Assembly (NCBI GenBank): GCA_963811105.1
Contig: CAWEPZ010000002.1
Location: 256,001 to 320,000, forward strand
DNA from: Candidatus Bathyarchaeota archaeon
GTDB taxonomy: Archaea; Thermoproteota; Bathyarchaeia; Bathyarchaeales; Bathycorpusculaceae
Direction: 5' to 3'
Length of the DNA stretch: 64,000 bases
Part shown: piece after piece, positions 1 through 64,000 of the stretch
How positions within the stretch are numbered: position 1 is the first letter of the stretch
How the letters are laid out: every line of letters starts with the position of its first letter
Made by a program: the position numbers and the translations under genes
The notes under the pieces: generated by a model
Databases searched by the model: none
Told to the model about the DNA's origin: nothing
Seen by the model: only the letters and a program-made list of their open reading frames with translations

Positions 1-1
1 G

Positions 2-1045
2 ACTGTAGCCAGTCCAATTAGCCGTTTTATCGATGCTGAAAATTGCGGGAGCAGCTGATTCATTAAACGTTCGATTTTCGACTGATATAGTTGTTATTCT
101 TGGCGGAGTAGTGGCAATTGTGTAAAAATCGATAAAAGGCTCTAATAGAGGATAGCGGTCCATGTTCTTTCCATCTATAACATAAGAGACGTTACCTAAC
201 CCTGAGACATCTATCATTTGGGCATGTGGATATTTTGTCAAGTAATCGCTCCAGTAGTTTCCCCCATCAGGAAAGCCATCATCCCAAACGTTGCTTGCCC
301 GTGGCAACTCGCCTGAGGCATAGATAGTTATGCCGTCGTAAGCCTGCACAGCATTATCGACGAAATCGTTATGGTAGATTGTGTTGTTGGAGGCTTCCCA
401 AATAGATATGCCTGTTCCGCCGCCGATTGCAGAGTTTGAGTTTTTTGCGATGTAATTTTTGGTTATCAAGTTGTTTATGGTTTCAAAGCAGATAATTCCA
501 TTATAGTTATTTGCAATGTGGTTTGCAGTGATGGTGTTTGAGCCTCCGCCTTCAACCATTATGGCAGCGGTCTGCTGGTCAAGGGAGAGAATTCCATTCC
601 CTGTTTCGGATATTGAGTTATTTGTTACGATAACATTTGAAGCTTGCCAAAGTGAAATTCCCATTACGCTGCCTGTTATCTTGAAGTTTTTAACAGTAAC
701 GTTTGAAATATATGAAATTCCTGCAGTTGGCGCAGTTGGAAGGGAGCCTATTGTTAGACCGCCGATGCCAATCTCATCGCCTCCGCCTATTATGGAGTGA
801 CCATTTCCATCTAGAATTATGTCACTTCTTTCAATTGTAACGCTTCCACGTATGTCCCCAGTCAGAGTGTAGGTGTTGCCAATCCATTGGATAGGTACTG
901 TTGCTGGAGTTATGGTGCCATCACTGTTAATGGTATAGCTGCTATAACCGTTGTACTGGCTTTTGACTGGTTGAAGATAAATTGAGCCTATAACAATCAT
1001 CGACAGAAGAATTAAGGTAAAAATGCTGTTTCTTCTTTTTGCCAT
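2..1045 (-). CDS. Secreted NosD-like right-handed beta-helix protein (3' end runs off the window)
   Basis: Absent from the ORF track. Manual translation from ATG at 1045: MAKRRNSIFTLILLSMIVIGSIYLQPVKS (signal peptide), then TLTGDIRGSVTIERSDIILDGNGH, NNTIYHNDF, GNYWSDY, DRYPL; open to the window edge. Confidence 0.85.
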   Translation of the reverse strand, partial: MAKRRNSIFTLILLSMIVIGSIYLQPVKSQYNGYSSYTINSDGTITPATVPIQWIGNTYTLTGDIRGSVTIERSDIILDGNGHSIIGGGDEIGIGGLTIGSLPTAPTAGISYISNVTVKNFKITGSVMGISLWQASNVIVTNNSISETGNGILSLDQQTAAIMVEGGGSNTITANHIANNYNGIICFETINNLITKNYIAKNSNSAIGGGTGISIWEASNNTIYHNDFVDNAVQAYDGITIYASGELPRASNVWDDGFPDGGNYWSDYLTKYPHAQMIDVSGLGNVSYVIDGKNMDRYPLLEPFIDFYTIATTPPRITTISVENRTFNESAAPAIFSIDKTANWTGYS

Positions 1046-1089
1046 GACACAACATTCAAGTTATTTGCAATAAAAGACTTCTCGTAAAG

Positions 1090-1125
1090 GTTTCTTGACT
1101 AATTTTAGTCAAAGTTTCTTGACTA
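1090..1125. promoter_or_regulatory. Operator-like element: inverted repeat TTGACTAA-tt-TTAGTCAA plus direct repeat GTTTCTTGACTA
   Basis: Perfect 8-bp inverted repeat at 1095-1112; 12-bp direct repeat at 1090-1101 and 1114-1125; lies between divergent genes. Confidence 0.55.
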
Positions 1126-1228
1126 GGCTGCTTTTGTTTGCGTTTCTTGAAGTACACCAGTAATTCTTTAAGGGCGAGATAGGAAAGTTTGTGATAGCAT
1201 ATATTGTCCAATTTAAGAGTAGAGCAAG

Positions 1229-1903
1229 TTGAAAGACCCAGATAAAATTCAAATACGCGCCGACCTTCACATTCACACAACGTTTTCTAAAGATTCATTG
1301 ATAACGCCGAAAGACCTTGTCTACTATGCCAAAAAACGTGGGTTAAACGCTGTAGCCGTCACAGACCATAATTATTTGGAAGGCGCTTACAAAATCGCTA
1401 AAGAAACCGACTTCCTAATAATTCCAGGCATGGAAGTATCTAGCGCTGACGGGCACATCGTTGCTCTAAACGTGAAGGAGCTTATTCCGCGGGGTTTAAG
1501 TGCACCTGAAACTGTTGAGCGGATTCATAATGCAGGCGGCGTTGCAATTGCATGTCACCCCTTCGTGTACTTTAAAGGCTGCTTAAAAGAAAACGTCTGC
1601 TCAACATTTGACGCTATAGAAGTCATAAACGCGCGAGCTTTCCCATTTAAACGTAGCATAAGAAAAGCAGAGGAAACTGCTGAAAGACTGGGGCTGTCGC
1701 GGGTGGCGGGAACTGACTCACATTATGGTCCCCAAATTGGTTGTGCTTACACAGTTATTGAGGCTGATGAACCAAGCGTTGAGGCTGTCGCCAGAGCCAT
1801 AGTGGAGGGCAAATGCCAGCCTTTCGGTAAAGCCGTCCCCATTACCCAAAACATTGCATTAGAATATCATAGAATCTTAAGGATGCTTAAAAAAACGAGT
1901 TGA
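1229..1903 (+). CDS. PHP-domain metal-dependent phosphoesterase
   Basis: DLHIHT, AVTDHN, GMEVS, HP and GTDSH PHP metal-binding motifs. Confidence 0.9.
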   Translation: MKDPDKIQIRADLHIHTTFSKDSLITPKDLVYYAKKRGLNAVAVTDHNYLEGAYKIAKETDFLIIPGMEVSSADGHIVALNVKELIPRGLSAPETVERIHNAGGVAIACHPFVYFKGCLKENVCSTFDAIEVINARAFPFKRSIRKAEETAERLGLSRVAGTDSHYGPQIGCAYTVIEADEPSVEAVARAIVEGKCQPFGKAVPITQNIALEYHRILRMLKKTS

Positions 1904-2068
1904 TCGCTAAGCTGCTGTTACGACTCTGCAGCTTTGGAAGCTAAGCTCTGTGCTTTTCCGTAATAGCGTAAACTCTTTTTAGCTGCTCTCTCCATTATTT
2001 CTCTTCCTAATAGGGGTCCCTGAAAAATCACATCAACAACTGAAACCAGCGGTAAACCCAAATCCGAT

Positions 2069-3682
2069 ATGGCAGTCCCGGTGTTCGTGATGAAACATCG
2101 GTATGCACTGGCATTGCTGGTTTTTTTAGCTGTCTACGCTTTTTTCGCGTTGTACAATTTGGGCTTTGCAACGATTCAGTGGGATGAAATGCCCCACTTA
2201 TACGGCGGATTACTATTAACCCGCGGGCAAACATCAGAGTACCTGTCAACTTATGGCTTCTACCCGCCGCTCTTCGACATAGTCACAACAGGTTACTTTC
2301 AAATCTTCGGCGTAAACGCCGTGGCAGGAAGACTGGTATCATTAACTTTTTCTTTATTATCAATTGGCGTTTTGTTTGCGTTCACTAAACGAATTTATGG
2401 TGCTAAAAACGCGTTGATTGCAGGCATCTTACTGGGCACAATGCCTGGGTTCTTTTCGCTTTCAAGGGTAAGCATGCTTGAAACGATGCTTATTTTTTTC
2501 TTTACACTGTTAATGTTCTCATTTTATACTTGGATAAGCAAGAATAGCAATAAAGCTCTAGTTTTTAGTGGATTAGCCTTAGGCATAGGCATCTTGGCAA
2601 AGTATCAGATCGTGGTCGCTGCTATCGCTATGGTCTTTAGTCTTCTGTTCCTTTGTAGAGAAAGGCTAAAGATTAGCTTGCGGAGGCTTCTGCTGATTTT
2701 CGCAATTGTTGCGTTGGTTGTGACACCTTGGTTATTGATGGTTTACCAAACAAGTGGTACAACAAATTTCCAAAGCCTTGCATATGTCATACAGGAAGGT
2801 TCACCTCAACGTCCAGAATACAGCAACCGATTCTTTTTGCCCGTTTTCTACTTGATTGAAATGACCTGGCCCTTCAACAGTGCTCCGACTCATCCGATAG
2901 CTTTGCCGATTATGATTTTAGGATTATGCGGCTTGGCGCTGTTTGCTTACAGAAGAAGAAACCCCGACATCTTCCTGATCACTTGGTTTGCAGTCGTCTA
3001 TGTGTTTTTTACGTTTGTTCCGCATAGAGAATGGCGGTATGTAGACCCGCTTTTCACAATTTTGGCTATCTCAGCGGCAGGTTTCGTCCTTTTTCTCTAC
3101 GGTCAAATCCGCAATTGGAAACCTAAGCAGATTGGTTACGGCGGAGATGGTTTGAAAAAGCTTCTTGCTGCACTTTTCATTTTTCTTATGGTAACAACGG
3201 TTGTTTACAGCAGTTACAACGTTTATGAAATGAATTTCGAGGGCCAATACCACATTCCCATAGACCAAGCCACAAGCTATCTAGTAACCCATTTAAGCCA
3301 AAATCAGTCGGCGGTTGTTGTTTGCGCTTCAAACGTTTTAAACCAAGATATGTTCAGGTTCTATCTGCCAGCAAACATGTCAAAATATCAAGTTTGGCAA
3401 TATCCTGAGCATCCCATTGATGCCTACACTCCAAACTTCAACATAACAGAATTTGTCAACCTGTGCGAGCAACACAACGTTAAATACATAATTCTCTTTG
3501 ACTATGGCATTCATATGCAATTCTTCAATAGCACCCTAGACTACACCCAAGTGGAAACTATGATTTACAATTCTGGCAGGTTTGGAGTCCCAACTGACCA
3601 GCCATTCTTCGGAGACTTCGCAAACAACAAGGGTTACAGAATTTTCCTCGTCCGATTCAACCAAACCCAACTGAGCCTTTAG
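2069..3682 (+). CDS. ArnT/PMT-like (GT39/GT-C) membrane glycosyltransferase
   Basis: WDE motif in first loop, YPPL, GRL, multiple TM helices, AKY and RY motifs. Confidence 0.85.
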   Translation: MAVPVFVMKHRYALALLVFLAVYAFFALYNLGFATIQWDEMPHLYGGLLLTRGQTSEYLSTYGFYPPLFDIVTTGYFQIFGVNAVAGRLVSLTFSLLSIGVLFAFTKRIYGAKNALIAGILLGTMPGFFSLSRVSMLETMLIFFFTLLMFSFYTWISKNSNKALVFSGLALGIGILAKYQIVVAAIAMVFSLLFLCRERLKISLRRLLLIFAIVALVVTPWLLMVYQTSGTTNFQSLAYVIQEGSPQRPEYSNRFFLPVFYLIEMTWPFNSAPTHPIALPIMILGLCGLALFAYRRRNPDIFLITWFAVVYVFFTFVPHREWRYVDPLFTILAISAAGFVLFLYGQIRNWKPKQIGYGGDGLKKLLAALFIFLMVTTVVYSSYNVYEMNFEGQYHIPIDQATSYLVTHLSQNQSAVVVCASNVLNQDMFRFYLPANMSKYQVWQYPEHPIDAYTPNFNITEFVNLCEQHNVKYIILFDYGIHMQFFNSTLDYTQVETMIYNSGRFGVPTDQPFFGDFANNKGYRIFLVRFNQTQLSL

Positions 3683-4122
3683 CACTCTAAGAATTCAAAG
3701 CCCGTGGCCTTATCTTTCTCTCTTTTAGCCGCGGAACCAGCCAACTCCAAAATCACAACTTCACCTATCTGCCAAACCTCAATACCCATGCGTACGCAGC
3801 CTGTAACTGCGTTGTCATTTCTTCCAAAGCTTGCATGCATATGCAGTTTGGGCTTGCCCTGATCATCATGAAAAATTGTTCCTACACCGCAGCCTTCGTG
3901 TACTCCTTTTAGAAGTGTAACCATTGGTTGAGGAGGCATGGCTTTTCCATCTTTGGGTCCAACAACAACTTTGCTTTTGTCTTCTGCACCGCCCAAAAAG
4001 AAACATAGCGCACTCAAAACCAGTTTTTCTGCAGCGAATTTTTCTATTACTTCATGGAGCACTTCTCCTTGATGCAGCCGCAGGATGAAGATTCTTCCAA
4101 GTTTTGCTTCGGTAAACTCCAA
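3679..4122 (-). CDS. PPC/DUF296 domain protein
   Basis: ILRLHQGE, GVGTI and LHMHASFG motifs. Confidence 0.85.
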   Translation of the reverse strand: MEFTEAKLGRIFILRLHQGEVLHEVIEKFAAEKLVLSALCFFLGGAEDKSKVVVGPKDGKAMPPQPMVTLLKGVHEGCGVGTIFHDDQGKPKLHMHASFGRNDNAVTGCVRMGIEVWQIGEVVILELAGSAAKREKDKATGFEFLEC

Positions 4123-4159
4123 AGTTTAGCCTTCCTTTAACGGTTGGAAAGTTTGCGGA

Positions 4160-5560
4160 TTAGGTATTAAAGATTGGCTTCTTATTTTGAGCTATTTTAA
4201 CGTTTTTTGCTTCAATCCATCGATTCATCTGCTTGAAGACTACGGCAAGTTTGCGTCTGCTCATCCAAAGGAGCCCAGACAGCAAAACTGTGAAGCCCAC
4301 ATATTGGAGGTTCATGAGGAGGCTGGTTTGGCTGATTGGCGCGTGATTAAAAAGCGAGTAGCCCACATCTTGGTCAATGTTGGCTTTAAACAGTAAATAA
4401 TCTGATAGGGAGAGTTGATGAGCTGAAGAGACGCTTGTAAGAATAGTGCCAACTAGCAGCAATGTCGCTATAGCACCTGTTGTAAAGATAATTTTTGTGT
4501 TTATCCGTGACTTGAGAAGTGACAAGCTTTTGCTTGCCAACGATGCGGCAATTAGACAGAAGAACGGCAAAGCCAAGTAATCATACTTTATAGCATTGTT
4601 GTAGGGTGCTTTCAGGTTTAAACCAGCCCCCAAATAAACATCTATCAATAAAATCGGCACAATTGCCCCTAAAGCAATCAGGTCAAAAGCAATAATTTTC
4701 GAAAACTGCTTCCTAAACGAAAACAAAACCAACAGCGAGAAAGCTGTTGCAGTTACAAAGAAGATTCCTAAGCCGTAATTCCAAAGGAAAGTTCCAACAA
4801 ATGAGTATGTGGGAACTACTCCTGCATAGTTGAGGTCGCTAAAGTCGCTGTGGCCAAACATGTACAAGACTCCTTTGCCTAGTAAGACTTGGTACCACAA
4901 GAAAGAAAACAACAACGGTGGCAATATGAAAGCAATTAGCTGACTTAACAGGCGTTTGGGGTTTTTGGGTTTGGAATAGATATAAAAAAGCATCAGGGGG
5001 ACAAGGATGAAGGCGGCGAAGTATTTTGTTAATAATGCGGCTGCAAAGAAAGCTCCTGAAACCAAGGAAAGCTTGACGGAATCTTTGCGGATGGCTCGGA
5101 TTCCAGCATATAGGCAGGCCAGGCTGAGGAATAGACATTGAGCGTCTATGAGGAAGCTTCTTGAAAGAACAAGCTCCCACGGGCTTAAAGCAAAAAGTGC
5201 AGCTGCCAATAAACCAGTTGGTTTGCCATACAACTCCTTGCCAAGTTTGTAAACTAAAATGGAGCTTCCAAGCCCTATCAACGTTACCAAGAATGTGCCG
5301 TTTTGGATTGATGGACCAAAGATTTTGAAGAACAATGCTTCAACGTAGAACCCCAAGGGCGGCTGGTTGATTAGGTTACCAACATTATTGACATAAGGCA
5401 TGCCCCATTTGATTACGCCAATTGCAGCCTGATACTCCCAATCTGTGTCTCCGTTTTGAAATGGACCTATCGAAAGTGAAACAAGCGTAATCCCGACTAG
5501 AATTGCGAGAATGGTGTAATTTTCACTTAGAAGTTTCTTAATGTCATCCTTGTCAAACAT
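4160..5560 (-). CDS. ArnT/PMT-like (GT39/GT-C) membrane glycosyltransferase
   Basis: NQPPLG, AAALFALSPW, LLTKY, many TM helices. Confidence 0.85.
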   Translation of the reverse strand: MFDKDDIKKLLSENYTILAILVGITLVSLSIGPFQNGDTDWEYQAAIGVIKWGMPYVNNVGNLINQPPLGFYVEALFFKIFGPSIQNGTFLVTLIGLGSSILVYKLGKELYGKPTGLLAAALFALSPWELVLSRSFLIDAQCLFLSLACLYAGIRAIRKDSVKLSLVSGAFFAAALLTKYFAAFILVPLMLFYIYSKPKNPKRLLSQLIAFILPPLLFSFLWYQVLLGKGVLYMFGHSDFSDLNYAGVVPTYSFVGTFLWNYGLGIFFVTATAFSLLVLFSFRKQFSKIIAFDLIALGAIVPILLIDVYLGAGLNLKAPYNNAIKYDYLALPFFCLIAASLASKSLSLLKSRINTKIIFTTGAIATLLLVGTILTSVSSAHQLSLSDYLLFKANIDQDVGYSLFNHAPISQTSLLMNLQYVGFTVLLSGLLWMSRRKLAVVFKQMNRWIEAKNVKIAQNKKPIFNT

Positions 5561-5739
5561 AGGTACTCAATTTGCCCATTCAGATAATTGGAGTATGATT
5601 ATCTCCAATGGGACTGCCTGTTATCTTTTGGATGTATTAAGTATAAAACTTTCCACTTACGCCCATTATCCGAGAAGGAGATATCTGCTTCAGTTTAAGA
5701 AAACTGAAGAGTATGCAAATGCTTGTTATTTAGCAATTG

Positions 5740-5889
5740 CTAAACACGGTTTAAGTAGAGAATTCGTTTTGCGTCTTCTTTTCTTTTTTGCGTGGACACA
5801 TTTGTTTTGCTGACTTCTGTGGTTATTACTGCGTTTTCGACAGTTGTCTGGCACTCTGAACTATGTCCCGCTTTGTTTTTCTGTGGCAT
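5740..5889 (-). CDS. Small hypothetical protein (49 aa)
   Basis: MPQKNKAGHSSECQTTVENAVITTEVSKTNVSTQKRKEDAKRILYLNRV, with GAGGT RBS-like sequence and a TTTATAA box upstream; below the ORF-track cutoff. Confidence 0.45.
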   Translation of the reverse strand: MPQKNKAGHSSECQTTVENAVITTEVSKTNVSTQKRKEDAKRILYLNRV

Positions 5890-6041
5890 ATTTTCAACCT
5901 CTTGAAGAGTCCAGTCAAGTATTAGAGTACCTTATAAATGTTATCACGCTTGAAACGCAAAATTGCAAACTTATTATATTAGAAAAGTAGTTATTAGCAA
6001 AATTAATTTTGAATATTGATTAATATCAAATCCACTTTCAA

Positions 6042-6671
6042 TTAGTGTCTGAAACGGTCATTTCGCCAAACATCCGCGCCGTCACTGTAACCTCGTCGCT
6101 CCCAAAAGCCCAACTCTTTGGCTCGAGTAAACCGCAAACGTACCAGCCACAACGCACTCTTATAGGCGTACTTACTTGGAACAATAAGGCGCACAGGAAA
6201 ACCCAACCCCTCATCCAGTGGTTTATCATTAAGCTTGTAAGCTAAGAGCACGTCTTCAACAGAGAGTTCCTCGCGGAAAAGCGAAGTGGTATACGAGTCA
6301 GCGCATTCGAAAGTTACGGCTCTAGCAACTTCTTTAGGTTTAACTAGCTTCTCAATCTCTCGGATGTGCACTCCTTCCCACTTGCAATCTAAAACGCTCC
6401 ACCCCTCAACACAGTGAAAATCGCTGGTTGAGACCGTTTTACCCAGCTTCATAAAGCCATTCCAGTTAAGCGTAACTGGGTTTTCAACTTCTCCATCAAC
6501 GGTTAATGTGTATGTTTCAAGTTTGAGCTTTGGATTAGTTGAGGTTATACCCGGATGGTCAGTACCCCAGCTTAAAATATGATCTGTAGCCCGTTGGTTT
6601 GGCGGCAGTTTTTTTTTCGTCGGCTGGTCAATAGACAAAGATTTAACCCAAACATAGAAGTGGGTTTGCAT
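6042..6671 (-). CDS. Molybdopterin-dependent oxidoreductase, sulfite-oxidase/MsrP-YuiH-like (true start may be slightly downstream)
   Basis: LPPNQ, DFHCVEGWS (Moco Cys), GFPVRLIVP, YKSALW, GFWERRGY. Confidence 0.85.
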   Translation of the reverse strand: MQTHFYVWVKSLSIDQPTKKKLPPNQRATDHILSWGTDHPGITSTNPKLKLETYTLTVDGEVENPVTLNWNGFMKLGKTVSTSDFHCVEGWSVLDCKWEGVHIREIEKLVKPKEVARAVTFECADSYTTSLFREELSVEDVLLAYKLNDKPLDEGLGFPVRLIVPSKYAYKSALWLVRLRFTRAKELGFWERRGYSDGADVWRNDRFRH

Positions 6672-6702
6672 AGAAAAAAAGTTTGCTTTTAGATAACTCA
6701 GT

Positions 6703-7806
6703 TTATTGGAAAAAACTTGTTAGTTGTTTTTGCCTTGGTTCTTTCTTGCTGAAACCTGAGACTTTGACGCCGACTCTTCGGACTTCAAGTTGGCTTTCAT
6801 TTAGGAATTTTTCATAGAGTTCTCTCACGTTGTTTTTGATTGTTTCCGTGTCTCTAGCAGGTTGAGCCAGCGTTGTTGACCTGGTTTTGCAGCTTAAATC
6901 GGTCATAACCATGTAAATTGCAACTTGCCTAAAACTCAAGTCTTTCTCCGATAATTCCTTTGATATGTCGGGAATTAGCTCGTCAGTTTTCTGCAGAATA
7001 AACGCTAAATCATGCGTATCCTGTTTTAGCGTGCCAATTCTGCTTATGGATTCTGCTTCGCCTGCTTCTTTAACGGGCTCGTTGTCGACTCCGTTGGAGG
7101 CGTTATGGAAGTAGATGCCCAGGATTTTTCCGAAAATTGCAGTTAGTCTTTGCACGTCAAAGTTGGCGAGGTCGCTGATGGTTTTAATGCCTAATGCTTC
7201 CATTACTACGCTTGTCTTGCGTCCGACACCTAGTAGGCGATTCACAGGCAGCGGCGACAAAAAGCACCCAACTTCGTCTGGGGTGATTATAGTTAATCCG
7301 TCGGGTTTTTGACTGTCGCACGCAATCTTGGCGACAAGCTTGTTAGGACCAACGCCTACAGTGAAGGAAATGCCCACTTCAGCTTTTACTTGGGCTTTAA
7401 TTTTTTGCGCATGCTCCTTTGCTTTTTCAAAGTTGCCTTCAACTTGTTCTGTGACATCCAAGTAAGCCTCGTCTATGCTAACCTGCTCAAAGCTGCTTGC
7501 ATAGCTGCGGAAAATCTGCATTATGCGGTCGCTTATTTGCTCGTAATACTCATGATCAACAGGCAGGAACACTTCTTCTGTGCCTTCTAACTTGTGCTTT
7601 GCCTGGAACAATGGCATACCTGATTTTACGCCGTATTTTCGTGCAACGTAGTTGCTGGTGCTAACCGCACCACTAATCTCTGTGCGCCCCGAGTAAACGC
7701 CGACTACAACTGGCTTATCTTTGATAGTTGGGTTGCGTAGCTCTTCGCATTGGGCAAAGAAATAATCGAAATCTGCCAACATTACAACCCGCTGCTGCAT
7801 TAGCAT
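6703..7806 (-). CDS. dinB: Y-family DNA polymerase IV (Dpo4/DinB)
   Basis: DFDYFFAQ, NYVARKYGVKSGMP, SIDEAY, NKLVAKIA, KPDG, RRVGV. Confidence 0.95.
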   Translation of the reverse strand: MLMQQRVVMLADFDYFFAQCEELRNPTIKDKPVVVGVYSGRTEISGAVSTSNYVARKYGVKSGMPLFQAKHKLEGTEEVFLPVDHEYYEQISDRIMQIFRSYASSFEQVSIDEAYLDVTEQVEGNFEKAKEHAQKIKAQVKAEVGISFTVGVGPNKLVAKIACDSQKPDGLTIITPDEVGCFLSPLPVNRLLGVGRKTSVVMEALGIKTISDLANFDVQRLTAIFGKILGIYFHNASNGVDNEPVKEAGEAESISRIGTLKQDTHDLAFILQKTDELIPDISKELSEKDLSFRQVAIYMVMTDLSCKTRSTTLAQPARDTETIKNNVRELYEKFLNESQLEVRRVGVKVSGFSKKEPRQKQLTSFFQ

Positions 7807-8669
7807 TCGCCTCTTGCTTTAGGCATAAGCCATGACCCGTCACATGAAGCCGTATTAAGTTGCGCTAAGCCTTCTCGGCAAACCCCAAACTTCAACCCCC
7901 TCGCTTCAGCAAGGTCACGTACTCCTTTCAGAAGCTTGTACCTTAGGTCTTTAGGCATAAGTGTGCTACCGCCGACTTTTTCTCCCTGCTGAAAAAAGAG
8001 CGGCTTAAGTTTTTCTGCAACTTGAGGCAAGGCTTGGCTAAGCCGAGCCCAATTGTCTGCTTTAGCTTTGTACGTTGAAGCCGTTACATGTTTAACTCCA
8101 ATGCTTGCTAAATAAGCGATAAGTTTTTGCGGTTGATCGTTTACTGAGGGAATGATTGGGTCTATCCGGACCGAGACAGGGATGCCTGCCTTGACTAAAT
8201 CCTGTGCAGCTCTTAGCCTCTGAGAAGGCGAAGGTGCCAATGGTTCGATAAGCCTTGCAATATTATCGTCGTCAGTTGTAATGGTTAATGCTACAGTTGA
8301 TGGAATTTTGCTCAGTAAGTCGTCGTCTCTGGCTACAAGGTTGCTTTTGGTGATTATTTGGATTTTGCAGTTGCATCCCGAGAATATTTCAAGGCATCGT
8401 CGCGTAAAGCCTTCTGACACTTCGGTACGCGGATATGGGTCAGATGAGTTGGCTATTGAAATTGTTTCACCGTTGAGTTTTGACGCTTCCCGTTTAAGTT
8501 GGGCAAGCAGGTCTTTTTTGGGTCTGCAGTCGGTAAAGTTTGGGATGTAGCTGGATGCGTAACAGTAGATGCATCGGTGGTCGCATCCTGTATACGGGTT
8601 AAATGTCAGCTTCGCTGGGCAAGTGCAAAGGCCAGAACGCCAAGGGTCAAAGCTTGTAATTAGGGGCAC
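7800..8669 (-). CDS. Radical SAM protein, SplB/spore-photoproduct-lyase-like family
   Basis: NPYTGCDHRCIYCYA (CxxxCxxC), SDPYP, ITKS, IEPLAP; its 3' end overlaps the dinB start. Confidence 0.88.
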   Translation of the reverse strand: MPLITSFDPWRSGLCTCPAKLTFNPYTGCDHRCIYCYASSYIPNFTDCRPKKDLLAQLKREASKLNGETISIANSSDPYPRTEVSEGFTRRCLEIFSGCNCKIQIITKSNLVARDDDLLSKIPSTVALTITTDDDNIARLIEPLAPSPSQRLRAAQDLVKAGIPVSVRIDPIIPSVNDQPQKLIAYLASIGVKHVTASTYKAKADNWARLSQALPQVAEKLKPLFFQQGEKVGGSTLMPKDLRYKLLKGVRDLAEARGLKFGVCREGLAQLNTASCDGSWLMPKARGEC

Positions 8670-8681
8670 AATTTCACTAAG

Positions 8682-8702
8682 CTATCTATGTGGGCTAGAT
8701 AG
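8682..8702. promoter_or_regulatory. Palindromic operator candidate CTATCTA-N7-TAGATAG in the radical SAM-dinB promoter
   Basis: Perfect 7-bp inverted repeat between a minus-strand BRE/TATA-like GAAAGTTTTTGT and the start codon at 8669. Confidence 0.5.
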
Positions 8703-8750
8703 ACAAAAACTTTCGCAATTAAAAAAGGGGAATTTGGGGCTTATTTATCC

Positions 8751-9050
8751 AAAAAAGAGGAGAATTTGTGCACCTGCGTTCTGCATTTGCAGAAGAGATA
8801 ACCAGTTACTACTGGTGGGAGTGCAAATAACGCTCGATCAAGCAAATGTCTTGTGCTGAAGCAGGAACGTTCTGTTGCGAGCCCGACTGGAGGATCGGCA
8901 AGTGACGATACCCCATTGCCTGACGGGGATTGAGCGAGATGAACTTGAGGTATCGTCAATCTTAAAACGCTTAACGGTCGATAGTGGCACCTCCAGATAT
9001 CTTTTGGCACTTATGTTACCCGCAATTTCCGCTCTGTATGCACACAAATG
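8751..9050 (-). ncRNA. Candidate structured ncRNA A (~290 nt), unknown family
   Basis: Nested helices: 9038-9044/8767-8773, 9015-9024/8822-8831, 8990-8996/8887-8893, 8946-8958/8903-8915, 8878-8882/8832-8836; hairpins 8801-8816 and 8779-8794. G-U pairs in the long helices favour the minus strand; U6 tract at the 3' end. Confidence 0.6.
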
Positions 9051-9219
9051 CCTGCCCTTTTAGAGTGCAAAAGCGTTTTCGTCAAGAAAAAACTGAATGA
9101 GGTTAGTCAAGGTTTGAGAACGTTTGAAAAGTCTTCTCTTACTCGCATAGAATGCCGTTAACCTTAAAGTACGCTTTGTTTAGAAAGCATTAAATTCCTA
9201 TCCTTTTCACTACTAACAC

Positions 9220-10627
9220 ATGAAAAATTTTCTCGGCTACCTCAAAGCGGAAAACATGAGCTTATTTACGGATTTTTATGAGTTAACCATGTGCGCAAGC
9301 TACTTTGACAACAAAAATTTTGAGCCTGCCACATTTGACTTATTCATTAGGCGGCTGCCAGAAAACCGCTCCTACTTCCTGTTTGCCGGGTTAGAAGAAG
9401 CCTTGCAGTACCTGCAAAACATGAAGTTTACTGAGGAGCAGCTGGGTTACCTTAAAAAGCAGGGATTCAACCGGACTTTTCTCGATTATTTACGTAGTTT
9501 TAAGTTTTCAGGTGAGGTTTGGGCTGTTCCTGAGGGATCTGTGGTTTTTCCAAATGAACCCTTAATTCGTGTTACAGCGCCGATAATTGAGGCTCAGCTA
9601 ATTGAAACTTTTTTGCTAAACACAGTTAACCTGCAAACTATGATTGCCACAAAAGCCTCGAGGGTAGTGCATGCAGCTAAGGGAAAATCGGTAATTGAAT
9701 TCGGCTTGCGAAGAGAACACGGCATTGACGCTGGAATGAAAGTGGCGCGATAGCAGTTACATTGCAGGATGCCAAGGAACCAGCAACGTTTTGGCAGGGC
9801 AAGCCTATGGCATTCCAGTTTTCGGAACCATGGCACACTCGTTTATCATGTCCTATCCAAAAGAAATTGACGCATTTCGAGCTTTCGCCAAAACTTTCCC
9901 AAACAAGTCAACACTTCTTATAGACACTTACGACGACATTTCAGGCGCAGAAAAAGCTGGAGTTGTAGCTAAAGAGCTTGAGTCTAAAGGCTTTAGGCTG
10001 GGGGGAGTGCGCTTGGACAGTGGCGATTTGGGCGAGGACAGCAAAAAAGTTCGAAAAATTCTTGATGATCAAGGCTTAGATTATGTGAAAATTTTTGCAA
10101 GCGGTGACCTAGATGAATTCAGAATAGACGAACTTCTCACTAATGGCGCAAAAATTAACTCTTTTGGGGTAGGAACAAAAATGGGCACCTCAGCGGATAG
10201 ACCTTATTTAGATGTGATTTACAAACTCTGCGAAACCATGGCTGAAGATGGAAGCTTCTCGCCAATAATGAAGTTAAGCAAAGACAAAGTCACTTTGCCA
10301 GGTTTAAAACAAGTTTACCGCGTTAAAAGTGAAATCGGCTATTTTGAAAAAGATATCATTGCTCTGGCTAATGAAAAAATGCAAGGTGAACCATTGCTTG
10401 TTATGGTCATGGAGAAGGGCAAAATAATCTATAAACTTCCCTCGCTTGAAGAAATTCGCCTTACCGCTGCCGAGAACCTTAGTAAACTTCCAGACAGATA
10501 CAAAGCATTAACTGGCGCACCCGTCTATCCCGTAGAATTAAGCCAAAACTTGCAGAAACTAGTCAAAACCTTGAGGCGTGATTTAACCAAAAATGAAATA
10601 AACCCTACCGTTGGCACTTCTGCTTAA
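9220..10627 (+). pseudogene. pncB: Nicotinate phosphoribosyltransferase, split by one extra base near 9751 (pseudogene, recoding or assembly error)
   Basis: FTDFYELTM, EFGLRR, GTMAHS, LIDTYD, RLDSGD, GVGT. Removing one base joins ...VAR to SSYIAGCQGTSNVLAG; span is 3n+1. Confidence 0.85.
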
Positions 10628-10692
10628 TATTTCGCCTGATTTTGTTTCACTAAATATGGCAAACACTTAATAGTCTTTTCAGAAAAGGTTAA

Positions 10693-11925
10693 ATGCTATC
10701 ACAAAAGGAAGAAAACAACTTGCAAAATTGTCCAGCCATCGTAGGTGTTGGCAGAACCAAGTTTGGAGAACATTACGGCAAAGAACCAGAGAAGCTAATT
10801 GAAGAAGCTTGGCTTGCAGCTTCTAACGAATGCAATATAGAACGTAAAGACTTAGAAGCTTGCTACATGTCTGATTGTTTGCTTCCAATCACAAATAAAC
10901 TAGGCTTAGAAGAAGGTTTTCTTTCTGAACTCACCGAGCTTCACGTTCCCATGGAAGTAACTCGCTCATTTAGCGCTGCATTGTTAACTGCGTGCCATGC
11001 TATTGAGGCTGGAGTTTACAACACTGTCCTAGTGGGAGGTATAGAAAAAATGACTGACCGCTGGGACAAAATACGCGACGACTTAATGCTTCTGGATGAT
11101 CCGTGGAGTTATTTTGCAGGTGGGACTCCAGAATCAAACCACGAGATTATGCTTAGAGCTTACATAAAAAAACACAATATTACAGGGGAAAACCTTGACA
11201 AACTCAATTTGGCGCTAGCTCAGATTTCAGTTAAGAATCATGCGAACGCAACCAAAAACAAATATGCCCAATACCAAAGAAAAATCACAATTGATCAAGT
11301 CTTACGCGCAAGGAAAACAGCACATAAACCGTTAGGACTCTACGATTTCGCTCCAATCTCTGACGGAGCAGCCGCCCTGATTCTTACAAGTGAGACAACA
11401 TCAAAAAAACTAAACAAACGGCCTGTTTACATTCTCTCTTGCTCCTCAGCTACAGATTACCTTAACTATCCAGCAAGAGAAGATCTGTCTCGTTTTGTGG
11501 CTGCTGAGATTGCAATGAAGAAAGCTTCTCAAATGGCTAAAACTGCGTTGTCGAGCATCCCCATTATTGAAGTTAACGATCAGTCAACCATGATGGAGCT
11601 TGTTTCCCTTGAAGATTTAGGTTTCTGCCAGCCGGGAACAGCGTGGAAGAGCATATATGAAAGTTGCCAGAACAACCAAAAATATTACGAAATGGGCGGC
11701 AGGCAGCTTTTCGTTAACACCGACGGTGGCTTAAAAGCCGACGGTAACCCACTTGGGGCAACTGGTGGTGCGCAGTTTTTTGAGATTTACCGCCAGTTAA
11801 GAGGCGAAGCTGGCGAACGCCAAGTTAAGATTGATCATTCTTCACCTAAAAGCGGTTGTATCGTGGAGTTTGAAGGCTTTGGAACTAAAGCTTACGCCAG
11901 CATTTTAGGAGTGAAGAAAGATTGA
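10693..11925 (+). CDS. Thiolase-fold protein with degenerate active site
   Basis: IVGVGRTKFG, VGGIEKM, SVKNHANA, PISDGAAALIL, NTDGGLKA..GATG. Canonical CxS Cys, HDCF and GHP motifs are replaced. Confidence 0.85.
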   Translation: MLSQKEENNLQNCPAIVGVGRTKFGEHYGKEPEKLIEEAWLAASNECNIERKDLEACYMSDCLLPITNKLGLEEGFLSELTELHVPMEVTRSFSAALLTACHAIEAGVYNTVLVGGIEKMTDRWDKIRDDLMLLDDPWSYFAGGTPESNHEIMLRAYIKKHNITGENLDKLNLALAQISVKNHANATKNKYAQYQRKITIDQVLRARKTAHKPLGLYDFAPISDGAAALILTSETTSKKLNKRPVYILSCSSATDYLNYPAREDLSRFVAAEIAMKKASQMAKTALSSIPIIEVNDQSTMMELVSLEDLGFCQPGTAWKSIYESCQNNQKYYEMGGRQLFVNTDGGLKADGNPLGATGGAQFFEIYRQLRGEAGERQVKIDHSSPKSGCIVEFEGFGTKAYASILGVKKD

Positions 11926-13430
11926 GCAGTGAACCAATAGAACGTAGAGTTTCATATTTAGGTGATAGGTTAAAAGCAAGCCGATGTCAAAACTGCGCCA
12001 AAGAATATTTTGAAATAAGAGATTACTGCAGTAACTGTGGCAGAAAAAGCTTCGGAAAAATGGACAGTATTGACCTTTTCTATGATAAAGGAAAGCTTGA
12101 ATTCTGCACTTACATCAATGAACCTACAAACAAATTCATGAAACTCTCAAGCTTCATCTATGGCGTTGTCTCTTTTCACGGGGGAAAAATTCGTGTTCCC
12201 GGAAGATTAACAGATCAGTTGATTTGCGACGGAAAAGATATTGATTTTTCAAGTCTTGAAGGAAGAGAGGTAGTTCCTCGTTTTAGAAGGCGCTATTCAG
12301 TTGCAAAAAACGACGTGATTCCAACAATCTCTTTGGCATTCACATTGGCCGACGAGTATTACCCTCATCAGGACTACAAAATAATTGCCCCAACCAAAGA
12401 ATATGAATTACCCGGCGTTGTAGGATACGGCGTTTATGCTTCAAAGTTTCGAATTAAAGATGGTGGGCTTGAACGTTCAGTTCCATTCATTGACGAAGAT
12501 GCGATAACTGCTTCAGTTGAAGCTGGAAAACTAGCGCTAATTCATTCAGGTGTTGACAGTAGTTTGGTTGGAAAAGTTTACGTTGGTACAGAATCCAACC
12601 CCTATGCTGTTAAGCCCATAGCATCAAAGGTTGCTCAAGTTCTAGAGCTCGGCGAAAAAGACGGTGATATACAAGGCGTTGACGCAATAGATACAGAGTT
12701 TGCATGTAAAGCTGCCTCAAGCATGTTTAAAGACGCGGCTTCTCTCGTCAGCTATCCACGTTCAGGCATAAAATACGCTATGGTTATAGGTGCCGATAAC
12801 TCTCAATCAGCGCCAAAAGGCTGCTCTGGCGGTGAGCTAGATGCGTTTGTTGGATACGGTGGTGCTGCCTTCATTTTTGGAAAGCATGATGTTATCGCTG
12901 AACTTGAAGGATGGTATTCATGTACCTCTGACACTCCTGATTTTTGGCGCAGAGACGGCGAACCTTTTCCGATGCATGGAGGACGATTCACAGGTGACCC
13001 CGCCTATTTCAAACATGTTCGTAAAGCAGCCAGTAAACTTATGGAACGATTAAGCCTCAAGCCAGCTGACTTGGATTACTTTGTTCCACATCAGCCTAAC
13101 CCAACGTTCCCAGTTAGAATAGCTAAGGAGCTCGGTTTTAAAGATGAACAGTTTTTGCCTTCGCTGCAGATTAACAAGTTCGGGAACACTTATTCTGGTT
13201 GTTCGCCTGTAGGTTTAGCAGCAGTGTTAGATGTTGCAAAGCCAGAACAGCATATTTTAGTTGTGAGTTACGGTTCAGGCGCTGGAAGTGATGCTTATTT
13301 GCTTAGGACTACCAGTCAACTTGTTGAGAAGCGCAAACGCCAGAAGGTTAATGTTAAGTTCCAAGCTGAAAACCCGTTTATAGAGTATGTGGATTATACA
13401 ACTTATCGTCGGTTTAAGATGGGTATGTAA
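11922..13430 (+). CDS. DUF35 (Zn-ribbon/OB) - archaeal HMG-CoA synthase fusion
   Basis: N-terminal CQNC...CSNC and PRFRR (DUF35); C-terminal GTESNPYAVKP, EFACKA, DFWRR, HQPN, GNTYSG, SYGSGAGSD. Confidence 0.9.
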   Translation: MSSEPIERRVSYLGDRLKASRCQNCAKEYFEIRDYCSNCGRKSFGKMDSIDLFYDKGKLEFCTYINEPTNKFMKLSSFIYGVVSFHGGKIRVPGRLTDQLICDGKDIDFSSLEGREVVPRFRRRYSVAKNDVIPTISLAFTLADEYYPHQDYKIIAPTKEYELPGVVGYGVYASKFRIKDGGLERSVPFIDEDAITASVEAGKLALIHSGVDSSLVGKVYVGTESNPYAVKPIASKVAQVLELGEKDGDIQGVDAIDTEFACKAASSMFKDAASLVSYPRSGIKYAMVIGADNSQSAPKGCSGGELDAFVGYGGAAFIFGKHDVIAELEGWYSCTSDTPDFWRRDGEPFPMHGGRFTGDPAYFKHVRKAASKLMERLSLKPADLDYFVPHQPNPTFPVRIAKELGFKDEQFLPSLQINKFGNTYSGCSPVGLAAVLDVAKPEQHILVVSYGSGAGSDAYLLRTTSQLVEKRKRQKVNVKFQAENPFIEYVDYTTYRRFKMGM

Positions 13431-13481
13431 CAAATCCTTAATAAATCCCGCGTGGATTCTGCATAGCTGGGGAGCTATAAA

Positions 13482-14762
13482 TTGATATTTAATGACATCG
13501 TTGAGGTTCTTTATGCGCCTAAGCGGGCATTTAAACGAATTATTGAGAACCCAAAATACTTAGGTGCACTAATAATTCTGCTCCTATTCATCGGTGTCGA
13601 AATAGGCTTTGAATATGTACAGTTTTCAAGAACTTACAGCGAGAACACCTCTCCTGCCATTAACCAGTTACCAATGTACTCTAACGCTACTCTGTGGAGA
13701 ACTAGCTCTGACGTAGCTTTAAGCAACAATTACGATGATTTCTTCAATTACAGCGTTTATGTCGCAGCCTTTAATGTTCCACCATCGGATCCGCAGGGAT
13801 ACTATAGCTTATTCGGAAATAGCAGCCTGGCAATCAACGCAAATAATACAAAAACCGTTTCAGCAGCTTTAGGCAACGTTTTCAACTTAAATTGCAACAC
13901 CGATGGCTTCCAAAATATTTCAACAACAATAAAGTTGGTGTCGCCTCAAACAACACCTCAAAACGCCGATTTAGTGTTGTATTCCCTTAGCGATTCAAAC
14001 TTTTACACTTATGATCTAACTTCCTTATTGTCAAATAATACAGCAATCAGTTTATGGCAAAACCTGACAATCCCCGTTGGGCCAAATGCTCAGGGTTGGA
14101 GTAGCAGCGGGACTCCTACTTGGAGTAATATAACATCTCTAAAATTAGACTTCAATTACGCAACTCCTTCCAATGTAACAATACATATCGGTGCATTATT
14201 CTTCAGAGGCCAATATGAAACTCCTATTCAGTTAGGTATTGGGGATTTTCTGCTTGGGTTCTTAGAGCGATTCTCTTTGCAGTTCCTTTTCAGCTGGTTC
14301 CTATTAACAGCGTTGATTTACATTTTCTTTAAGGGGTTCAAAGCCAACGTGGTTTGGAAACCTCTGTTTATTGCGGTTGTATTTGCTTTATTTGTAATGG
14401 TTATCCGAGCATTGATCAATCTGGGTGGGGCACTTACTTTGCCTAATGTTTATTATCCTTTTGACGTATCACCTGGTGCCACAATCAATGTTCTTGGCGC
14501 CATCTCTTATCCTGCTAATGCGGCTGGCGTCTTATCGATGATGTCTCAATCTGCTGTCAGCGTCATCAATTCAGCAACTTCAAGCATAGTTTTCATAACT
14601 CTTGTGGCATTTGCAATTGGATACGTTTGGCTGGGAGCTGTATGCACAGTTATCGTTGGAACTCTAAATCCAGTGTTTTCACTCACTAAGAGGATAATAA
14701 TTTCAGCTGTCAGCGTCGGCGTAACAATCTTGCTCTTGCTTCTGCTAGTGACTATTGCTTAG
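13482..14762 (+). CDS. Yip1-family membrane protein with large extracellular Asn/Ser/Thr-rich domain
   Basis: VLYAPKRAFKRI Yip1-type N-terminus, many NxS/T sequons, C-terminal TM helices. Confidence 0.7.
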   Translation: MIFNDIVEVLYAPKRAFKRIIENPKYLGALIILLLFIGVEIGFEYVQFSRTYSENTSPAINQLPMYSNATLWRTSSDVALSNNYDDFFNYSVYVAAFNVPPSDPQGYYSLFGNSSLAINANNTKTVSAALGNVFNLNCNTDGFQNISTTIKLVSPQTTPQNADLVLYSLSDSNFYTYDLTSLLSNNTAISLWQNLTIPVGPNAQGWSSSGTPTWSNITSLKLDFNYATPSNVTIHIGALFFRGQYETPIQLGIGDFLLGFLERFSLQFLFSWFLLTALIYIFFKGFKANVVWKPLFIAVVFALFVMVIRALINLGGALTLPNVYYPFDVSPGATINVLGAISYPANAAGVLSMMSQSAVSVINSATSSIVFITLVAFAIGYVWLGAVCTVIVGTLNPVFSLTKRIIISAVSVGVTILLLLLLVTIA

Positions 14763-14905
14763 CCGTAGCAAAACCTCTATTTGCATAATTTCCGAAGGTT
14801 TTGTTGTGGACAAAATTGAAGTTAGCAAGATTTATATGGATTGAAGGCGCACTTTGCAAGTGAAAAGCCCTTAACGAGGAATTCGTGGGAGTTAGTGACT
14901 GAAAA

Positions 14906-15199
14906 ATGGTAGCAATAAAAGATTTGCAGAATGGCATGAAACGGGTTAGTGTTGAAGCGAAAGTTGTTGAAAAAGGCGAGCCACGTGAAGTTAAGTCTCG
15001 TTTTAAAGATGAAACTTACAAGATAGTTGATGCAGTGGTAGCTGACGAGACAGGGAGCGTAAAATTGACTTTGTGGAATGAACAGATTGACCAAGTTAAC
15101 GTTGGCGACAACATAAAAATTGATAATGGCTACGTAACAAGTTTTAAAAGTGAAATTCAACTTAACGTTGGCAAATTTGGAAAATTAAGCGTTGAGTAA
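14906..15199 (+). CDS. ssb: Single-OB-fold single-stranded DNA-binding protein
   Basis: IKDLQNGMKRVSV, VADETGSVKLTLWNEQ, QLNVGKFG. Confidence 0.88.
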   Translation: MVAIKDLQNGMKRVSVEAKVVEKGEPREVKSRFKDETYKIVDAVVADETGSVKLTLWNEQIDQVNVGDNIKIDNGYVTSFKSEIQLNVGKFGKLSVE

Positions 15200-15277
15200 A
15201 CACCTATTCACTAAACGATTTTTTCTTTCCCCAAAAATTTGGAAATTGTTTTATTTTAGATACGATCTGTCTAAGCC

Positions 15278-15910
15278 ATGGCCGATAAAAAGAAAGAATT
15301 AGGTTTTTTTGCATTAATTGCTCTCTTCGGTATAGCCATCTCACTTTTTGTTTTCAGCATAGGATTCATCGACCCTTTAACGTTATCAATGCGTTTGCTC
15401 GCGCTTAACGGGTATTTTGCTTTAAGCATAGCAGTAATAATGACACCTTTTCTGAAAGAAATAACGCTTTTTTTCAAAAAATCCTTCACCAAAATACACC
15501 ACTATTTCGCTGTCGCTGGATTACTGCTTATAACATTGCACCCGATCGCCGTCTTCATCTCGACTTTAACTCCAGCCGTGCTTTTGCCAAATTTTGATTC
15601 AATTTACCTTTTCTTTTTCTATGGTGGTATTGTAGCCCTAATCTTGATTTATCTTGCTATTGGAGCTGCACTTGTGCGAAAAAAAATTGTTTCTTATTGG
15701 CGACCTTTTCATGCGTTGATGTATTTGGCTCTGTTCATTGGAGTGGTCCATGCCAATGTGAGAGGATCTGATTTCCAAAACTTTTTTATTAAGATAATAT
15801 ATGACGCCATGTTTGTTGCTGCGCTCGTAGCGTTTGGTCTAAAGCGTTGGCAGTTTTACCGAATAAAAGCGCGAGCCCAAAAAAATAACGTCAAGCATCA
15901 AACTAGTTAG
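15278..15910 (+). CDS. Ferric reductase-like transmembrane (heme b) protein
   Basis: KIHH, LHP, WRPFH, VVHA histidine pattern in TM helices. Confidence 0.75.
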   Translation: MADKKKELGFFALIALFGIAISLFVFSIGFIDPLTLSMRLLALNGYFALSIAVIMTPFLKEITLFFKKSFTKIHHYFAVAGLLLITLHPIAVFISTLTPAVLLPNFDSIYLFFFYGGIVALILIYLAIGAALVRKKIVSYWRPFHALMYLALFIGVVHANVRGSDFQNFFIKIIYDAMFVAALVAFGLKRWQFYRIKARAQKNNVKHQTS

Positions 15911-15997
15911 AACGCTCTGAAATAGTTATTTTTTTGGAAAAACCTTATTAATTCAGACTAGTTGGGTTCTTTTCTTGTATCTTTGTGGAGAAGAGCA

Positions 15998-17942
15998 ATG
16001 CAGTTTGAACTTATCTCGCCATACCCAATCTCGCCTGGACAGGAAGCTGCAGTCCAGAAGTTAGTGGACTGCTTTCCCAAGAAAGAAAAACAAACCCTTC
16101 TCGGAATTACTGGAAGCGGCAAAACTTTTGTGATGGCTAACGTGATTAATCGTCTTCAAGAACCTACTCTGATTCTGGCTCATAATAAGACGTTGGCTGC
16201 TCAGCTTTACGGTGAATTGAAAGAACTTTTCCCACATAACCGCGTGGAATACTTCATTTCATTTTATGATTTTTACCAGCCTGAATCGTATCTGCCTGCC
16301 CAAGACATGTACATAGAAAAAGACTCCGATGTCAATGAGGAAATAGAGAAAATGCGTATGCACGCTGTGTCTAGCGTAGTTAGCAGAAATGACACGATTA
16401 TTGTTGCCAGCATAAGCTGCATTTACAGCCTTGGAAACCCTAACGACTTTAAGACAATGGCCATCGACTTGCAAGTTGGGAAACAAACCACGAGGCAGCA
16501 GCTCATTCGCGCGCTTGTTGATATGCAATACGAGCGAAATGACATGGTCCTGGAGCCTGGCAGGTTTCGTGTGCGAGGTGACGTATTAGATGTTGTGCCT
16601 TCTTATGAAAACGATGTAATCCGCATTGAGCTTGCAGGGAATCAGATTAGGTAAAATAAAGGAGGTTCATTTGTTGTCCGGTGACGTTAAGGTTTCTCTT
16701 GATAAGTTTACGCTTTATCCTGCACGCCAATATGTGGTGCCTGAAGAGAAACATGCATTGGCACTTGAACATATTAAGCAAGAGTTGGAGCAGAGATTGC
16801 CTGAGCTTCCTCCGCTTGAGGCCCAACGGCTTAAACAGCGAACAAATTATGATTTAGAAATGATACGAGAAGTTGGTTTCTGCGCAGGTATGGAGAATTA
16901 CAGTCGCCACTTTGACGGGCGTAGACCTGGAGCTCCTCCATTCACTTTGATTGATTATTTCCCTAAAGATTACCTTCTCATTATTGACGAGAGCCACCAA
17001 ACCATTCCCCAAGCTCGTGCTATGTACAATGGTGACTACTCAAGAAAAAAGAACCTCGTGGACTTCGGCTTCAGACTCCCAAGCGCACTTGACAACAGGC
17101 CATTAAAGTTTGAGGAATTCGAGCAAAAAATGCACAAAGTTCTCTTTGTGTCCGCAACTCCAGCCGAATATGAACTGGAAAAAAGCGGATCTCCAGTAGA
17201 ATTAATCACACGCCCAACTGGTCTTTTGGATCCTGAAGTGGAAATGCATCCGATAGCCGGACAGATGCAACACTTAATGGCTGAAGCCAAGAAAACCATC
17301 GAGGGAGGCGACCGTATCCTAATTACAACTCTAACTAAGCGGATGGCGGAGGACCTTGCGGATTATCTTGTCAAGGAAGGTTTTCGCGTCAGGTATATGC
17401 ACTCTGACATTGACAGCTTAGACCGCATAGAACTGGTTCGACAACTTCGCGTTGGGGATTTCGATATTTTGGTGGGCATTAACCTGCTTCGTGAAGGTTT
17501 AGATATTCCTGAGGTTGCTACAATTTTCATTTTGGATGCAGACAAGGAAGGTTTTCTGCGAGATGAACGAAGCCTCATACAAACCATTGGTAGAGCATCA
17601 AGAAATGTCAAGGGTAGAGTCATACTTTACGCTGATGTCGAGACAAGATCGATTAAGCGGGCTATGGAAATCACTAATCGTAGACGGCAATTCCAGAAAC
17701 GTTTCAACCTAATCCATCACATTACGCCTAAGTCGATAGTGAAGAGTGTTTCTCTGAAGGAAAGCAAAATTAAAGGTACGAAGCATTTGGCAAAATCAGA
17801 TATTAGCCGTCAGATTATTGAGCTTGATGCGCAGATGAGGGAAGCGGCGGAAAAGCTTGAGTTTGAGCGAGCAATTGAGCTTAGAGATACCATTTCAGAG
17901 TTGACTATGGCTTTGTCTAGGAAGATGGAATCTGAGGTTTAA
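15998..17942 (+). pseudogene. uvrB: Excinuclease ABC subunit B, split by one extra base near 16649-16651
   Basis: GITGSGKT, HNKTLAAQLY, YQPESY in ORF 1; IDESH, LDNRPL, GINLLREGLD in ORF 2; span is 3n+1. Confidence 0.9.
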
Positions 17943-18038
17943 ACCCAGAAATTTAGGGTTTTGAGGCAAAAAGGTTCTAATCTGACCTGGTTAAACTGGT
18001 TATGATTTGCGGAAGCAGAGTAGGAAACTGATTTAGTT

Positions 18039-20939
18039 ATGAGAGATTCCATTTCCATTAAAGGTGCACGGGAACATAACCTCAAAAACATCGATGTTGA
18101 GTTGCCCAGAAACAAGTTTATAGTGATTACTGGGCTTTCCGGCTCAGGAAAATCCACCTTAGCCTTTGATACTATTTATGCTGAAGGCCAAAGAAGATAT
18201 GTTGAAAGTCTATCTGCTTACGCTCGGCAATTTCTCGGTTTAATGGATAAGCCAGATGTTGATTCAATCGACGGTTTATCTCCTGCAATCTCTATCGAAC
18301 AAAAAAGCACGAGCAAAAACCCACGCTCAACCGTTGGCACAGTCACGGAAATTTACGATTACCTTAGGTTGCTTTTTGCGCGGATCGGAACTCATCATTG
18401 TCCGAAATGTGGCAGCTCAATTCACCCACAGAGCCCAGAAAACATTACAAGCCTAGTAATGACTGAGAAAGAAAAAACCCTGACTTTTTTAGCTCCGGTA
18501 ATTCGAGGTATAAAGGGAACTCATGAGCAAGTTTTTGATGATTTAAAAAAGCAAGGCTACACAAAAATTCGCGTTGACCAAAAAATCTATGACTCAGATA
18601 GAATCAAAGAAGAGCTTAAGCTTGTTCGCTATGAGAAGCACTGGATTGAAGCAGTTATTGACACAGTAAAGATTGCTGATGAGGAACGTGCTCGTATTTC
18701 TGAAGCTGTTGAGCAGGCGCTTCAAGTTGGCAAAGGAACTATGATAGTTATCAACGCAGAGAAAGCTCAGGTTGAAAAGAAAAAGGAGCTTGAACGCTTT
18801 GAGGATGAGACAATGTTCAGTACTTTTGGCGCTTGCCCTAACCATCCTGAAATCGTTTTTGAAAGTCTTGAGCCACGCATGTTCTCCTTTAACTCACCCT
18901 TTGGTGCTTGCACTACATGCCATGGCTTAGGCGAAATAACAGAAATCTCTGAAGACAAAATTATTCCAGACAAAAACCTTTCCATAATTGATGGCGCTTT
19001 GGCTGTTTATGGCAGCATGGATCTTAGTTGGCGAGCCCAGCAGCTTGCAATGGTTGGAAAAAAACATGGGTTTGACGTTTTTACTCAACTTAAAGATTTT
19101 TCTGAACAGCAGCGCCACGTGCTCCTATATGGTGACAAGGAACCCGTGAACGGCCAGTGGTCAAACGGAGCTAGCATGTGGATGCGTGATGGTTGGGAAG
19201 GCGTAATCCCGCAAACCATGAGGCTCTATCGACAAACTGAAAGTGCCTGGCGAAAAGAAGATATAGAAAAATTCATGACTTCCAGACCCTGTAACGCCTG
19301 CAACGGCAAAAAGCTGCAGCCTGTAGTCTTGGCTGTAAAAATCTTGGATAAAAGTATCATTGATTCGACTGACTTGTCAATTGAAGAATCAGTTGCCTTC
19401 TTCAAAAACTTACCAGCAAAACTTAATGAAAAAGAATTAGCCATTGGGAAACAGGTACTTAAGGAAGTTAATGAGCGGTTGGGTTTTCTGAAGAATGTTG
19501 GTTTAGGCTATCTCTCGCTTTCTCGTGCTGCAAAAACCCTTTCTGGCGGGGAAGCTCAAAGAATTCGTTTAGCGACACAGATTGGCAGTAACCTGATGGG
19601 CGTCCTCTACATTCTTGATGAGCCAAGTATTGGTTTGCATCAGAGAGACAATGCTAAACTCATAAGCACGCTGCATCGGTTGCGTGATTTAGGCAACACA
19701 CTCATTGTCGTAGAACATGATGAGGAAACCATTCGGAATGCTGATTACATTGTTGACATGGGCCCGGGAGCAGGAGTCCATGGCGGGCATGTAGTCGCGG
19801 AAGGATCACCTGAAGAAATCATGTTAAACAAGCGAAGCCTTACAGGTAAATACCTCTCAGGCGAATTTAAAATTGAGATACCTGAGACAAGGCGTAAACC
19901 CGTTGATTTCATCACTGTTAAAGGTGCACAAGAAAATAACCTTAAAAACCTCACACTGGAGCTTCCATTAGGTGTACTATGCGGAGTTACAGGGGTATCT
20001 GGCTCTGGTAAAAGCACGCTTATGAATCTGACTGTTATTCCTGCATTGCGGCAAATGTTCGGTGAACAAGCTGACAAAGTTGGAAAACATGAGTCAATTG
20101 ACGTTCCAAGCATTATTAGAAATGTTATAGTTATTGATCAAGATCCAATTGGGCGGACTCCTAGGAGCAATCCCGCTACTTACACCAAACTTTTCGACGA
20201 GATTAGACGCATTTTCGCATCAACAAAAGAGGCGAAAGCACGTGGCTACAAGGAAGGTCGATTCAGCTTTAACGTAAGAGGCGGTAGATGCGAAACCTGC
20301 CAAGGAGACGGCGTTCTTCGAATTGAAATGAATTTCCTGCCAGACGTTTACGTGCAATGTAGCGACTGCAAAGGCAAACGATACAACAAAGAAACCCTCA
20401 GTGTTCTTTTCAAAGGCAAAAACATTGCCGAAGTATTGGATATGACTGTTGAAGAAGCAGCAAAATTCTTTGAGAATACTCCAAGAATTTCGCGCAAACT
20501 AACCACGCTATTAGATGTCGGATTAGGCTACATTAAGCTGGGGCAAAGCTCAACCACGCTATCAGGCGGAGAGAGCCAACGCATAAAAATCACACGTGAA
20601 CTCAGCAAACACAAGTCGGGACACGTTGTCTACATGCTTGACGAGCCCACTACAGGCCTGCATTTTGATGATACTAAACGGTTGATTCGAGTGTTAAATC
20701 GGCTAGTTGACAACGGCAACACCGTCTACATCATTGAACATAACTTAGACGTAATCAAAAGCTGCGATTACCTAATTGATTTGGGTCCTGAAGGAGGAGC
20801 AGCTGGCGGCGAACTGCTAGCACAGGGAACACCTGAAGACCTCATGCACATCAAGGGATCTTATACGGGCATGTTTTTGAAAAAAATACTTAACCACCCG
20901 CATGAAGAAGATAGTTTGGCAGTGAAACAGACTGCATGA
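18039..20939 (+). CDS. uvrA: Excinuclease ABC subunit A
   Basis: Two ABC cassettes ([25 protein letters not shown]) and Zn modules. Confidence 0.97.
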
Positions 20940-22540
20940 TAAAAATAAGTTGCCCTCAAGACTTCAAAAGCCAAGATATACCGACCAACCCAGGAGTCTA
21001 CTTATACAAAGACGAAGCAGGCGAAATTCTCTATATCGGCAAAGCCAAAAGCCTGCGATCTCGTGTTAAAAGCTATTTTTCAAATACCGACCAACCCGCG
21101 AAAACAAGGCAGCTAGTTTCGCATATTAAGAAAATTGATTGGATAATTGTCAACACTGAGGTTGAGGCGCTTCTTTTGGAGAATAAGCTGGTTAAGCAGC
21201 ACACGCCCAAGTACAACATAGACCTCAAAGATGCTAAAACCTTTGCTTATATTTCGCTCACACGCGAGGATTTTCCAAGGGTTCTTACCAGCCGTAAAGT
21301 GTCGCGGAAACTTGAATCCTTCGGGCCATACACTGAGGGATTTATTCGACAGGATCTTCAACGTTTAGTCGTACGAGTCTTCAAACTGCGCACCTGCAAA
21401 ACCATGCACAAACGTGCTTGCCTAAACTACCATATCAACAATTGCACTGCTCCATGCATTGAAAAAGTAAACGCCGAACAATACGCAGAACAAGTCAAGC
21501 ATGCCCGCTCTTTTCTAAATGGCAATTACCAGAAAACAATCGACCTGCTCAGGTCCCAGATGCAAAATGCTTCGGCGGAGCGGAAATATGAAGAAGCTCT
21601 TGACCTCCGAAACCAAATCGCATCCATTAGACTTTTGACGCAACATCAGATAGTAGATCATGAGAGACGTTTTGACCAAGACATTCTGGCGTTTCGGCAA
21701 GTAGGTGAGAAAATGTTGGCAGTTCAGATGGGGGTGCGTAAGGGCGTGTTGCGTGGTAAATCTGAATTTAGCGTTGATTTGCAGCCTCAGATTGAGCAGG
21801 AGTTTTTGAAGGCTTATTATGTAGCCAATCAAATTCCGCGTGAAATCTTGTTGAATAAGCCTTGTTGGCAGGGCACCGAAGAGAAAAAGGCTTTGGAAGA
21901 GTTTCTCTCGGCAAAACGAAATGCGCCTGTTTCCTTGACTATTCCTAGGCGGGCTGATAAGCTTGCGCTTGTAAAGTTGGCAGAGAAAAACTTGGAATCC
22001 ACATTGGAGGTTGACAGTGCATTAGTTGATTTGCAGAATTCCTTTAATCTTCCAGTTTTGCCCCGTGTAATTGAAAGCTTTGACATTTCAAATTTGGGGC
22101 AGGAACATGTGGTCTCGGGAATGGTTAGCTTCAAGGATGCGAAACCTGATAAGAGAAACTACCGCAAATTCAAAATCAAAACTTTCATTGGACAAGATGA
22201 TTTTGCTGCAGTCAACGAAGTTGTCTCAAGAAGGTACAAACGTTTGGTTGAAGAAAAAAGCACGTTGCCTGACTTAGTCATTATTGACGGTGGACCAGGG
22301 CAGGTGAGTGCTGCAAAAGCGGCGTTGCAAACGCTCGGACTGCAGATTCCGCTAATTGGTTTGGCTAAGGAGCATGAGGAAATCTATTTACCCGATGAGT
22401 CTGCATCGAGAAGTTTTGATAAGAATAGTAGAATGATGCTTCTGTTGAGAAAAATCCGTGATGCTACTCATGAGTTTTCGCTGGGCTACAATCTCAAGAG
22501 ACGGCAAATGAAAATTCGGGAAGAATTCAAACATGCATAG
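20936..22540 (+). CDS. uvrC: Excinuclease ABC subunit C
   Basis: GVY-YIG (GVYLY...YIGKA), Cys-rich segment, FDISN, DDFAA, IDGG. Confidence 0.93.
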   Translation: MIKISCPQDFKSQDIPTNPGVYLYKDEAGEILYIGKAKSLRSRVKSYFSNTDQPAKTRQLVSHIKKIDWIIVNTEVEALLLENKLVKQHTPKYNIDLKDAKTFAYISLTREDFPRVLTSRKVSRKLESFGPYTEGFIRQDLQRLVVRVFKLRTCKTMHKRACLNYHINNCTAPCIEKVNAEQYAEQVKHARSFLNGNYQKTIDLLRSQMQNASAERKYEEALDLRNQIASIRLLTQHQIVDHERRFDQDILAFRQVGEKMLAVQMGVRKGVLRGKSEFSVDLQPQIEQEFLKAYYVANQIPREILLNKPCWQGTEEKKALEEFLSAKRNAPVSLTIPRRADKLALVKLAEKNLESTLEVDSALVDLQNSFNLPVLPRVIESFDISNLGQEHVVSGMVSFKDAKPDKRNYRKFKIKTFIGQDDFAAVNEVVSRRYKRLVEEKSTLPDLVIIDGGPGQVSAAKAALQTLGLQIPLIGLAKEHEEIYLPDESASRSFDKNSRMMLLLRKIRDATHEFSLGYNLKRRQMKIREEFKHA

Positions 22541-22641
22541 GATGTTCCGTACGATACCCTGTGCGGTTTAACGGCGGCGTGAGTCTTAAATTTATATGAA
22601 CTAATCGCAGCAATCTAGTAGAGGAAACGGAAGTTTGTATC

Positions 22642-23337
22642 ATGACCGAAGAAAGCGCAAACACTCGGATGAGGCACCGCATAGAATCCCTCTCCGATCT
22701 GATTTTCGGTTTGGCGCTTTCTATAGGCGCCCTGACTTTGATAGGTCAACCGCCCAGCGATTTTCCGCACTTGCTCGCGTACATCCTGTATTACGGTTTC
22801 AGTTTTCTAATCCTCATTAGCATTTGGCGCTCCTATACTCGCATCATGACTTTGTTGCCTGTAGAAACAAACCATATAATTAACCTCAATATTCTTCTGC
22901 TCTTCTTGGTCTCTATAGAACCCTACCTTTTCAACCAACTCCTTTTCTCGCAGAGCCTTGCTTGGGCAGAAAATGTTTCAATAGTTTACGCGTTCAACCT
23001 AGGTGCTTTGTTCATGATTCAGACATTCTTCGCTAACTCCATAGTAAGCGAGAAAAAACAAAGCATGTCCCAAGAATTGGTTGGCGAGTATAAATTTAGA
23101 AGATATGTCTTGTTGATTTCTGCCGTTCTTTTCTTTGTCTCGGCCTTGCCTGTTTTCTGGTCTTGGAGAATCGCATTAAGCAACGATACCCAAGTTCAGT
23201 TGAGGTTTATAATTTGGATTATACCCCTATTATCGCCACTAATAGTTCGCCTTAGAACACACCAAAAAATGAAGAATCACTCGCCTCTAAATCCGTTACC
23301 GCGCAAAGTAACAGCCCTTAAAAATAGTACGCTCTAA
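22642..23337 (+). CDS. TMEM175/DUF1211 family potassium channel
   Basis: RIESLSDLIFGLALS signature and TM helices. Confidence 0.8.
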   Translation: MTEESANTRMRHRIESLSDLIFGLALSIGALTLIGQPPSDFPHLLAYILYYGFSFLILISIWRSYTRIMTLLPVETNHIINLNILLLFLVSIEPYLFNQLLFSQSLAWAENVSIVYAFNLGALFMIQTFFANSIVSEKKQSMSQELVGEYKFRRYVLLISAVLFFVSALPVFWSWRIALSNDTQVQLRFIIWIIPLLSPLIVRLRTHQKMKNHSPLNPLPRKVTALKNSTL

Positions 23338-23396
23338 TCAAAAGGCTACAAGCACTTTCAAAAAATTGCAACTCTTATTAGCATAAATATTCATAT

Positions 23397-24347
23397 TTGT
23401 GTTGGTTAGAAATGCCTATAATTAATTCAATAATGGAAAAAGCAGTTGCATATGATAAAAATGGGTTAGTCAAGATTGAGATCGATAATGCACTTGTTTC
23501 ACTGAAAGATTTTAGGTCAAAATTTCCTTTCACTGAAAATCCGGAGTCAATAGACAAGCTGATGCCCGACAAAGTCTTTAAATTTAATCCAGATGCGGTT
23601 GGAGAATTTTTCCAATATTTAGTTGGTTCTCTTAATCCACTTGGTCACCTTAGAATCCGTGACTCCAATATTTTTGCCAATATTAGAATGCAAATTGATG
23701 ATTTCAAGGATTTGCTTCACGTTGTGGTTAATAAGAAAAAGTCTCTGGCTCAAAAAGTAGATGCTCCTTGGGAAAAAATAAGAGGTTTAGGACAAGAGAG
23801 GCAAATTGCGAGTAAAATCATATTTTGCTTTAATTATGAAAGCGGAAATGTTTTACCCATCTTTAGCACCGTTCATTTGAGACATTTCGTTAGTCGAATA
23901 ATTGACAATCCAAATCGTCAAGCAAAATATTATTCGCTCGGCGAAGAATATGAGTTCTATACTTCTGAACTGCTGAGAGCAAAAGATAAACTGCCCATAA
24001 CGCAACCTTGGGAAATCACATACTTTGCCCGATTTCTATACAATAGTTACCCACCGCCAGACAGAGAATCTACCCCAACCAACGTAGCCGGTGAAAGAAA
24101 AAGCGGAAACATAGAAACACACGAACAGTTAAAGCTAAGAGAATTCGTAAAACTACTCGGCGAATTACAAACAAAAGGGAAAATCACTGGACAACAATTC
24201 AGAGAGAACCGCGAATTGTGGATGCAACAACAACCCAATGACCGAGACGTTCTTGCCTGGCGACTAAAGCAACTCCTAAACATAGAACCCAAAACAAACC
24301 CTGACTCGCCAAGAAATCAACCATTGCAAAAACACCGTAAACTATAG
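23397..24347 (+). CDS. Hypothetical protein
   Basis: 316-aa uninterrupted ORF with no family I recognise; start probably at one of the downstream Met codons. Confidence 0.7.
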   Translation: MCWLEMPIINSIMEKAVAYDKNGLVKIEIDNALVSLKDFRSKFPFTENPESIDKLMPDKVFKFNPDAVGEFFQYLVGSLNPLGHLRIRDSNIFANIRMQIDDFKDLLHVVVNKKKSLAQKVDAPWEKIRGLGQERQIASKIIFCFNYESGNVLPIFSTVHLRHFVSRIIDNPNRQAKYYSLGEEYEFYTSELLRAKDKLPITQPWEITYFARFLYNSYPPPDRESTPTNVAGERKSGNIETHEQLKLREFVKLLGELQTKGKITGQQFRENRELWMQQQPNDRDVLAWRLKQLLNIEPKTNPDSPRNQPLQKHRKL

Positions 24348-24363
24348 TCAATTAAAGTAATTT

Positions 24364-24441
24364 TGGCGGGCCCGACGGGAATTGAACCCGCGACCTACGG
24401 ATTAAGAGTCCGCCGCTCTAGCCTGACTGAGCCACGGGCCC
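24364..24441 (-). tRNA. tRNA-Lys (anticodon CTT), CCA encoded, no intron
   Basis: GGGCCCG acceptor stem, anticodon arm GCGGA-CTCTTAA-TCCGT, GGTTCAATTCC T-arm, 3' GCCA. Confidence 0.97.
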
Positions 24442-24565
24442 GCATAAGGCTCTTTTGAAAAAGGTTTCACTGAATAATATAGAGCTTGCGGTTTTGTAGT
24501 TGCCGGGCCTGTTGCAGTGAAAAACTAATAACAAAGTATTTCTTTACACATATGGAGCAGTTTTT

Positions 24566-25480
24566 ATGGTAAACCATCAAGGCGAAGTTTTCGTTTTACA
24601 AACATCAGATAGAGTAACAGGCGTTCCTGAACTGCTTAAAAAGTTTGACCTTGGCGATTATTCTGGTAAGCACGTGGCTTTGAAAGCTAATTTTAACAGT
24701 GCTGACCCGTTTCCAGCCTCAACACATCTAGACACGCTGAGAGCCCTGGTTGAAGCCATAAAGAGAGCTGGCGCTAACGATATAACTCTGGCCGAACGTA
24801 GCGGCATGGGCAAAACAGAGAAGGTTTTGGAGCAAATGGGTGTTTTAGCCCTATCAAAAGAACTTGACTTCAACGCTGTTATCTTAGATGATGTTGGCAA
24901 AGATGACTGGCTCAAAGTTGAACACACAGACACACATTGGCTAAAAGGGTTCTACATTGCAAAAGTATTCCACGACGCCGAAAAAGTTGTGCAAACCTGC
25001 TGCCTCAAAACCCACCGATTCGGCGGTCACTTTACGCTTTCAATGAAGAACTCTGTCGGTTTAGTAGCGAAAAAGGTTCCGGGCGGAATGTACGATTACA
25101 TGTGGGAACTGCACGGCTCACCCTATCAACGTCAGATGATTGCGGAAATAAACTGCAACTACAACGTAGACTTTGTGTTGATGGATGGAATAAAAGCCTT
25201 CATAACTGGCGGTCCTGAAAACGGGACAGTTGTTGAGCCCAATCTTTTACTTGCCAGTAAAGACCGAGTGGCTATTGACGCAGTTGGGGTGGCAATTCTC
25301 AAGAAATATGGTGCCAAAGGCAAAATTGGCAAAGCAAACGTTTTCGATCAAGATCAACTTAAGCGAGCGAAAGAGCTGGGGTTTGGAGTAAAATCAGCTG
25401 ATGAAATAAAGTTGACACCTCTAAACGATGACAGCAGAGCTGAAGTTGAGCAAATAGAACAGATGCTTAGAGTTCATTAA
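24566..25480 (+). CDS. DUF362 family protein
   Basis: VALKANF, CCLKTH, TLSMKN, DRVAID. Confidence 0.85.
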   Translation: MVNHQGEVFVLQTSDRVTGVPELLKKFDLGDYSGKHVALKANFNSADPFPASTHLDTLRALVEAIKRAGANDITLAERSGMGKTEKVLEQMGVLALSKELDFNAVILDDVGKDDWLKVEHTDTHWLKGFYIAKVFHDAEKVVQTCCLKTHRFGGHFTLSMKNSVGLVAKKVPGGMYDYMWELHGSPYQRQMIAEINCNYNVDFVLMDGIKAFITGGPENGTVVEPNLLLASKDRVAIDAVGVAILKKYGAKGKIGKANVFDQDQLKRAKELGFGVKSADEIKLTPLNDDSRAEVEQIEQMLRVH

Positions 25481-26141
25481 CACGCAATAGTATGTCTGGT
25501 TTATCGCTGGCTATGCCATCCACGCCTTTCTTAGCGTATTCCTCGACTTCTTGAGGGTTGTTTATAGTCCAAACTACAACTTTTAAACCGAACTGATGCG
25601 CTTTCTCCACATTTGCCGTATGCGTGAACTTGTAGAAGGCAAGAAGATAATTCGCCTTCAAATCCAAAGCCGCTTTCTGCGGGTTGCTGTGCTTTGCGTA
25701 AATCAAGCCAGTCTCAATATCCTTGTTCAACTCCCGGACTTTTCTGAGCGCATCTTCCAGAAAAGAAACAACTACAACATTCTTCTCCAAGCCCTTCTTA
25801 TGAACTATAGAGAGCACTTGTTCTTCAAAGCCGGTATCCTTCAACTCAATAAACACCTTGACCTTCTCATCCAAAAAATCCAGCGCTTCCTCCAAAGTCG
25901 GGATTTTCTCGCCTTCAGCGGAGAGACTTTTGATTTCCTTGAGGGCGAGGTCCCTTACCAAGCCTTCGCCGTTGGTTGTGCGTTTAACGTCTGCGTCGTG
26001 TATAACGACAAGCTGGTTGTCTTTGGTTTTTCTTACGTCTAACTCAATCGCGTCTACGCCGATTTCTAGGGCTTTCTTAAAACTTTTCAATGTATTTTCC
26101 GGCGCATAAGCTCTTGCGCCTCTGTGACCAATAAGCAACAT
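25467..26141 (-). CDS. Glycerophosphodiester phosphodiesterase
   Basis: GHRGA, PENT, ELDV, HD, WTIN, GVDGIASD. Confidence 0.93.
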   Translation of the reverse strand: MLLIGHRGARAYAPENTLKSFKKALEIGVDAIELDVRKTKDNQLVVIHDADVKRTTNGEGLVRDLALKEIKSLSAEGEKIPTLEEALDFLDEKVKVFIELKDTGFEEQVLSIVHKKGLEKNVVVVSFLEDALRKVRELNKDIETGLIYAKHSNPQKAALDLKANYLLAFYKFTHTANVEKAHQFGLKVVVWTINNPQEVEEYAKKGVDGIASDKPDILLRVNEL

Positions 26142-26311
26142 GATAAACTGTTCTTCAAAGTAGGAATAATACGTTTTGTAAAAAGAATTCCTAAAGGGAG
26201 AGGGGAATCATTACTTGAGTGAAGTTCTAAAAGGCAAAAAGAGCAATTTGAAAAGATAATTAGAGTAAAATTGAATGCTTAAATAGTAAACGAAACTCAC
26301 TGAAAGATTGA

Positions 26312-26785
26312 GTGAAGCGCGCTATGTCTTTTAATGAAAAAGTCGTAATGAATCCGATAGGTGTGGTCAAAACAAACGCTGTCGGAGACGAGGTTAAAGA
26401 CAAAACCAGAATCTCACAAATTATACTCAATGATGAGTTAGCTCAAGCTTTAGAGGGTATTGCCGATTTTTCCCATTTGTTTGTTATTTTCTGGATGAGC
26501 CAAATCCAGGAGGATAAACGGATGGTTCTCAAGGTTCATCCGAGAGGAAGAATGGACCTGCCTTTGCTTGGAGTCTTCGCCACCAGAACAAACCTTCGAC
26601 CAAACCCCATAGGTCTAACGTTAGTTGAATTGTTAAAAGTTGATGGCTTGACTCTGACTGTTCGAGGTCTTGACGCTTACGACGGGACACCCATATTGGA
26701 CATTAAGCCATTTGACTTCTGGGATAATGCTGAGCAAGCTAGAGTTCCTGAATGGTGGACAAAGCTGAACAACAAAAAAAATTAG
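26312..26785 (+). CDS. tsaA: tRNA (t6A37) N6-methyltransferase TrmO
   Basis: GVFATRTNLRPNPIGL, GLDAYDGTPILDIKP. Confidence 0.9.
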   Translation: MKRAMSFNEKVVMNPIGVVKTNAVGDEVKDKTRISQIILNDELAQALEGIADFSHLFVIFWMSQIQEDKRMVLKVHPRGRMDLPLLGVFATRTNLRPNPIGLTLVELLKVDGLTLTVRGLDAYDGTPILDIKPFDFWDNAEQARVPEWWTKLNNKKN

Positions 26786-26788
26786 TGC

Positions 26789-27289
26789 TCACATCAAGTC
26801 TTTAATGTCGTATTTTGTGTCAAGCAATCTTAAGAGTTCTTTTCTAAGTTCTTCAGCTGTAAACCCTCCTGCCTTGATGCCCCTAATTTGATCCGCAAGC
26901 TCTGTCTCCTTGCAAGCTTCTTTTAGCCAGTTTTCAAAGTCGCCTCTGTAGAGATGGAACTCAAGGGAATCAACATTGACCTGTTTGATAAACCTGTAAA
27001 ACTCCTCCAGTGTCAGTGCAGTTAAGGCTGTGGGTGAGTCTATGCCGTTGTAAAAGTGAAAACCCATCTCATTGATAACAGGTGCGAGCGCTTTAAGCAC
27101 TGATTTTCCTTTTTCAGTAACCCCATATCCGTTTCCGACCTTGTGCAAAAAGCCTTTTTTTGCCAGTTCGTGGATTTGCTGTATTGCTTGATCTGGATTC
27201 AAATTTACTTTTTTAGCAAACATGTTCAGATCCATGCGACTTGTGGCTTCACTCATTGTTTTCAAAACTTTAAATTGCTCATCATTCAA
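26789..27289 (-). CDS. Winged-helix plus DUF5752-like domain protein
   Basis: N-terminal wHTH ending YGVTEKG; C-terminal FHF...LEEF...SLEFHLYRGDFENW. Confidence 0.65.
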   Translation of the reverse strand: MNDEQFKVLKTMSEATSRMDLNMFAKKVNLNPDQAIQQIHELAKKGFLHKVGNGYGVTEKGKSVLKALAPVINEMGFHFYNGIDSPTALTALTLEEFYRFIKQVNVDSLEFHLYRGDFENWLKEACKETELADQIRGIKAGGFTAEELRKELLRLLDTKYDIKDLM

Positions 27290-27419
27290 TAATTATCCCT
27301 CAAATAGTAATAACAACACATCTTCTATATTCATTAAACGGAAATTTATGTCTTAACGAGTTCCACGCAAAGAAAAGCATTTACCCCTTCAGGAACTGAA
27401 CATTATTTGGTGAATCCAT

Positions 27420-27743
27420 TTGAAAAATAATTACATTGTCATATTAGTTACCACTAAAGATAAGTTGGAAGCAGAAAAAATATCGCAGGTGCTTTTGAAA
27501 GAACGATTGATTGCTTGTGCAAACATCGTTAATCCAGTCACGTCATTTTTTTATTGGGTTGACAAAATTGACAAGGCTGAGGAATGCTTAATCGTTATGA
27601 AATCTAGAATGGACCTTTTTGAGCAAGTTGCAGAGCAGGTTAAGCAGTTGCATAGTTATAAGGTTCCGGAGATTCTGGCGGTTCCGATTGTTGAGAGTTC
27701 GAAGACTTATTTGGATTGGATGAGTGTCGTTTTAAAACCTTAA
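27420..27743 (+). CDS. cutA: Divalent-cation tolerance protein CutA
   Basis: LIACAN, YW, HSYKVPEI, YLDW. Confidence 0.92.
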   Translation: MKNNYIVILVTTKDKLEAEKISQVLLKERLIACANIVNPVTSFFYWVDKIDKAEECLIVMKSRMDLFEQVAEQVKQLHSYKVPEILAVPIVESSKTYLDWMSVVLKP

Positions 27744-27810
27744 TGTATGTTTGTGTACTGGCAAGCCTTAAATAATGCATTGGCGTATGCTTCTGAACTA
27801 TAAAGGAAGC

Positions 27811-29223
27811 ATGGACAAATGGGGAATCGCCTTTGGCACACAAACAACAACAGCTAACCCCTTAAAAATCAAGAAAATCACCCTCGCACAACAGCCTCTC
27901 GAAATATTCTCAAAGCTCCAAAAACAATACCCAACAACCTACCTTTTAGAATCCATCGAAGGACCCGAAAAACTAGCCCAATACTCTTTCATCGGATTTG
28001 ATCCAAAAATAACCGTTCACTGCAAGAATGAAAAAGTGGAAATTAGAAACACAAAAACTGGTGGTTTTTTCACCCAAACAACAAGGGACCCATTGCAAAT
28101 TATAGAAAACCTCCTAAAAGACGACGCCGTGACAGATAGCGAGTTCCGGTTTGTAGGAGGTGCAGTTGGCTACATCTCTTATGATGCAGTGCGTTACTGG
28201 GAAAAACTTCCAGAAAAATCACCTGATGATTTGGTTTTCCCTGATTTGGAAATGGGAATATTCGACGATGGATTCATCTTTAATCACCTGCAAAAACAAG
28301 CTTTCTACTATTATCGGAGTGAAGATCGCATGCCTGAAGTTGAAAGCTTGCTAAAGCAAACAGTTGAATCTGAAGAATTAGTTTACACACAACCTAAAGT
28401 AAATACTAAAAAAGAAAGCTATGAACGGGCAGTTGAAAAAGCAAAAGAATACATCATCGCTGGAGACATCTTCCAAGTTGTACTCTCTAAACGCTACCAA
28501 CTAGAAATAGATGGCAGCTTAATTCCCTTCTATAAAGCATTACGCAGCATTAATCCTTCACCCTACATGTACTTCTACAAGTCAGGAGATCGGCAAATTG
28601 TCGGTTCCAGCCCAGAGATGCTTGTTCGAGTTGAAAACAGAATTGTTGAGACGTTCCCTATTGCCGGCACAAAACCCATTTCTGACGATCCAATCGAAAA
28701 CAACAAACTATCCTGTGAACTACTGGCTGACCCCAAGGAATGTGCAGAGCACGTTATGCTTGTTGATTTAGCACGAAACGATGTAGGCAAAATTTCCAAG
28801 TATGGAAGCGTTCACGTGGCTGAATTCATGAAAGTTCACCAGTACAGCCATGTTCAACATATCGTCTCACAAGTAGTGGGTGAACTGAAAGACAATCTTC
28901 AAAGTTATGATGCTTTGAGGGCTGTTTTTCCAGCTGGAACGGTTTCTGGAGCACCAAAAGTCCGGGCGATGGAAATCATTGATGAACTAGAGCCAGTAAG
29001 ACGTGGGCCTTACGCGGGAGCTGTAGGTTACTTCTCATACAATGGCAATGCAGATTTCGCCATAACTATTCGTACCCTCTTTGCCGACATGAACCAAGCG
29101 TACATTCAAGCGGGAGCAGGAATTGTGGCTGATTCAGTTCCTGAACGCGAGTGGTTTGAAACCGACCATAAGGCAAAGGCGTTGATGCAGGCGCTTGAGC
29201 AAGCTGGAGGTGCTAAAGCATGA
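27811..29223 (+). CDS. trpE: Anthranilate synthase component I
   Basis: LLES, GDIFQVV, NPSPY, SSPE, EHVMLVDLARND, GAPK. Start placed at ATG 27811 because the TATA box (27768-27774) abuts the upstream ATG at 27775. Confidence 0.93.
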   Translation: MDKWGIAFGTQTTTANPLKIKKITLAQQPLEIFSKLQKQYPTTYLLESIEGPEKLAQYSFIGFDPKITVHCKNEKVEIRNTKTGGFFTQTTRDPLQIIENLLKDDAVTDSEFRFVGGAVGYISYDAVRYWEKLPEKSPDDLVFPDLEMGIFDDGFIFNHLQKQAFYYYRSEDRMPEVESLLKQTVESEELVYTQPKVNTKKESYERAVEKAKEYIIAGDIFQVVLSKRYQLEIDGSLIPFYKALRSINPSPYMYFYKSGDRQIVGSSPEMLVRVENRIVETFPIAGTKPISDDPIENNKLSCELLADPKECAEHVMLVDLARNDVGKISKYGSVHVAEFMKVHQYSHVQHIVSQVVGELKDNLQSYDALRAVFPAGTVSGAPKVRAMEIIDELEPVRRGPYAGAVGYFSYNGNADFAITIRTLFADMNQAYIQAGAGIVADSVPEREWFETDHKAKALMQALEQAGGAKA

Positions 29224-29810
29224 AGGTACTTGTAATTGATAATTACGATTCATTCGTTTACAACCTTGTCCAATACATAGGTGAACTCGGCGCCGAAGTC
29301 ACAGTTTTCCGCAATAACGAGGTAACGCTAAAACAGTTAAATGAGCTTAAGCCCGATCGAATTGTTATTTCTCCAGGGCCAGGAACACCTGGGGATGAAC
29401 GGTATTTTGGTGTATGCAAAAACATTCTGCTAACCATGAGCCAAACTATTCCCACTTTGGGCGTTTGCTTAGGTCACCAAGGCATAATCAATACCTATGG
29501 CGGAAAAATTGTCCATGCAAAACGGCTTATGCATGGCAAAACATGCAGGATAAAACATGATCAAAAAGGAATCTTTGTTGGGGTCAGAAACCCGTTCACA
29601 GCTACAAGGTATCATTCGCTTGCTGGCGAACGACGTTCTATTCCTACATGCTTGGAAATTTCTGCAGAATGCATTGATGACGGCGAAATTATGGGGGTTA
29701 GACATATCAAGTATCCGATTTATGGGGTGCAATTTCATCCTGAATCGATTCTCTGCGAAGATGGCAAACTAATAATTAAAAACTTCTTGGATAGGAAGCA
29801 ATCGAGATGA
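29220..29810 (+). CDS. trpG: Anthranilate synthase component II
   Basis: IDNYDSF, SPGPG, GVCLGHQ, FHPES. Confidence 0.95.
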   Translation: MKVLVIDNYDSFVYNLVQYIGELGAEVTVFRNNEVTLKQLNELKPDRIVISPGPGTPGDERYFGVCKNILLTMSQTIPTLGVCLGHQGIINTYGGKIVHAKRLMHGKTCRIKHDQKGIFVGVRNPFTATRYHSLAGERRSIPTCLEISAECIDDGEIMGVRHIKYPIYGVQFHPESILCEDGKLIIKNFLDRKQSR

Positions 29811-30868
29811 TTAGGGAAGGCATACAGAAACTCATCGAAGGCTACAGCCTAACAAGCGGTGAATCAGGCGAAATCATGCGTGAAGTAATTTCGGGGAAAG
29901 CAACAAGCTCGCAAACAGCGGCTTTCCTAACAGCGTTAAGAATGAAAGGTGAAGAAGTTGAGGAGCTCATCGCTTTTGCCTGCGTTATGCGTGAACACAG
30001 CAGCCAAATACATCCCCGTGTTCAAAGCCGCTTAGTGGACACCTGTGGGACAGGTGGCGATAAAATAAAAACCTTCAACGTAAGCACAACCGCAGCCTTT
30101 GTCATTGCAGGCGCTGGGATTGCAGTTGCTAAACATGGAAATAGAGCGGTAACCAGCAAATGCGGAAGCGCCGACGTACTTGAAAACCTTGGTCTCAACT
30201 TACAGGTGGAACCCAAAGCAATAGAGAGAATCATAGAAGACGTTGGAATAGCTTTCATGTTTGCCCCAGCTTTCCATCCAGCCATGAGGTATGCGGTTGA
30301 ACCAAGACGCGAAATCGGTATTCAAACAGTGTTCAATTTGCTCGGACCACTAACTAATCCAGCATGTGCTAACGCCCAACTGCTAGGTGTTTATGAAGCT
30401 AAACTTACAGCGCCGATGGCTTATGCGCTACAACGGCTTGGGTGCGAAGAAGCCATGGTTGTCCACGGATTAGATGGATTAGATGAAGTGTCAACTGTTG
30501 GCAAAACAGCTATCGCGCATTTAAAAAATGGTGGAGTGACTGAAGTTGAAGTTTCTCCTGAAGATTTTGGAGTAAAAATAGCCTGCAGCGCCGATTTGAA
30601 GGTGGCAAGCCCCGAAGAAAGCGCTGAAGTCCTCTTCCAAATTCTCAGTGGCAACCTTACTCATGGCGACCCTAAAATGGAGTTTGTACTTGTCAATAGT
30701 GTCGCAGGAATAATGGTTGGAGGAAAAGCGGAAGACTTTGAAAAAGGGATGGAGATAGCTCGCGAATCTATTGACAGTGGAGATGCTTACAGAAAACTTA
30801 AGGATTTAATTAAAGCATCAAACGGAAATTTGTCGAAACTTGAGGAGTTAGAAGCAAAGTATGATTGA
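29807..30868 (+). CDS. trpD: Anthranilate phosphoribosyltransferase
   Basis: DTCGTGGD, NVST, KHGNR, GSAD, DE. Confidence 0.96.
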   Translation: MIREGIQKLIEGYSLTSGESGEIMREVISGKATSSQTAAFLTALRMKGEEVEELIAFACVMREHSSQIHPRVQSRLVDTCGTGGDKIKTFNVSTTAAFVIAGAGIAVAKHGNRAVTSKCGSADVLENLGLNLQVEPKAIERIIEDVGIAFMFAPAFHPAMRYAVEPRREIGIQTVFNLLGPLTNPACANAQLLGVYEAKLTAPMAYALQRLGCEEAMVVHGLDGLDEVSTVGKTAIAHLKNGGVTEVEVSPEDFGVKIACSADLKVASPEESAEVLFQILSGNLTHGDPKMEFVLVNSVAGIMVGGKAEDFEKGMEIARESIDSGDAYRKLKDLIKASNGNLSKLEELEAKYD

Positions 30869-31640
30869 TTTTCTTGATGTTTTGGCACGCGTTGCACAGA
30901 TAACTATTGAAAGTGAATACTACGATACCATAGCACCAGTGGAGAAAGCTAAAATTAGCTTCAAGAAGGCCATTTTAGACTGCAGAGTTAATCCAATAAT
31001 TACTGAGATCAAGTCAGCTTCACCATCTACTGGAGTAATTAGATCAAACGTTGAATCTGCCCTGATTGCGAAAGCCATGGAAAAAGGCGGAGCCGTAGCC
31101 TTATCTGTATTAACCGAGCCAAAACAGTTCAGCGGATCCTTAGAAGCGTTGGCTCAAGCACGAAAAGCAATAGCACTTCCAATTCTAATGAAAGACATAA
31201 TCCTAAGCCCCATACAAATTCAAGCCGGATCAAAACTTGGCGCCAATGCTGTCTTGTTGATTAAAGCACTGTTTGATCGAGGATACAGCGAAAAAACCAT
31301 CGGGGAAATGATCATTGGAGCACATATGCTTGGGCTTGAGGTTTTGCTTGAAACGCATACATTGTCTGAATTTGTTTCCGCCCTAGAAACAGATGCTGAT
31401 TTGATTGGAATAAATAACCGCAACCTGGCAACATTAAAGGTAGATTTAAACGTGACAAAAAAAATCTTAACAAAAGTTAATCCTGGAGACAAAATTGTCG
31501 TAAGTGAAAGCGGAATACAAACGATAGCCGACATATGCTTCCTCCGAAAGAGCGGCGCACGAGCTTTTCTTATTGGCTCAGCTATAATGTTGAGCGATAA
31601 TATTGAAGAAGAAGTAAAGGAGTTTGTGAATGCAAAATGA
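30861..31640 (+). CDS. trpC: Indole-3-glycerol phosphate synthase
   Basis: [27 protein letters not shown]. Confidence 0.95.
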
Positions 31641-32833
31641 AGCTAAGCGACTATCCTGTTGACGGCAAATATGGAAAATTCGGCGGTCGCTTCGTTCCAG
31701 AAATCCTAATGGCGGCGATTAAAGAACTTGAAGAAGCTTATGCGCAAGCCCGGAAAGACTCCACTTTCCAGAAAGAACTCGATTATTACCTCTCAGAGTT
31801 TGTTGGTAGACCAACTCCTCTTTATTTTGCTGAAAACTTGACGCGGAAGTTAGGCGGCGCCAAAATTTACCTTAAGCGTGAAGATTTAGCCCATGGTGGA
31901 GCGCACAAAATAAACAACACCATCGGGCAGGCGCTGTTGGCTAAGCGGATGGGCAAAATTCGAGTTATCGCTGAGACAGGAGCAGGGCAACACGGCGTTG
32001 CTACAGCAATAGCGTGCGCTGCTCTGGGTTTGAAAGCTGAAGTATACATGGGCACAGAAGATTGCGAGCGTCAGAGGCTTAACGTTTTCCGAATGAAACT
32101 TCTAAACGCGAAGGTGCACCCCGTGGAGACGGGCTCAAAAACGCTAAAGGACTCCATAAACGAAGCCTTCCGCGATTGGGTTACAAATTTACAAGACACA
32201 TATTATTTAATCGGCTCAGTTGTGGGTCCGCATCCTTATCCTATGATTGTCAGAGATTTCCAAAGCGTAATCGGCAAAGAACTCAAAGAACAATTCCACA
32301 AAAAAGAAAACCGACTTCCCGATGCTCTGGTTGCTTGCGTTGGCGGCGGAAGTAACGCCATAGGCACATTTTACCCCTTCGAAGACGATGCCTCCGTACA
32401 GCTTTTTGGTGTCGAAGCTGCCGGAAAAGGCTTAGAAACAGGAAAACACGCAGCGTCACTTGGCGCAGGAGCCGAAGGCGTCTTCCACGGCATGTTAACC
32501 TATGTCCTCCAAGATAGCAACGGGCAAATACAAAACACAACCAGCATTTCAGCAGGCTTAGACTATCCTGGCGTTGGACCGGAACATTCCCTCCTAAAAA
32601 CGCTCAAAAGAGCAAAATACGTTTCAGCCACAGATAAGGAAGCAGTAGAAGCGTTTCTAACTTTGTCCCGAGAAGAGGGCATTCTTCCTGCCTTAGAATC
32701 TTCACACGCAGTCGCCTACGCCATGAAGTTAGCTCCTCAAATGAAGAAGACCCAATCAATCGTTGTGACGTTATCTGGGCGAGGAGACAAAGACGTAGAA
32801 ACAATCGCAGACTACATAGGGGCAAAAATATGA
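31637..32833 (+). CDS. trpB: Tryptophan synthase beta chain
   Basis: [38 protein letters not shown]. Confidence 0.97.
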
Positions 32834-33642
32834 GCGATATAAAAGAAGCATTCCAAAAAGCCAAAGCAAAGGGAAACGGAGTTCTTATCGGCTACATTAT
32901 GGCTGGAGACCCAACACCTGAATTGACACCAAAAATCGCTGAAGCCCTAATCCGTGGAGGAGTAGACATTTTGGAGATAGGATTGCCTTTTTCTGACCCG
33001 ATTGCAGATGGACCAACAATTCAAGCTGCGAGCGTACGAGCTTTGGCTGCTGGCACTACTCCCATTAAAGTGTTGGAAATCGCTAAGGAAATAAGACAAA
33101 GCCATAACGTTCCAATTGTAATAATGACATATTATAATCCAGTGTTCAGAATGGGGCTTGAAAAATTTTTCAGCTATACCAAAGAATACCTGGTTAACGG
33201 AGTCATTGTTCCTGATTTACCCGTAGAAGAAGCTGACGATCTTAGGAAAGCGGCAAGCAAGTCTGGAGTGGACACGATTTTTTTAGCCGCACCTTCTACC
33301 ACCAATGAGCGACTTGCAAGCATAATTGAGTCTTCTTCAGGATTCTTGTATCTGGTTTCGCATTTCGGAGTAACAGGAGCAAAAGCAGCAATAGAGGATT
33401 CAACAATCGAGCTTGTTAAGCGTGTTTTGCCTTTCACCTCTGCCAAGATACCTCTAGCAGTTGGGTTTGGAGTCTCAAAGCCTGAACACGTAAAGCGTAT
33501 CATTGCGGCAGGGGCTGATGGGGTAATTGTCGGAAGCGTTTTTGTTAACCTCATTCAAACACGTCAGGAAAACATTGACGCTCTCCTAAAAGAGTTGCAA
33601 GCGGCAGCATCTGATCTAAAAAAGGCAACAAGAAACTATTGA
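32830..33642 (+). CDS. trpA: Tryptophan synthase alpha chain
   Basis: [33 protein letters not shown]. Confidence 0.97.
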
Positions 33643-33746
33643 ACGCCTGGTCGATCCGATCAAATAATAAATCTTTGCCCGATTTTACTTAAAAAAACGA
33701 AATGAGCTTCATAAAAAAGGGGAAGCTGTGGCAGACGTTTTCAGTT

Positions 33747-34094
33747 TTAGATCCCAAGCCCTATTACTGCGATTCCCACCAATGCGAGTATTGCTACGAT
33801 TATTATGAAGATTATCACTGCCACTACTGCTATTGCGAACGCCATCAACCAGCCACAGTCAAAGAAGTGCTTAATCAGTGCAAGCCAAATTATGAACATA
33901 AGCACAGCTGCTATTAAACCGCCGAGGAAAACACCAACGATCGCGCCAATAACGACCCCCAGAACAACTATCCAGATAGCATCTGTGAACTTTGCTTTCT
34001 GTTTGCCTACAAGTGCTCTTCCAACAAGCCACAGTATGGGTGCAACAAAGATTACGGCTACGACGACGCTTATCAATAATCCAACTAAATCCAT
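33747..34094 (-). CDS. Small multi-pass membrane protein
   Basis: 115-aa strongly hydrophobic ORF with KHFFDCGW loop. Confidence 0.7.
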   Translation of the reverse strand: MDLVGLLISVVVAVIFVAPILWLVGRALVGKQKAKFTDAIWIVVLGVVIGAIVGVFLGGLIAAVLMFIIWLALIKHFFDCGWLMAFAIAVVAVIIFIIIVAILALVGIAVIGLGI

Positions 34095-34297
34095 ATCGTC
34101 ATTCCCACTTTCTTATGAAGAAGCGGGATTTATAAATTGGTTTGGTTGGATTAAAATTATATTAATTGGGTAGGGCACTTTTTTGCTTAATTGTTTACTG
34201 AATACTACTTGTGCAGTTTTTTGGCCTATTATCGCTGGTAAAATGGATCAAAAATTTCATACACAACATATAACCAAACCGTAATCATTGAGAACCC

Positions 34298-34897
34298 TCA
34301 ATCTTGAACTCCAAAAGTTACGTAACCAAGTGATATCGTATCCTTCGTAACTTGCGGAAAGTCAGCCACGATGCTTCCATCAAGTTTGACCCAGATTTCA
34401 TGCCAAGTGAACCTAGATATTTCGACTATAAAGTTTGAGGTTGAGTCCGGTTTGTTGTAGATGCTTATTACGGCTTCCCATTCACCGTTTGCTCCCTGTC
34501 AGCTCCAGAAGCAGAGGTACTCCATGCTTTTTTGGTAATAGTCGCCACTTGTACTGTTTCGGATTGAAATCCACTGCAATGTCGAGTCGCCAGTAAAGGC
34601 GGGATCTGCGTTGAACACTGTTAAAGGTTTTTGATCTTTTCAAAAGTTTGCAATTCTTGGGCAGTAAACTTGACCGTACCGGCTCCAAGATTTATCGGTT
34701 CATTACTTTCGGAAAGGCCATCGGAATAACCCTTATTATAACCTGTATTTTTACCAACCGGCACTGAATCCATTCTGATAACCCATATCATACTTTGCTC
34801 CGTTATTTGTATGAGCCAAAATCCAAACTGAAATATATCCACCAGTTATAATAACCATTAAAAACAAAGCAATTACAGCTGTTTGCTTCTTCAACAA
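34298..34897 (-). pseudogene. Decayed membrane-anchored exported protein gene
   Basis: MLKKQTAVIALFLMVII (TM), GYQNG/GYNKG/GYSDG repeats, apparent 4-bp TGGT duplication, further frameshift and in-frame TGA; coding-like tail ...WEAVISIYNKP...LGYVTFGVQD. Confidence 0.55.
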
Positions 34898-35073
34898 GAA
34901 CTCTCTGGTTTAAAGAGCATTGGATTCAAATATAACAATTACCAACCATGGTCTACAAAATCTGGGTAAATGGCTATAATTAGGCTTATTTAGTTAAATA
35001 GCAGATAAATTAGCTTGAATTATGAAAAAACGTTAAAATGCCTGAGCCAGGAGTCTCCATTCTAACTTGATTG

Positions 35074-35283
35074 TCATTTTTGTTTCTTTGGTTTTCTTTC
35101 CCAAAACATGAGCCTTGAGCCTATGATCAATAACAATGCACCAACCAAAATTAACAAAACGACGTTAGTCATATGATTGTAATAATAATTTAAATTGTTG
35201 GTGAATTCCTCATAGAACAGGATGGTGATTAGTGCCAAACCAAATACAAAAAGAATCACAGCCAATAATCTTAATCGTCTCAT
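35074..35283 (-). CDS. Small two-TM membrane protein
   Basis: 69-aa ORF, two hydrophobic helices, basic tail. Confidence 0.6.
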   Translation of the reverse strand: MRRLRLLAVILFVFGLALITILFYEEFTNNLNYYYNHMTNVVLLILVGALLLIIGSRLMFWERKPKKQK

Positions 35284-35547
35284 AAAGACGCCACTGTTTT
35301 CTCATGTTTGACCGTGCTTAAAAAGATTTTACTTACTGTCTACTCGAGGTCAAATACAAAAAAGCATCTTGAATAATATTGGATGTAAGGTCTGGTGAAA
35401 TAGGGAAGAGAGTTTAAAGAAAGCTTTGCTTAGTTGTTAATCTATTTTTTCTCAAATTGAATAAAGAAATAACCAGGCGACATCATTCTTATATCATGCT
35501 AGATATCTCTCGTTAATCTTTTTTTCCAAAAGTACAGATTCGCTATT

Positions 35548-35819
35548 CTATGCATGTTGAATAATAATGTCTAAAAAGTACCTTGCAGGATTTTCTGTTT
35601 TGCCACGTGCCATGAACAGCACTGCTTTTGGAATGAATATGCACCCGTCTTTACCTATTCGTCCATAGAAGAACTCGTGACTACCCCCAAACCCACCTAT
35701 TCCAATACGCAGAAATTTGATCTGGCCAACTTGAACTACCCCTGAATAATCTTTGGAATCTGCACTTTATTGCATGCCTCAAGAGGCCGCCTAAACGCAA
35801 CTGATCCAGTTAAAAGCAT
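35548..35819 (-). pseudogene. Pseudogene of a tandem AbrB/SpoVT-like (swapped-hairpin) DNA-binding protein
   Basis: MLLTGSVAFRRPLEACNKVQIPKIIQG* (TAG at 35736-35738), frameshift, then EFFYGRIGKDGCIFIPK; two AbrB-like IPK motifs. Confidence 0.6.
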
Positions 35820-35830
35820 ACTCACGCATC

Positions 35831-35893
35831 ACTTTCATTGACTTATTTTGACTTTTCCGGACTTATTTCAACTTTTCTTGACTTTTTTTGACT
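35831..35893. repeat. Tandem array of six 10-bp units (consensus ACTT[T/A]TTTTG)
   Basis: actttcattg acttattttg acttttccgg acttatttca acttttcttg actttttttg act. Confidence 0.85.
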
Positions 35894-36027
35894 CAACCAA
35901 CAAACCTTTCAAACCCTAAATCAAGAAAGCAACCTAAAACGCAAAGAAAAAATTACGCGAGAATAAAAAAGAAAACACAACCTACACCTGCGAAAGTTTT
36001 AAAGACTGTTCTGTGCCTTTAAGTCTC

Positions 36028-36346
36028 GGCGGTGGATCTTAGGCGGTGGGGTAGGGGTCCATTGTACCGTAAACCCTCTATACGACGGGCCGACATCTGC
36101 GGATGAGGCGCCGAAGGCCGTTTGGATCTTCATTTCCGAAACATTGACTATCCGTCCTTTGGGGCTGGCGGTCAATGGGCAGCTTCCGTAGGGGAGTTGT
36201 TTCATTGTTCACCAGGCGAACCCGGCTAGGCTCGGGAGAGAGCAACCTAAGTTTGGACGTTATGCGCTCAAGGGGGTGCGGGTAAGAGCGTAGGGTTTGA
36301 GGTTTCCAGGCGGAGTCTGGGCGTCAAACCGCAGTGGTCCACCGCT
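36028..36346 (+). ncRNA. ffs: Archaeal signal recognition particle (7S) RNA
   Basis: Terminal helix GGCGGTGGATC/GGTCCACCGCT, Alu-domain TGTA, helix 6 with GTAG loop, helix 8 TAGG-CTC-GGGA-GAG-AGCAA; TTTTAAA box ~25 nt upstream. Confidence 0.92.
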
Positions 36347-36360
36347 ACTGCTTTGGTTGT

Positions 36361-36900
36361 TTACTTTGATTCATCTACACTTTTCTTATAAAGAGCTTTA
36401 TCGATTACTCTTGCATCCAGGTTTTGTTTGGCAGCAGTTTTCCTAATAGCCTCCAGCAGTTTTAGGTAATTCTGAGCCGAGTACATGTTAGGTGGCGGAT
36501 TTCCAAGCAGCCCCTTCCAAACAGCAAGGTCCAGGATGCAGTATTTTTTGGGATCAAAAAACGTTAAAATCACACTCGCTAACACAGGGCTGACTCCTTC
36601 CAGCAGCGTAAGGCAGTTCATTCGGTAAGCATCCTCACAAGAAGGAATATTCAACGCTTGGCTAGAAAGCCGAATCACATTTGCCTCATCATTTCGAGCA
36701 ACCAATCCCAAAGCCCGCGTCTTCTTCTCAGGTTCATCTCTGAACTTCCACTCAACAACCTGAGCTAAATCACCACAAGTCAACGTTTTTGTCTTTCGAA
36801 ATTTAGCACCTAACTCCCGTTCCCTCTGTGCTTGCCAACCGAAACTTTTATCGTATTTGCGGCTCCATATCAAGAAAGCAGCTTTGTCCAAGCAATTCAC
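36361..36900 (-). CDS. Hypothetical protein, HhH DNA glycosylase-like
   Basis: VVEWK, LEGVSPVLASVIL..FDP...ILD resembles an HhH-GPD-like motif. Confidence 0.6.
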   Translation of the reverse strand: MNCLDKAAFLIWSRKYDKSFGWQAQRERELGAKFRKTKTLTCGDLAQVVEWKFRDEPEKKTRALGLVARNDEANVIRLSSQALNIPSCEDAYRMNCLTLLEGVSPVLASVILTFFDPKKYCILDLAVWKGLLGNPPPNMYSAQNYLKLLEAIRKTAAKQNLDARVIDKALYKKSVDESK

Positions 36901-36983
36901 CTGCAGCGAAATAATTGAGAAATTGCTTGAATTTCTGCCTTTTGCCTAAAACAGTCAAAAACAAATAAAGAAAAAGTTGAAGG

Positions 36984-37109
36984 TTAATTTTGGTCTACTA
37001 GATGGGCTGTTCCGTCTGGGCAGTATACTTTTTCGTCTTTGTTTACGCGTCTGTATCGTTCACTGCACATTTGCAGGAGCGTGCAGCCGTCGCAGTCTCT
37101 ACTCAGCAT
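36984..37109 (-). CDS. Cys-rich microprotein (41 aa), probable zinc binder
   Basis: MLSRDCDGCTLLQMCSERYRRVNKDEKVYCPDGTAHLVDQN; AGGAGG RBS and TTATAA box upstream. Confidence 0.75.
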   Translation of the reverse strand: MLSRDCDGCTLLQMCSERYRRVNKDEKVYCPDGTAHLVDQN

Positions 37110-37195
37110 TTCTTCGCCTCCTTAGGGCTTTTCAGAATGCTCGGAATTATCTTATAAGGCTATGTAACATGCATATATATACACAGGCAAGCGAA

Positions 37196-37302
37196 TTAGC
37201 CACGTTTCTTGCTTATGATGCAGGTTTTGTAAGCGATGCAGTCTTCCGAGCAGTACATGGCTGTTTGAGTTTTTGGCAATCCAACACTATTGTGCGGTTC
37301 AA
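37196..37302 (-). CDS. Cys-rich microprotein (~35 aa), apparently missing one A in a homopolymer
   Basis: GAGGTGA RBS plus TTG; restoring one A gives MNRTIVLDCQKLKTAMYCSEDCIAYKTCIISKKRG; span is 3n-1. Confidence 0.45.
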
Positions 37303-37783
37303 GCTTTAGTCACCTCGCCAAATGATGATGCTCTTAACGCTTGTTGAAGAGGGGAAAGGGTGTCCCTCAGGAACATTAATGGCTAGGCAAACAAGCCTAA
37401 ACAAGCCAATATGGGGATAGCTAAATTCAAACACGGCATTTCCATCCAGTTTCTGCTCTGCTCTGAAAGCCAAAGTGTTAATTTGAGATATAAAGCGATT
37501 TGAGAAGTGTTCATATTTATTAAGAAAGACCGTGCAAACTACATAAAATTTCGTACGATGTGTCTGTAGTCTATTGTGAAATCGTGAAAAAGTGGACAAA
37601 ACAATAACTGGCTACTATTAACTGATGTTTTCATTGTTGTTACAGTTGTACATTCACACACAAAACACAAGAGGGACAAGTTTTAATTTGAATTGCGTGC
37701 AGTTAAGACTTCAATGTCAAGGATTTTGTTTTTCTGTGATTGTTTTTTTTGACCGCTCTGATATTCAGTTTGGTAAATGCTAA

Positions 37784-38068
37784 ACTTACTTTCTTAATAG
37801 GTCTGAATAATAGTTTGCCCTCAACTTAGCGTAATAGCTGGTAACCGAAAAGTGTCGCTGCAAAATAAGTCGGCCACAAAATCAACGGCCGTTCGCCAGG
37901 AGTACAATGCCACAGATTTGTGGATCCGAGTAGAATTGCACGAGCCCCAAAGCAAACATGCCGCTAAGACTCAGAAACACTTGCTCTTTTGCCTCCGCCG
38001 TTCAGCTCCATTACGACGGATAATAAGCGACAACGCCCAAGAAGCTAGAAAGCCGAAGAAAAGCAAGT
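37784..38068 (-). ncRNA. Candidate structured ncRNA B (~285 nt), unknown family
   Basis: Nested helices 38056-38068/37784-37795, 38042-38053/37817-37827 and 38026-38032/37853-37859 enclose four hairpins; many G-U pairs form only on the minus strand. Confidence 0.62.
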
Positions 38069-38147
38069 GCCACTTGAGTTATAGTCGAATATTATGTTCG
38101 TGCTCAGCTTCCGCAGAGCGCAGGGTATAAACGATTTGATTAAGGGA

Positions 38148-38795
38148 CTATTTTTTCTGGTGGTTTCTCTGAGGTCTATGAGTAGACCAGCATTTTTGAC
38201 AATAAATAGGTCGATCTTGGCGTGGCTGGAACGGCACTTGGCATTCGCAGCCGCAGTCACTGCAAACTGCTTTGTAAACGAGTTCAGGGTGAAACGACTT
38301 AAACAAATGGTAATTCCTAAGGCGTGGCCACCCTGTTTTAGCATAACGTAGCATTTCAGGTTTATCTTTTAACCAACGCATCATATGAAAGAAGCTTTTG
38401 CCTCTTTTTTCTTCCCTTTGAGCTAACGGTTCGTAACCTAGATTGCGGATTTCATCTAGGTAAGCAATTTCCACTAATCTTTGCGCTTCGCCCACAACTC
38501 TTATACGTTTAACTCGATCTTCACCATAAATTTTACGTAGTTCCTCAGCGGCTACATCAAAAATACAGCCTTGACAAATATGAACCGCCTCGTCAGCTCT
38601 TAGGCTAAACAACGCAACAAGCTTAGATACGACACGAGAAGATTCTTGCAGGTACTCTTTTTCCCGAAAGTTTTCTTGATAGAACTTTACATCGATAAGG
38701 TCATATTTGAATTCGCCTGTTTCCTCACGGTATGCGCCGACTACAACGCCAAAAAGCAAGTCGCCGCTGCCTGCATCGTCAACGATAACTGTCAA
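38148..38795 (-). CDS. Divergent RNase HII-like protein with C-terminal CxxC-x17-CxxC zinc domain
   Basis: VDDAGSGDLLFGVVVG resembles the RNase HII VDEAGRG-P-VV motif; C-terminal CSDC-x17-CQKC. Confidence 0.7.
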   Translation of the reverse strand: MTVIVDDAGSGDLLFGVVVGAYREETGEFKYDLIDVKFYQENFREKEYLQESSRVVSKLVALFSLRADEAVHICQGCIFDVAAEELRKIYGEDRVKRIRVVGEAQRLVEIAYLDEIRNLGYEPLAQREEKRGKSFFHMMRWLKDKPEMLRYAKTGWPRLRNYHLFKSFHPELVYKAVCSDCGCECQVPFQPRQDRPIYCQKCWSTHRPQRNHQKK

Positions 38796-38959
38796 AGATT
38801 AGTGCCTCTCTCTTCTTTCAAATGCAATGCTTCATTCTTGTATAAAAATAATGTTCCTAAAAATCAAGAGAGCTAAGGTGTTTGATAGTAAAATTCAACC
38901 AAAAGAAGAAACCGACAAGATTTAGGTCAAATGAATGATTTAGGCTAATTTTCAAGCAG

Positions 38960-39616
38960 TTATTTAACTGATGCCAACGCTAACTCTTGATTAACGCTTT
39001 TATCAGGGCTCTGTAGTATGCTGACAGCTCCTTTCTTTCCAAGTCGAAGTTGTCTTTCGCCTCTGAAAGCTCTCACGTGAGCATTCTTGATTTCAATGTT
39101 TTCGCCAACTGCTATAGAGTTTATTTGTCCTTCCCAAAGGCAAAGCTTGATTTTTCCAGTTTTGTCTCCAACCAAAGCATTAACTACCATGACGGTATTG
39201 CCAAAATGCGTGTGAACCTGCGCTGGCTTAGGCATCTCAAGAACCTCAGCTTTCATATTGATCCGTTTCATACCGGCTCTCAAATTCTCTACCGTAGTAA
39301 GAACCGAGTCGGTATTCTGTTTTGCAATTTTTTTCCGTATTTTGTCGCTTTGCATCCAGCTTTCAAATGGATTATCTTTTCTTAGGAGAAATTCTTCATT
39401 AACTCTGAACTGCGCCACCACATTGTTCTCTTCTTTTATTAAGAAAATAACGCCGCCTTTCACTTTACCACGATATTCAACAGTTAGGTTGCCACAAGTA
39501 GCTTTTTCGTTGTTTCTTGCTGCAATTAGGGCTTGGAAAACTTCGGCGGGGTAAATGCTATGTTTTACTGAAAGAAGAGCAATATACTCGCCTAAGGTTG
39601 ATTTTTTCTGTCTCAA
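38960..39616 (-). CDS. OB-fold (SSB/RPA-like) protein with uncharacterised N-terminal domain
   Basis: VENLRAGMKRIN, VGDKTGKIKLCLWEGQ, QLRLGKKG; OB domain resembles the SSB at 14906. Confidence 0.8.
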   Translation of the reverse strand: MRQKKSTLGEYIALLSVKHSIYPAEVFQALIAARNNEKATCGNLTVEYRGKVKGGVIFLIKEENNVVAQFRVNEEFLLRKDNPFESWMQSDKIRKKIAKQNTDSVLTTVENLRAGMKRINMKAEVLEMPKPAQVHTHFGNTVMVVNALVGDKTGKIKLCLWEGQINSIAVGENIEIKNAHVRAFRGERQLRLGKKGAVSILQSPDKSVNQELALASVK

Positions 39617-39965
39617 ATTCGCTTTCCCACATTAACTAGACAAAAGAGAAAAAGCAAGAATCTATTCATCCTTTTTCTCAATATCTTGAATTAGACATTC
39701 ATATTGGCGGGTTACCTATATTAGTCTGACTGTGAAAAAGCGATTATTACCGTTTGAGTCTATCGGCTTGAAGAGCTTACTAATCAGCCTTTTTTTTGTC
39801 ATTCTACGGATAAACCAAAACTGAAAAATTTTTGCGGGTTGAATAGCAATGATTATTCCGTGTTTAAAGAGCATTCAATTTATAAGCGTGAAGAACAAGT
39901 TAATGGAGTGTTGTGTGAAAACCAATTTTTTGCACAAGAAATGTAGTAGGAGTTGAAATAGCAAA

Positions 39966-40106
39966 ATGTATAACAACCGAGAAATGCACAAGGCAACTTG
40001 CGCTGACTGCGGAAAAGAATGTGACGTTCCTTTCAAGCCAGACGGTACAAGGCCAGTTTATTGCCGTGAGTGCTACGCAAAAAGACGACCACCAAGAAGA
40101 TATTAA
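39966..40106 (+). CDS. Standalone CxxC-x17-CxxC zinc-domain protein (46 aa)
   Basis: MYNNREMHKATCADCGKECDVPFKPDGTRPVYCRECYAKRRPPRRY; AGGAG RBS; missed by the ORF track. Confidence 0.9.
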   Translation: MYNNREMHKATCADCGKECDVPFKPDGTRPVYCRECYAKRRPPRRY

Positions 40107-40426
40107 GCTAATTAGCTGAACATCTTTACAAGTCTTAACTTATTTTTTCTTTTTTTATTTTTTATAATCTTTTTCCTTTAAGGTTAGTCTTATTTTTTTG
40201 GGTTTTCAGTTTAATTGAACCTGTTGGTTCAAGTTTTTCTCTTTTTTTAGAAGAAATGAGGTTAGTTCGGGCTTGCTATTAGAAAAGCTGGTGGATGTGG
40301 TGTTGTGTGTTTGAATTTTGTGAACTTTTTTGTTATTGTGGGAAGAAGACTTGTTTGTCAGCTAGCTATTAGAGTTTTTATAGAAGTGACAAGATTAAAA
40401 GATAATGAAGATTGGAGTTGGAATAA

Positions 40427-40756
40427 TTGACATTTGTTAAAGTTGCGGAAACCTCAGAAATATCACCGGGGCAAATGAAGATGGTAAAGCTTGCCGAAAA
40501 AGAAGTAGTGATAGCCAACTTAAACGACGTCTATTACGCCATGGAAAATAGTTGCACACACATGCACGGCGACCTTTCAAAGGGAATATTGGAGGGAAAT
40601 ACATTAACGTGTCCTAAGCATAAGGCCAAGTTTGACGTCAAAACGGGCAAAGTCGTTTCTGGCCCAAAGATTCCTTTGATGCACCCGAAAATCAAAGATG
40701 CTTTTGTTTATACTGTCAAGATTGAAGGGAATGATATTCTGATCCAATCTCAATAA
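40427..40756 (+). CDS. Rieske [2Fe-2S] ferredoxin
   Basis: CTH...CPKH and FDVKTG. Confidence 0.9.
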   Translation: MTFVKVAETSEISPGQMKMVKLAEKEVVIANLNDVYYAMENSCTHMHGDLSKGILEGNTLTCPKHKAKFDVKTGKVVSGPKIPLMHPKIKDAFVYTVKIEGNDILIQSQ

Positions 40757-41132
40757 AAGTTGCAGGATACCCCAAAGGCTTTCCAAAATCTGGGGGAATA
40801 GAGGGAGAGAGGTCTGTCGGAAAATAGCTTATCATCAGAGCACTGTAGCTTTTCTGCAGTTTCCCATAAGATTCTTAATCATATAATTACTTTAGAAGGG
40901 GTGAAAACTAAAATGGGCAGAACTGCATTTAAGGAATACAAATTCGTTACTGAAATAACAGAGAATTGGATTAAAACAGCTTACCCACAGCAACTAGTAG
41001 ATATTTTTCTCCCTTTATTAACTTGAAAAAATTGTTTGGGTAAGATTTGCAAGACAATAAATAGCGACCAGAGATTATGTTAACGAAATTATTATAATCC
41101 ACCCTCGAATAACAATCAGTAAGGCCACAACT

Positions 41133-41912
41133 ATGAAACAATTCCTAATTACTCCCGCAGCAGGAAAACGCTTAATTGCCAAAACCCTATCAAACCACCC
41201 AGCAATCAAAAAAGCCCTCAAAAACGGAACGCTCGTGATTGTTGCTGGAACAACCAATGGTTACGTGGCTGAAGAAATTTTCAGAACTAACAATATTTCA
41301 AACGATTTCTCTAGGGGACGATTCTTTAGGGGAATTATATTGCCACCGACTCACTCAGTAAATGTTGAGGGAAGGCTTGCTGATGGAACCAATTTTCCTG
41401 GTGACGTTGTAATAACTGAGGGTGTTTGGCAAAAAGGCAAAACAATTGCTCACGTGATTGACACACTCAAAGAAGGCGATGTAATCTTGAAGGGTGCAAA
41501 CGCTTTAGATCTTACGCGTAAACAGGCAGCAATTCTGATTGGTCACCCGAAAGCTGGAACCATAGGTTTAGCCCTACCTGCCATAGTGGGACGTAGAGTA
41601 AAACTCATAATACCCGTAGGCATTGAGAAGCGTGTAAACGGCGATTTAACTTCTTTGGCGGAAAAGCTTAATGCACCTGGGTTAAGTGGGTATCGTTTGT
41701 TGCCTGTTGTTGGAGAAGTATTTACTGAGTTGGACGCGTTAACTGCTTTAACTGGCGCTGATGTGGAATTGATTGCTGCTGGCGGTGTTTGTGGCGCCGA
41801 AGGCTCTAGTTGGATAGCTGTGTTTGGGACTATAGAACAAGAAGAGTTTGCCGCTGAGATTATTGCTTCAATAAACTGTGAACCAGCATTTAGTCTCGAA
41901 AAAACAAAATGA
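41133..41912 (+). CDS. Hypothetical protein
   Basis: [36 protein letters not shown]; function not recognised. Confidence 0.75.
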
Positions 41913-41936
41913 AAAAAAAGATTGTTTGGTTTTAAT

Positions 41937-42134
41937 TTATTCTTGGCCATGATGCATCATGCCCATCATACCGTGTCCTTTCCCTCTTGAAGCCATGCCT
42001 TCTCTCAAGTTCTGAATAAGCTCTGGAATTGTTTGACTCATCATTTCCATGTTTGCTTTTATTAAGTCCATAGCTGGCTGGTTTATTTCAAACTCAACTG
42101 TCAGTTTTACTTTGCCACTTTTGTCTGCTTCCAT
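41937..42134 (-). CDS. Small Met/His-rich protein (65 aa)
   Basis: AGGAGGTG RBS before ATG 42134; C-terminus GHGMMGMMHHGQE. Confidence 0.7.
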   Translation of the reverse strand: MEADKSGKVKLTVEFEINQPAMDLIKANMEMMSQTIPELIQNLREGMASRGKGHGMMGMMHHGQE

Positions 42135-42258
42135 AAATCCACCTCCTTTAAAATCAAGATTATCAAAACCAGTTTTAACCATCTTAATTGGATAATAATT
42201 GTCCGTCTTAAAGATTACGTGGCTGTACCTATGCGACAACATAATGTTTTATGAAAAA

Positions 42259-43089
42259 CTAGTTGGTGCTCCAATGTTTGGCTAATGCCTCAAGCGCTTT
42301 TTCAAACAAGTAATCCTCTGGCATAACATCAACTTTCACACCCATTTCCCTTAAGGCTTCAGCAGTGGTAGGACCAATGGCAACAGTTGTCACTTTACTG
42401 TTAATCATGCTGCGAAGTGTTTCTGTTGTTGCTTTCTCAGAAAGCATTTTGAAAATATTTTTTGCGCTTAATCCGCTCCCGAAAACAACCGCATCAATCT
42501 TTCCAGCGGTTAAGTCTTGATAGAATTGTTCTTTTAATTTCTCGTCGACTGGCAAGCCTGACTCGTAAACATAAATCTCCTCAACGTCAGCACCCATTTC
42601 TTTAAGCTTCTCAGTTAAGGTTGGGGTTGCATTACTGGTTCGTGGAATGCGAATTTTTTTGCCTGAAACCTCTCCTTTTTCAAAGCACTCGATTAGTCCT
42701 TCCGAACTAAACTTAGTAGGAACTAAACTTACATGAATTCCGTAATCCTTTTCAAGAGCTTCAGCGGTTCGGGGTCCAACTGCTATAACAAAGGTTTCAG
42801 CTAAACCTTCTTTCAACCGGCGGGTCTGCTTTAGCTCTTCAGCCGCAGAAAACAGATATCTTACCCCATTGGTGCTCATAAAAATAACGTAATCAACTTG
42901 CATCTTGATTAGTTCAATAATAAATTTTTTTATGGGCGCAAAGTTGGTTAATCCCTTGATTTCTATTGCAGGAATATAGTAAGGCACTCCGGCTTTTTCT
43001 TGAATGAGTTTGCCTGCTTCTTCCGACTGACCCGCTGGACGGGTTATTGCAATGGTTTTGCCTTTTAGGTTAGGGGCTTTTTGAACCAT
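42259..43089 (-). CDS. hemD: Uroporphyrinogen-III synthase
   Basis: AITRP, IFMSTNGV, AVGPRTA, VYE, AIGPTTA. Confidence 0.92.
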   Translation of the reverse strand: MVQKAPNLKGKTIAITRPAGQSEEAGKLIQEKAGVPYYIPAIEIKGLTNFAPIKKFIIELIKMQVDYVIFMSTNGVRYLFSAAEELKQTRRLKEGLAETFVIAVGPRTAEALEKDYGIHVSLVPTKFSSEGLIECFEKGEVSGKKIRIPRTSNATPTLTEKLKEMGADVEEIYVYESGLPVDEKLKEQFYQDLTAGKIDAVVFGSGLSAKNIFKMLSEKATTETLRSMINSKVTTVAIGPTTAEALREMGVKVDVMPEDYLFEKALEALAKHWSTN

Positions 43090-43820
43090 GCAAGTTTCCT
43101 ACCCAAATTCGCTACTTCACCAATAATAATAACTGCTGGAGGTTTGACGTGTTTTTCTTCTGCTTCCTTAGCAAGGGTGCTGATTTTTGAGATAATTGTT
43201 CTTTGTTGTTGAAGGGTACCTGATTCGACGATTGCTGCTGGTGTATCTGGGTTTATGCCTCCGTCAATAAGTTTTTGCATGATTGCTTCAAGTGATTCGA
43301 TGCCCATTAAAATGACCATTGTGTCGACTACTTGGGCTATTTTTGCCCAGTCAATTACTTTTTCCGCATCGCCCGCTCTGTGTCCCGTAATTATCGCTAC
43401 TGAAGCGGCATAGTCGCGATGTGTCAATGGGATGCCTGCGTACGTTGGAGCCGCAACTGCTGAACTAACCCCTGGCACTACTTCAAATTCGATGCCTTTT
43501 TCCACCAGAGCTTCAGCTTCTTCTCCTCCTCTACCAAAAATAAATGGGTCTCCTCCCTTGAGCCTGACAACTCTTCCGCCTTTTAGGGCTTTCTCAATTA
43601 TCAGTTCAGTGATTTTGTCCTGTGGGACCTCATGTTTGCCCGTTCGCTTTCCAACATAAAGTTTCTCAGCTTTTTCCGGTGCTAAGTTAAGGATTGATTC
43701 GCCAACTAATCTATCGTAAATTACAGTGTCCGCTTGTTTAAGCAGTTCAATTGCTCTTACTGTGAGTAGTTTGGGGTCGCCTGGTCCGGCGCCAACAAGG
43801 AAGACTTTACCAGGTGCCAT
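43065..43820 (-). CDS. cobA: Uroporphyrinogen-III C-methyltransferase
   Basis: VGAGPGDP, YDRLV, RLKGGDPFIFGRGGEE, GIPLTHR. Confidence 0.95.
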   Translation of the reverse strand: MAPGKVFLVGAGPGDPKLLTVRAIELLKQADTVIYDRLVGESILNLAPEKAEKLYVGKRTGKHEVPQDKITELIIEKALKGGRVVRLKGGDPFIFGRGGEEAEALVEKGIEFEVVPGVSSAVAAPTYAGIPLTHRDYAASVAIITGHRAGDAEKVIDWAKIAQVVDTMVILMGIESLEAIMQKLIDGGINPDTPAAIVESGTLQQQRTIISKISTLAKEAEEKHVKPPAVIIIGEVANLGRKLAWFKKPLT

Positions 43821-44742
43821 ATTTTTCTCTCCATTCCTTCTCGAACTCTTTGGCTCCCTGCGCTATTAGGTCTTCACCGACCTTTATGCCTAGCACTTCA
43901 GCTTCATCTAACGTTCCCCGGGCAGTAGCACTAATTTTCTTTCGCTCACTCAGGCAAAATATGCAACCAAAAAGTGACAGATTATTGCCCTCAACATGTC
44001 CAACAGCACCAATGGGTACTCGGCAGCCACCTTCCAGCTGAAGAACCAAACTTCGTTCAGCTGCAATTTCAGCGCGAGTTGCTTTATGTTCAACCGTCTG
44101 CAAAACAGCTATTACACGTTCATTATCCGCTTTTGCAACTATTGCCAGTGCTCCTTGTCCGGCGGCTGATGGAAACTGGTCTAGGGGCAAACGCTCAGCT
44201 ATTTCGTTTGTTAAATTCATTCTCTCAAGCCCTGCTTCAGCAATGACGATGCCTGCAAACTCACCTCTTTTGACTTTGTTTAGTCGTGTGTCAACGTTCC
44301 CTCTTATTGGTTGCACATCTAAGTCAGGGCGAACAAACTTGATTTCTGCCATTCTTCTTAGGCTGCCTGTTCCAACTAGAGCACCTTGCGGAAGAGTGCT
44401 AAGTGCAACTTTGCCCTTCGAAATTAAAACGTCATTTTGCGAATCCCGTTTTGGAATTGCCGCTAAAACTGTTCCAGTCTGCTGTTCAACAATGGGGACG
44501 TCTTTTAGGCTGTGAACGGCAAAGTCAATTTCGCCGCTAACTACTTCTTGGTCGATTTCTTTTTCAAAAATACCTTTGCAGTCAATAGAAAATAGCGGTT
44601 TTCCGTGTTCTTTGTCGCCGATGGTCTTAATGATTTTTAGTTTAAACTCAACGTCGGGGTGTGCTTGTTTAATTTGTTTTAGGACACGGTTCGTTTGTGC
44701 AAGGGCAAGTACGCTCCCTCTTGTGCCAACAGTTAGCTTCAT
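43807..44742 (-). CDS. hemC: Hydroxymethylbilane synthase
   Basis: GTRGS.LA, VHSLKD, GTGSLRR, RGNVDTRL, GGC. Confidence 0.96.
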   Translation of the reverse strand: MKLTVGTRGSVLALAQTNRVLKQIKQAHPDVEFKLKIIKTIGDKEHGKPLFSIDCKGIFEKEIDQEVVSGEIDFAVHSLKDVPIVEQQTGTVLAAIPKRDSQNDVLISKGKVALSTLPQGALVGTGSLRRMAEIKFVRPDLDVQPIRGNVDTRLNKVKRGEFAGIVIAEAGLERMNLTNEIAERLPLDQFPSAAGQGALAIVAKADNERVIAVLQTVEHKATRAEIAAERSLVLQLEGGCRVPIGAVGHVEGNNLSLFGCIFCLSERKKISATARGTLDEAEVLGIKVGEDLIAQGAKEFEKEWREKYGTW

Positions 44743-46055
44743 TTGATTTGTTTCTCCGCAGCTGCTTTGCCCAGTGCTTTGTCAAAAGCGTTCATTGTAT
44801 GCTTTAAATCTTCCTCGGTGTGAGCTGTTGACAGGAAGCAGGTTTCAAATTGTGAAGGCGGAATAAACACGCCTTGCTTGAGCAACTCATGGAAGTAAGC
44901 GGCAAACATTTTGGTGTCAGAATGTTTGGCGCACGCATAGTCTCTGACTTCTTCGTTTGTGAAGAATATCTGGTACATGGAAGCAATGTTGTAGATTTGC
45001 GCTTGCAAATCGTAGGATTGGACAATATCCACCAAAGCCTTTGTTAATTCAGCACAGTTTTTCTCAAGCTTGGGGTAAATCTCCGCTTTCTTTTGGTTGA
45101 GCAGCTTTAGGATTGTGTAGCCTGCGGTCGTCGAAACTGGGTTACCGCTGAACGTACCTGCTTGGTAGACTTTGCCGACTGGCGAAATGTTCTCCATAAT
45201 CTCGCGTTTGCCGCCAAACGCCGCCAAAGGGAAGCCGCCACCCAAAACTTTACCAAGCGTTGCCATGTCAGGCTTCACGCCATAGTATTCCTGTGCGCCG
45301 CCCAATGCTAAACGGAAACCCGTGATTATCTCATCAAAAATCAGGACGGTACCATATTGGTTTGTTACTTTTCTAAGGTAGCTAAGGTAATCGTCTGTCG
45401 GCAAAATTAACCCAACATTTGCCAAGACTGGCTCAACAATAATCGCTGCTACTTCGTTGCCTTGCCGCTTCATGACTGCCTCTAACGCTTCAACGCTGTT
45501 GTAGGGCACAACAATTGTGTTCTGGGTTGTTTCTTCAGGGATTCCAAGTGAGTTTGGCGTGCCAAAAGTTGCTGCTCCTGAGCCGGCCTTAACCAAAACA
45601 TTATCATGCGAACCGTGGAAGCAGCCTTCGAACTTAATGATTTTTTTTCTTCCCGTGTACCCTCTTGCCGTTCGAATAGCATGCATGGTGGCTTCTGTGC
45701 CTGAATTTACGAGGCGTAGCATTTCCATGCAAGGTGAAGCTTTTGATATGAGCTCGGCAAATTCCACTTCCTGCTCGGTTGGAGCGCCATAAAGCGAGCC
45801 TTTAGGTAACTGTTTTTTTACGGCTTCCATAATGTCTGGTTGGGCATGCCCCAAAAGCAATGCGCCATACGCCATACAATAGTCGACATATTCGGCGTCG
45901 TCTGCGCTGTATAATTTAGAGCCTTGGGCATGGTCAACAAAGAATGGATAGGGCTCAAATGCTCGGACTGGACTGTTTACGCCTCCCGGCAGAACCTTTT
46001 TGGCTCTCTCAAAAAGCTTCTTTGACTTGCTATCGCTCAAGGCTGACTCAACCAC
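44739..46055 (-). CDS. hemL: Glutamate-1-semialdehyde 2,1-aminomutase
   Basis: PGGVNSPVR, NSGTEA, GKVLGGG, QAGTFSGNP, PSQFE. Confidence 0.96.
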   Translation of the reverse strand: MVESALSDSKSKKLFERAKKVLPGGVNSPVRAFEPYPFFVDHAQGSKLYSADDAEYVDYCMAYGALLLGHAQPDIMEAVKKQLPKGSLYGAPTEQEVEFAELISKASPCMEMLRLVNSGTEATMHAIRTARGYTGRKKIIKFEGCFHGSHDNVLVKAGSGAATFGTPNSLGIPEETTQNTIVVPYNSVEALEAVMKRQGNEVAAIIVEPVLANVGLILPTDDYLSYLRKVTNQYGTVLIFDEIITGFRLALGGAQEYYGVKPDMATLGKVLGGGFPLAAFGGKREIMENISPVGKVYQAGTFSGNPVSTTAGYTILKLLNQKKAEIYPKLEKNCAELTKALVDIVQSYDLQAQIYNIASMYQIFFTNEEVRDYACAKHSDTKMFAAYFHELLKQGVFIPPSQFETCFLSTAHTEEDLKHTMNAFDKALGKAAAEKQIK

Positions 46056-47017
46056 GATTTGGCATCCTTAGCAAAGTAGGTTATGATTAAATCTGCGCCT
46101 GCACGTTTAATGCCTGTTAAGATTTCGCGAATTACAGTTTTTTCATCTATCCAACCGTTCTGAGCCGCAGCTTTTACCATTGAGTATTCGCCGCTGACGT
46201 TGTATGCGACTATAGGCACGTTGAAGTTTGCTTTGGCAAGACCGATAATATCCAAGTAAGCTAATGCGGGCTTAACCATAATCATGTCTGCTCCTTCGTT
46301 GAGGTCTAATTCCATTTCGCGTAGAGCTTCTTCTTGGCTTCCTTGGCTCATTTGGTAGGTTCTGCGGTTTCCAAATTTAGGTATGGATTCCGCTGCTTCT
46401 CTGAATGGACCGTAGAAGCCTGAGGCGTATTTGGCTGAGTAAGCCATTATTGGTACCTGCTCAAAACCAGAGTCATCTAATGCTTCACGGATGGCGCCTA
46501 CTTGTCCGTCCATCATGGCTGAGGGAGCTACTATATCTGCGCCTGCTTCGGCTTGGCTAACTGCTACTTTGGCGAGCACATCAAGGGTTTGGTCGTTTAG
46601 AATTTCGCCGTCTTTAACTAAGCCGCAGTGCCCATGACTCATATACTCACATAGGCAGACATCGCCAATAACTACAAGCTCTTCTCCGTATGTTTTTTTC
46701 AACTCGTCGATTGCCTTTTGGATGACTCCATTTTTAGCAAAAGCGCTTGTTCCTGCTTCATCTTTTTTTGCTGGGATGCCGAAGAGCAACACGCTTTTTA
46801 CACCTTGTGTCAACGCTTGTTTTCCTTCATCTGCAACTTGATTAATTGGCAGCCTACTATACCCAGGCATGGATTCGATGGCAACGGGTTTTTTAATGCC
46901 TTCATCAACAAAAATTGGGTAAATCAAGTTACTTGGCTGCAGATTTATCTGGTTTAATATTTCGCGTAACGTTGCGGTTCTGCGTAATCTTCTCATTCTA
47001 ACTGTTGGAAAACTCAA
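46037..47017 (-). CDS. hemB: Porphobilinogen synthase (Zn-type)
   Basis: DVCLCEY..HGHC, YSAKY, YGPFR, MVKPA, YNVSGEY. Confidence 0.96.
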   Translation of the reverse strand: MSFPTVRMRRLRRTATLREILNQINLQPSNLIYPIFVDEGIKKPVAIESMPGYSRLPINQVADEGKQALTQGVKSVLLFGIPAKKDEAGTSAFAKNGVIQKAIDELKKTYGEELVVIGDVCLCEYMSHGHCGLVKDGEILNDQTLDVLAKVAVSQAEAGADIVAPSAMMDGQVGAIREALDDSGFEQVPIMAYSAKYASGFYGPFREAAESIPKFGNRRTYQMSQGSQEEALREMELDLNEGADMIMVKPALAYLDIIGLAKANFNVPIVAYNVSGEYSMVKAAAQNGWIDEKTVIREILTGIKRAGADLIITYFAKDAKSWLSQP

Positions 47018-47671
47018 CTATTTTGCCTCCATTTTCTCTATGAGTTTTATGGCTATTTCTTGAGCCTCAAGAAGCTTTCCTTCTTTTAAAACTTGTTTAA
47101 TTTTAATGTTATTAAGTATCTCGCATAACAACTTGCTTCTTGTTTTTGAATCAGGAACTTGCTTTTTGAGGATACCGCGAATATGGCTCTGTAATTCGAT
47201 CTCAAGCAAATCCTCAGGCTTTATCATCTTCTCAATCCTTTCTCTGAGCGCCCTAGCCATAGCAGGGCTCTTTCCTGAAGTAGAAACAGCAACCTTTACG
47301 TCGCCGACGCACGCAACAGCCGGCAAAATAAAATCGCTCAAAGCAGGATTATCAACGGAATAGACCATTCCACACAAAGATTTAGCCGTTTCAACAAGTT
47401 TAAGGTTAAGTTTAGAATCATTTGTTACCGCTAAAAACACATCTGGCTTAGGATTCAGAGTATTTACAAATGCTTTGGCATCTTTAATTTCCGTCTTAAC
47501 TAAAGCAACCTTCTTTGAATCAGCCAACTCTTGAATACTACTTGAAAACTCTTTGCTGATAACCCAGATTTTTGCTTCTGAATTAACGAAACTCTTCATT
47601 TTCCGGTAAGCTTCTGAGCCTCCGCCAACAATTACAATAGTTTTTCCATCGAGTTTGAGGTCTATGAGCAA
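47018..47671 (-). CDS. Precorrin-2 dehydrogenase (SirC / CysG N-terminal-like)
   Basis: IVGGG, VDNP..SDFILPA, VSTSGKSP. Confidence 0.9.
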   Translation of the reverse strand: MLIDLKLDGKTIVIVGGGSEAYRKMKSFVNSEAKIWVISKEFSSSIQELADSKKVALVKTEIKDAKAFVNTLNPKPDVFLAVTNDSKLNLKLVETAKSLCGMVYSVDNPALSDFILPAVACVGDVKVAVSTSGKSPAMARALRERIEKMIKPEDLLEIELQSHIRGILKKQVPDSKTRSKLLCEILNNIKIKQVLKEGKLLEAQEIAIKLIEKMEAK

Positions 47672-49233
47672 CTTTGCGTTTTGCCACCTTGAGAAGCGTT
47701 GAGCTTATAATTGGTGAGTAGATTTTTGAATTTTTGCATAAATGCTTCATAATCAACCGGTCGGAGTGCTGGCGCTTTTGCAATTTGTATAAGAGCTCCG
47801 AGGTTGATGTTTTCTTCCGCCGCTTTGATGGCTTGGGCTCCGAACTCTTCGTACTTGATTTCGATTTCAGGGATCATGCCTCTGCCTTCCACATCCATCT
47901 TTGGCACAAACCCCAGCAATTCAACGCCGCTGTTTTCAAACGCCTGTTTGATGGTTTGTTTAATTTGGTCGCTGAGGTAGCTTGTGTGGACTTTGTTTAG
48001 AATGACGCCTGTTACGTTTACGCCCAAACCCTTGAGCAGACTGATATAATTGAGCGAGTTTGCCAACCCGCCTTCTACGCCTTCTTTGTCGCAGGCAACC
48101 ACCATAATTGTCGAGGCGCCCAATGCCGCAGCAACCTCAGCGGTTGAAGTAGGCCGCTGGACCTTATCATTGAGTAGCCCTGTGAAGGCGCTCATGGCTC
48201 CCTCAACAAGCAAAAAATCGTGCTCTTTGCTGGCTTCCTCTATAGCTTCAGATAACGGTTTCCAGCCGCTTTCCCCAATCTTAATCGACGAATAAGGTCT
48301 AATCGGCTCCTTGATAAGGTAGAGCGCTGGCACGGTGTCTCGAATGTCGCCGCCGACCTTGATCACGCCTACCTTGAAGCCTCTGCGTTTCAGTGCGCCT
48401 GCAATACCTGCCAAAACGAAGGTTTTCCCTGAACCGCTCTCAATAGCAGTAACCAGCAAGAGGAGCGGTGTTTTCTGATTGAGAGGCGCTTGCTGATGGA
48501 TATTGGTTGAAATACCAATTTCGCTTTTAATTCGTTCCTGGAGCTTGGCGTTTGCCTTTCGAATCTCTTCGAGCTCGATAGCATTAATGCCCAGCGATTT
48601 CGTGATACTCTGCAAAATGGTCGGGTTTTGATCCAAAAGCCCGTGAATAAAAATTCCCACCACGTTACCCTGCTTGTTGGCTACTCCTGAAACCAAATCT
48701 TGCGGGTCTTTATGATAGTTGACACGTTTTACATGTGAAACAAGAATTGTTTTTGCATCTTTGTGCAAAATAATGTGCCCGTAGGTATGGCAATGAAATC
48801 CTGAAACTTCCTTGCCGACCTCGCTTGTGATGAAGCTGTTGTCAGTTACAGTGGCTACTACGCGGTCTGTGCATATGAGAGGTTTGAACTCAGAGTCAAG
48901 TAGGCCTAAGCCTTCACGGGTTATGGGCACTTTTGAGAGACGTCCCACATCGGTTTCCTTTGCCAAAATCTGGAAGCCTGAGCAGATTCCAAGCACAAAC
49001 TTGCCGCTGTCAGCCATCTTCAAAATTTCGCTGCTGACTTTCTTGTTAACGCTTCCTGATTCGACGAGGCTTCCGCCTGGAATGATTATCATGTCTAAAA
49101 CTTCGGAGGCGGGCTTGCCGTCTATGAGGGCATCGGACAAAACTAGGTCGGTTGGGAGGTTTCCGAAGTCTTCAAAGCATGGGAGAGCACCGGGAAGGTA
49201 AACCAAACCGATTCTGTGGTGAAATTTTGTCAC
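47662..49233 (-). CDS. CobB/CobQ-like amidase with inverted domain order (GATase N-terminal, P-loop synthetase C-terminal)
   Basis: IPGG, GICSGFQ, GLGLLD, IHG in N-half; SGSGKT, VEG, STAEVA, GVILNKV in C-half. Confidence 0.8.
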   Translation of the reverse strand: MTKFHHRIGLVYLPGALPCFEDFGNLPTDLVLSDALIDGKPASEVLDMIIIPGGSLVESGSVNKKVSSEILKMADSGKFVLGICSGFQILAKETDVGRLSKVPITREGLGLLDSEFKPLICTDRVVATVTDNSFITSEVGKEVSGFHCHTYGHIILHKDAKTILVSHVKRVNYHKDPQDLVSGVANKQGNVVGIFIHGLLDQNPTILQSITKSLGINAIELEEIRKANAKLQERIKSEIGISTNIHQQAPLNQKTPLLLLVTAIESGSGKTFVLAGIAGALKRRGFKVGVIKVGGDIRDTVPALYLIKEPIRPYSSIKIGESGWKPLSEAIEEASKEHDFLLVEGAMSAFTGLLNDKVQRPTSTAEVAAALGASTIMVVACDKEGVEGGLANSLNYISLLKGLGVNVTGVILNKVHTSYLSDQIKQTIKQAFENSGVELLGFVPKMDVEGRGMIPEIEIKYEEFGAQAIKAAEENINLGALIQIAKAPALRPVDYEAFMQKFKNLLTNYKLNASQGGKTQSCS

Positions 49234-49295
49234 AAATTATGCCCTTCGGCTATTTACGGTAAAACTTATATTTAAGACGGTCGGTTTATCCAACC

Positions 49296-50579
49296 ATGCA
49301 TTCCTCGGCCAAAACAGACCATACCCTCAACGTCAGAATAACGCATAAAACCGCCCGTGTCCCATTAATGGAGGCGGTCGCGTTTAAGGACAAGGGAAAA
49401 GCGCTTGCCGAGATTCGTTCTATCGAAGGTGTTGAGGAATGCCTACTTCTTCAGACATGCAACCGAATTGAAATCTACCTTATTTCTGAAGATGAATCGG
49501 CATTAAATTTAGTTAAGGATTATTTTATTAAGAGATCTGTAGCAAATCTTGAGGAAGCATTTAGAGCAGTAGAAACATCCGAGGATGATGATGCTTTCAA
49601 TCATCTTTTAAGGGTGACTTCAGGCTTGGAATCGATGGTAATAGGTGAAGACCAAGTTCTTAACCAAGTCTGGGACGCCTACTTAGAAGCAGAAAACGCA
49701 AAAACACTGGGTCCAATCCTTAAGCACCTGTTTAATCGTGCCATGACCGTTGGCAGACGCGTAAGAAACGAAACAGGAATCAATAAGGGTGCAGTTTCTG
49801 TTGGTTCGGCAGCAGTTGAATTAGCCGTTACTTTGCTAGGCAATTTAGAAGAGAAGAAAATCTTGGTCATGGGTGCTGGAGAAATAGGTACTCTAGTTGC
49901 CAAAGCTTTGGCGCGACGTTGCCTTAGCCCAATATTTATTGCCAACAGAACTCACGACCGAGCAGTAAAATTAGCTGAAGACCTTAAAGGAATGGCGGTA
50001 AAATTTAATCAGCTTGAAGAAGTATTTGTTGACGCTGACGTGGTTATCTGCTCAACCTCGGCACCGCACTACTTGCTAACTAAAGACCAGGTTTCAAAAC
50101 TGATGACGCAGCGAACAAACAAAAATGACGTCGTTATTATTGATATTTCAAATCCTCGTAACGTGGAGAAAACCGTTCAGGAAGTTGCTGGAACAAAACT
50201 CTACAACATTGACGATTTACAGTTGATAGCGAACAAGAACAAGCTTGAAAGGCAGAAAAGCATTGAGAAAGCCGTCAAAATATTAGACAAAGAACTAACT
50301 ATTCTGAATCAAGATATGAAAAGCCTATCCGTTCGCCTAATCATTTCAGAATTGCTCTCACAAGCTGAGCACGTGCGTCAAAAAGAACTTGCAACCGCTC
50401 TAACTATGATCGGGGATGTAGATGAGCGTGAAAAGAAAATTCTTGAAAATTTAACTTCTATTTTGATTAAAGAAACCTTTGTTCCTATTGTTGAAAACTT
50501 GCGTTTAGCCGCAAAGAACGGTGACATGCAGCAAATTGACTTAGCCGTTAAGCTGTTTGAGAAAACGGAGAAAAACTAA
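49296..50579 (+). CDS. hemA: Glutamyl-tRNA reductase
   Basis: TCNRIE, GLESMVIGEDQ, GAGEIG, ANRT, DISNPRNV. Confidence 0.96.
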   Translation: MHSSAKTDHTLNVRITHKTARVPLMEAVAFKDKGKALAEIRSIEGVEECLLLQTCNRIEIYLISEDESALNLVKDYFIKRSVANLEEAFRAVETSEDDDAFNHLLRVTSGLESMVIGEDQVLNQVWDAYLEAENAKTLGPILKHLFNRAMTVGRRVRNETGINKGAVSVGSAAVELAVTLLGNLEEKKILVMGAGEIGTLVAKALARRCLSPIFIANRTHDRAVKLAEDLKGMAVKFNQLEEVFVDADVVICSTSAPHYLLTKDQVSKLMTQRTNKNDVVIIDISNPRNVEKTVQEVAGTKLYNIDDLQLIANKNKLERQKSIEKAVKILDKELTILNQDMKSLSVRLIISELLSQAEHVRQKELATALTMIGDVDEREKKILENLTSILIKETFVPIVENLRLAAKNGDMQQIDLAVKLFEKTEKN

Positions 50580-50594
50580 AGAGGCAAGTCAGCA

Positions 50595-51653
50595 TTGGAA
50601 AAAGTTGGCTTAATTCTTATTGGTCACGGAAGTAAACTGCCTCAGAACCGAGAGAATCTCGAAAAACTGGCCGATATCCTGCGCAAGCGCTCCACGTTCC
50701 ATATAATTGAAATCGCCTTCATGATTAGAAACACACCAACCGTTCCAGAAGCGATAGATTCTTTAGGAAAAAAGGGTGTTTCAAAAATTGTACTTGTTCC
50801 TGCTTTTCTGGCTCCTGGCGTTCACACAACTCAGGACATCCCTGAACTCATCGGCGTTAAAGAGAAAGAACATCTGTTAAAACAACGTGGGATAGAATTA
50901 ATTTACGGTGAACCTTTGGGGAGCGACGAGCGCATAGCTGCAATTCTAGAGGAAAAAGCCCTAAAAGCTCTCGGTCAAGAAGTCAAACACGACAGTGACT
51001 TTGTTGATGCCTACTCGATTCCTGCCGCAGGAAAAATTGTTGATAAAAGTATGCAGCTTATCCGCGCCGCCATCGGTGACACCCTGTCTAAGGTGCCCAA
51101 AAATCAGATTCCAATAATTGAACGCGTAGTTCACACAACCGCTGACCCGGAACTTGCCAAACTCTTAGTCATCAGCGACGGCGCAGTAGAGGCGGGAGTA
51201 GAAGCCATCAAGGCAGGCGCAAAAGTAGTCACCGATGTGAAAATGGTAAAGGCAGGAATCAACGAGGCGCGACTTAAGAAATTCGGCGGAAAAGTTACCA
51301 CATACATGAATGATGAACGGGCACCAAAATTGGCTAACTCTCTATCTTTAACTCGTGCAGCTGCTGCGATGCGCCTAGCTGTTAAAGATGGTTTAGACGG
51401 TGGCATCGTGCTTATTGGAAATGCTCCAACGGCAGCGTTTGAGCTTGCAGAGCAGATAAAGAAGGGCATTGTTAAACCAGCATTGATTGTAGCGGTACCT
51501 GTTGGTTACGTTGGAGCAGCAGAATCAAAAGAAGTTGTCGCAAAACTGCAAGTACCATTCATCATCGTTAGAGGTCGTCGAGGTGGTAGCACCATTGCCG
51601 TTGCTGTCTTTAACTCGTTGCTTTCTATGGCTGAAGGTAAAGCTTACGGTTAA
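50595..51653 (+). CDS. Fusion of CbiX cobaltochelatase and CbiC precorrin-8 methylmutase
   Basis: N-terminal IGHGS...FLAPGVHTTQDIP; C-terminal RVVHTTAD, TDVKMV, IGNAPTA, PVGYVGAAESK, GGS. Confidence 0.9.
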   Translation: MEKVGLILIGHGSKLPQNRENLEKLADILRKRSTFHIIEIAFMIRNTPTVPEAIDSLGKKGVSKIVLVPAFLAPGVHTTQDIPELIGVKEKEHLLKQRGIELIYGEPLGSDERIAAILEEKALKALGQEVKHDSDFVDAYSIPAAGKIVDKSMQLIRAAIGDTLSKVPKNQIPIIERVVHTTADPELAKLLVISDGAVEAGVEAIKAGAKVVTDVKMVKAGINEARLKKFGGKVTTYMNDERAPKLANSLSLTRAAAAMRLAVKDGLDGGIVLIGNAPTAAFELAEQIKKGIVKPALIVAVPVGYVGAAESKEVVAKLQVPFIIVRGRRGGSTIAVAVFNSLLSMAEGKAYG

Positions 51654-51664
51654 GAGGTGTCCTT

Positions 51665-52765
51665 TTGGCAAGGTTTTTGAAGTACGGCATAACAACTGGC
51701 GCAACTGCGGCAGCAGCGTCTAAAGCCGCCCTAATAGTTCTCCTTGAGAAGCCTGTTGACCGAGTTGTTATTCCTACTCCGATTGGTTTGCGTTTTGAGG
51801 TATCTGTAAAATCCAGCAGAAAACTTTCGGCCGACACCGCAGAAGCTGTGGTTCTAAAAGATGCAGGACAAGACATTGATGCTACGGACAAAATGGAAAT
51901 AACCGCCACGGTGAGACTTACAGACGATGGCAAAGTTACAATTAAAAGCGGCATGGGTATTGGCAGAGTGACAAAGCCAGGGTTGCAAGTGCCCATAGGC
52001 GAGGGAGCAATAAACCCCGTACCTAAGAGCATGATAACAGAAGCCGTAAAAGAGGTTCTGCCTGATGGCAAGGGTCTTGAAATAACAATTACTGCGCCTG
52101 AAGGAGAAAGAATCGCCAAAAAAACCATGAACGCAAAACTGGGCATAGTCGGTGGCGTATCAATTTTAGGCACAACAGGTGTGGTAAAACCATTATCTTT
52201 GGAAGCGTGTAGGCGTTCGTTGGTTCCCCAAATTGACGTTGCCTTAGCCAGGGGATACAAGCGGGTTTTCTTTGTTCCAGGGAACATTGGGGAGCGTATT
52301 GCTATGCAGCAGTTTAACGCGCCCGAAGACGCGATTGTGCAGACAGGCGACTTTGTCGGTTACATGTTTGATAAAGCTGTCGAGAGAGGCGTCAAAGAAA
52401 TTATCCTGCTTGGGCATTCGGGAAAGCTTGTAAAGTTGGCGGCTAACATCTTCAATACGCACCATAAAGTTGGCGATGCCCGAAACGAGGTTATTGCTTC
52501 TTATGCTGGCGCAGTCGGAGCTGACACCAAAACCATCAACGCTTTGCTGGCGGCTAACACTTCTGATGAAGCCTCAGAAATACTCAAAGGGGTAAATCTA
52601 GTTGAAGCCACCTACGATCGAATAGCGTCACGGGTCCACCAGCGGGTTAGCGACCGAGTGGAAAACAAGATTAAGATAACCGTCATAATTGTGTCTATGG
52701 ATGGCAAAGTCCTTGGTATGGACGAAAATGCTAGGTGCGGTAAACCTTGGCTAAAATTAACATAG
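51665..52765 (+). CDS. cbiD: Cobalt-precorrin-5B C1-methyltransferase
   Basis: GITTGA.AAAA, KDAG, AINPVP, LGIVGGVSILGTTGVV, GKLVK. Confidence 0.95.
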   Translation: MARFLKYGITTGATAAAASKAALIVLLEKPVDRVVIPTPIGLRFEVSVKSSRKLSADTAEAVVLKDAGQDIDATDKMEITATVRLTDDGKVTIKSGMGIGRVTKPGLQVPIGEGAINPVPKSMITEAVKEVLPDGKGLEITITAPEGERIAKKTMNAKLGIVGGVSILGTTGVVKPLSLEACRRSLVPQIDVALARGYKRVFFVPGNIGERIAMQQFNAPEDAIVQTGDFVGYMFDKAVERGVKEIILLGHSGKLVKLAANIFNTHHKVGDARNEVIASYAGAVGADTKTINALLAANTSDEASEILKGVNLVEATYDRIASRVHQRVSDRVENKIKITVIIVSMDGKVLGMDENARCGKPWLKLT

Positions 52766-53409
52766 TCGGCGTAGGTCCAGGTTCACCTGATTACGTTACG
52801 CCAGCCGCCAAAAAAACAGTAGAAAAAGCCGACATAGTTATCGGGGCACAAAGAAGCCTTGACCTTTTCAAGCAAGACATCCATGGTGAAACACTTGTCT
52901 TGACAGCAAAAAACCTCAGAGACGCCATAAAAACCGCGGCTGAATCCGTAGAAGCAGGAAAAGAAGTGGTTCTTCTATCCACAGGTGACCCTGGATATTC
53001 AGGTTTACTGCATACAGTACAAAAAAGCCAGTTGATTAAGGCAGAGAATATTGAGGTGCTTCCTGGTGTAAGCTCAATCCAAGCTTGCGCCGCAAAACTG
53101 CATATCAGCTGGGACAATGCATGTCTGTTCACTTTTCATGAGGGCAACGTGAATACCCAAGACAAAAACCACTTGCTTTCATGCGTTAAAGAAGGGAAAA
53201 ATGTCATGTTACTTCCAGATGCCCTTGCGTTTCCGCCAAAAGAAATCGCAGGTTTCCTTCTAAACGCTGGAGTAGATGAGAAAACACCGGTTTTTGTCTG
53301 CGAAAACATAACGTTGCCCAACGAGAAGATTACTTCAGACACTTTGGCTCAGGTTTCAAAGCTGGCATTTGTGCCTTTATGCGTAATGGTTATCAAAGCA
53401 AACCGCTAA
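52747..53409 (+). CDS. cbiE: Cobalt-precorrin-7 C5-methyltransferase
   Basis: VGVGPG, STGDP, PGVSSIQ, HEG, CENIT..NE. Confidence 0.9.
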   Translation: MAKINIVGVGPGSPDYVTPAAKKTVEKADIVIGAQRSLDLFKQDIHGETLVLTAKNLRDAIKTAAESVEAGKEVVLLSTGDPGYSGLLHTVQKSQLIKAENIEVLPGVSSIQACAAKLHISWDNACLFTFHEGNVNTQDKNHLLSCVKEGKNVMLLPDALAFPPKEIAGFLLNAGVDEKTPVFVCENITLPNEKITSDTLAQVSKLAFVPLCVMVIKANR

Positions 53410-53421
53410 GTTAACAGTAAG

Positions 53422-54036
53422 TTGAGTAGAATGGTCAAAAATTGGGCTTACAAGACGTCAGGCATTCCAGATGACCTCTTCAATCAAAGCGATGAAGTTC
53501 CGGGACCGACAAAAGAGGAAATCAGAGTTATAACCATCGCCAAAGCACGCCTGCGCGAAGGAGATGTGGTTGTTGATGTTGGTTGTGGTACAGGAGGCTT
53601 GACGGTTGAGGCGGCGCTTCAAGTTGGACCCAAAGGCAAAGTTTACGCGATAGATGAAGATCCAACAGCGATCAAGTTAACAACCAGTAATGTCGAGAAA
53701 TTCGATGTCCAAGGCAATGTCTCCATTACCCGCGGTAAAGCGCCAGATGCATTACTGAGCCTTCCAATGGTTGATGCCTTCATGATTGGTGGAGGGGGCG
53801 TGTCCTTAAGAGCAATACTGCAAACTGCTTTTTTTAAACTTAAACCCAATGGGCGAGTAGTAACAAACGCCATACTTTTAGAAACCGCAACCGTAGCGAT
53901 AGCTGAACTCAAAGCGCTCGGCTTCAAAGACATAGATATCACACATATTTCAGTGGCAAAGGGAAAACAAATAAACAGCGGCACTATGATGATGGCAAGA
54001 AATCCAATAACAATAGTATCAGCTTCAAAACCTTAG
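53422..54036 (+). CDS. cbiT: Cobalt-precorrin-6B C15-methyltransferase (decarboxylating)
   Basis: GIPDDLF, TKEEIR, DVGCGTG, ARNPI. Confidence 0.92.
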   Translation: MSRMVKNWAYKTSGIPDDLFNQSDEVPGPTKEEIRVITIAKARLREGDVVVDVGCGTGGLTVEAALQVGPKGKVYAIDEDPTAIKLTTSNVEKFDVQGNVSITRGKAPDALLSLPMVDAFMIGGGGVSLRAILQTAFFKLKPNGRVVTNAILLETATVAIAELKALGFKDIDITHISVAKGKQINSGTMMMARNPITIVSASKP

Positions 54037-54047
54037 AGGAAAAATAA

Positions 54048-54789
54048 TTGAAGGGCAGATTTATCGGGCTCGGCGTCGGTCCAGGTGACCCAGAACTAAT
54101 CACAATTAAAGCCATAAAGGCGCTGCAAGCGGCAGATATAGTTTGTATTCCTAAATCTTATGCTCACAAACCAAGTCTTAGCGTTTACAATGATTAAAAG
54201 CATTTTAGACGAACGCAAAATACCGGCGGAGATTCTTGAACTGATTTTTCCCATGACCAAAGATGAGCTTGGCAACAAAGCGCTTTGGGATAAAAACGCA
54301 GGCATTATCGCCCAGAAAGCCGCAAGCGGCAAAGCAATTGCTTTCATCACACTTGGCGACCCCATGTTTTACAGCACATTCATTTACCTTTACCAAACGT
54401 TAAAAGAATCATACCCAAAGCTCCCGCTTGAAATCATCCCCGGCGTCACATCCATGACGGCTTGTGCTGCAAGCGCAAAAATTCCGTTAGCCGAGAAAGA
54501 AGAAGTTATCTCCATAATACCGTCAGACCTTGACCCCAAACTTGTTGAAGAAACCGCTAAGCATGCAGATAACTTGGTTTTCATCAAATGTGCTTATCGA
54601 CTCAAGGAGTTAATTCCCATTGTTGAGAAATCTGGTTTCACCGAAAATAGCACAATCGCTTTAATCAGGCGTTGCACGATGCCAGAGGAAGAAGTTTTAA
54701 TCGGCAAGCTTAGCGATGTGAAAAATTGGAAAATATGTGAAGATTACTTTTCTGTGGCTATAATTAAAAAGCGGGAATTCAGAGAGTAA
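54048..54789 (+). pseudogene. cbiL: Cobalt-factor II C20-methyltransferase, split by one extra base near 54177-54180
   Basis: TTG at 54048 gives [22 protein letters not shown]; continuation in +1 frame has FPM, TLGDPMFYSTF, PGVTS; span is 3n+1. Confidence 0.88.
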
Positions 54790-54793
54790 TGTT

Positions 54794-55558
54794 ATGAATA
54801 AAGTTGTTTTTATCGGGGCAGGTCCAGGCGACCCTGAACTGATCACTCTTAAAGGAAAACGATTTCTTGAACAGGCAGATGTGGTTATTTACGCTGGTTC
54901 ATTGTTAAACCCTGAATACCTAAAATACGCTAAGGAAAGCGCCAAACTTTATGACAGCGCCAAAATGAGCCTCCCTGAAGTCCTAAAAGTTATGGTTGAA
55001 GCTTCTAAAGAGGGTAAAATAGTGGCAAGAGTACATGATGGCGACCCAAGCTTTTACGGAGCTATCCAGGAGCAAATGGACGGTTTAGACAAAGAAAAAA
55101 TCGAGTATTTTCGTGTTCCAGGCGTAAGCTGTCTCCAAGGTGCCGCAGGAGCTTTAAATCGCGAATTAACTCTGCCTAACATTTCACAGACCGTTATTAT
55201 AACTCGCCCTGAGGGCAGAACTCCCGTGCCAGACGCTGAGAGCATACGCAAACTGGCTGCCCACCAAGCAACTATGGTCATATTTTTAGGTACTTCACAC
55301 ATCGCTCGTGTTGTGGATGAGCTTGTGAAAGGTGGTTATCCGAAAGAAACTCCTACATCAGTAGTGTATAAAGCCACGTGGCCTCAGCAAAAAATCGTCC
55401 TGGGTACATTAAACGATATTGTGGCTAAAGCTAAGGCGGAAGGCATAACTGAGACAGCCCTGATTTTTGTGGGAAAAGTAATGAATCCGCAGGCTTATGA
55501 TTTGTCAAAGCTTTATGACCCCAAATTCACGACGGGCTTCCGTAAAGGCGAAGAGTAA
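54794..55558 (+). CDS. cbiF: Cobalt-precorrin-4 C11-methyltransferase
   Basis: YAGSL, RVHDGDPSFYGAIQEQ, ELTLP.ISQTVI, SKLYD. Confidence 0.95.
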   Translation: MNKVVFIGAGPGDPELITLKGKRFLEQADVVIYAGSLLNPEYLKYAKESAKLYDSAKMSLPEVLKVMVEASKEGKIVARVHDGDPSFYGAIQEQMDGLDKEKIEYFRVPGVSCLQGAAGALNRELTLPNISQTVIITRPEGRTPVPDAESIRKLAAHQATMVIFLGTSHIARVVDELVKGGYPKETPTSVVYKATWPQQKIVLGTLNDIVAKAKAEGITETALIFVGKVMNPQAYDLSKLYDPKFTTGFRKGEE

Positions 55559-56658
55559 TGTATGCTAAGGGAATTGCTGTTGTTGCAATTACAAGGCGCA
55601 GTGTAGAAACCGCTTTAAAAATCAAGGAAGCACTGGAAAACGCAGGTTTAGCTTGTAACGTTTATGCGCCAAAAAAATACAGTCAAAACGGCGTTGTTCC
55701 GTTAGAAAAAAAATTAGCTGAATTCATCAAAGACACTTACAGTTCGATAGACGCTTTCGTAGGGGTTATGGCAACTGGCATCATTATCCGGGCTGTGGCG
55801 CCATATCTTGAAAGCAAACTGACAGATCCCGCGGTCATAGGGGTTGATGCCACGGGAAAATTTGTTATCAGCCTGTTGGCGGGGCATTATGGCGGGGCAA
55901 ATGACTTAGCTAAATTAATTGCGGAAGGCATTGGAGGCACTGCAGTGATTACAACCGCGTCTGACGTTACAGGAAAGCAGAGTGCTGATGAACTCGCAAG
56001 AACTCTGCATTTAACCATACAGAACCCAGAAAGCCTTATTGGAGTAAACTCCGCTATCGTCAACGGAGACCAAGTGGTCGTAGTTCTAATTGGTGACGTA
56101 AAAATTCCATTGGCTCAGATTAGCTGCTACGAAATTAAGAAGGCACAAAACGCCACGGAAGCCTTAGACATAATTTGCAATTTTGATGCTGGCATAATAA
56201 TTACACCGCAGACTCTGTCACCAGAGTTTTTGCGGATTGATAAGTTTGTTAAATCTTTCACTATATTGAGAACAAAACGTATAGTCGTAGGGTTAGGGGC
56301 AAGAAAAGAGTCAAGCGTAGACAGCATCATGGAAGCAGTAGACACAGCTTTGGAACAGACGCATGTATCTTTAGCCAGTGTCACATGTTTCGCCACGGTT
56401 GACATAAAGCGGGATTCCCCGCAGATGCTCAAAGCTGTGGAACAGTTAGGTAAGCCGCTTGAGTTTTTAAGCGTCAATTCACTTCGTTCTCTAAGTCATA
56501 AGGATCTTTCGCCTGATTCAAAGATGGTTCAGGAAAAAATTGGAGTCGGAGGAGTATGCGAACGAGCAGCACTAATAGCAGCGGGAAAAAATCCGAAGTT
56601 AATACTGAAAAAAACCAAACTAAACGGAGTAACTGTAGCCATAGCCGAGGGCGAATAA
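55558..56658 (+). CDS. cbiG: Cobalt-precorrin-5A hydrolase
   Basis: MATGIIIR, K.TDPAV, GHYGGAN, ITTASD, GVCERAAL. Confidence 0.93.
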   Translation: MYAKGIAVVAITRRSVETALKIKEALENAGLACNVYAPKKYSQNGVVPLEKKLAEFIKDTYSSIDAFVGVMATGIIIRAVAPYLESKLTDPAVIGVDATGKFVISLLAGHYGGANDLAKLIAEGIGGTAVITTASDVTGKQSADELARTLHLTIQNPESLIGVNSAIVNGDQVVVVLIGDVKIPLAQISCYEIKKAQNATEALDIICNFDAGIIITPQTLSPEFLRIDKFVKSFTILRTKRIVVGLGARKESSVDSIMEAVDTALEQTHVSLASVTCFATVDIKRDSPQMLKAVEQLGKPLEFLSVNSLRSLSHKDLSPDSKMVQEKIGVGGVCERAALIAAGKNPKLILKKTKLNGVTVAIAEGE

Positions 56659-57386
56659 GCGTAGTCGGGTTAGGACCTGGCAGCTTAGAGCATTTGACGC
56701 CTAAGGCAAGAAGCGAAATTGAAAACGCTGACGTTATAGTTGGTTATGGCACGTATGTTAAGCTAATTCAATCAATCATCAAGCCTAATGCAGAAGTGTT
56801 TTCTGGAACGATGGGCAAAGAAGTGGAGCGAGCAAAAATCGCGGTTTCAAAAGCCATCGAAAACTACCGCGTCGTGATGGTTAGCAGCGGGGATCCAGGT
56901 GTCTACGGCATGGCAGGCATTGTTTTAGAAGTAGTAGCAAACGAGAAAGCAAATATTCCGGTTGAAATCGTTCCAGGTGTAACAGCTGCAACAGCAGCCG
57001 CGTCAAAGCTAGGAGCGCCACTGGTAAGTGATTTTGCAGTAATTAGCCTCAGCGACTTGTTGACTCCGTGGGAAAAAATTGAGCGCCGCTTGGAAGCGGC
57101 TGCATCTGCAGATTTCTCCATTGTCTTGTATAATCCGCAAAGTCAGGGACGGATTGAACCGTTAGCTAAAGCCTACGAAATCTTGCTCAAGCATATTCTT
57201 CCAGAGACTCCTGTGGGAATTGTAAAGCAAGCGGGGCGAAAAGGCGAAGAAATCATCGTTACAACACTAAAAGAAATGTTAAACGCTGAAATCGATATGG
57301 TAACAACTGTAATTGTAGGCAATTCAGCCACAAAAGTTGTTAACGGAAGAATGGTTACTGCCAGAGGATACGACCTTACAGGTTAG
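56654..57386 (+). CDS. cbiH: Cobalt-factor III C17-methyltransferase (start uncertain; possibly fused to CbiG)
   Basis: ISVVGLGPG, SSGDPGVYGMA, GAPL..DF..ISLSDLLTPW, LYNP, TARGY; no ATG/GTG/TTG close to where homology begins. Confidence 0.88.
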
Positions 57387-57443
57387 AGTCAATCCTTTGA
57401 AATAAAACTAGCAAATTGAGGTTAGCTGACATCAAAATTTAGA

Positions 57444-58292
57444 TTAGTGCTTGCTGGTCGCTTCTAATAGCTCCAAAATGTCTCTTCTGGCTTCACCTAT
57501 CGTTAATGGAAACTGTTTATCTGTCAAAACCTGATTCCTCTTGTTTAGAATCTCAAATAGATGCGTAATTCTTGGAAGTCTCAGGTCCATGCTTCTTATC
57601 AAGTCTGTTTTTGCAAACACTTCCTGTGGTGGTCCTTGGGTGACAATTTTTCCTTTACAAATTATGCAGATTTCATTGGCAAAGAGAGGCACCAAATCCA
57701 CATCATGCGTCGCAATTATCAGGGTTAAACCGAGTTCCTTGTTAAGGTCTAGGAGCAATTGAAGCACTTTACTGGCTGTTCTTGGATCAAGATTAGCCAT
57801 GGGTTCATCAAGAATAATAACTTCTGGTTTCATTGCCAAAACGCCGGCGATGGCTGCACGTTTTTTCTGTCCTGTGCTCAGGTTTTGCGGCGCTTTGTTC
57901 TCTAAGCCTTGGAGCTCGGTAACTTCTATCGCCCACTTTACTCTCTCTTCTATCTCATTTTGGGGTAAACCTAGGTTGGTTGGACCAAAAGCAATGTCTT
58001 GGCTGACAGTTCGAGCAAATAATTGGTCGTCTGGATCTTGAAAGACTAAGCCTACTTTCTGGCGGATTTCTTCAAGGTTTTTCTTTGTTACTTCTTTGCC
58101 TAGGACCCAGACTTTGCCGCTGCTAGCCATATGCAAACCATTGAAATGATGTAAAAGCGTGGATTTTCCCGCTCCGTTTGGCCCTAAAATCGCAATATTT
58201 TCGCCTTTTTTAACGCTAAAATTAATGTTATCTATCGCTTTTGTTCCGTCCGGGTATGTGTACGACAGATTGATCGTCTCTATTGCGTTCAC
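57444..58292 (-). CDS. cbiO: ECF cobalt transporter ATPase
   Basis: GPNGAGKS, FQDPDDQ, LSTGQKK, LDEP, HD. Confidence 0.92.
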   Translation of the reverse strand: MNAIETINLSYTYPDGTKAIDNINFSVKKGENIAILGPNGAGKSTLLHHFNGLHMASSGKVWVLGKEVTKKNLEEIRQKVGLVFQDPDDQLFARTVSQDIAFGPTNLGLPQNEIEERVKWAIEVTELQGLENKAPQNLSTGQKKRAAIAGVLAMKPEVIILDEPMANLDPRTASKVLQLLLDLNKELGLTLIIATHDVDLVPLFANEICIICKGKIVTQGPPQEVFAKTDLIRSMDLRLPRITHLFEILNKRNQVLTDKQFPLTIGEARRDILELLEATSKH

Positions 58293-58306
58293 TTTGTTTG
58301 TCTCCT

Positions 58307-59089
58307 TTATTTTAGTATGAACAGGTCAATTATTACCAGGGCTAACATAGCTGAAACTACTATTACAGCTACAACTGTGTCCTTTTTCGGAATCTTTTGT
58401 ACAACGTAAGTAAAAAGGTTGGATGTTCCCGTGTAACCACGTGAAATCATAGCGTCGCCTACTTGGAGGGCTCTGTCGAATGACCTTGCCATGAGCATTC
58501 CTGCCATGGTGCCAAAATTGAAGAGTTTCTTAGTTACACTTACATTTTTTGAATATCCAAGTCTTGACTCCTGTGCTTTACGTATTCGTGCGCTCTCATC
58601 TGAAATTAGTGAGATGTATCTGAACATGAGCATCATTGTATCAACAATAACTGAGGGAATTTTAAACCATCTTAAGGAGTCAAGAATTCTTTCCATTGGT
58701 GTCAGCAAAATTAAAAGATTTAAAGTGGCGACAGCGGCAAGGCATCGGGTGAAAATTAAAAGTGCAAAATTAATGCCTGCTTGATAAATGGGCAAATTCA
58801 AAACGGGCACAACGGCAACAACAGCTGAAACATTTGTGAAGGGCTGTATGATAGCAACGAAAATTATTATGTACAGTGGGTAAATCAATCGCTTGAAATA
58901 GCTTTTCCAGTTTGAACGTGAGTAAAAGACAAGAGCAATGCAGATTCCGAGAATAATCAGCGGCAGCTCCCAATGCAATAGAAAGACTACGCCGAAAATC
59001 ACTGCGAAAGCACAGATTACTTTTATTCTTGCATCTATGCGATGCAGTGCTGAATTGCCTTCGACGGTTTCATAAAAGCTAAAAGTCAT
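58307..59089 (-). CDS. cbiQ: ECF transporter T component
   Basis: LHRIDARIK, MFRYI, AQESRLG, AMISRGY. Confidence 0.9.
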   Translation of the reverse strand: MTFSFYETVEGNSALHRIDARIKVICAFAVIFGVVFLLHWELPLIILGICIALVFYSRSNWKSYFKRLIYPLYIIIFVAIIQPFTNVSAVVAVVPVLNLPIYQAGINFALLIFTRCLAAVATLNLLILLTPMERILDSLRWFKIPSVIVDTMMLMFRYISLISDESARIRKAQESRLGYSKNVSVTKKLFNFGTMAGMLMARSFDRALQVGDAMISRGYTGTSNLFTYVVQKIPKKDTVVAVIVVSAMLALVIIDLFILK

Positions 59090-59769
59090 GGCTTATTGTG
59101 CCACCATTCTAGTATTTCCGGTTTATGAGTAACTACGTAATGGATCGCAATCGCTGAGAATACACCTTCAATTACTGCTATAGGAATTTGAATCAATGAA
59201 AACTCCGCCAAAAATAACGTAAAGTATGGCAGTAAAAAGTTCGGGCTTTGATGAAGAGTATAACTTTGATTGAGCGCTAACTGAAAAGTTGAAGTTACAT
59301 ATGTTAATACGTCGCCAACAAAACCCGCAATCCCTGCAGAAACCCAAAATGAAGCACCGACTTTTCTTGCAAGCCAGTAAGCGATATATCCACCAAAACT
59401 ACCCACTACACCCATTGACACAGCGTTAGCACCAAGGGATGTTAATCCTCCATGTCCAAGGAAAACTTGAAAAAACAATGCTGCTACCGAGACAACTACT
59501 GTTGCAAATGGGCCTATAATTATTGAGGCTAAACCTGTGCCAGTTGCATGGGCAGTTATGCCCGCTCCCGCTATTGTCGCTGGTACTGGAATGGTCCATA
59601 ATGAAACAATGAACACTGCCGCGCCCATTAATGCTAAAATGGAAATTACTGAGGGATTTGCTCGCCTTTTCTTGACGATAACGTGCCCCCCGAGTGCAAT
59701 GAACAATACGGCAATTATGTACCACATTATGATCATGGGGCCGGTGAGCATGCCGTCTGGAATGTTCAT
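59086..59769 (-). CDS. cbiM: CbiM-family S component, atypical N-terminus MNIPDG
   Basis: FLGHGGLTSLGAN, QIPIAVIEG; Asn in place of His2. Confidence 0.85.
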   Translation of the reverse strand: MNIPDGMLTGPMIIMWYIIAVLFIALGGHVIVKKRRANPSVISILALMGAAVFIVSLWTIPVPATIAGAGITAHATGTGLASIIIGPFATVVVSVAALFFQVFLGHGGLTSLGANAVSMGVVGSFGGYIAYWLARKVGASFWVSAGIAGFVGDVLTYVTSTFQLALNQSYTLHQSPNFLLPYFTLFLAEFSLIQIPIAVIEGVFSAIAIHYVVTHKPEILEWWHNKP

Positions 59770-59820
59770 GTTTTTCCCTCTTCACTTTGGGATAAATTCC
59801 TTGCTGAAGCTTTATAAACC

Positions 59821-59839
59821 TTCGTTTAAGTAAAGTTAA
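59821..59839 (-). promoter_or_regulatory. Operator copy 1 (TTAACTTTACTTAAACGAA on minus strand) upstream of the cbiMQO TATA box
   Basis: 18/19 identical to the copy at 60758-60776 and at the same position relative to the TTTAT box. Confidence 0.7.
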
Positions 59840-59851
59840 ACTCAAGTTGAA

Positions 59852-60697
59852 TTGAAAGTGAACAAGAAACCGCAACCCCCATACATTCTACTAAGAGACA
59901 AAGGCGAATTCACTAAGTTCCAAATCCTATTGGAAGTGATGCGTAACCAACCCCACGTCAAACAAAAAGACATAAGCGACAAATTAGGCATAACCATCCA
60001 AGCCATATCAAAATATTTCAAGGAACTCACAAAAGAGAGCTTGCTTGAAGTAGGTTCTGAACGTGTAGACTACCGTTTGACATCTAAAGGAGTCATTAAA
60101 CTGCGTGAAGGCGTGCGAAACCTCGCAAACTACGTTACTGAAGTTAAGCGTGACCTAAAAATTGAGCATGCATGGCCAGCCATTGCAACCGAGCTGGTGA
60201 AGGCAGGGCAAGAGGTTGGCTTAGTTCTTAAAGAAGGCGTCATGTACACGGTAGCGGTAAATGACGAAACCTTAGAAGCAAAAGGCGTCGCATTAGCCGA
60301 CGCCAAAGCTGGGGAAGATGTAGGTTTGAAAGAACTACATGGCAAACTCAAGATGAAACGGGGAAAAATCCTGATTGTTAAGTTGCCCAGCATACGCAAA
60401 GGCGGTTCACGTGGGGTGGACTTAGCAAAGGTTAAGGCGTTTTATGATGAGTTTAAGACTGACAGAGTCGGCGTTATGGGGGCTGTTGGCAGGTCGGTTT
60501 TGAATAAGCTTGATCTCAAAGCTGATATTGAATTTGGAATCAGCCGCTCAGCTGCCATTGCTGCTTCAAGAGGCTTAAATGTTTTTGTTCTCGTAGTTGG
60601 CAGAATGGTTAACCGTATGATTCAGGAAATTGACCAAATAAATCTCAGAAGCAACTCGGATGTTATTTATGAAGTGAAAGATGCCCGCCTTTCTTAA
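59852..60697 (+). CDS. Winged-helix transcriptional regulator with C-terminal putative sensor domain
   Basis: QKDISDKLGITIQAISKYFKEL HTH and YRLTSKG wing. Confidence 0.85.
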   Translation: MKVNKKPQPPYILLRDKGEFTKFQILLEVMRNQPHVKQKDISDKLGITIQAISKYFKELTKESLLEVGSERVDYRLTSKGVIKLREGVRNLANYVTEVKRDLKIEHAWPAIATELVKAGQEVGLVLKEGVMYTVAVNDETLEAKGVALADAKAGEDVGLKELHGKLKMKRGKILIVKLPSIRKGGSRGVDLAKVKAFYDEFKTDRVGVMGAVGRSVLNKLDLKADIEFGISRSAAIAASRGLNVFVLVVGRMVNRMIQEIDQINLRSNSDVIYEVKDARLS

Positions 60698-60757
60698 GTT
60701 ATTTTGATTTTTTGTTTTGTGGCTTTATTTGTTCATCTTTTGTTACTCAACCGCAGA

Positions 60758-60776
60758 TTAACTTTAGTTAAACGAA
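60758..60776 (+). promoter_or_regulatory. Operator copy 2 (TTAACTTTAGTTAAACGAA) upstream of the cbiMN TATA box
   Basis: Palindromic TTAAC-N4-GTTAA core abutting BRE/TATA. Confidence 0.7.
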
Positions 60777-60824
60777 AGTTTATTAATATTCGCTCATAGC
60801 TATCGGCTAAAAGAGAGGAATAAA

Positions 60825-61472
60825 ATGCACATCTCAGATGGAATACTCTCACCACAATGGTGCATCTTTTGGTACGCGCTAGCAGCAGCATTCGTAGTTG
60901 TAGGCATTATCCAAATATCACGGAGACGCAAAGAAAACCCAGTCTACCAATCAATGATAGCCTTAATGGGCGCCGCAGTGTTCGTTATCTCTGTCTGGCA
61001 CATACCCGTACCAGTAGCCGGGTCAAGTTCACATCCAACTGGCACTCCGATGGCGGCAATGATCTTGGGACCGTTCCCAACAGTTGTGATATCAGTCATC
61101 GCCTTGTTTTTCCAAGTGTTTTTAGGACATGGAGGATTAACTACTCTTGGTGCAAACTTGATGTCAATGGGCATCATGGGCGCTTTCATTGGTTACTTCA
61201 CTTTCCGGGTAGCCAAAAAGGCAGGTGCTTCAATTTGGTTATCTGCTGGCTTAGGGGGTTTGGTTGGAGATTTGGTCACCTATGCAATGGCTGCATTGGA
61301 AATAGCATTGTCTGTTAACCCTTCTAACGTTATACATTATTGGGGGCTGTATACACTAGAGTTCATGCCGACCCAAATTCCGTTAGCAATCTTGGAGTTC
61401 GCTTTCACGGCAGCAACCATTCAGTATATAGCTAATCACAGACCAGAAATGTTGAAGTGGTGGATGAAATAA
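60825..61472 (+). CDS. cbiM: Cobalt ECF S component CbiM (canonical)
   Basis: MHISDG, GSSSHPTG, HGGLTTLGAN, TQIPLA. Confidence 0.92.
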   Translation: MHISDGILSPQWCIFWYALAAAFVVVGIIQISRRRKENPVYQSMIALMGAAVFVISVWHIPVPVAGSSSHPTGTPMAAMILGPFPTVVISVIALFFQVFLGHGGLTTLGANLMSMGIMGAFIGYFTFRVAKKAGASIWLSAGLGGLVGDLVTYAMAALEIALSVNPSNVIHYWGLYTLEFMPTQIPLAILEFAFTAATIQYIANHRPEMLKWWMK

Positions 61473-61784
61473 ATGGACAGATTCAATAGATATGCTCTCA
61501 TAACAATGGCACTGATTGTTCTCATCATGGTAGTTAGCACCTATGCAGGTTCAGTAGTTCTCAAAGGAGGCCTGGAAGGTACCGATGCAAAAGTAAACAA
61601 CTCAGCTGCCTCTCATACAACATCCTGGTTTGGTTTTTCATTCACAGCCGACGCACTTGGTCAAATGGGCGAATACATCGGGTTCAGCCTGGCAGGAGTA
61701 GTTGGAGGATTGATTGTAGGATATAGTTTCCCGTCAATATTTGGCAAAAAAAACAGTACAACTTCAAAGGAGGAAAAAAACTAA
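61473..61784 (+). CDS. CbiN-like accessory membrane protein
   Basis: Two TM helices, GTD loop, GLIVGY; directly follows cbiM. Confidence 0.7.
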   Translation: MDRFNRYALITMALIVLIMVVSTYAGSVVLKGGLEGTDAKVNNSAASHTTSWFGFSFTADALGQMGEYIGFSLAGVVGGLIVGYSFPSIFGKKNSTTSKEEKN

Positions 61785-61912
61785 TGCTGGAATGGTTAAC
61801 AGGAGATCCATTATCAGGCATATTAACAACTATATTCTTCTTTGTCTTCCTAATTGTCGGAAGAAAACTAGCACTTGAACGAGTAAAGAAAACAAAATCA
61901 GTGACAAACTAA
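61784..61912 (+). CDS. Single-TM microprotein (42 aa) coupled to the cbiN-like gene
   Basis: TAATG stop/start overlap and AGGAGG RBS; MLEWLTGDPLSGILTTIFFFVFLIVGRKLALERVKKTKSVTN. Confidence 0.7.
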   Translation: MLEWLTGDPLSGILTTIFFFVFLIVGRKLALERVKKTKSVTN

Positions 61913-63996
61913 CGCTCTATTGATATCTTACTGATTCCTGTTTCTTTCTCCAACTTAACCACATGTTCTGCTTTCCCAGCAAAAGCCTCACTGTGCGTAA
62001 CCCCAATAATTTGCTCTATTGCTTTGAATCGGCTGATGGCTTCAGCTAACCGCTCAATGCTGCCGTCTTCACTTCCTAAGTTCTCTGTGGGTTCATCAAG
62101 CAACAATATACTTAAGCCATGACCAGTCCTCGACTGCATAATCAACTGTCCCAAACCTAAACGATAAGCAAAAGCCAATAGTGTTCGTTCTCCACCAGAG
62201 AGGTTGGAGACTTCACGGTCAACGCCTGACTCGCTTTTTACATAAGGGGTGTATGTTTCGTCGATAATCACGTTAAGCATGGGTGCTTCTCCTCCTCCTA
62301 AGCTATCAAGGACTTGTTGTACAAAGTTTCGTAAAACCTTCACGAACTCGCTGCGGAGTTTAGGCTGTATGCTGCGGTAAGCATCGCGGATTGCACCTAA
62401 AAGCTCCACGGTTCGGCAGATTTTCTCCATGCGCTCAACCTTTTCCTGAGCAAGATTGATGCGTTCTTTGGAATCGTCTAAGCGCCTGAACATGTCTTTT
62501 TTACAGTTCTCTTTAGTACGCAAGTCGGAATCTAACAAATAATATTGACGAAAAGCCGTTTCACGTAGCGCCCGAGCGGCGTCAAGTTCCGTCAAATCAA
62601 ACCTACTTATCTTATATTGTACCGAGTCAAGTTGCAGGCGTAAATCACCTTCAAGCTTCTGCTTCTCCAAAAACTCGCTTGATAAATTATTGAGGTTGTT
62701 TTCTTCTTCGCTCAAACGGTTTTTTAAGTCTTCAGCCCTTGCCATGCAAGTCTGTAAGTTCGAGTAAGCCTCAGAAGCTAAAGCCTTATTCCTCTGCAGG
62801 CCCTCAATCTCAAACCTTAATTGGCAAATGGTCTTTTCTCTTTCAAAATTCTCATGCGCAATCCTTGAGAGAAGGTTGCTTTTGTATTCGCCCTCTAACG
62901 GTTGTACACAAAGCGGGCATTTACTTTCCTGTGAAAGCGAAACTACCCGTTTTTTGTCTATTTGTAGGTTCCTTGAGGTAGCTTCTTGGTCAGCCTTTAA
63001 ACTGCTGATTTTTTCATCAAACGCTGTCAAGGAAGAACGTATGGATTCAACAGGTTGATCGGGCGGTAAACCTGCTTGTTTTAGTTTGATAAGGCACTGT
63101 CTCATTTGAATGTCAAATGAGTTTTGGCGCTGTTGCAGATTGCCCAATAGCGTTTTTTTGTCTTGGAGTTTTTGTGTTATAGACGAAAGAGTGCTATCCA
63201 TGTTTCTAATGTCTGATTGCAACTGAGCTTCTTTGCGCTTCGCTTCTTCAATAGCTTGCTTTTTCTCCTCCATTCTCTTAAGCTTAGCGTCTGCTTCATC
63301 CAGTGCTTTCTTGGCAACAATCAACCTCTGAGTCGAATTTTCAAGTTCCATCTCCAAGAGCGCATATTCTTCACTTGCTCTATTGTATTCATTGCTAAGT
63401 TTTTCAAGTCCAATTACATCGGGGTCTTTCTCGTAAACCCGCTTCTCTGTCTCATAATCCCGCTGGTACTGAGCTATGTTGCTCCATGCAACCTCATAAT
63501 CCGAAAGCCCAAATAGTTCGTCCAATCGCCTCTGCCTGTCTCTTGGCGCTGCATCAAGGAGTTCTTTGAGGTGTTCTTGCCTAAACCAAACTATTTCTCG
63601 ATAAAGGTCCTTGTCTAAACCTGTGATGGTCTTAAGCTGCTCCGCAATAGCGTCAGTTTTCATGCTGGCAACAAGCTTCTCATTCTCTAAAAGTTTAAGC
63701 TCCTCAAAATTCTGCATGATACTTTTGCCCTTTCGTTTTAAGCCGCGGGTAAGCTTGTAAGTGCTTCCGTTCTGCGCAAACTGCACAGTAACCCTTCCAA
63801 AGTCTGCGTTTTCCCGTAACAAGTACTCAAAGCTTCTGCCAATTGAATCACCGAACAAAGCAAAGTCAACCGCGTACAGCACGCTGGATTTTCCGCAGCC
63901 TAAGCCGCCCACCAAACAATTAAAACCATGAGTGAAAGGTACAGTGGATTTGACGTGGCTACGAATGTTTTCAAGCTGGACGATTTCTATTTTCAT
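61909..63996 (-). CDS. Rad50/SbcC-like SMC-family ATPase
   Basis: NIRSH, GCGKSS, RQ Q-loop, coiled coils with CPLC zinc hook, LSGGER, LLDEPT, TH. Confidence 0.88.
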   Translation of the reverse strand: MKIEIVQLENIRSHVKSTVPFTHGFNCLVGGLGCGKSSVLYAVDFALFGDSIGRSFEYLLRENADFGRVTVQFAQNGSTYKLTRGLKRKGKSIMQNFEELKLLENEKLVASMKTDAIAEQLKTITGLDKDLYREIVWFRQEHLKELLDAAPRDRQRRLDELFGLSDYEVAWSNIAQYQRDYETEKRVYEKDPDVIGLEKLSNEYNRASEEYALLEMELENSTQRLIVAKKALDEADAKLKRMEEKKQAIEEAKRKEAQLQSDIRNMDSTLSSITQKLQDKKTLLGNLQQRQNSFDIQMRQCLIKLKQAGLPPDQPVESIRSSLTAFDEKISSLKADQEATSRNLQIDKKRVVSLSQESKCPLCVQPLEGEYKSNLLSRIAHENFEREKTICQLRFEIEGLQRNKALASEAYSNLQTCMARAEDLKNRLSEEENNLNNLSSEFLEKQKLEGDLRLQLDSVQYKISRFDLTELDAARALRETAFRQYYLLDSDLRTKENCKKDMFRRLDDSKERINLAQEKVERMEKICRTVELLGAIRDAYRSIQPKLRSEFVKVLRNFVQQVLDSLGGGEAPMLNVIIDETYTPYVKSESGVDREVSNLSGGERTLLAFAYRLGLGQLIMQSRTGHGLSILLLDEPTENLGSEDGSIERLAEAISRFKAIEQIIGVTHSEAFAGKAEHVVKLEKETGISKISIER

Positions 63997-64000
63997 TTTG

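Follow-up and report, generated by a model that had tools for sequence, protein, structure and literature searches.

SgrS/SgrT and RNAIII are bacterial small RNAs that are dual-function or derived from mRNAs. The archaeal gene cassette described here may, by analogy, be placed next to them, as one transcript would combine a small ORF with a conserved structure, and some lineages keep the RNA part only. Another resemblance is to small orphan ORFs that encode exported or membrane-anchored proteins, and to pseudogenes of such ORFs: the cassette has a promoter-like region and a ribosome-binding site of its own and spans about 100 codons, its intact members have a hydrophobic N-terminus, and it is patchily distributed and diverges fast. 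Unlike these, the cassette contains an internal RNA hairpin that is better conserved than the protein, and it is without a Pfam or NCBIfam family; export of the cassette protein is predicted from hydrophobicity only. With riboswitches and cis leaders it shares the presence of a conserved structure and a location ahead of an operon that is read from the same strand. It differs from them in that this structure is a single helix, in that oligo-T runs and a separate conserved promoter region intervene before the operon, and in its occurrence in 7 of 120 genomes, mostly operon carriers. Finally, SplB-like radical SAM genes neighbour mutagenic polymerases in bacterial SOS-linked systems (Biol Direct 2013, PMC3765255). 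The operon downstream of our cassette likewise pairs a radical SAM enzyme with a Y-family polymerase, whereas that paper describes no upstream RNA or small ORF, and our cassette is linked to the operon by position only.

The window, a stretch of 64,000 nt, belongs to a metagenome-assembled genome (MAG) of the Bathyarchaeia. The candidate element sits inside a spacer of 550 nt (8670-9219), between a radical SAM gene on the minus strand (7800-8669) and a nicotinate phosphoribosyltransferase (NAPRTase) gene that starts at 9220 on the plus strand. Further along the minus strand follow the genes for a Y-family polymerase (DinB; 6703-7806) and an MsrP-like molybdopterin oxidoreductase (6042-6671). 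In NCBIfam, the radical SAM protein comes closest to the PA0069 and Rv2578c families, in both cases below cut-off, and it also gives a weak match to spore photoproduct lyase. The order of these three genes (6042-8669) is kept in most of the 80 Bathyarchaeia loci that we compared; these and further loci are designated by L numbers below. In 13 of the 80, the neighbour on the divergent side is NAPRTase, and the spacer between it and the radical SAM gene ranges from 129 to 1540 nt. This spacer is a variable spot in which relatives carry unrelated ORFs, namely one of 289 aa (L015:1920-3000), two of 222 and 139 aa (L033:1461-3000), a Cys-rich one of 143 aa (L075:1441-2525) and one of 58 aa (L065:2543-3000). 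The part nearest the radical SAM gene (8671-8735, minus strand), with a second T-run at 8721-8726, lies outside the cassette; BLAST found it conserved in radical SAM loci without the element, including L070, L031 and L065.

Two features of the NAPRTase side of the spacer should be mentioned. A 1-nt insertion near 9745-9760 divides the NAPRTase gene of the window into ORFs at 9220-9753 and 9791-10627; all eight relatives examined are uninterrupted at this site. Either the frameshift is real or the assembly went wrong at a polymorphic site and, given the eight uninterrupted relatives, errors of assembly may lie behind single-base indels in these MAGs. Separately, a segment of 69 nt (9100-9168) is 89-91% identical to the sequences immediately 5′ of a pair of paralogous ORFs, on contigs C11 and C6, which are 495 aa long and run off the locus end. 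The segment is missing from L007. It contains a single operator palindrome and is directed at NAPRTase, and this suggests a swap of promoter segments in the window's lineage.

Upstream of the element lies a promoter-like module (9065-9118, minus strand), with coordinates read by hand. It consists of degenerate palindromic operator copies at about 9103-9118 and 9075-9098 and a TATA-like box at 9065-9074. An nhmmer profile of this stretch found 16 further places in the same genome at E ≤ 0.1, and the module precedes genes in 23 Bathyarchaeia loci, where a short leader comes next and then a purine-rich motif for ribosome binding and an ATG. Of the 16 downstream ORFs in the window's own genome that reach 100 aa, 15 are strongly hydrophobic at the N-terminus. 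The recurrent form of the module is strongly conserved and has two or three copies of a ~20-bp palindrome followed by a TATA box; one copy lies at about window position 1070-1125 (C2:257122, minus strand), and others are on contigs C2, C9, C11, C1 and C6. Taken together, the recurrent module looks like the mark of a regulon of surface or exported proteins. As judged by eye, the copy in front of the element has a G in its TATA-like box where the listed Bathyarchaeia copies have A, and its operator half-sites are degenerate.

The module is placed some 25-30 nt upstream of the inferred 5′ end of the transcript, and an oligo-T tract stands at its 3′ end. The tract, U6 in the RNA (8751-8756, minus strand), overlaps the last codons of the ORF described below and is a likely terminator; oligo-T terminates transcription in archaea. 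A tract of this type is also found 3′ of the stop codon in L012 and L007. A preliminary description had taken the interval for an independent RNA or a switch-like leader, and with the promoter-like module and the oligo-T tract it does give the impression of being transcribed separately, from the same strand as the repair genes. These promoter and terminator assignments, like that of export, are drawn from sequence patterns and from general knowledge of archaeal transcription.

We searched the region for known RNA families with the covariance models of Rfam (release 15). Over 8500-9300, no match fell on the element, either by gathering score or at E values up to 10; the sole low-score match in this interval (11.5 bits, an lncRNA model) lies outside the element and is attributed to chance. 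The homologues L191, L102 and L100 gave no Rfam match either. The RNase P RNA of the genome is on another contig, C9 (176.6 bits), and an archaeal SRP RNA was found at window position 36030-36344 (158.5 bits). Together with one tRNA (24367-24441, 69.8 bits), this SRP RNA makes up the window's only Rfam matches. The proposals that the region is neither SRP RNA, RNase P RNA nor tRNA, and that it is novel with respect to Rfam, were thus borne out. In text searches on small or non-coding RNA of Bathyarchaeia/Bathyarchaeota and on radical SAM-DinB operons in archaea, we came across no description of the element, and no paper on small RNAs of this lineage. By eye, C/D-box and H/ACA RNAs, K-turns, integron attC sites, programmed frameshifting and type I toxin-antitoxin systems were rejected, as we saw neither their defining motifs nor a multi-copy context.

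The preliminary description had proposed that 8751-9050 encodes a multi-junction RNA of ~290 nt with at least seven helices. All the helices listed are indeed present on the minus strand (about 9050 to 8751), the strand that also carries the repair genes, as is the U6 run, and in the window H1 to H7 pair at 7/7, 10/10, 7/7, 12/12, 5/5, 6/6 and 5/5 positions. The fold as a whole is nevertheless unremarkable. For the 320-nt minus strand we calculated −89.0 kcal/mol against −83.45 ± 5.14 for shuffled controls (z = −1.08), and 11 of 100 dinucleotide shuffles fold as well or better; the plus strand has z = −0.61. Trimmed to 294 nt, the RNA scores z = −1.55 in the sense and −0.22 in the antisense direction.

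Homologues were then compared. In L012 and L102, which are distant long forms, H1 retains 4/7 and 4/7 pairs, H2 5/10 and 5/10, H3 5/7 and 2/7, H5 2/6 and 1/6, H6 1/5 and 4/5, and H7 1/5 and 0/5, so that H2, H3, H5, H6 and H7 are mostly unpaired at the aligned columns. Hairpin H4 alone holds, with 9/12 and 11/12 pairs. In L007, which is 96% identical to the window, H1, H2, H5 and H7 lose one pair each, uncompensated, and the short forms L016, L009 and L191 are without the entire 3′ half. In a consensus calculated with RNAalifold from five homologues, nothing remained except a terminal helix, one small hairpin and the long one. The architecture of seven helices does not survive this comparison: covariation among homologues upheld one helix of the seven, the hairpin, while the terminal helix is conserved in sequence only and the remaining five are not kept in L012 and L102.

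The terminal helix, the 7-bp helix of the preliminary description, deserves separate treatment. Its 5′ strand (9038-9049, minus strand), near the inferred transcript start, is conserved in sequence in L007, L012 and L102 with no covariation, and its register differs in the window owing to a 2-nt insertion. The 3′ strand (8764-8774, minus strand) is invariant in the window, L007, L012 and L102, though the reading frame over this block differs between lineages. Since the four long forms show zero covariation in this helix, we regard its pairing as possible only.

The overlapping ORFs had been dismissed as spurious, which is wrong for one of them. The ORF of 89 codons at 8741-9010 (minus strand; identified by tblastn) is an apparently eroded member of a small orphan ORF family and a full-length homologue of the proteins from L012 and L102 and of two metagenome proteins, in all four of which the ORF is intact. 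It begins with GTG (9008-9010) behind a degenerate ribosome-binding region (9015-9024; together 9008-9024, minus strand), which is at the same time the 5′ strand of the proposed 10-bp helix. The aligned positions of L012 and L102 hold an ATG and a purine-rich motif that resembles a Shine-Dalgarno sequence. Their stop-free frames run for 112 and 96 codons, respectively, with start and end shared, and the two remaining frames contain 5-13 stops. When 5.8 billion proteins were searched with an alignment, four were returned, these being the calls at L012 and L102 and the two metagenome proteins, P0005 and P0006 (109 and 95 aa). By tblastn, P0005 aligns to a single frame of the window over 109 aa and is 45% identical to it (E = 4.2e-15); a stop codon immediately precedes the GTG.

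For the four family proteins, no Pfam or NCBIfam family was found, and a scan of metagenome contigs with the protein pattern of alignment A6 yielded 95 pattern matches and 0 relatives. The family protein is poorly conserved except for its N-terminus, a short Ser/Pro motif and its C-terminus. The case for coding therefore draws on the open frames, the start context and the four to five members.

In the window, the start of the ORF departs from that of the family: it has GTG in place of ATG, a weakened ribosome-binding motif, and its hydrophobic segment is gone. The maximum of the N-terminal KD profile is 1.05 in the window versus 2.73, 2.90 and 2.72 in the set of P0005, P0006 and L102, and 1.55 in L012. 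The middle part of P0005 matches the window's other frame, and the window and L007 have in common a 2-nt gap relative to L012 and L102. Being common to two independent assemblies, these internal frame changes are more likely real. In L007, the ORF is broken by two 1-nt insertions after codon 6.

L007, the nearest relative, also allowed the rate of change to be gauged, its radical SAM protein being 99% identical to that of the window. Over the body of the element, the two differ by 3.9% (12 mismatches in 308 aligned bases, plus two 1-nt indels; 310 columns). The corresponding divergence at third codon positions of the neighbours is 3.8% for the radical SAM gene, 5.1% for the N-terminal part of NAPRTase and 4.8% for the molybdopterin oxidoreductase, which suggests that the body diverges at about the neutral rate; dinB stands at 16.8%. 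Within the ORF, a hand count gave one synonymous and seven non-synonymous codon changes. With this 1:7 ratio and the broken frame of L007 (indels in MAGs can be errors), purifying selection on the frame of the ORF is not supported. The window ORF appears to be decaying, and its transcript may consequently now be effectively non-coding; still open over 89 codons, the ORF could be functional.

A different picture emerged for the hairpin (8903-8958, minus strand; alignment A8), in which 8947-8958 pairs with 8903-8914. This stem of 12 bp can be extended to 15 positions and closes a pyrimidine-rich loop of ~32 nt. In alignment A8, with eight sequences and 15 pairs, 93.3% of the 120 cells are paired, versus 29-57% in slid controls. 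Eight of the 15 pairs have changed on both sides, a number that one in 500 shuffles reaches, and the covariation score was reached by none of the 500. Wobble cells are G-U in 10 cases and A-C in 2, an excess that favours an RNA on the minus strand. The loop sequence is loosely conserved. Between the window and L007, the hairpin has 0 changes in 56 nt where about two are expected, a divergence too low to test constraint.

The hairpin is retained in L016, L009 and L191, where the ORF is without a start codon or stops early, and in L100, where the ancestral ORF is not intact; on our reading of the L100 sequence, a possible ORF of 53 codons runs through the hairpin from an upstream ATG. Since the hairpin persists where the ORF has been destroyed, it is probably a functional RNA element. 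Between L016 and L009, identity is 94% over a core of ~100 nt versus roughly 40-60% in the weakly conserved flanks, as estimated by eye, and their sense strands fold with z = −3.76 and −4.05, respectively, with antisense values of about 0. In intact ORFs, moreover, changes in the hairpin arms force coordinated changes of amino acids, which makes the RNA structure appear the more constrained feature. On its 5′ side, the L016-type hairpin is preceded by a motif whose reverse complement is similar to a ribosome-binding and start region that is common in that genome; the short ORFs on the opposite strand are not conserved.

The distribution of the element was established in several searches. With a query of 401 nt, a DNA search of 40 relatives gave only a weak match of 41 nt, in the flank, and because it was fruitless we fetched the 80 loci around homologues of the radical SAM protein. 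A profile found the body in four of them (L007, L012, L016 and L009). Three more came from a covariance model of the hairpin, namely L100 and L102, which belong to the genus, and L191, a metagenome sequence. With the improved model, the hairpin was present in 7 of 120 genomes of the genus, once per carrier; of 150 further genomes sampled within the order, 12 of which belong to the same genus, none had it. All copies lie directly upstream of the radical SAM gene on the same strand. The body is single-copy in its own genome, as is the hairpin in four relatives. Among metagenome contigs, the DNA pattern of the hairpin picked out 62 stretches, of which the covariance model kept L174 and L191, the others being low-scoring; L191 is new, and L174 appears, by eye, identical to L016 over the intergenic spacer.

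Several further matches were rejected or weak. Those of the covariance model in L101 and L103 were rejected as internal to ORFs (522 and 429 aa, respectively), two matches to viral contigs, L245 and L246, were weak (39 aa), and the match in L246, antisense in an ORF of 652 aa, was judged spurious. Phage records gave zero matches.

In a radical SAM plus dinB tree, all eight carriers fall into one clade, together with six non-carriers. The tree was calculated at fast settings, has no support values and was rooted at the midpoint; its 81 rows cover 77 of the 80 loci (L010, L062 and L074 were too short and were left out) plus the window, L191, L102 and L100. The pattern of carriers in it fits a single gain with later losses, in a comparison that spans only about six independent lineages. 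The genome of L009 (G042) contains at least seven copies of a ~115-nt repeat with a long terminal stem and an internal hairpin (L166-L172, L091), followed in one orientation by a T-run. Three copies tested had no Rfam match, and no copy is present in the window's genome; this repeat may be a family of small RNAs or MITE-like.

These observations bear on several ways of explaining the interval. The element might be a regulatory RNA of ~100-200 nt centred on the hairpin, either a trans-acting small RNA with a C-rich loop or a cis element on the operon, with the ORFs incidental or the RNA dual-function. In its favour, the hairpin is the only part kept in all eight sequences, including the ORF-less L016, L009 and L191, the coordinated arm changes impose amino-acid changes on intact ORFs, the 3′ terminal block is invariant despite lineage-specific frames, and the element always adjoins the same operon upstream in constant orientation. 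However, the loop sequence is conserved only loosely, no complementarity to the radical SAM start region was seen by eye, the operon has its own promoter region and stands without the element in 113 of the genus's 120 genomes, and two deep lineages retain ORFs of more than 95 codons with proper start context, so that we consider this explanation doubtful. We think it unlikely that the hairpin and its flanks form the core of a lineage-specific Bathyarchaeia regulatory RNA that was exapted from the mRNA of a decaying exported protein, stays under purifying selection after loss of the ORF and acts on, or insulates, the radical SAM-DinB operon. The switch-like leader suggested in the preliminary description also seems unlikely, because the proximal promoter region of the operon is conserved in loci free of the element, and the element is rare (7 of 120 genomes). 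Between the element and the operon lie two T-runs and this proximal region. The preliminary description had itself called the link to the repair genes positional only, and so we find it.

Conversely, the ORF could be a live gene whose 89 codons are translated from the GTG into a functional small protein, the hairpin being a plain feature of its mRNA. That the frame is open over its full length, with P0005 as a homologue that shares the C-terminal frame, and that an oligo-T tract stands right at its end, would agree with this. It is hard to reconcile with the GTG start, the weakened ribosome-binding motif and the lost hydrophobic N-terminus, with a middle that is out of frame relative to P0005 and L102, with the break after codon 6 in L007, and with one synonymous to seven non-synonymous codon changes between the window and L007, and we hold a live gene to be very unlikely. 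More improbable still is the independent RNA of ~290 nt with seven helices. The helices can all be drawn in the window, the region is flanked by a promoter-like module and U6, and three G-U pairs favour the minus strand; against this stand the z values of −1.08 and −1.55, the loss of five helices in L012 and L102, the uncompensated hits to four in L007, the RNAalifold consensus of five homologues with its terminal helix and small and long hairpins only, and short-form relatives without the whole 3′ half. The inverted repeat might, lastly, work as DNA, as a protein-binding palindrome, or the end of a recombining or mobile element, and a spacer of 129 to 1540 nt with different inserts in different relatives is the kind of place where this could be imagined. 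The wobble pairs are nonetheless one-stranded (10 G-U versus 2 A-C cells), the element is single-copy in its own genome and in four relatives, at odds with a MITE or mobile repeat, phage records are without a match and, of the two weak viral-contig matches, that in L246 is antisense in a 652-aa ORF, and the carriers form one clade, consistent with vertical descent. Single-copy occurrence, restriction to one clade and strand bias thus render a mobile or DNA-level element highly unlikely.

We favour, with a probability of roughly 60%, the explanation that the interval would be the transcribed body of a small accessory gene cassette, inherited within one subclade of a Bathyarchaeia genus, which is eroding while its embedded hairpin is selected and acts in cis. 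The cassette lies in tandem upstream of the radical SAM-DinB operon. It would begin with a promoter of two palindromic operators and a TATA box, of the type reused before proteins with a hydrophobic N-terminus, followed by a leader of ~40 nt with a ribosome-binding site and by an ORF of 90-110 codons for a small, Ser/Pro-rich protein with a hydrophobic N-terminus. A putative oligo-T terminator would end the unit, and beyond it the radical SAM-DinB operon would have a promoter region to itself. In the window, erosion would have mutated the TATA box and the operators, turned ATG into GTG, removed the hydrophobic segment and changed the frame internally. The anatomy of the cassette, its homology, the signs of its decay and the covariation of the hairpin are matters of observation.

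Of the cassette's parts, the hairpin would be the one that is selected, maintained by compensatory changes and, at low certainty, acting in cis on the cassette transcript. It might contribute to stability or processing, or limit read-through into the downstream operon. We infer transcription, the function of promoter and terminator and any role of the hairpin from the sequence.

A large novel structured RNA beside repair genes would be notable, and the evidence is against it. Most of the proposed RNA of 290 bases appears to be what is left of a small archaeal gene, specific to its lineage and in decay, in which evolution keeps one helix, and it provides a worked example of how a plausible series of helices can arise within the remnant of a small gene. 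As a by-product, the conserved double-palindrome promoter module offers a handle on gene regulation in Bathyarchaeia. In this uncultured archaeal lineage, one covarying hairpin outlives its host ORF and is a candidate cis-acting RNA element.
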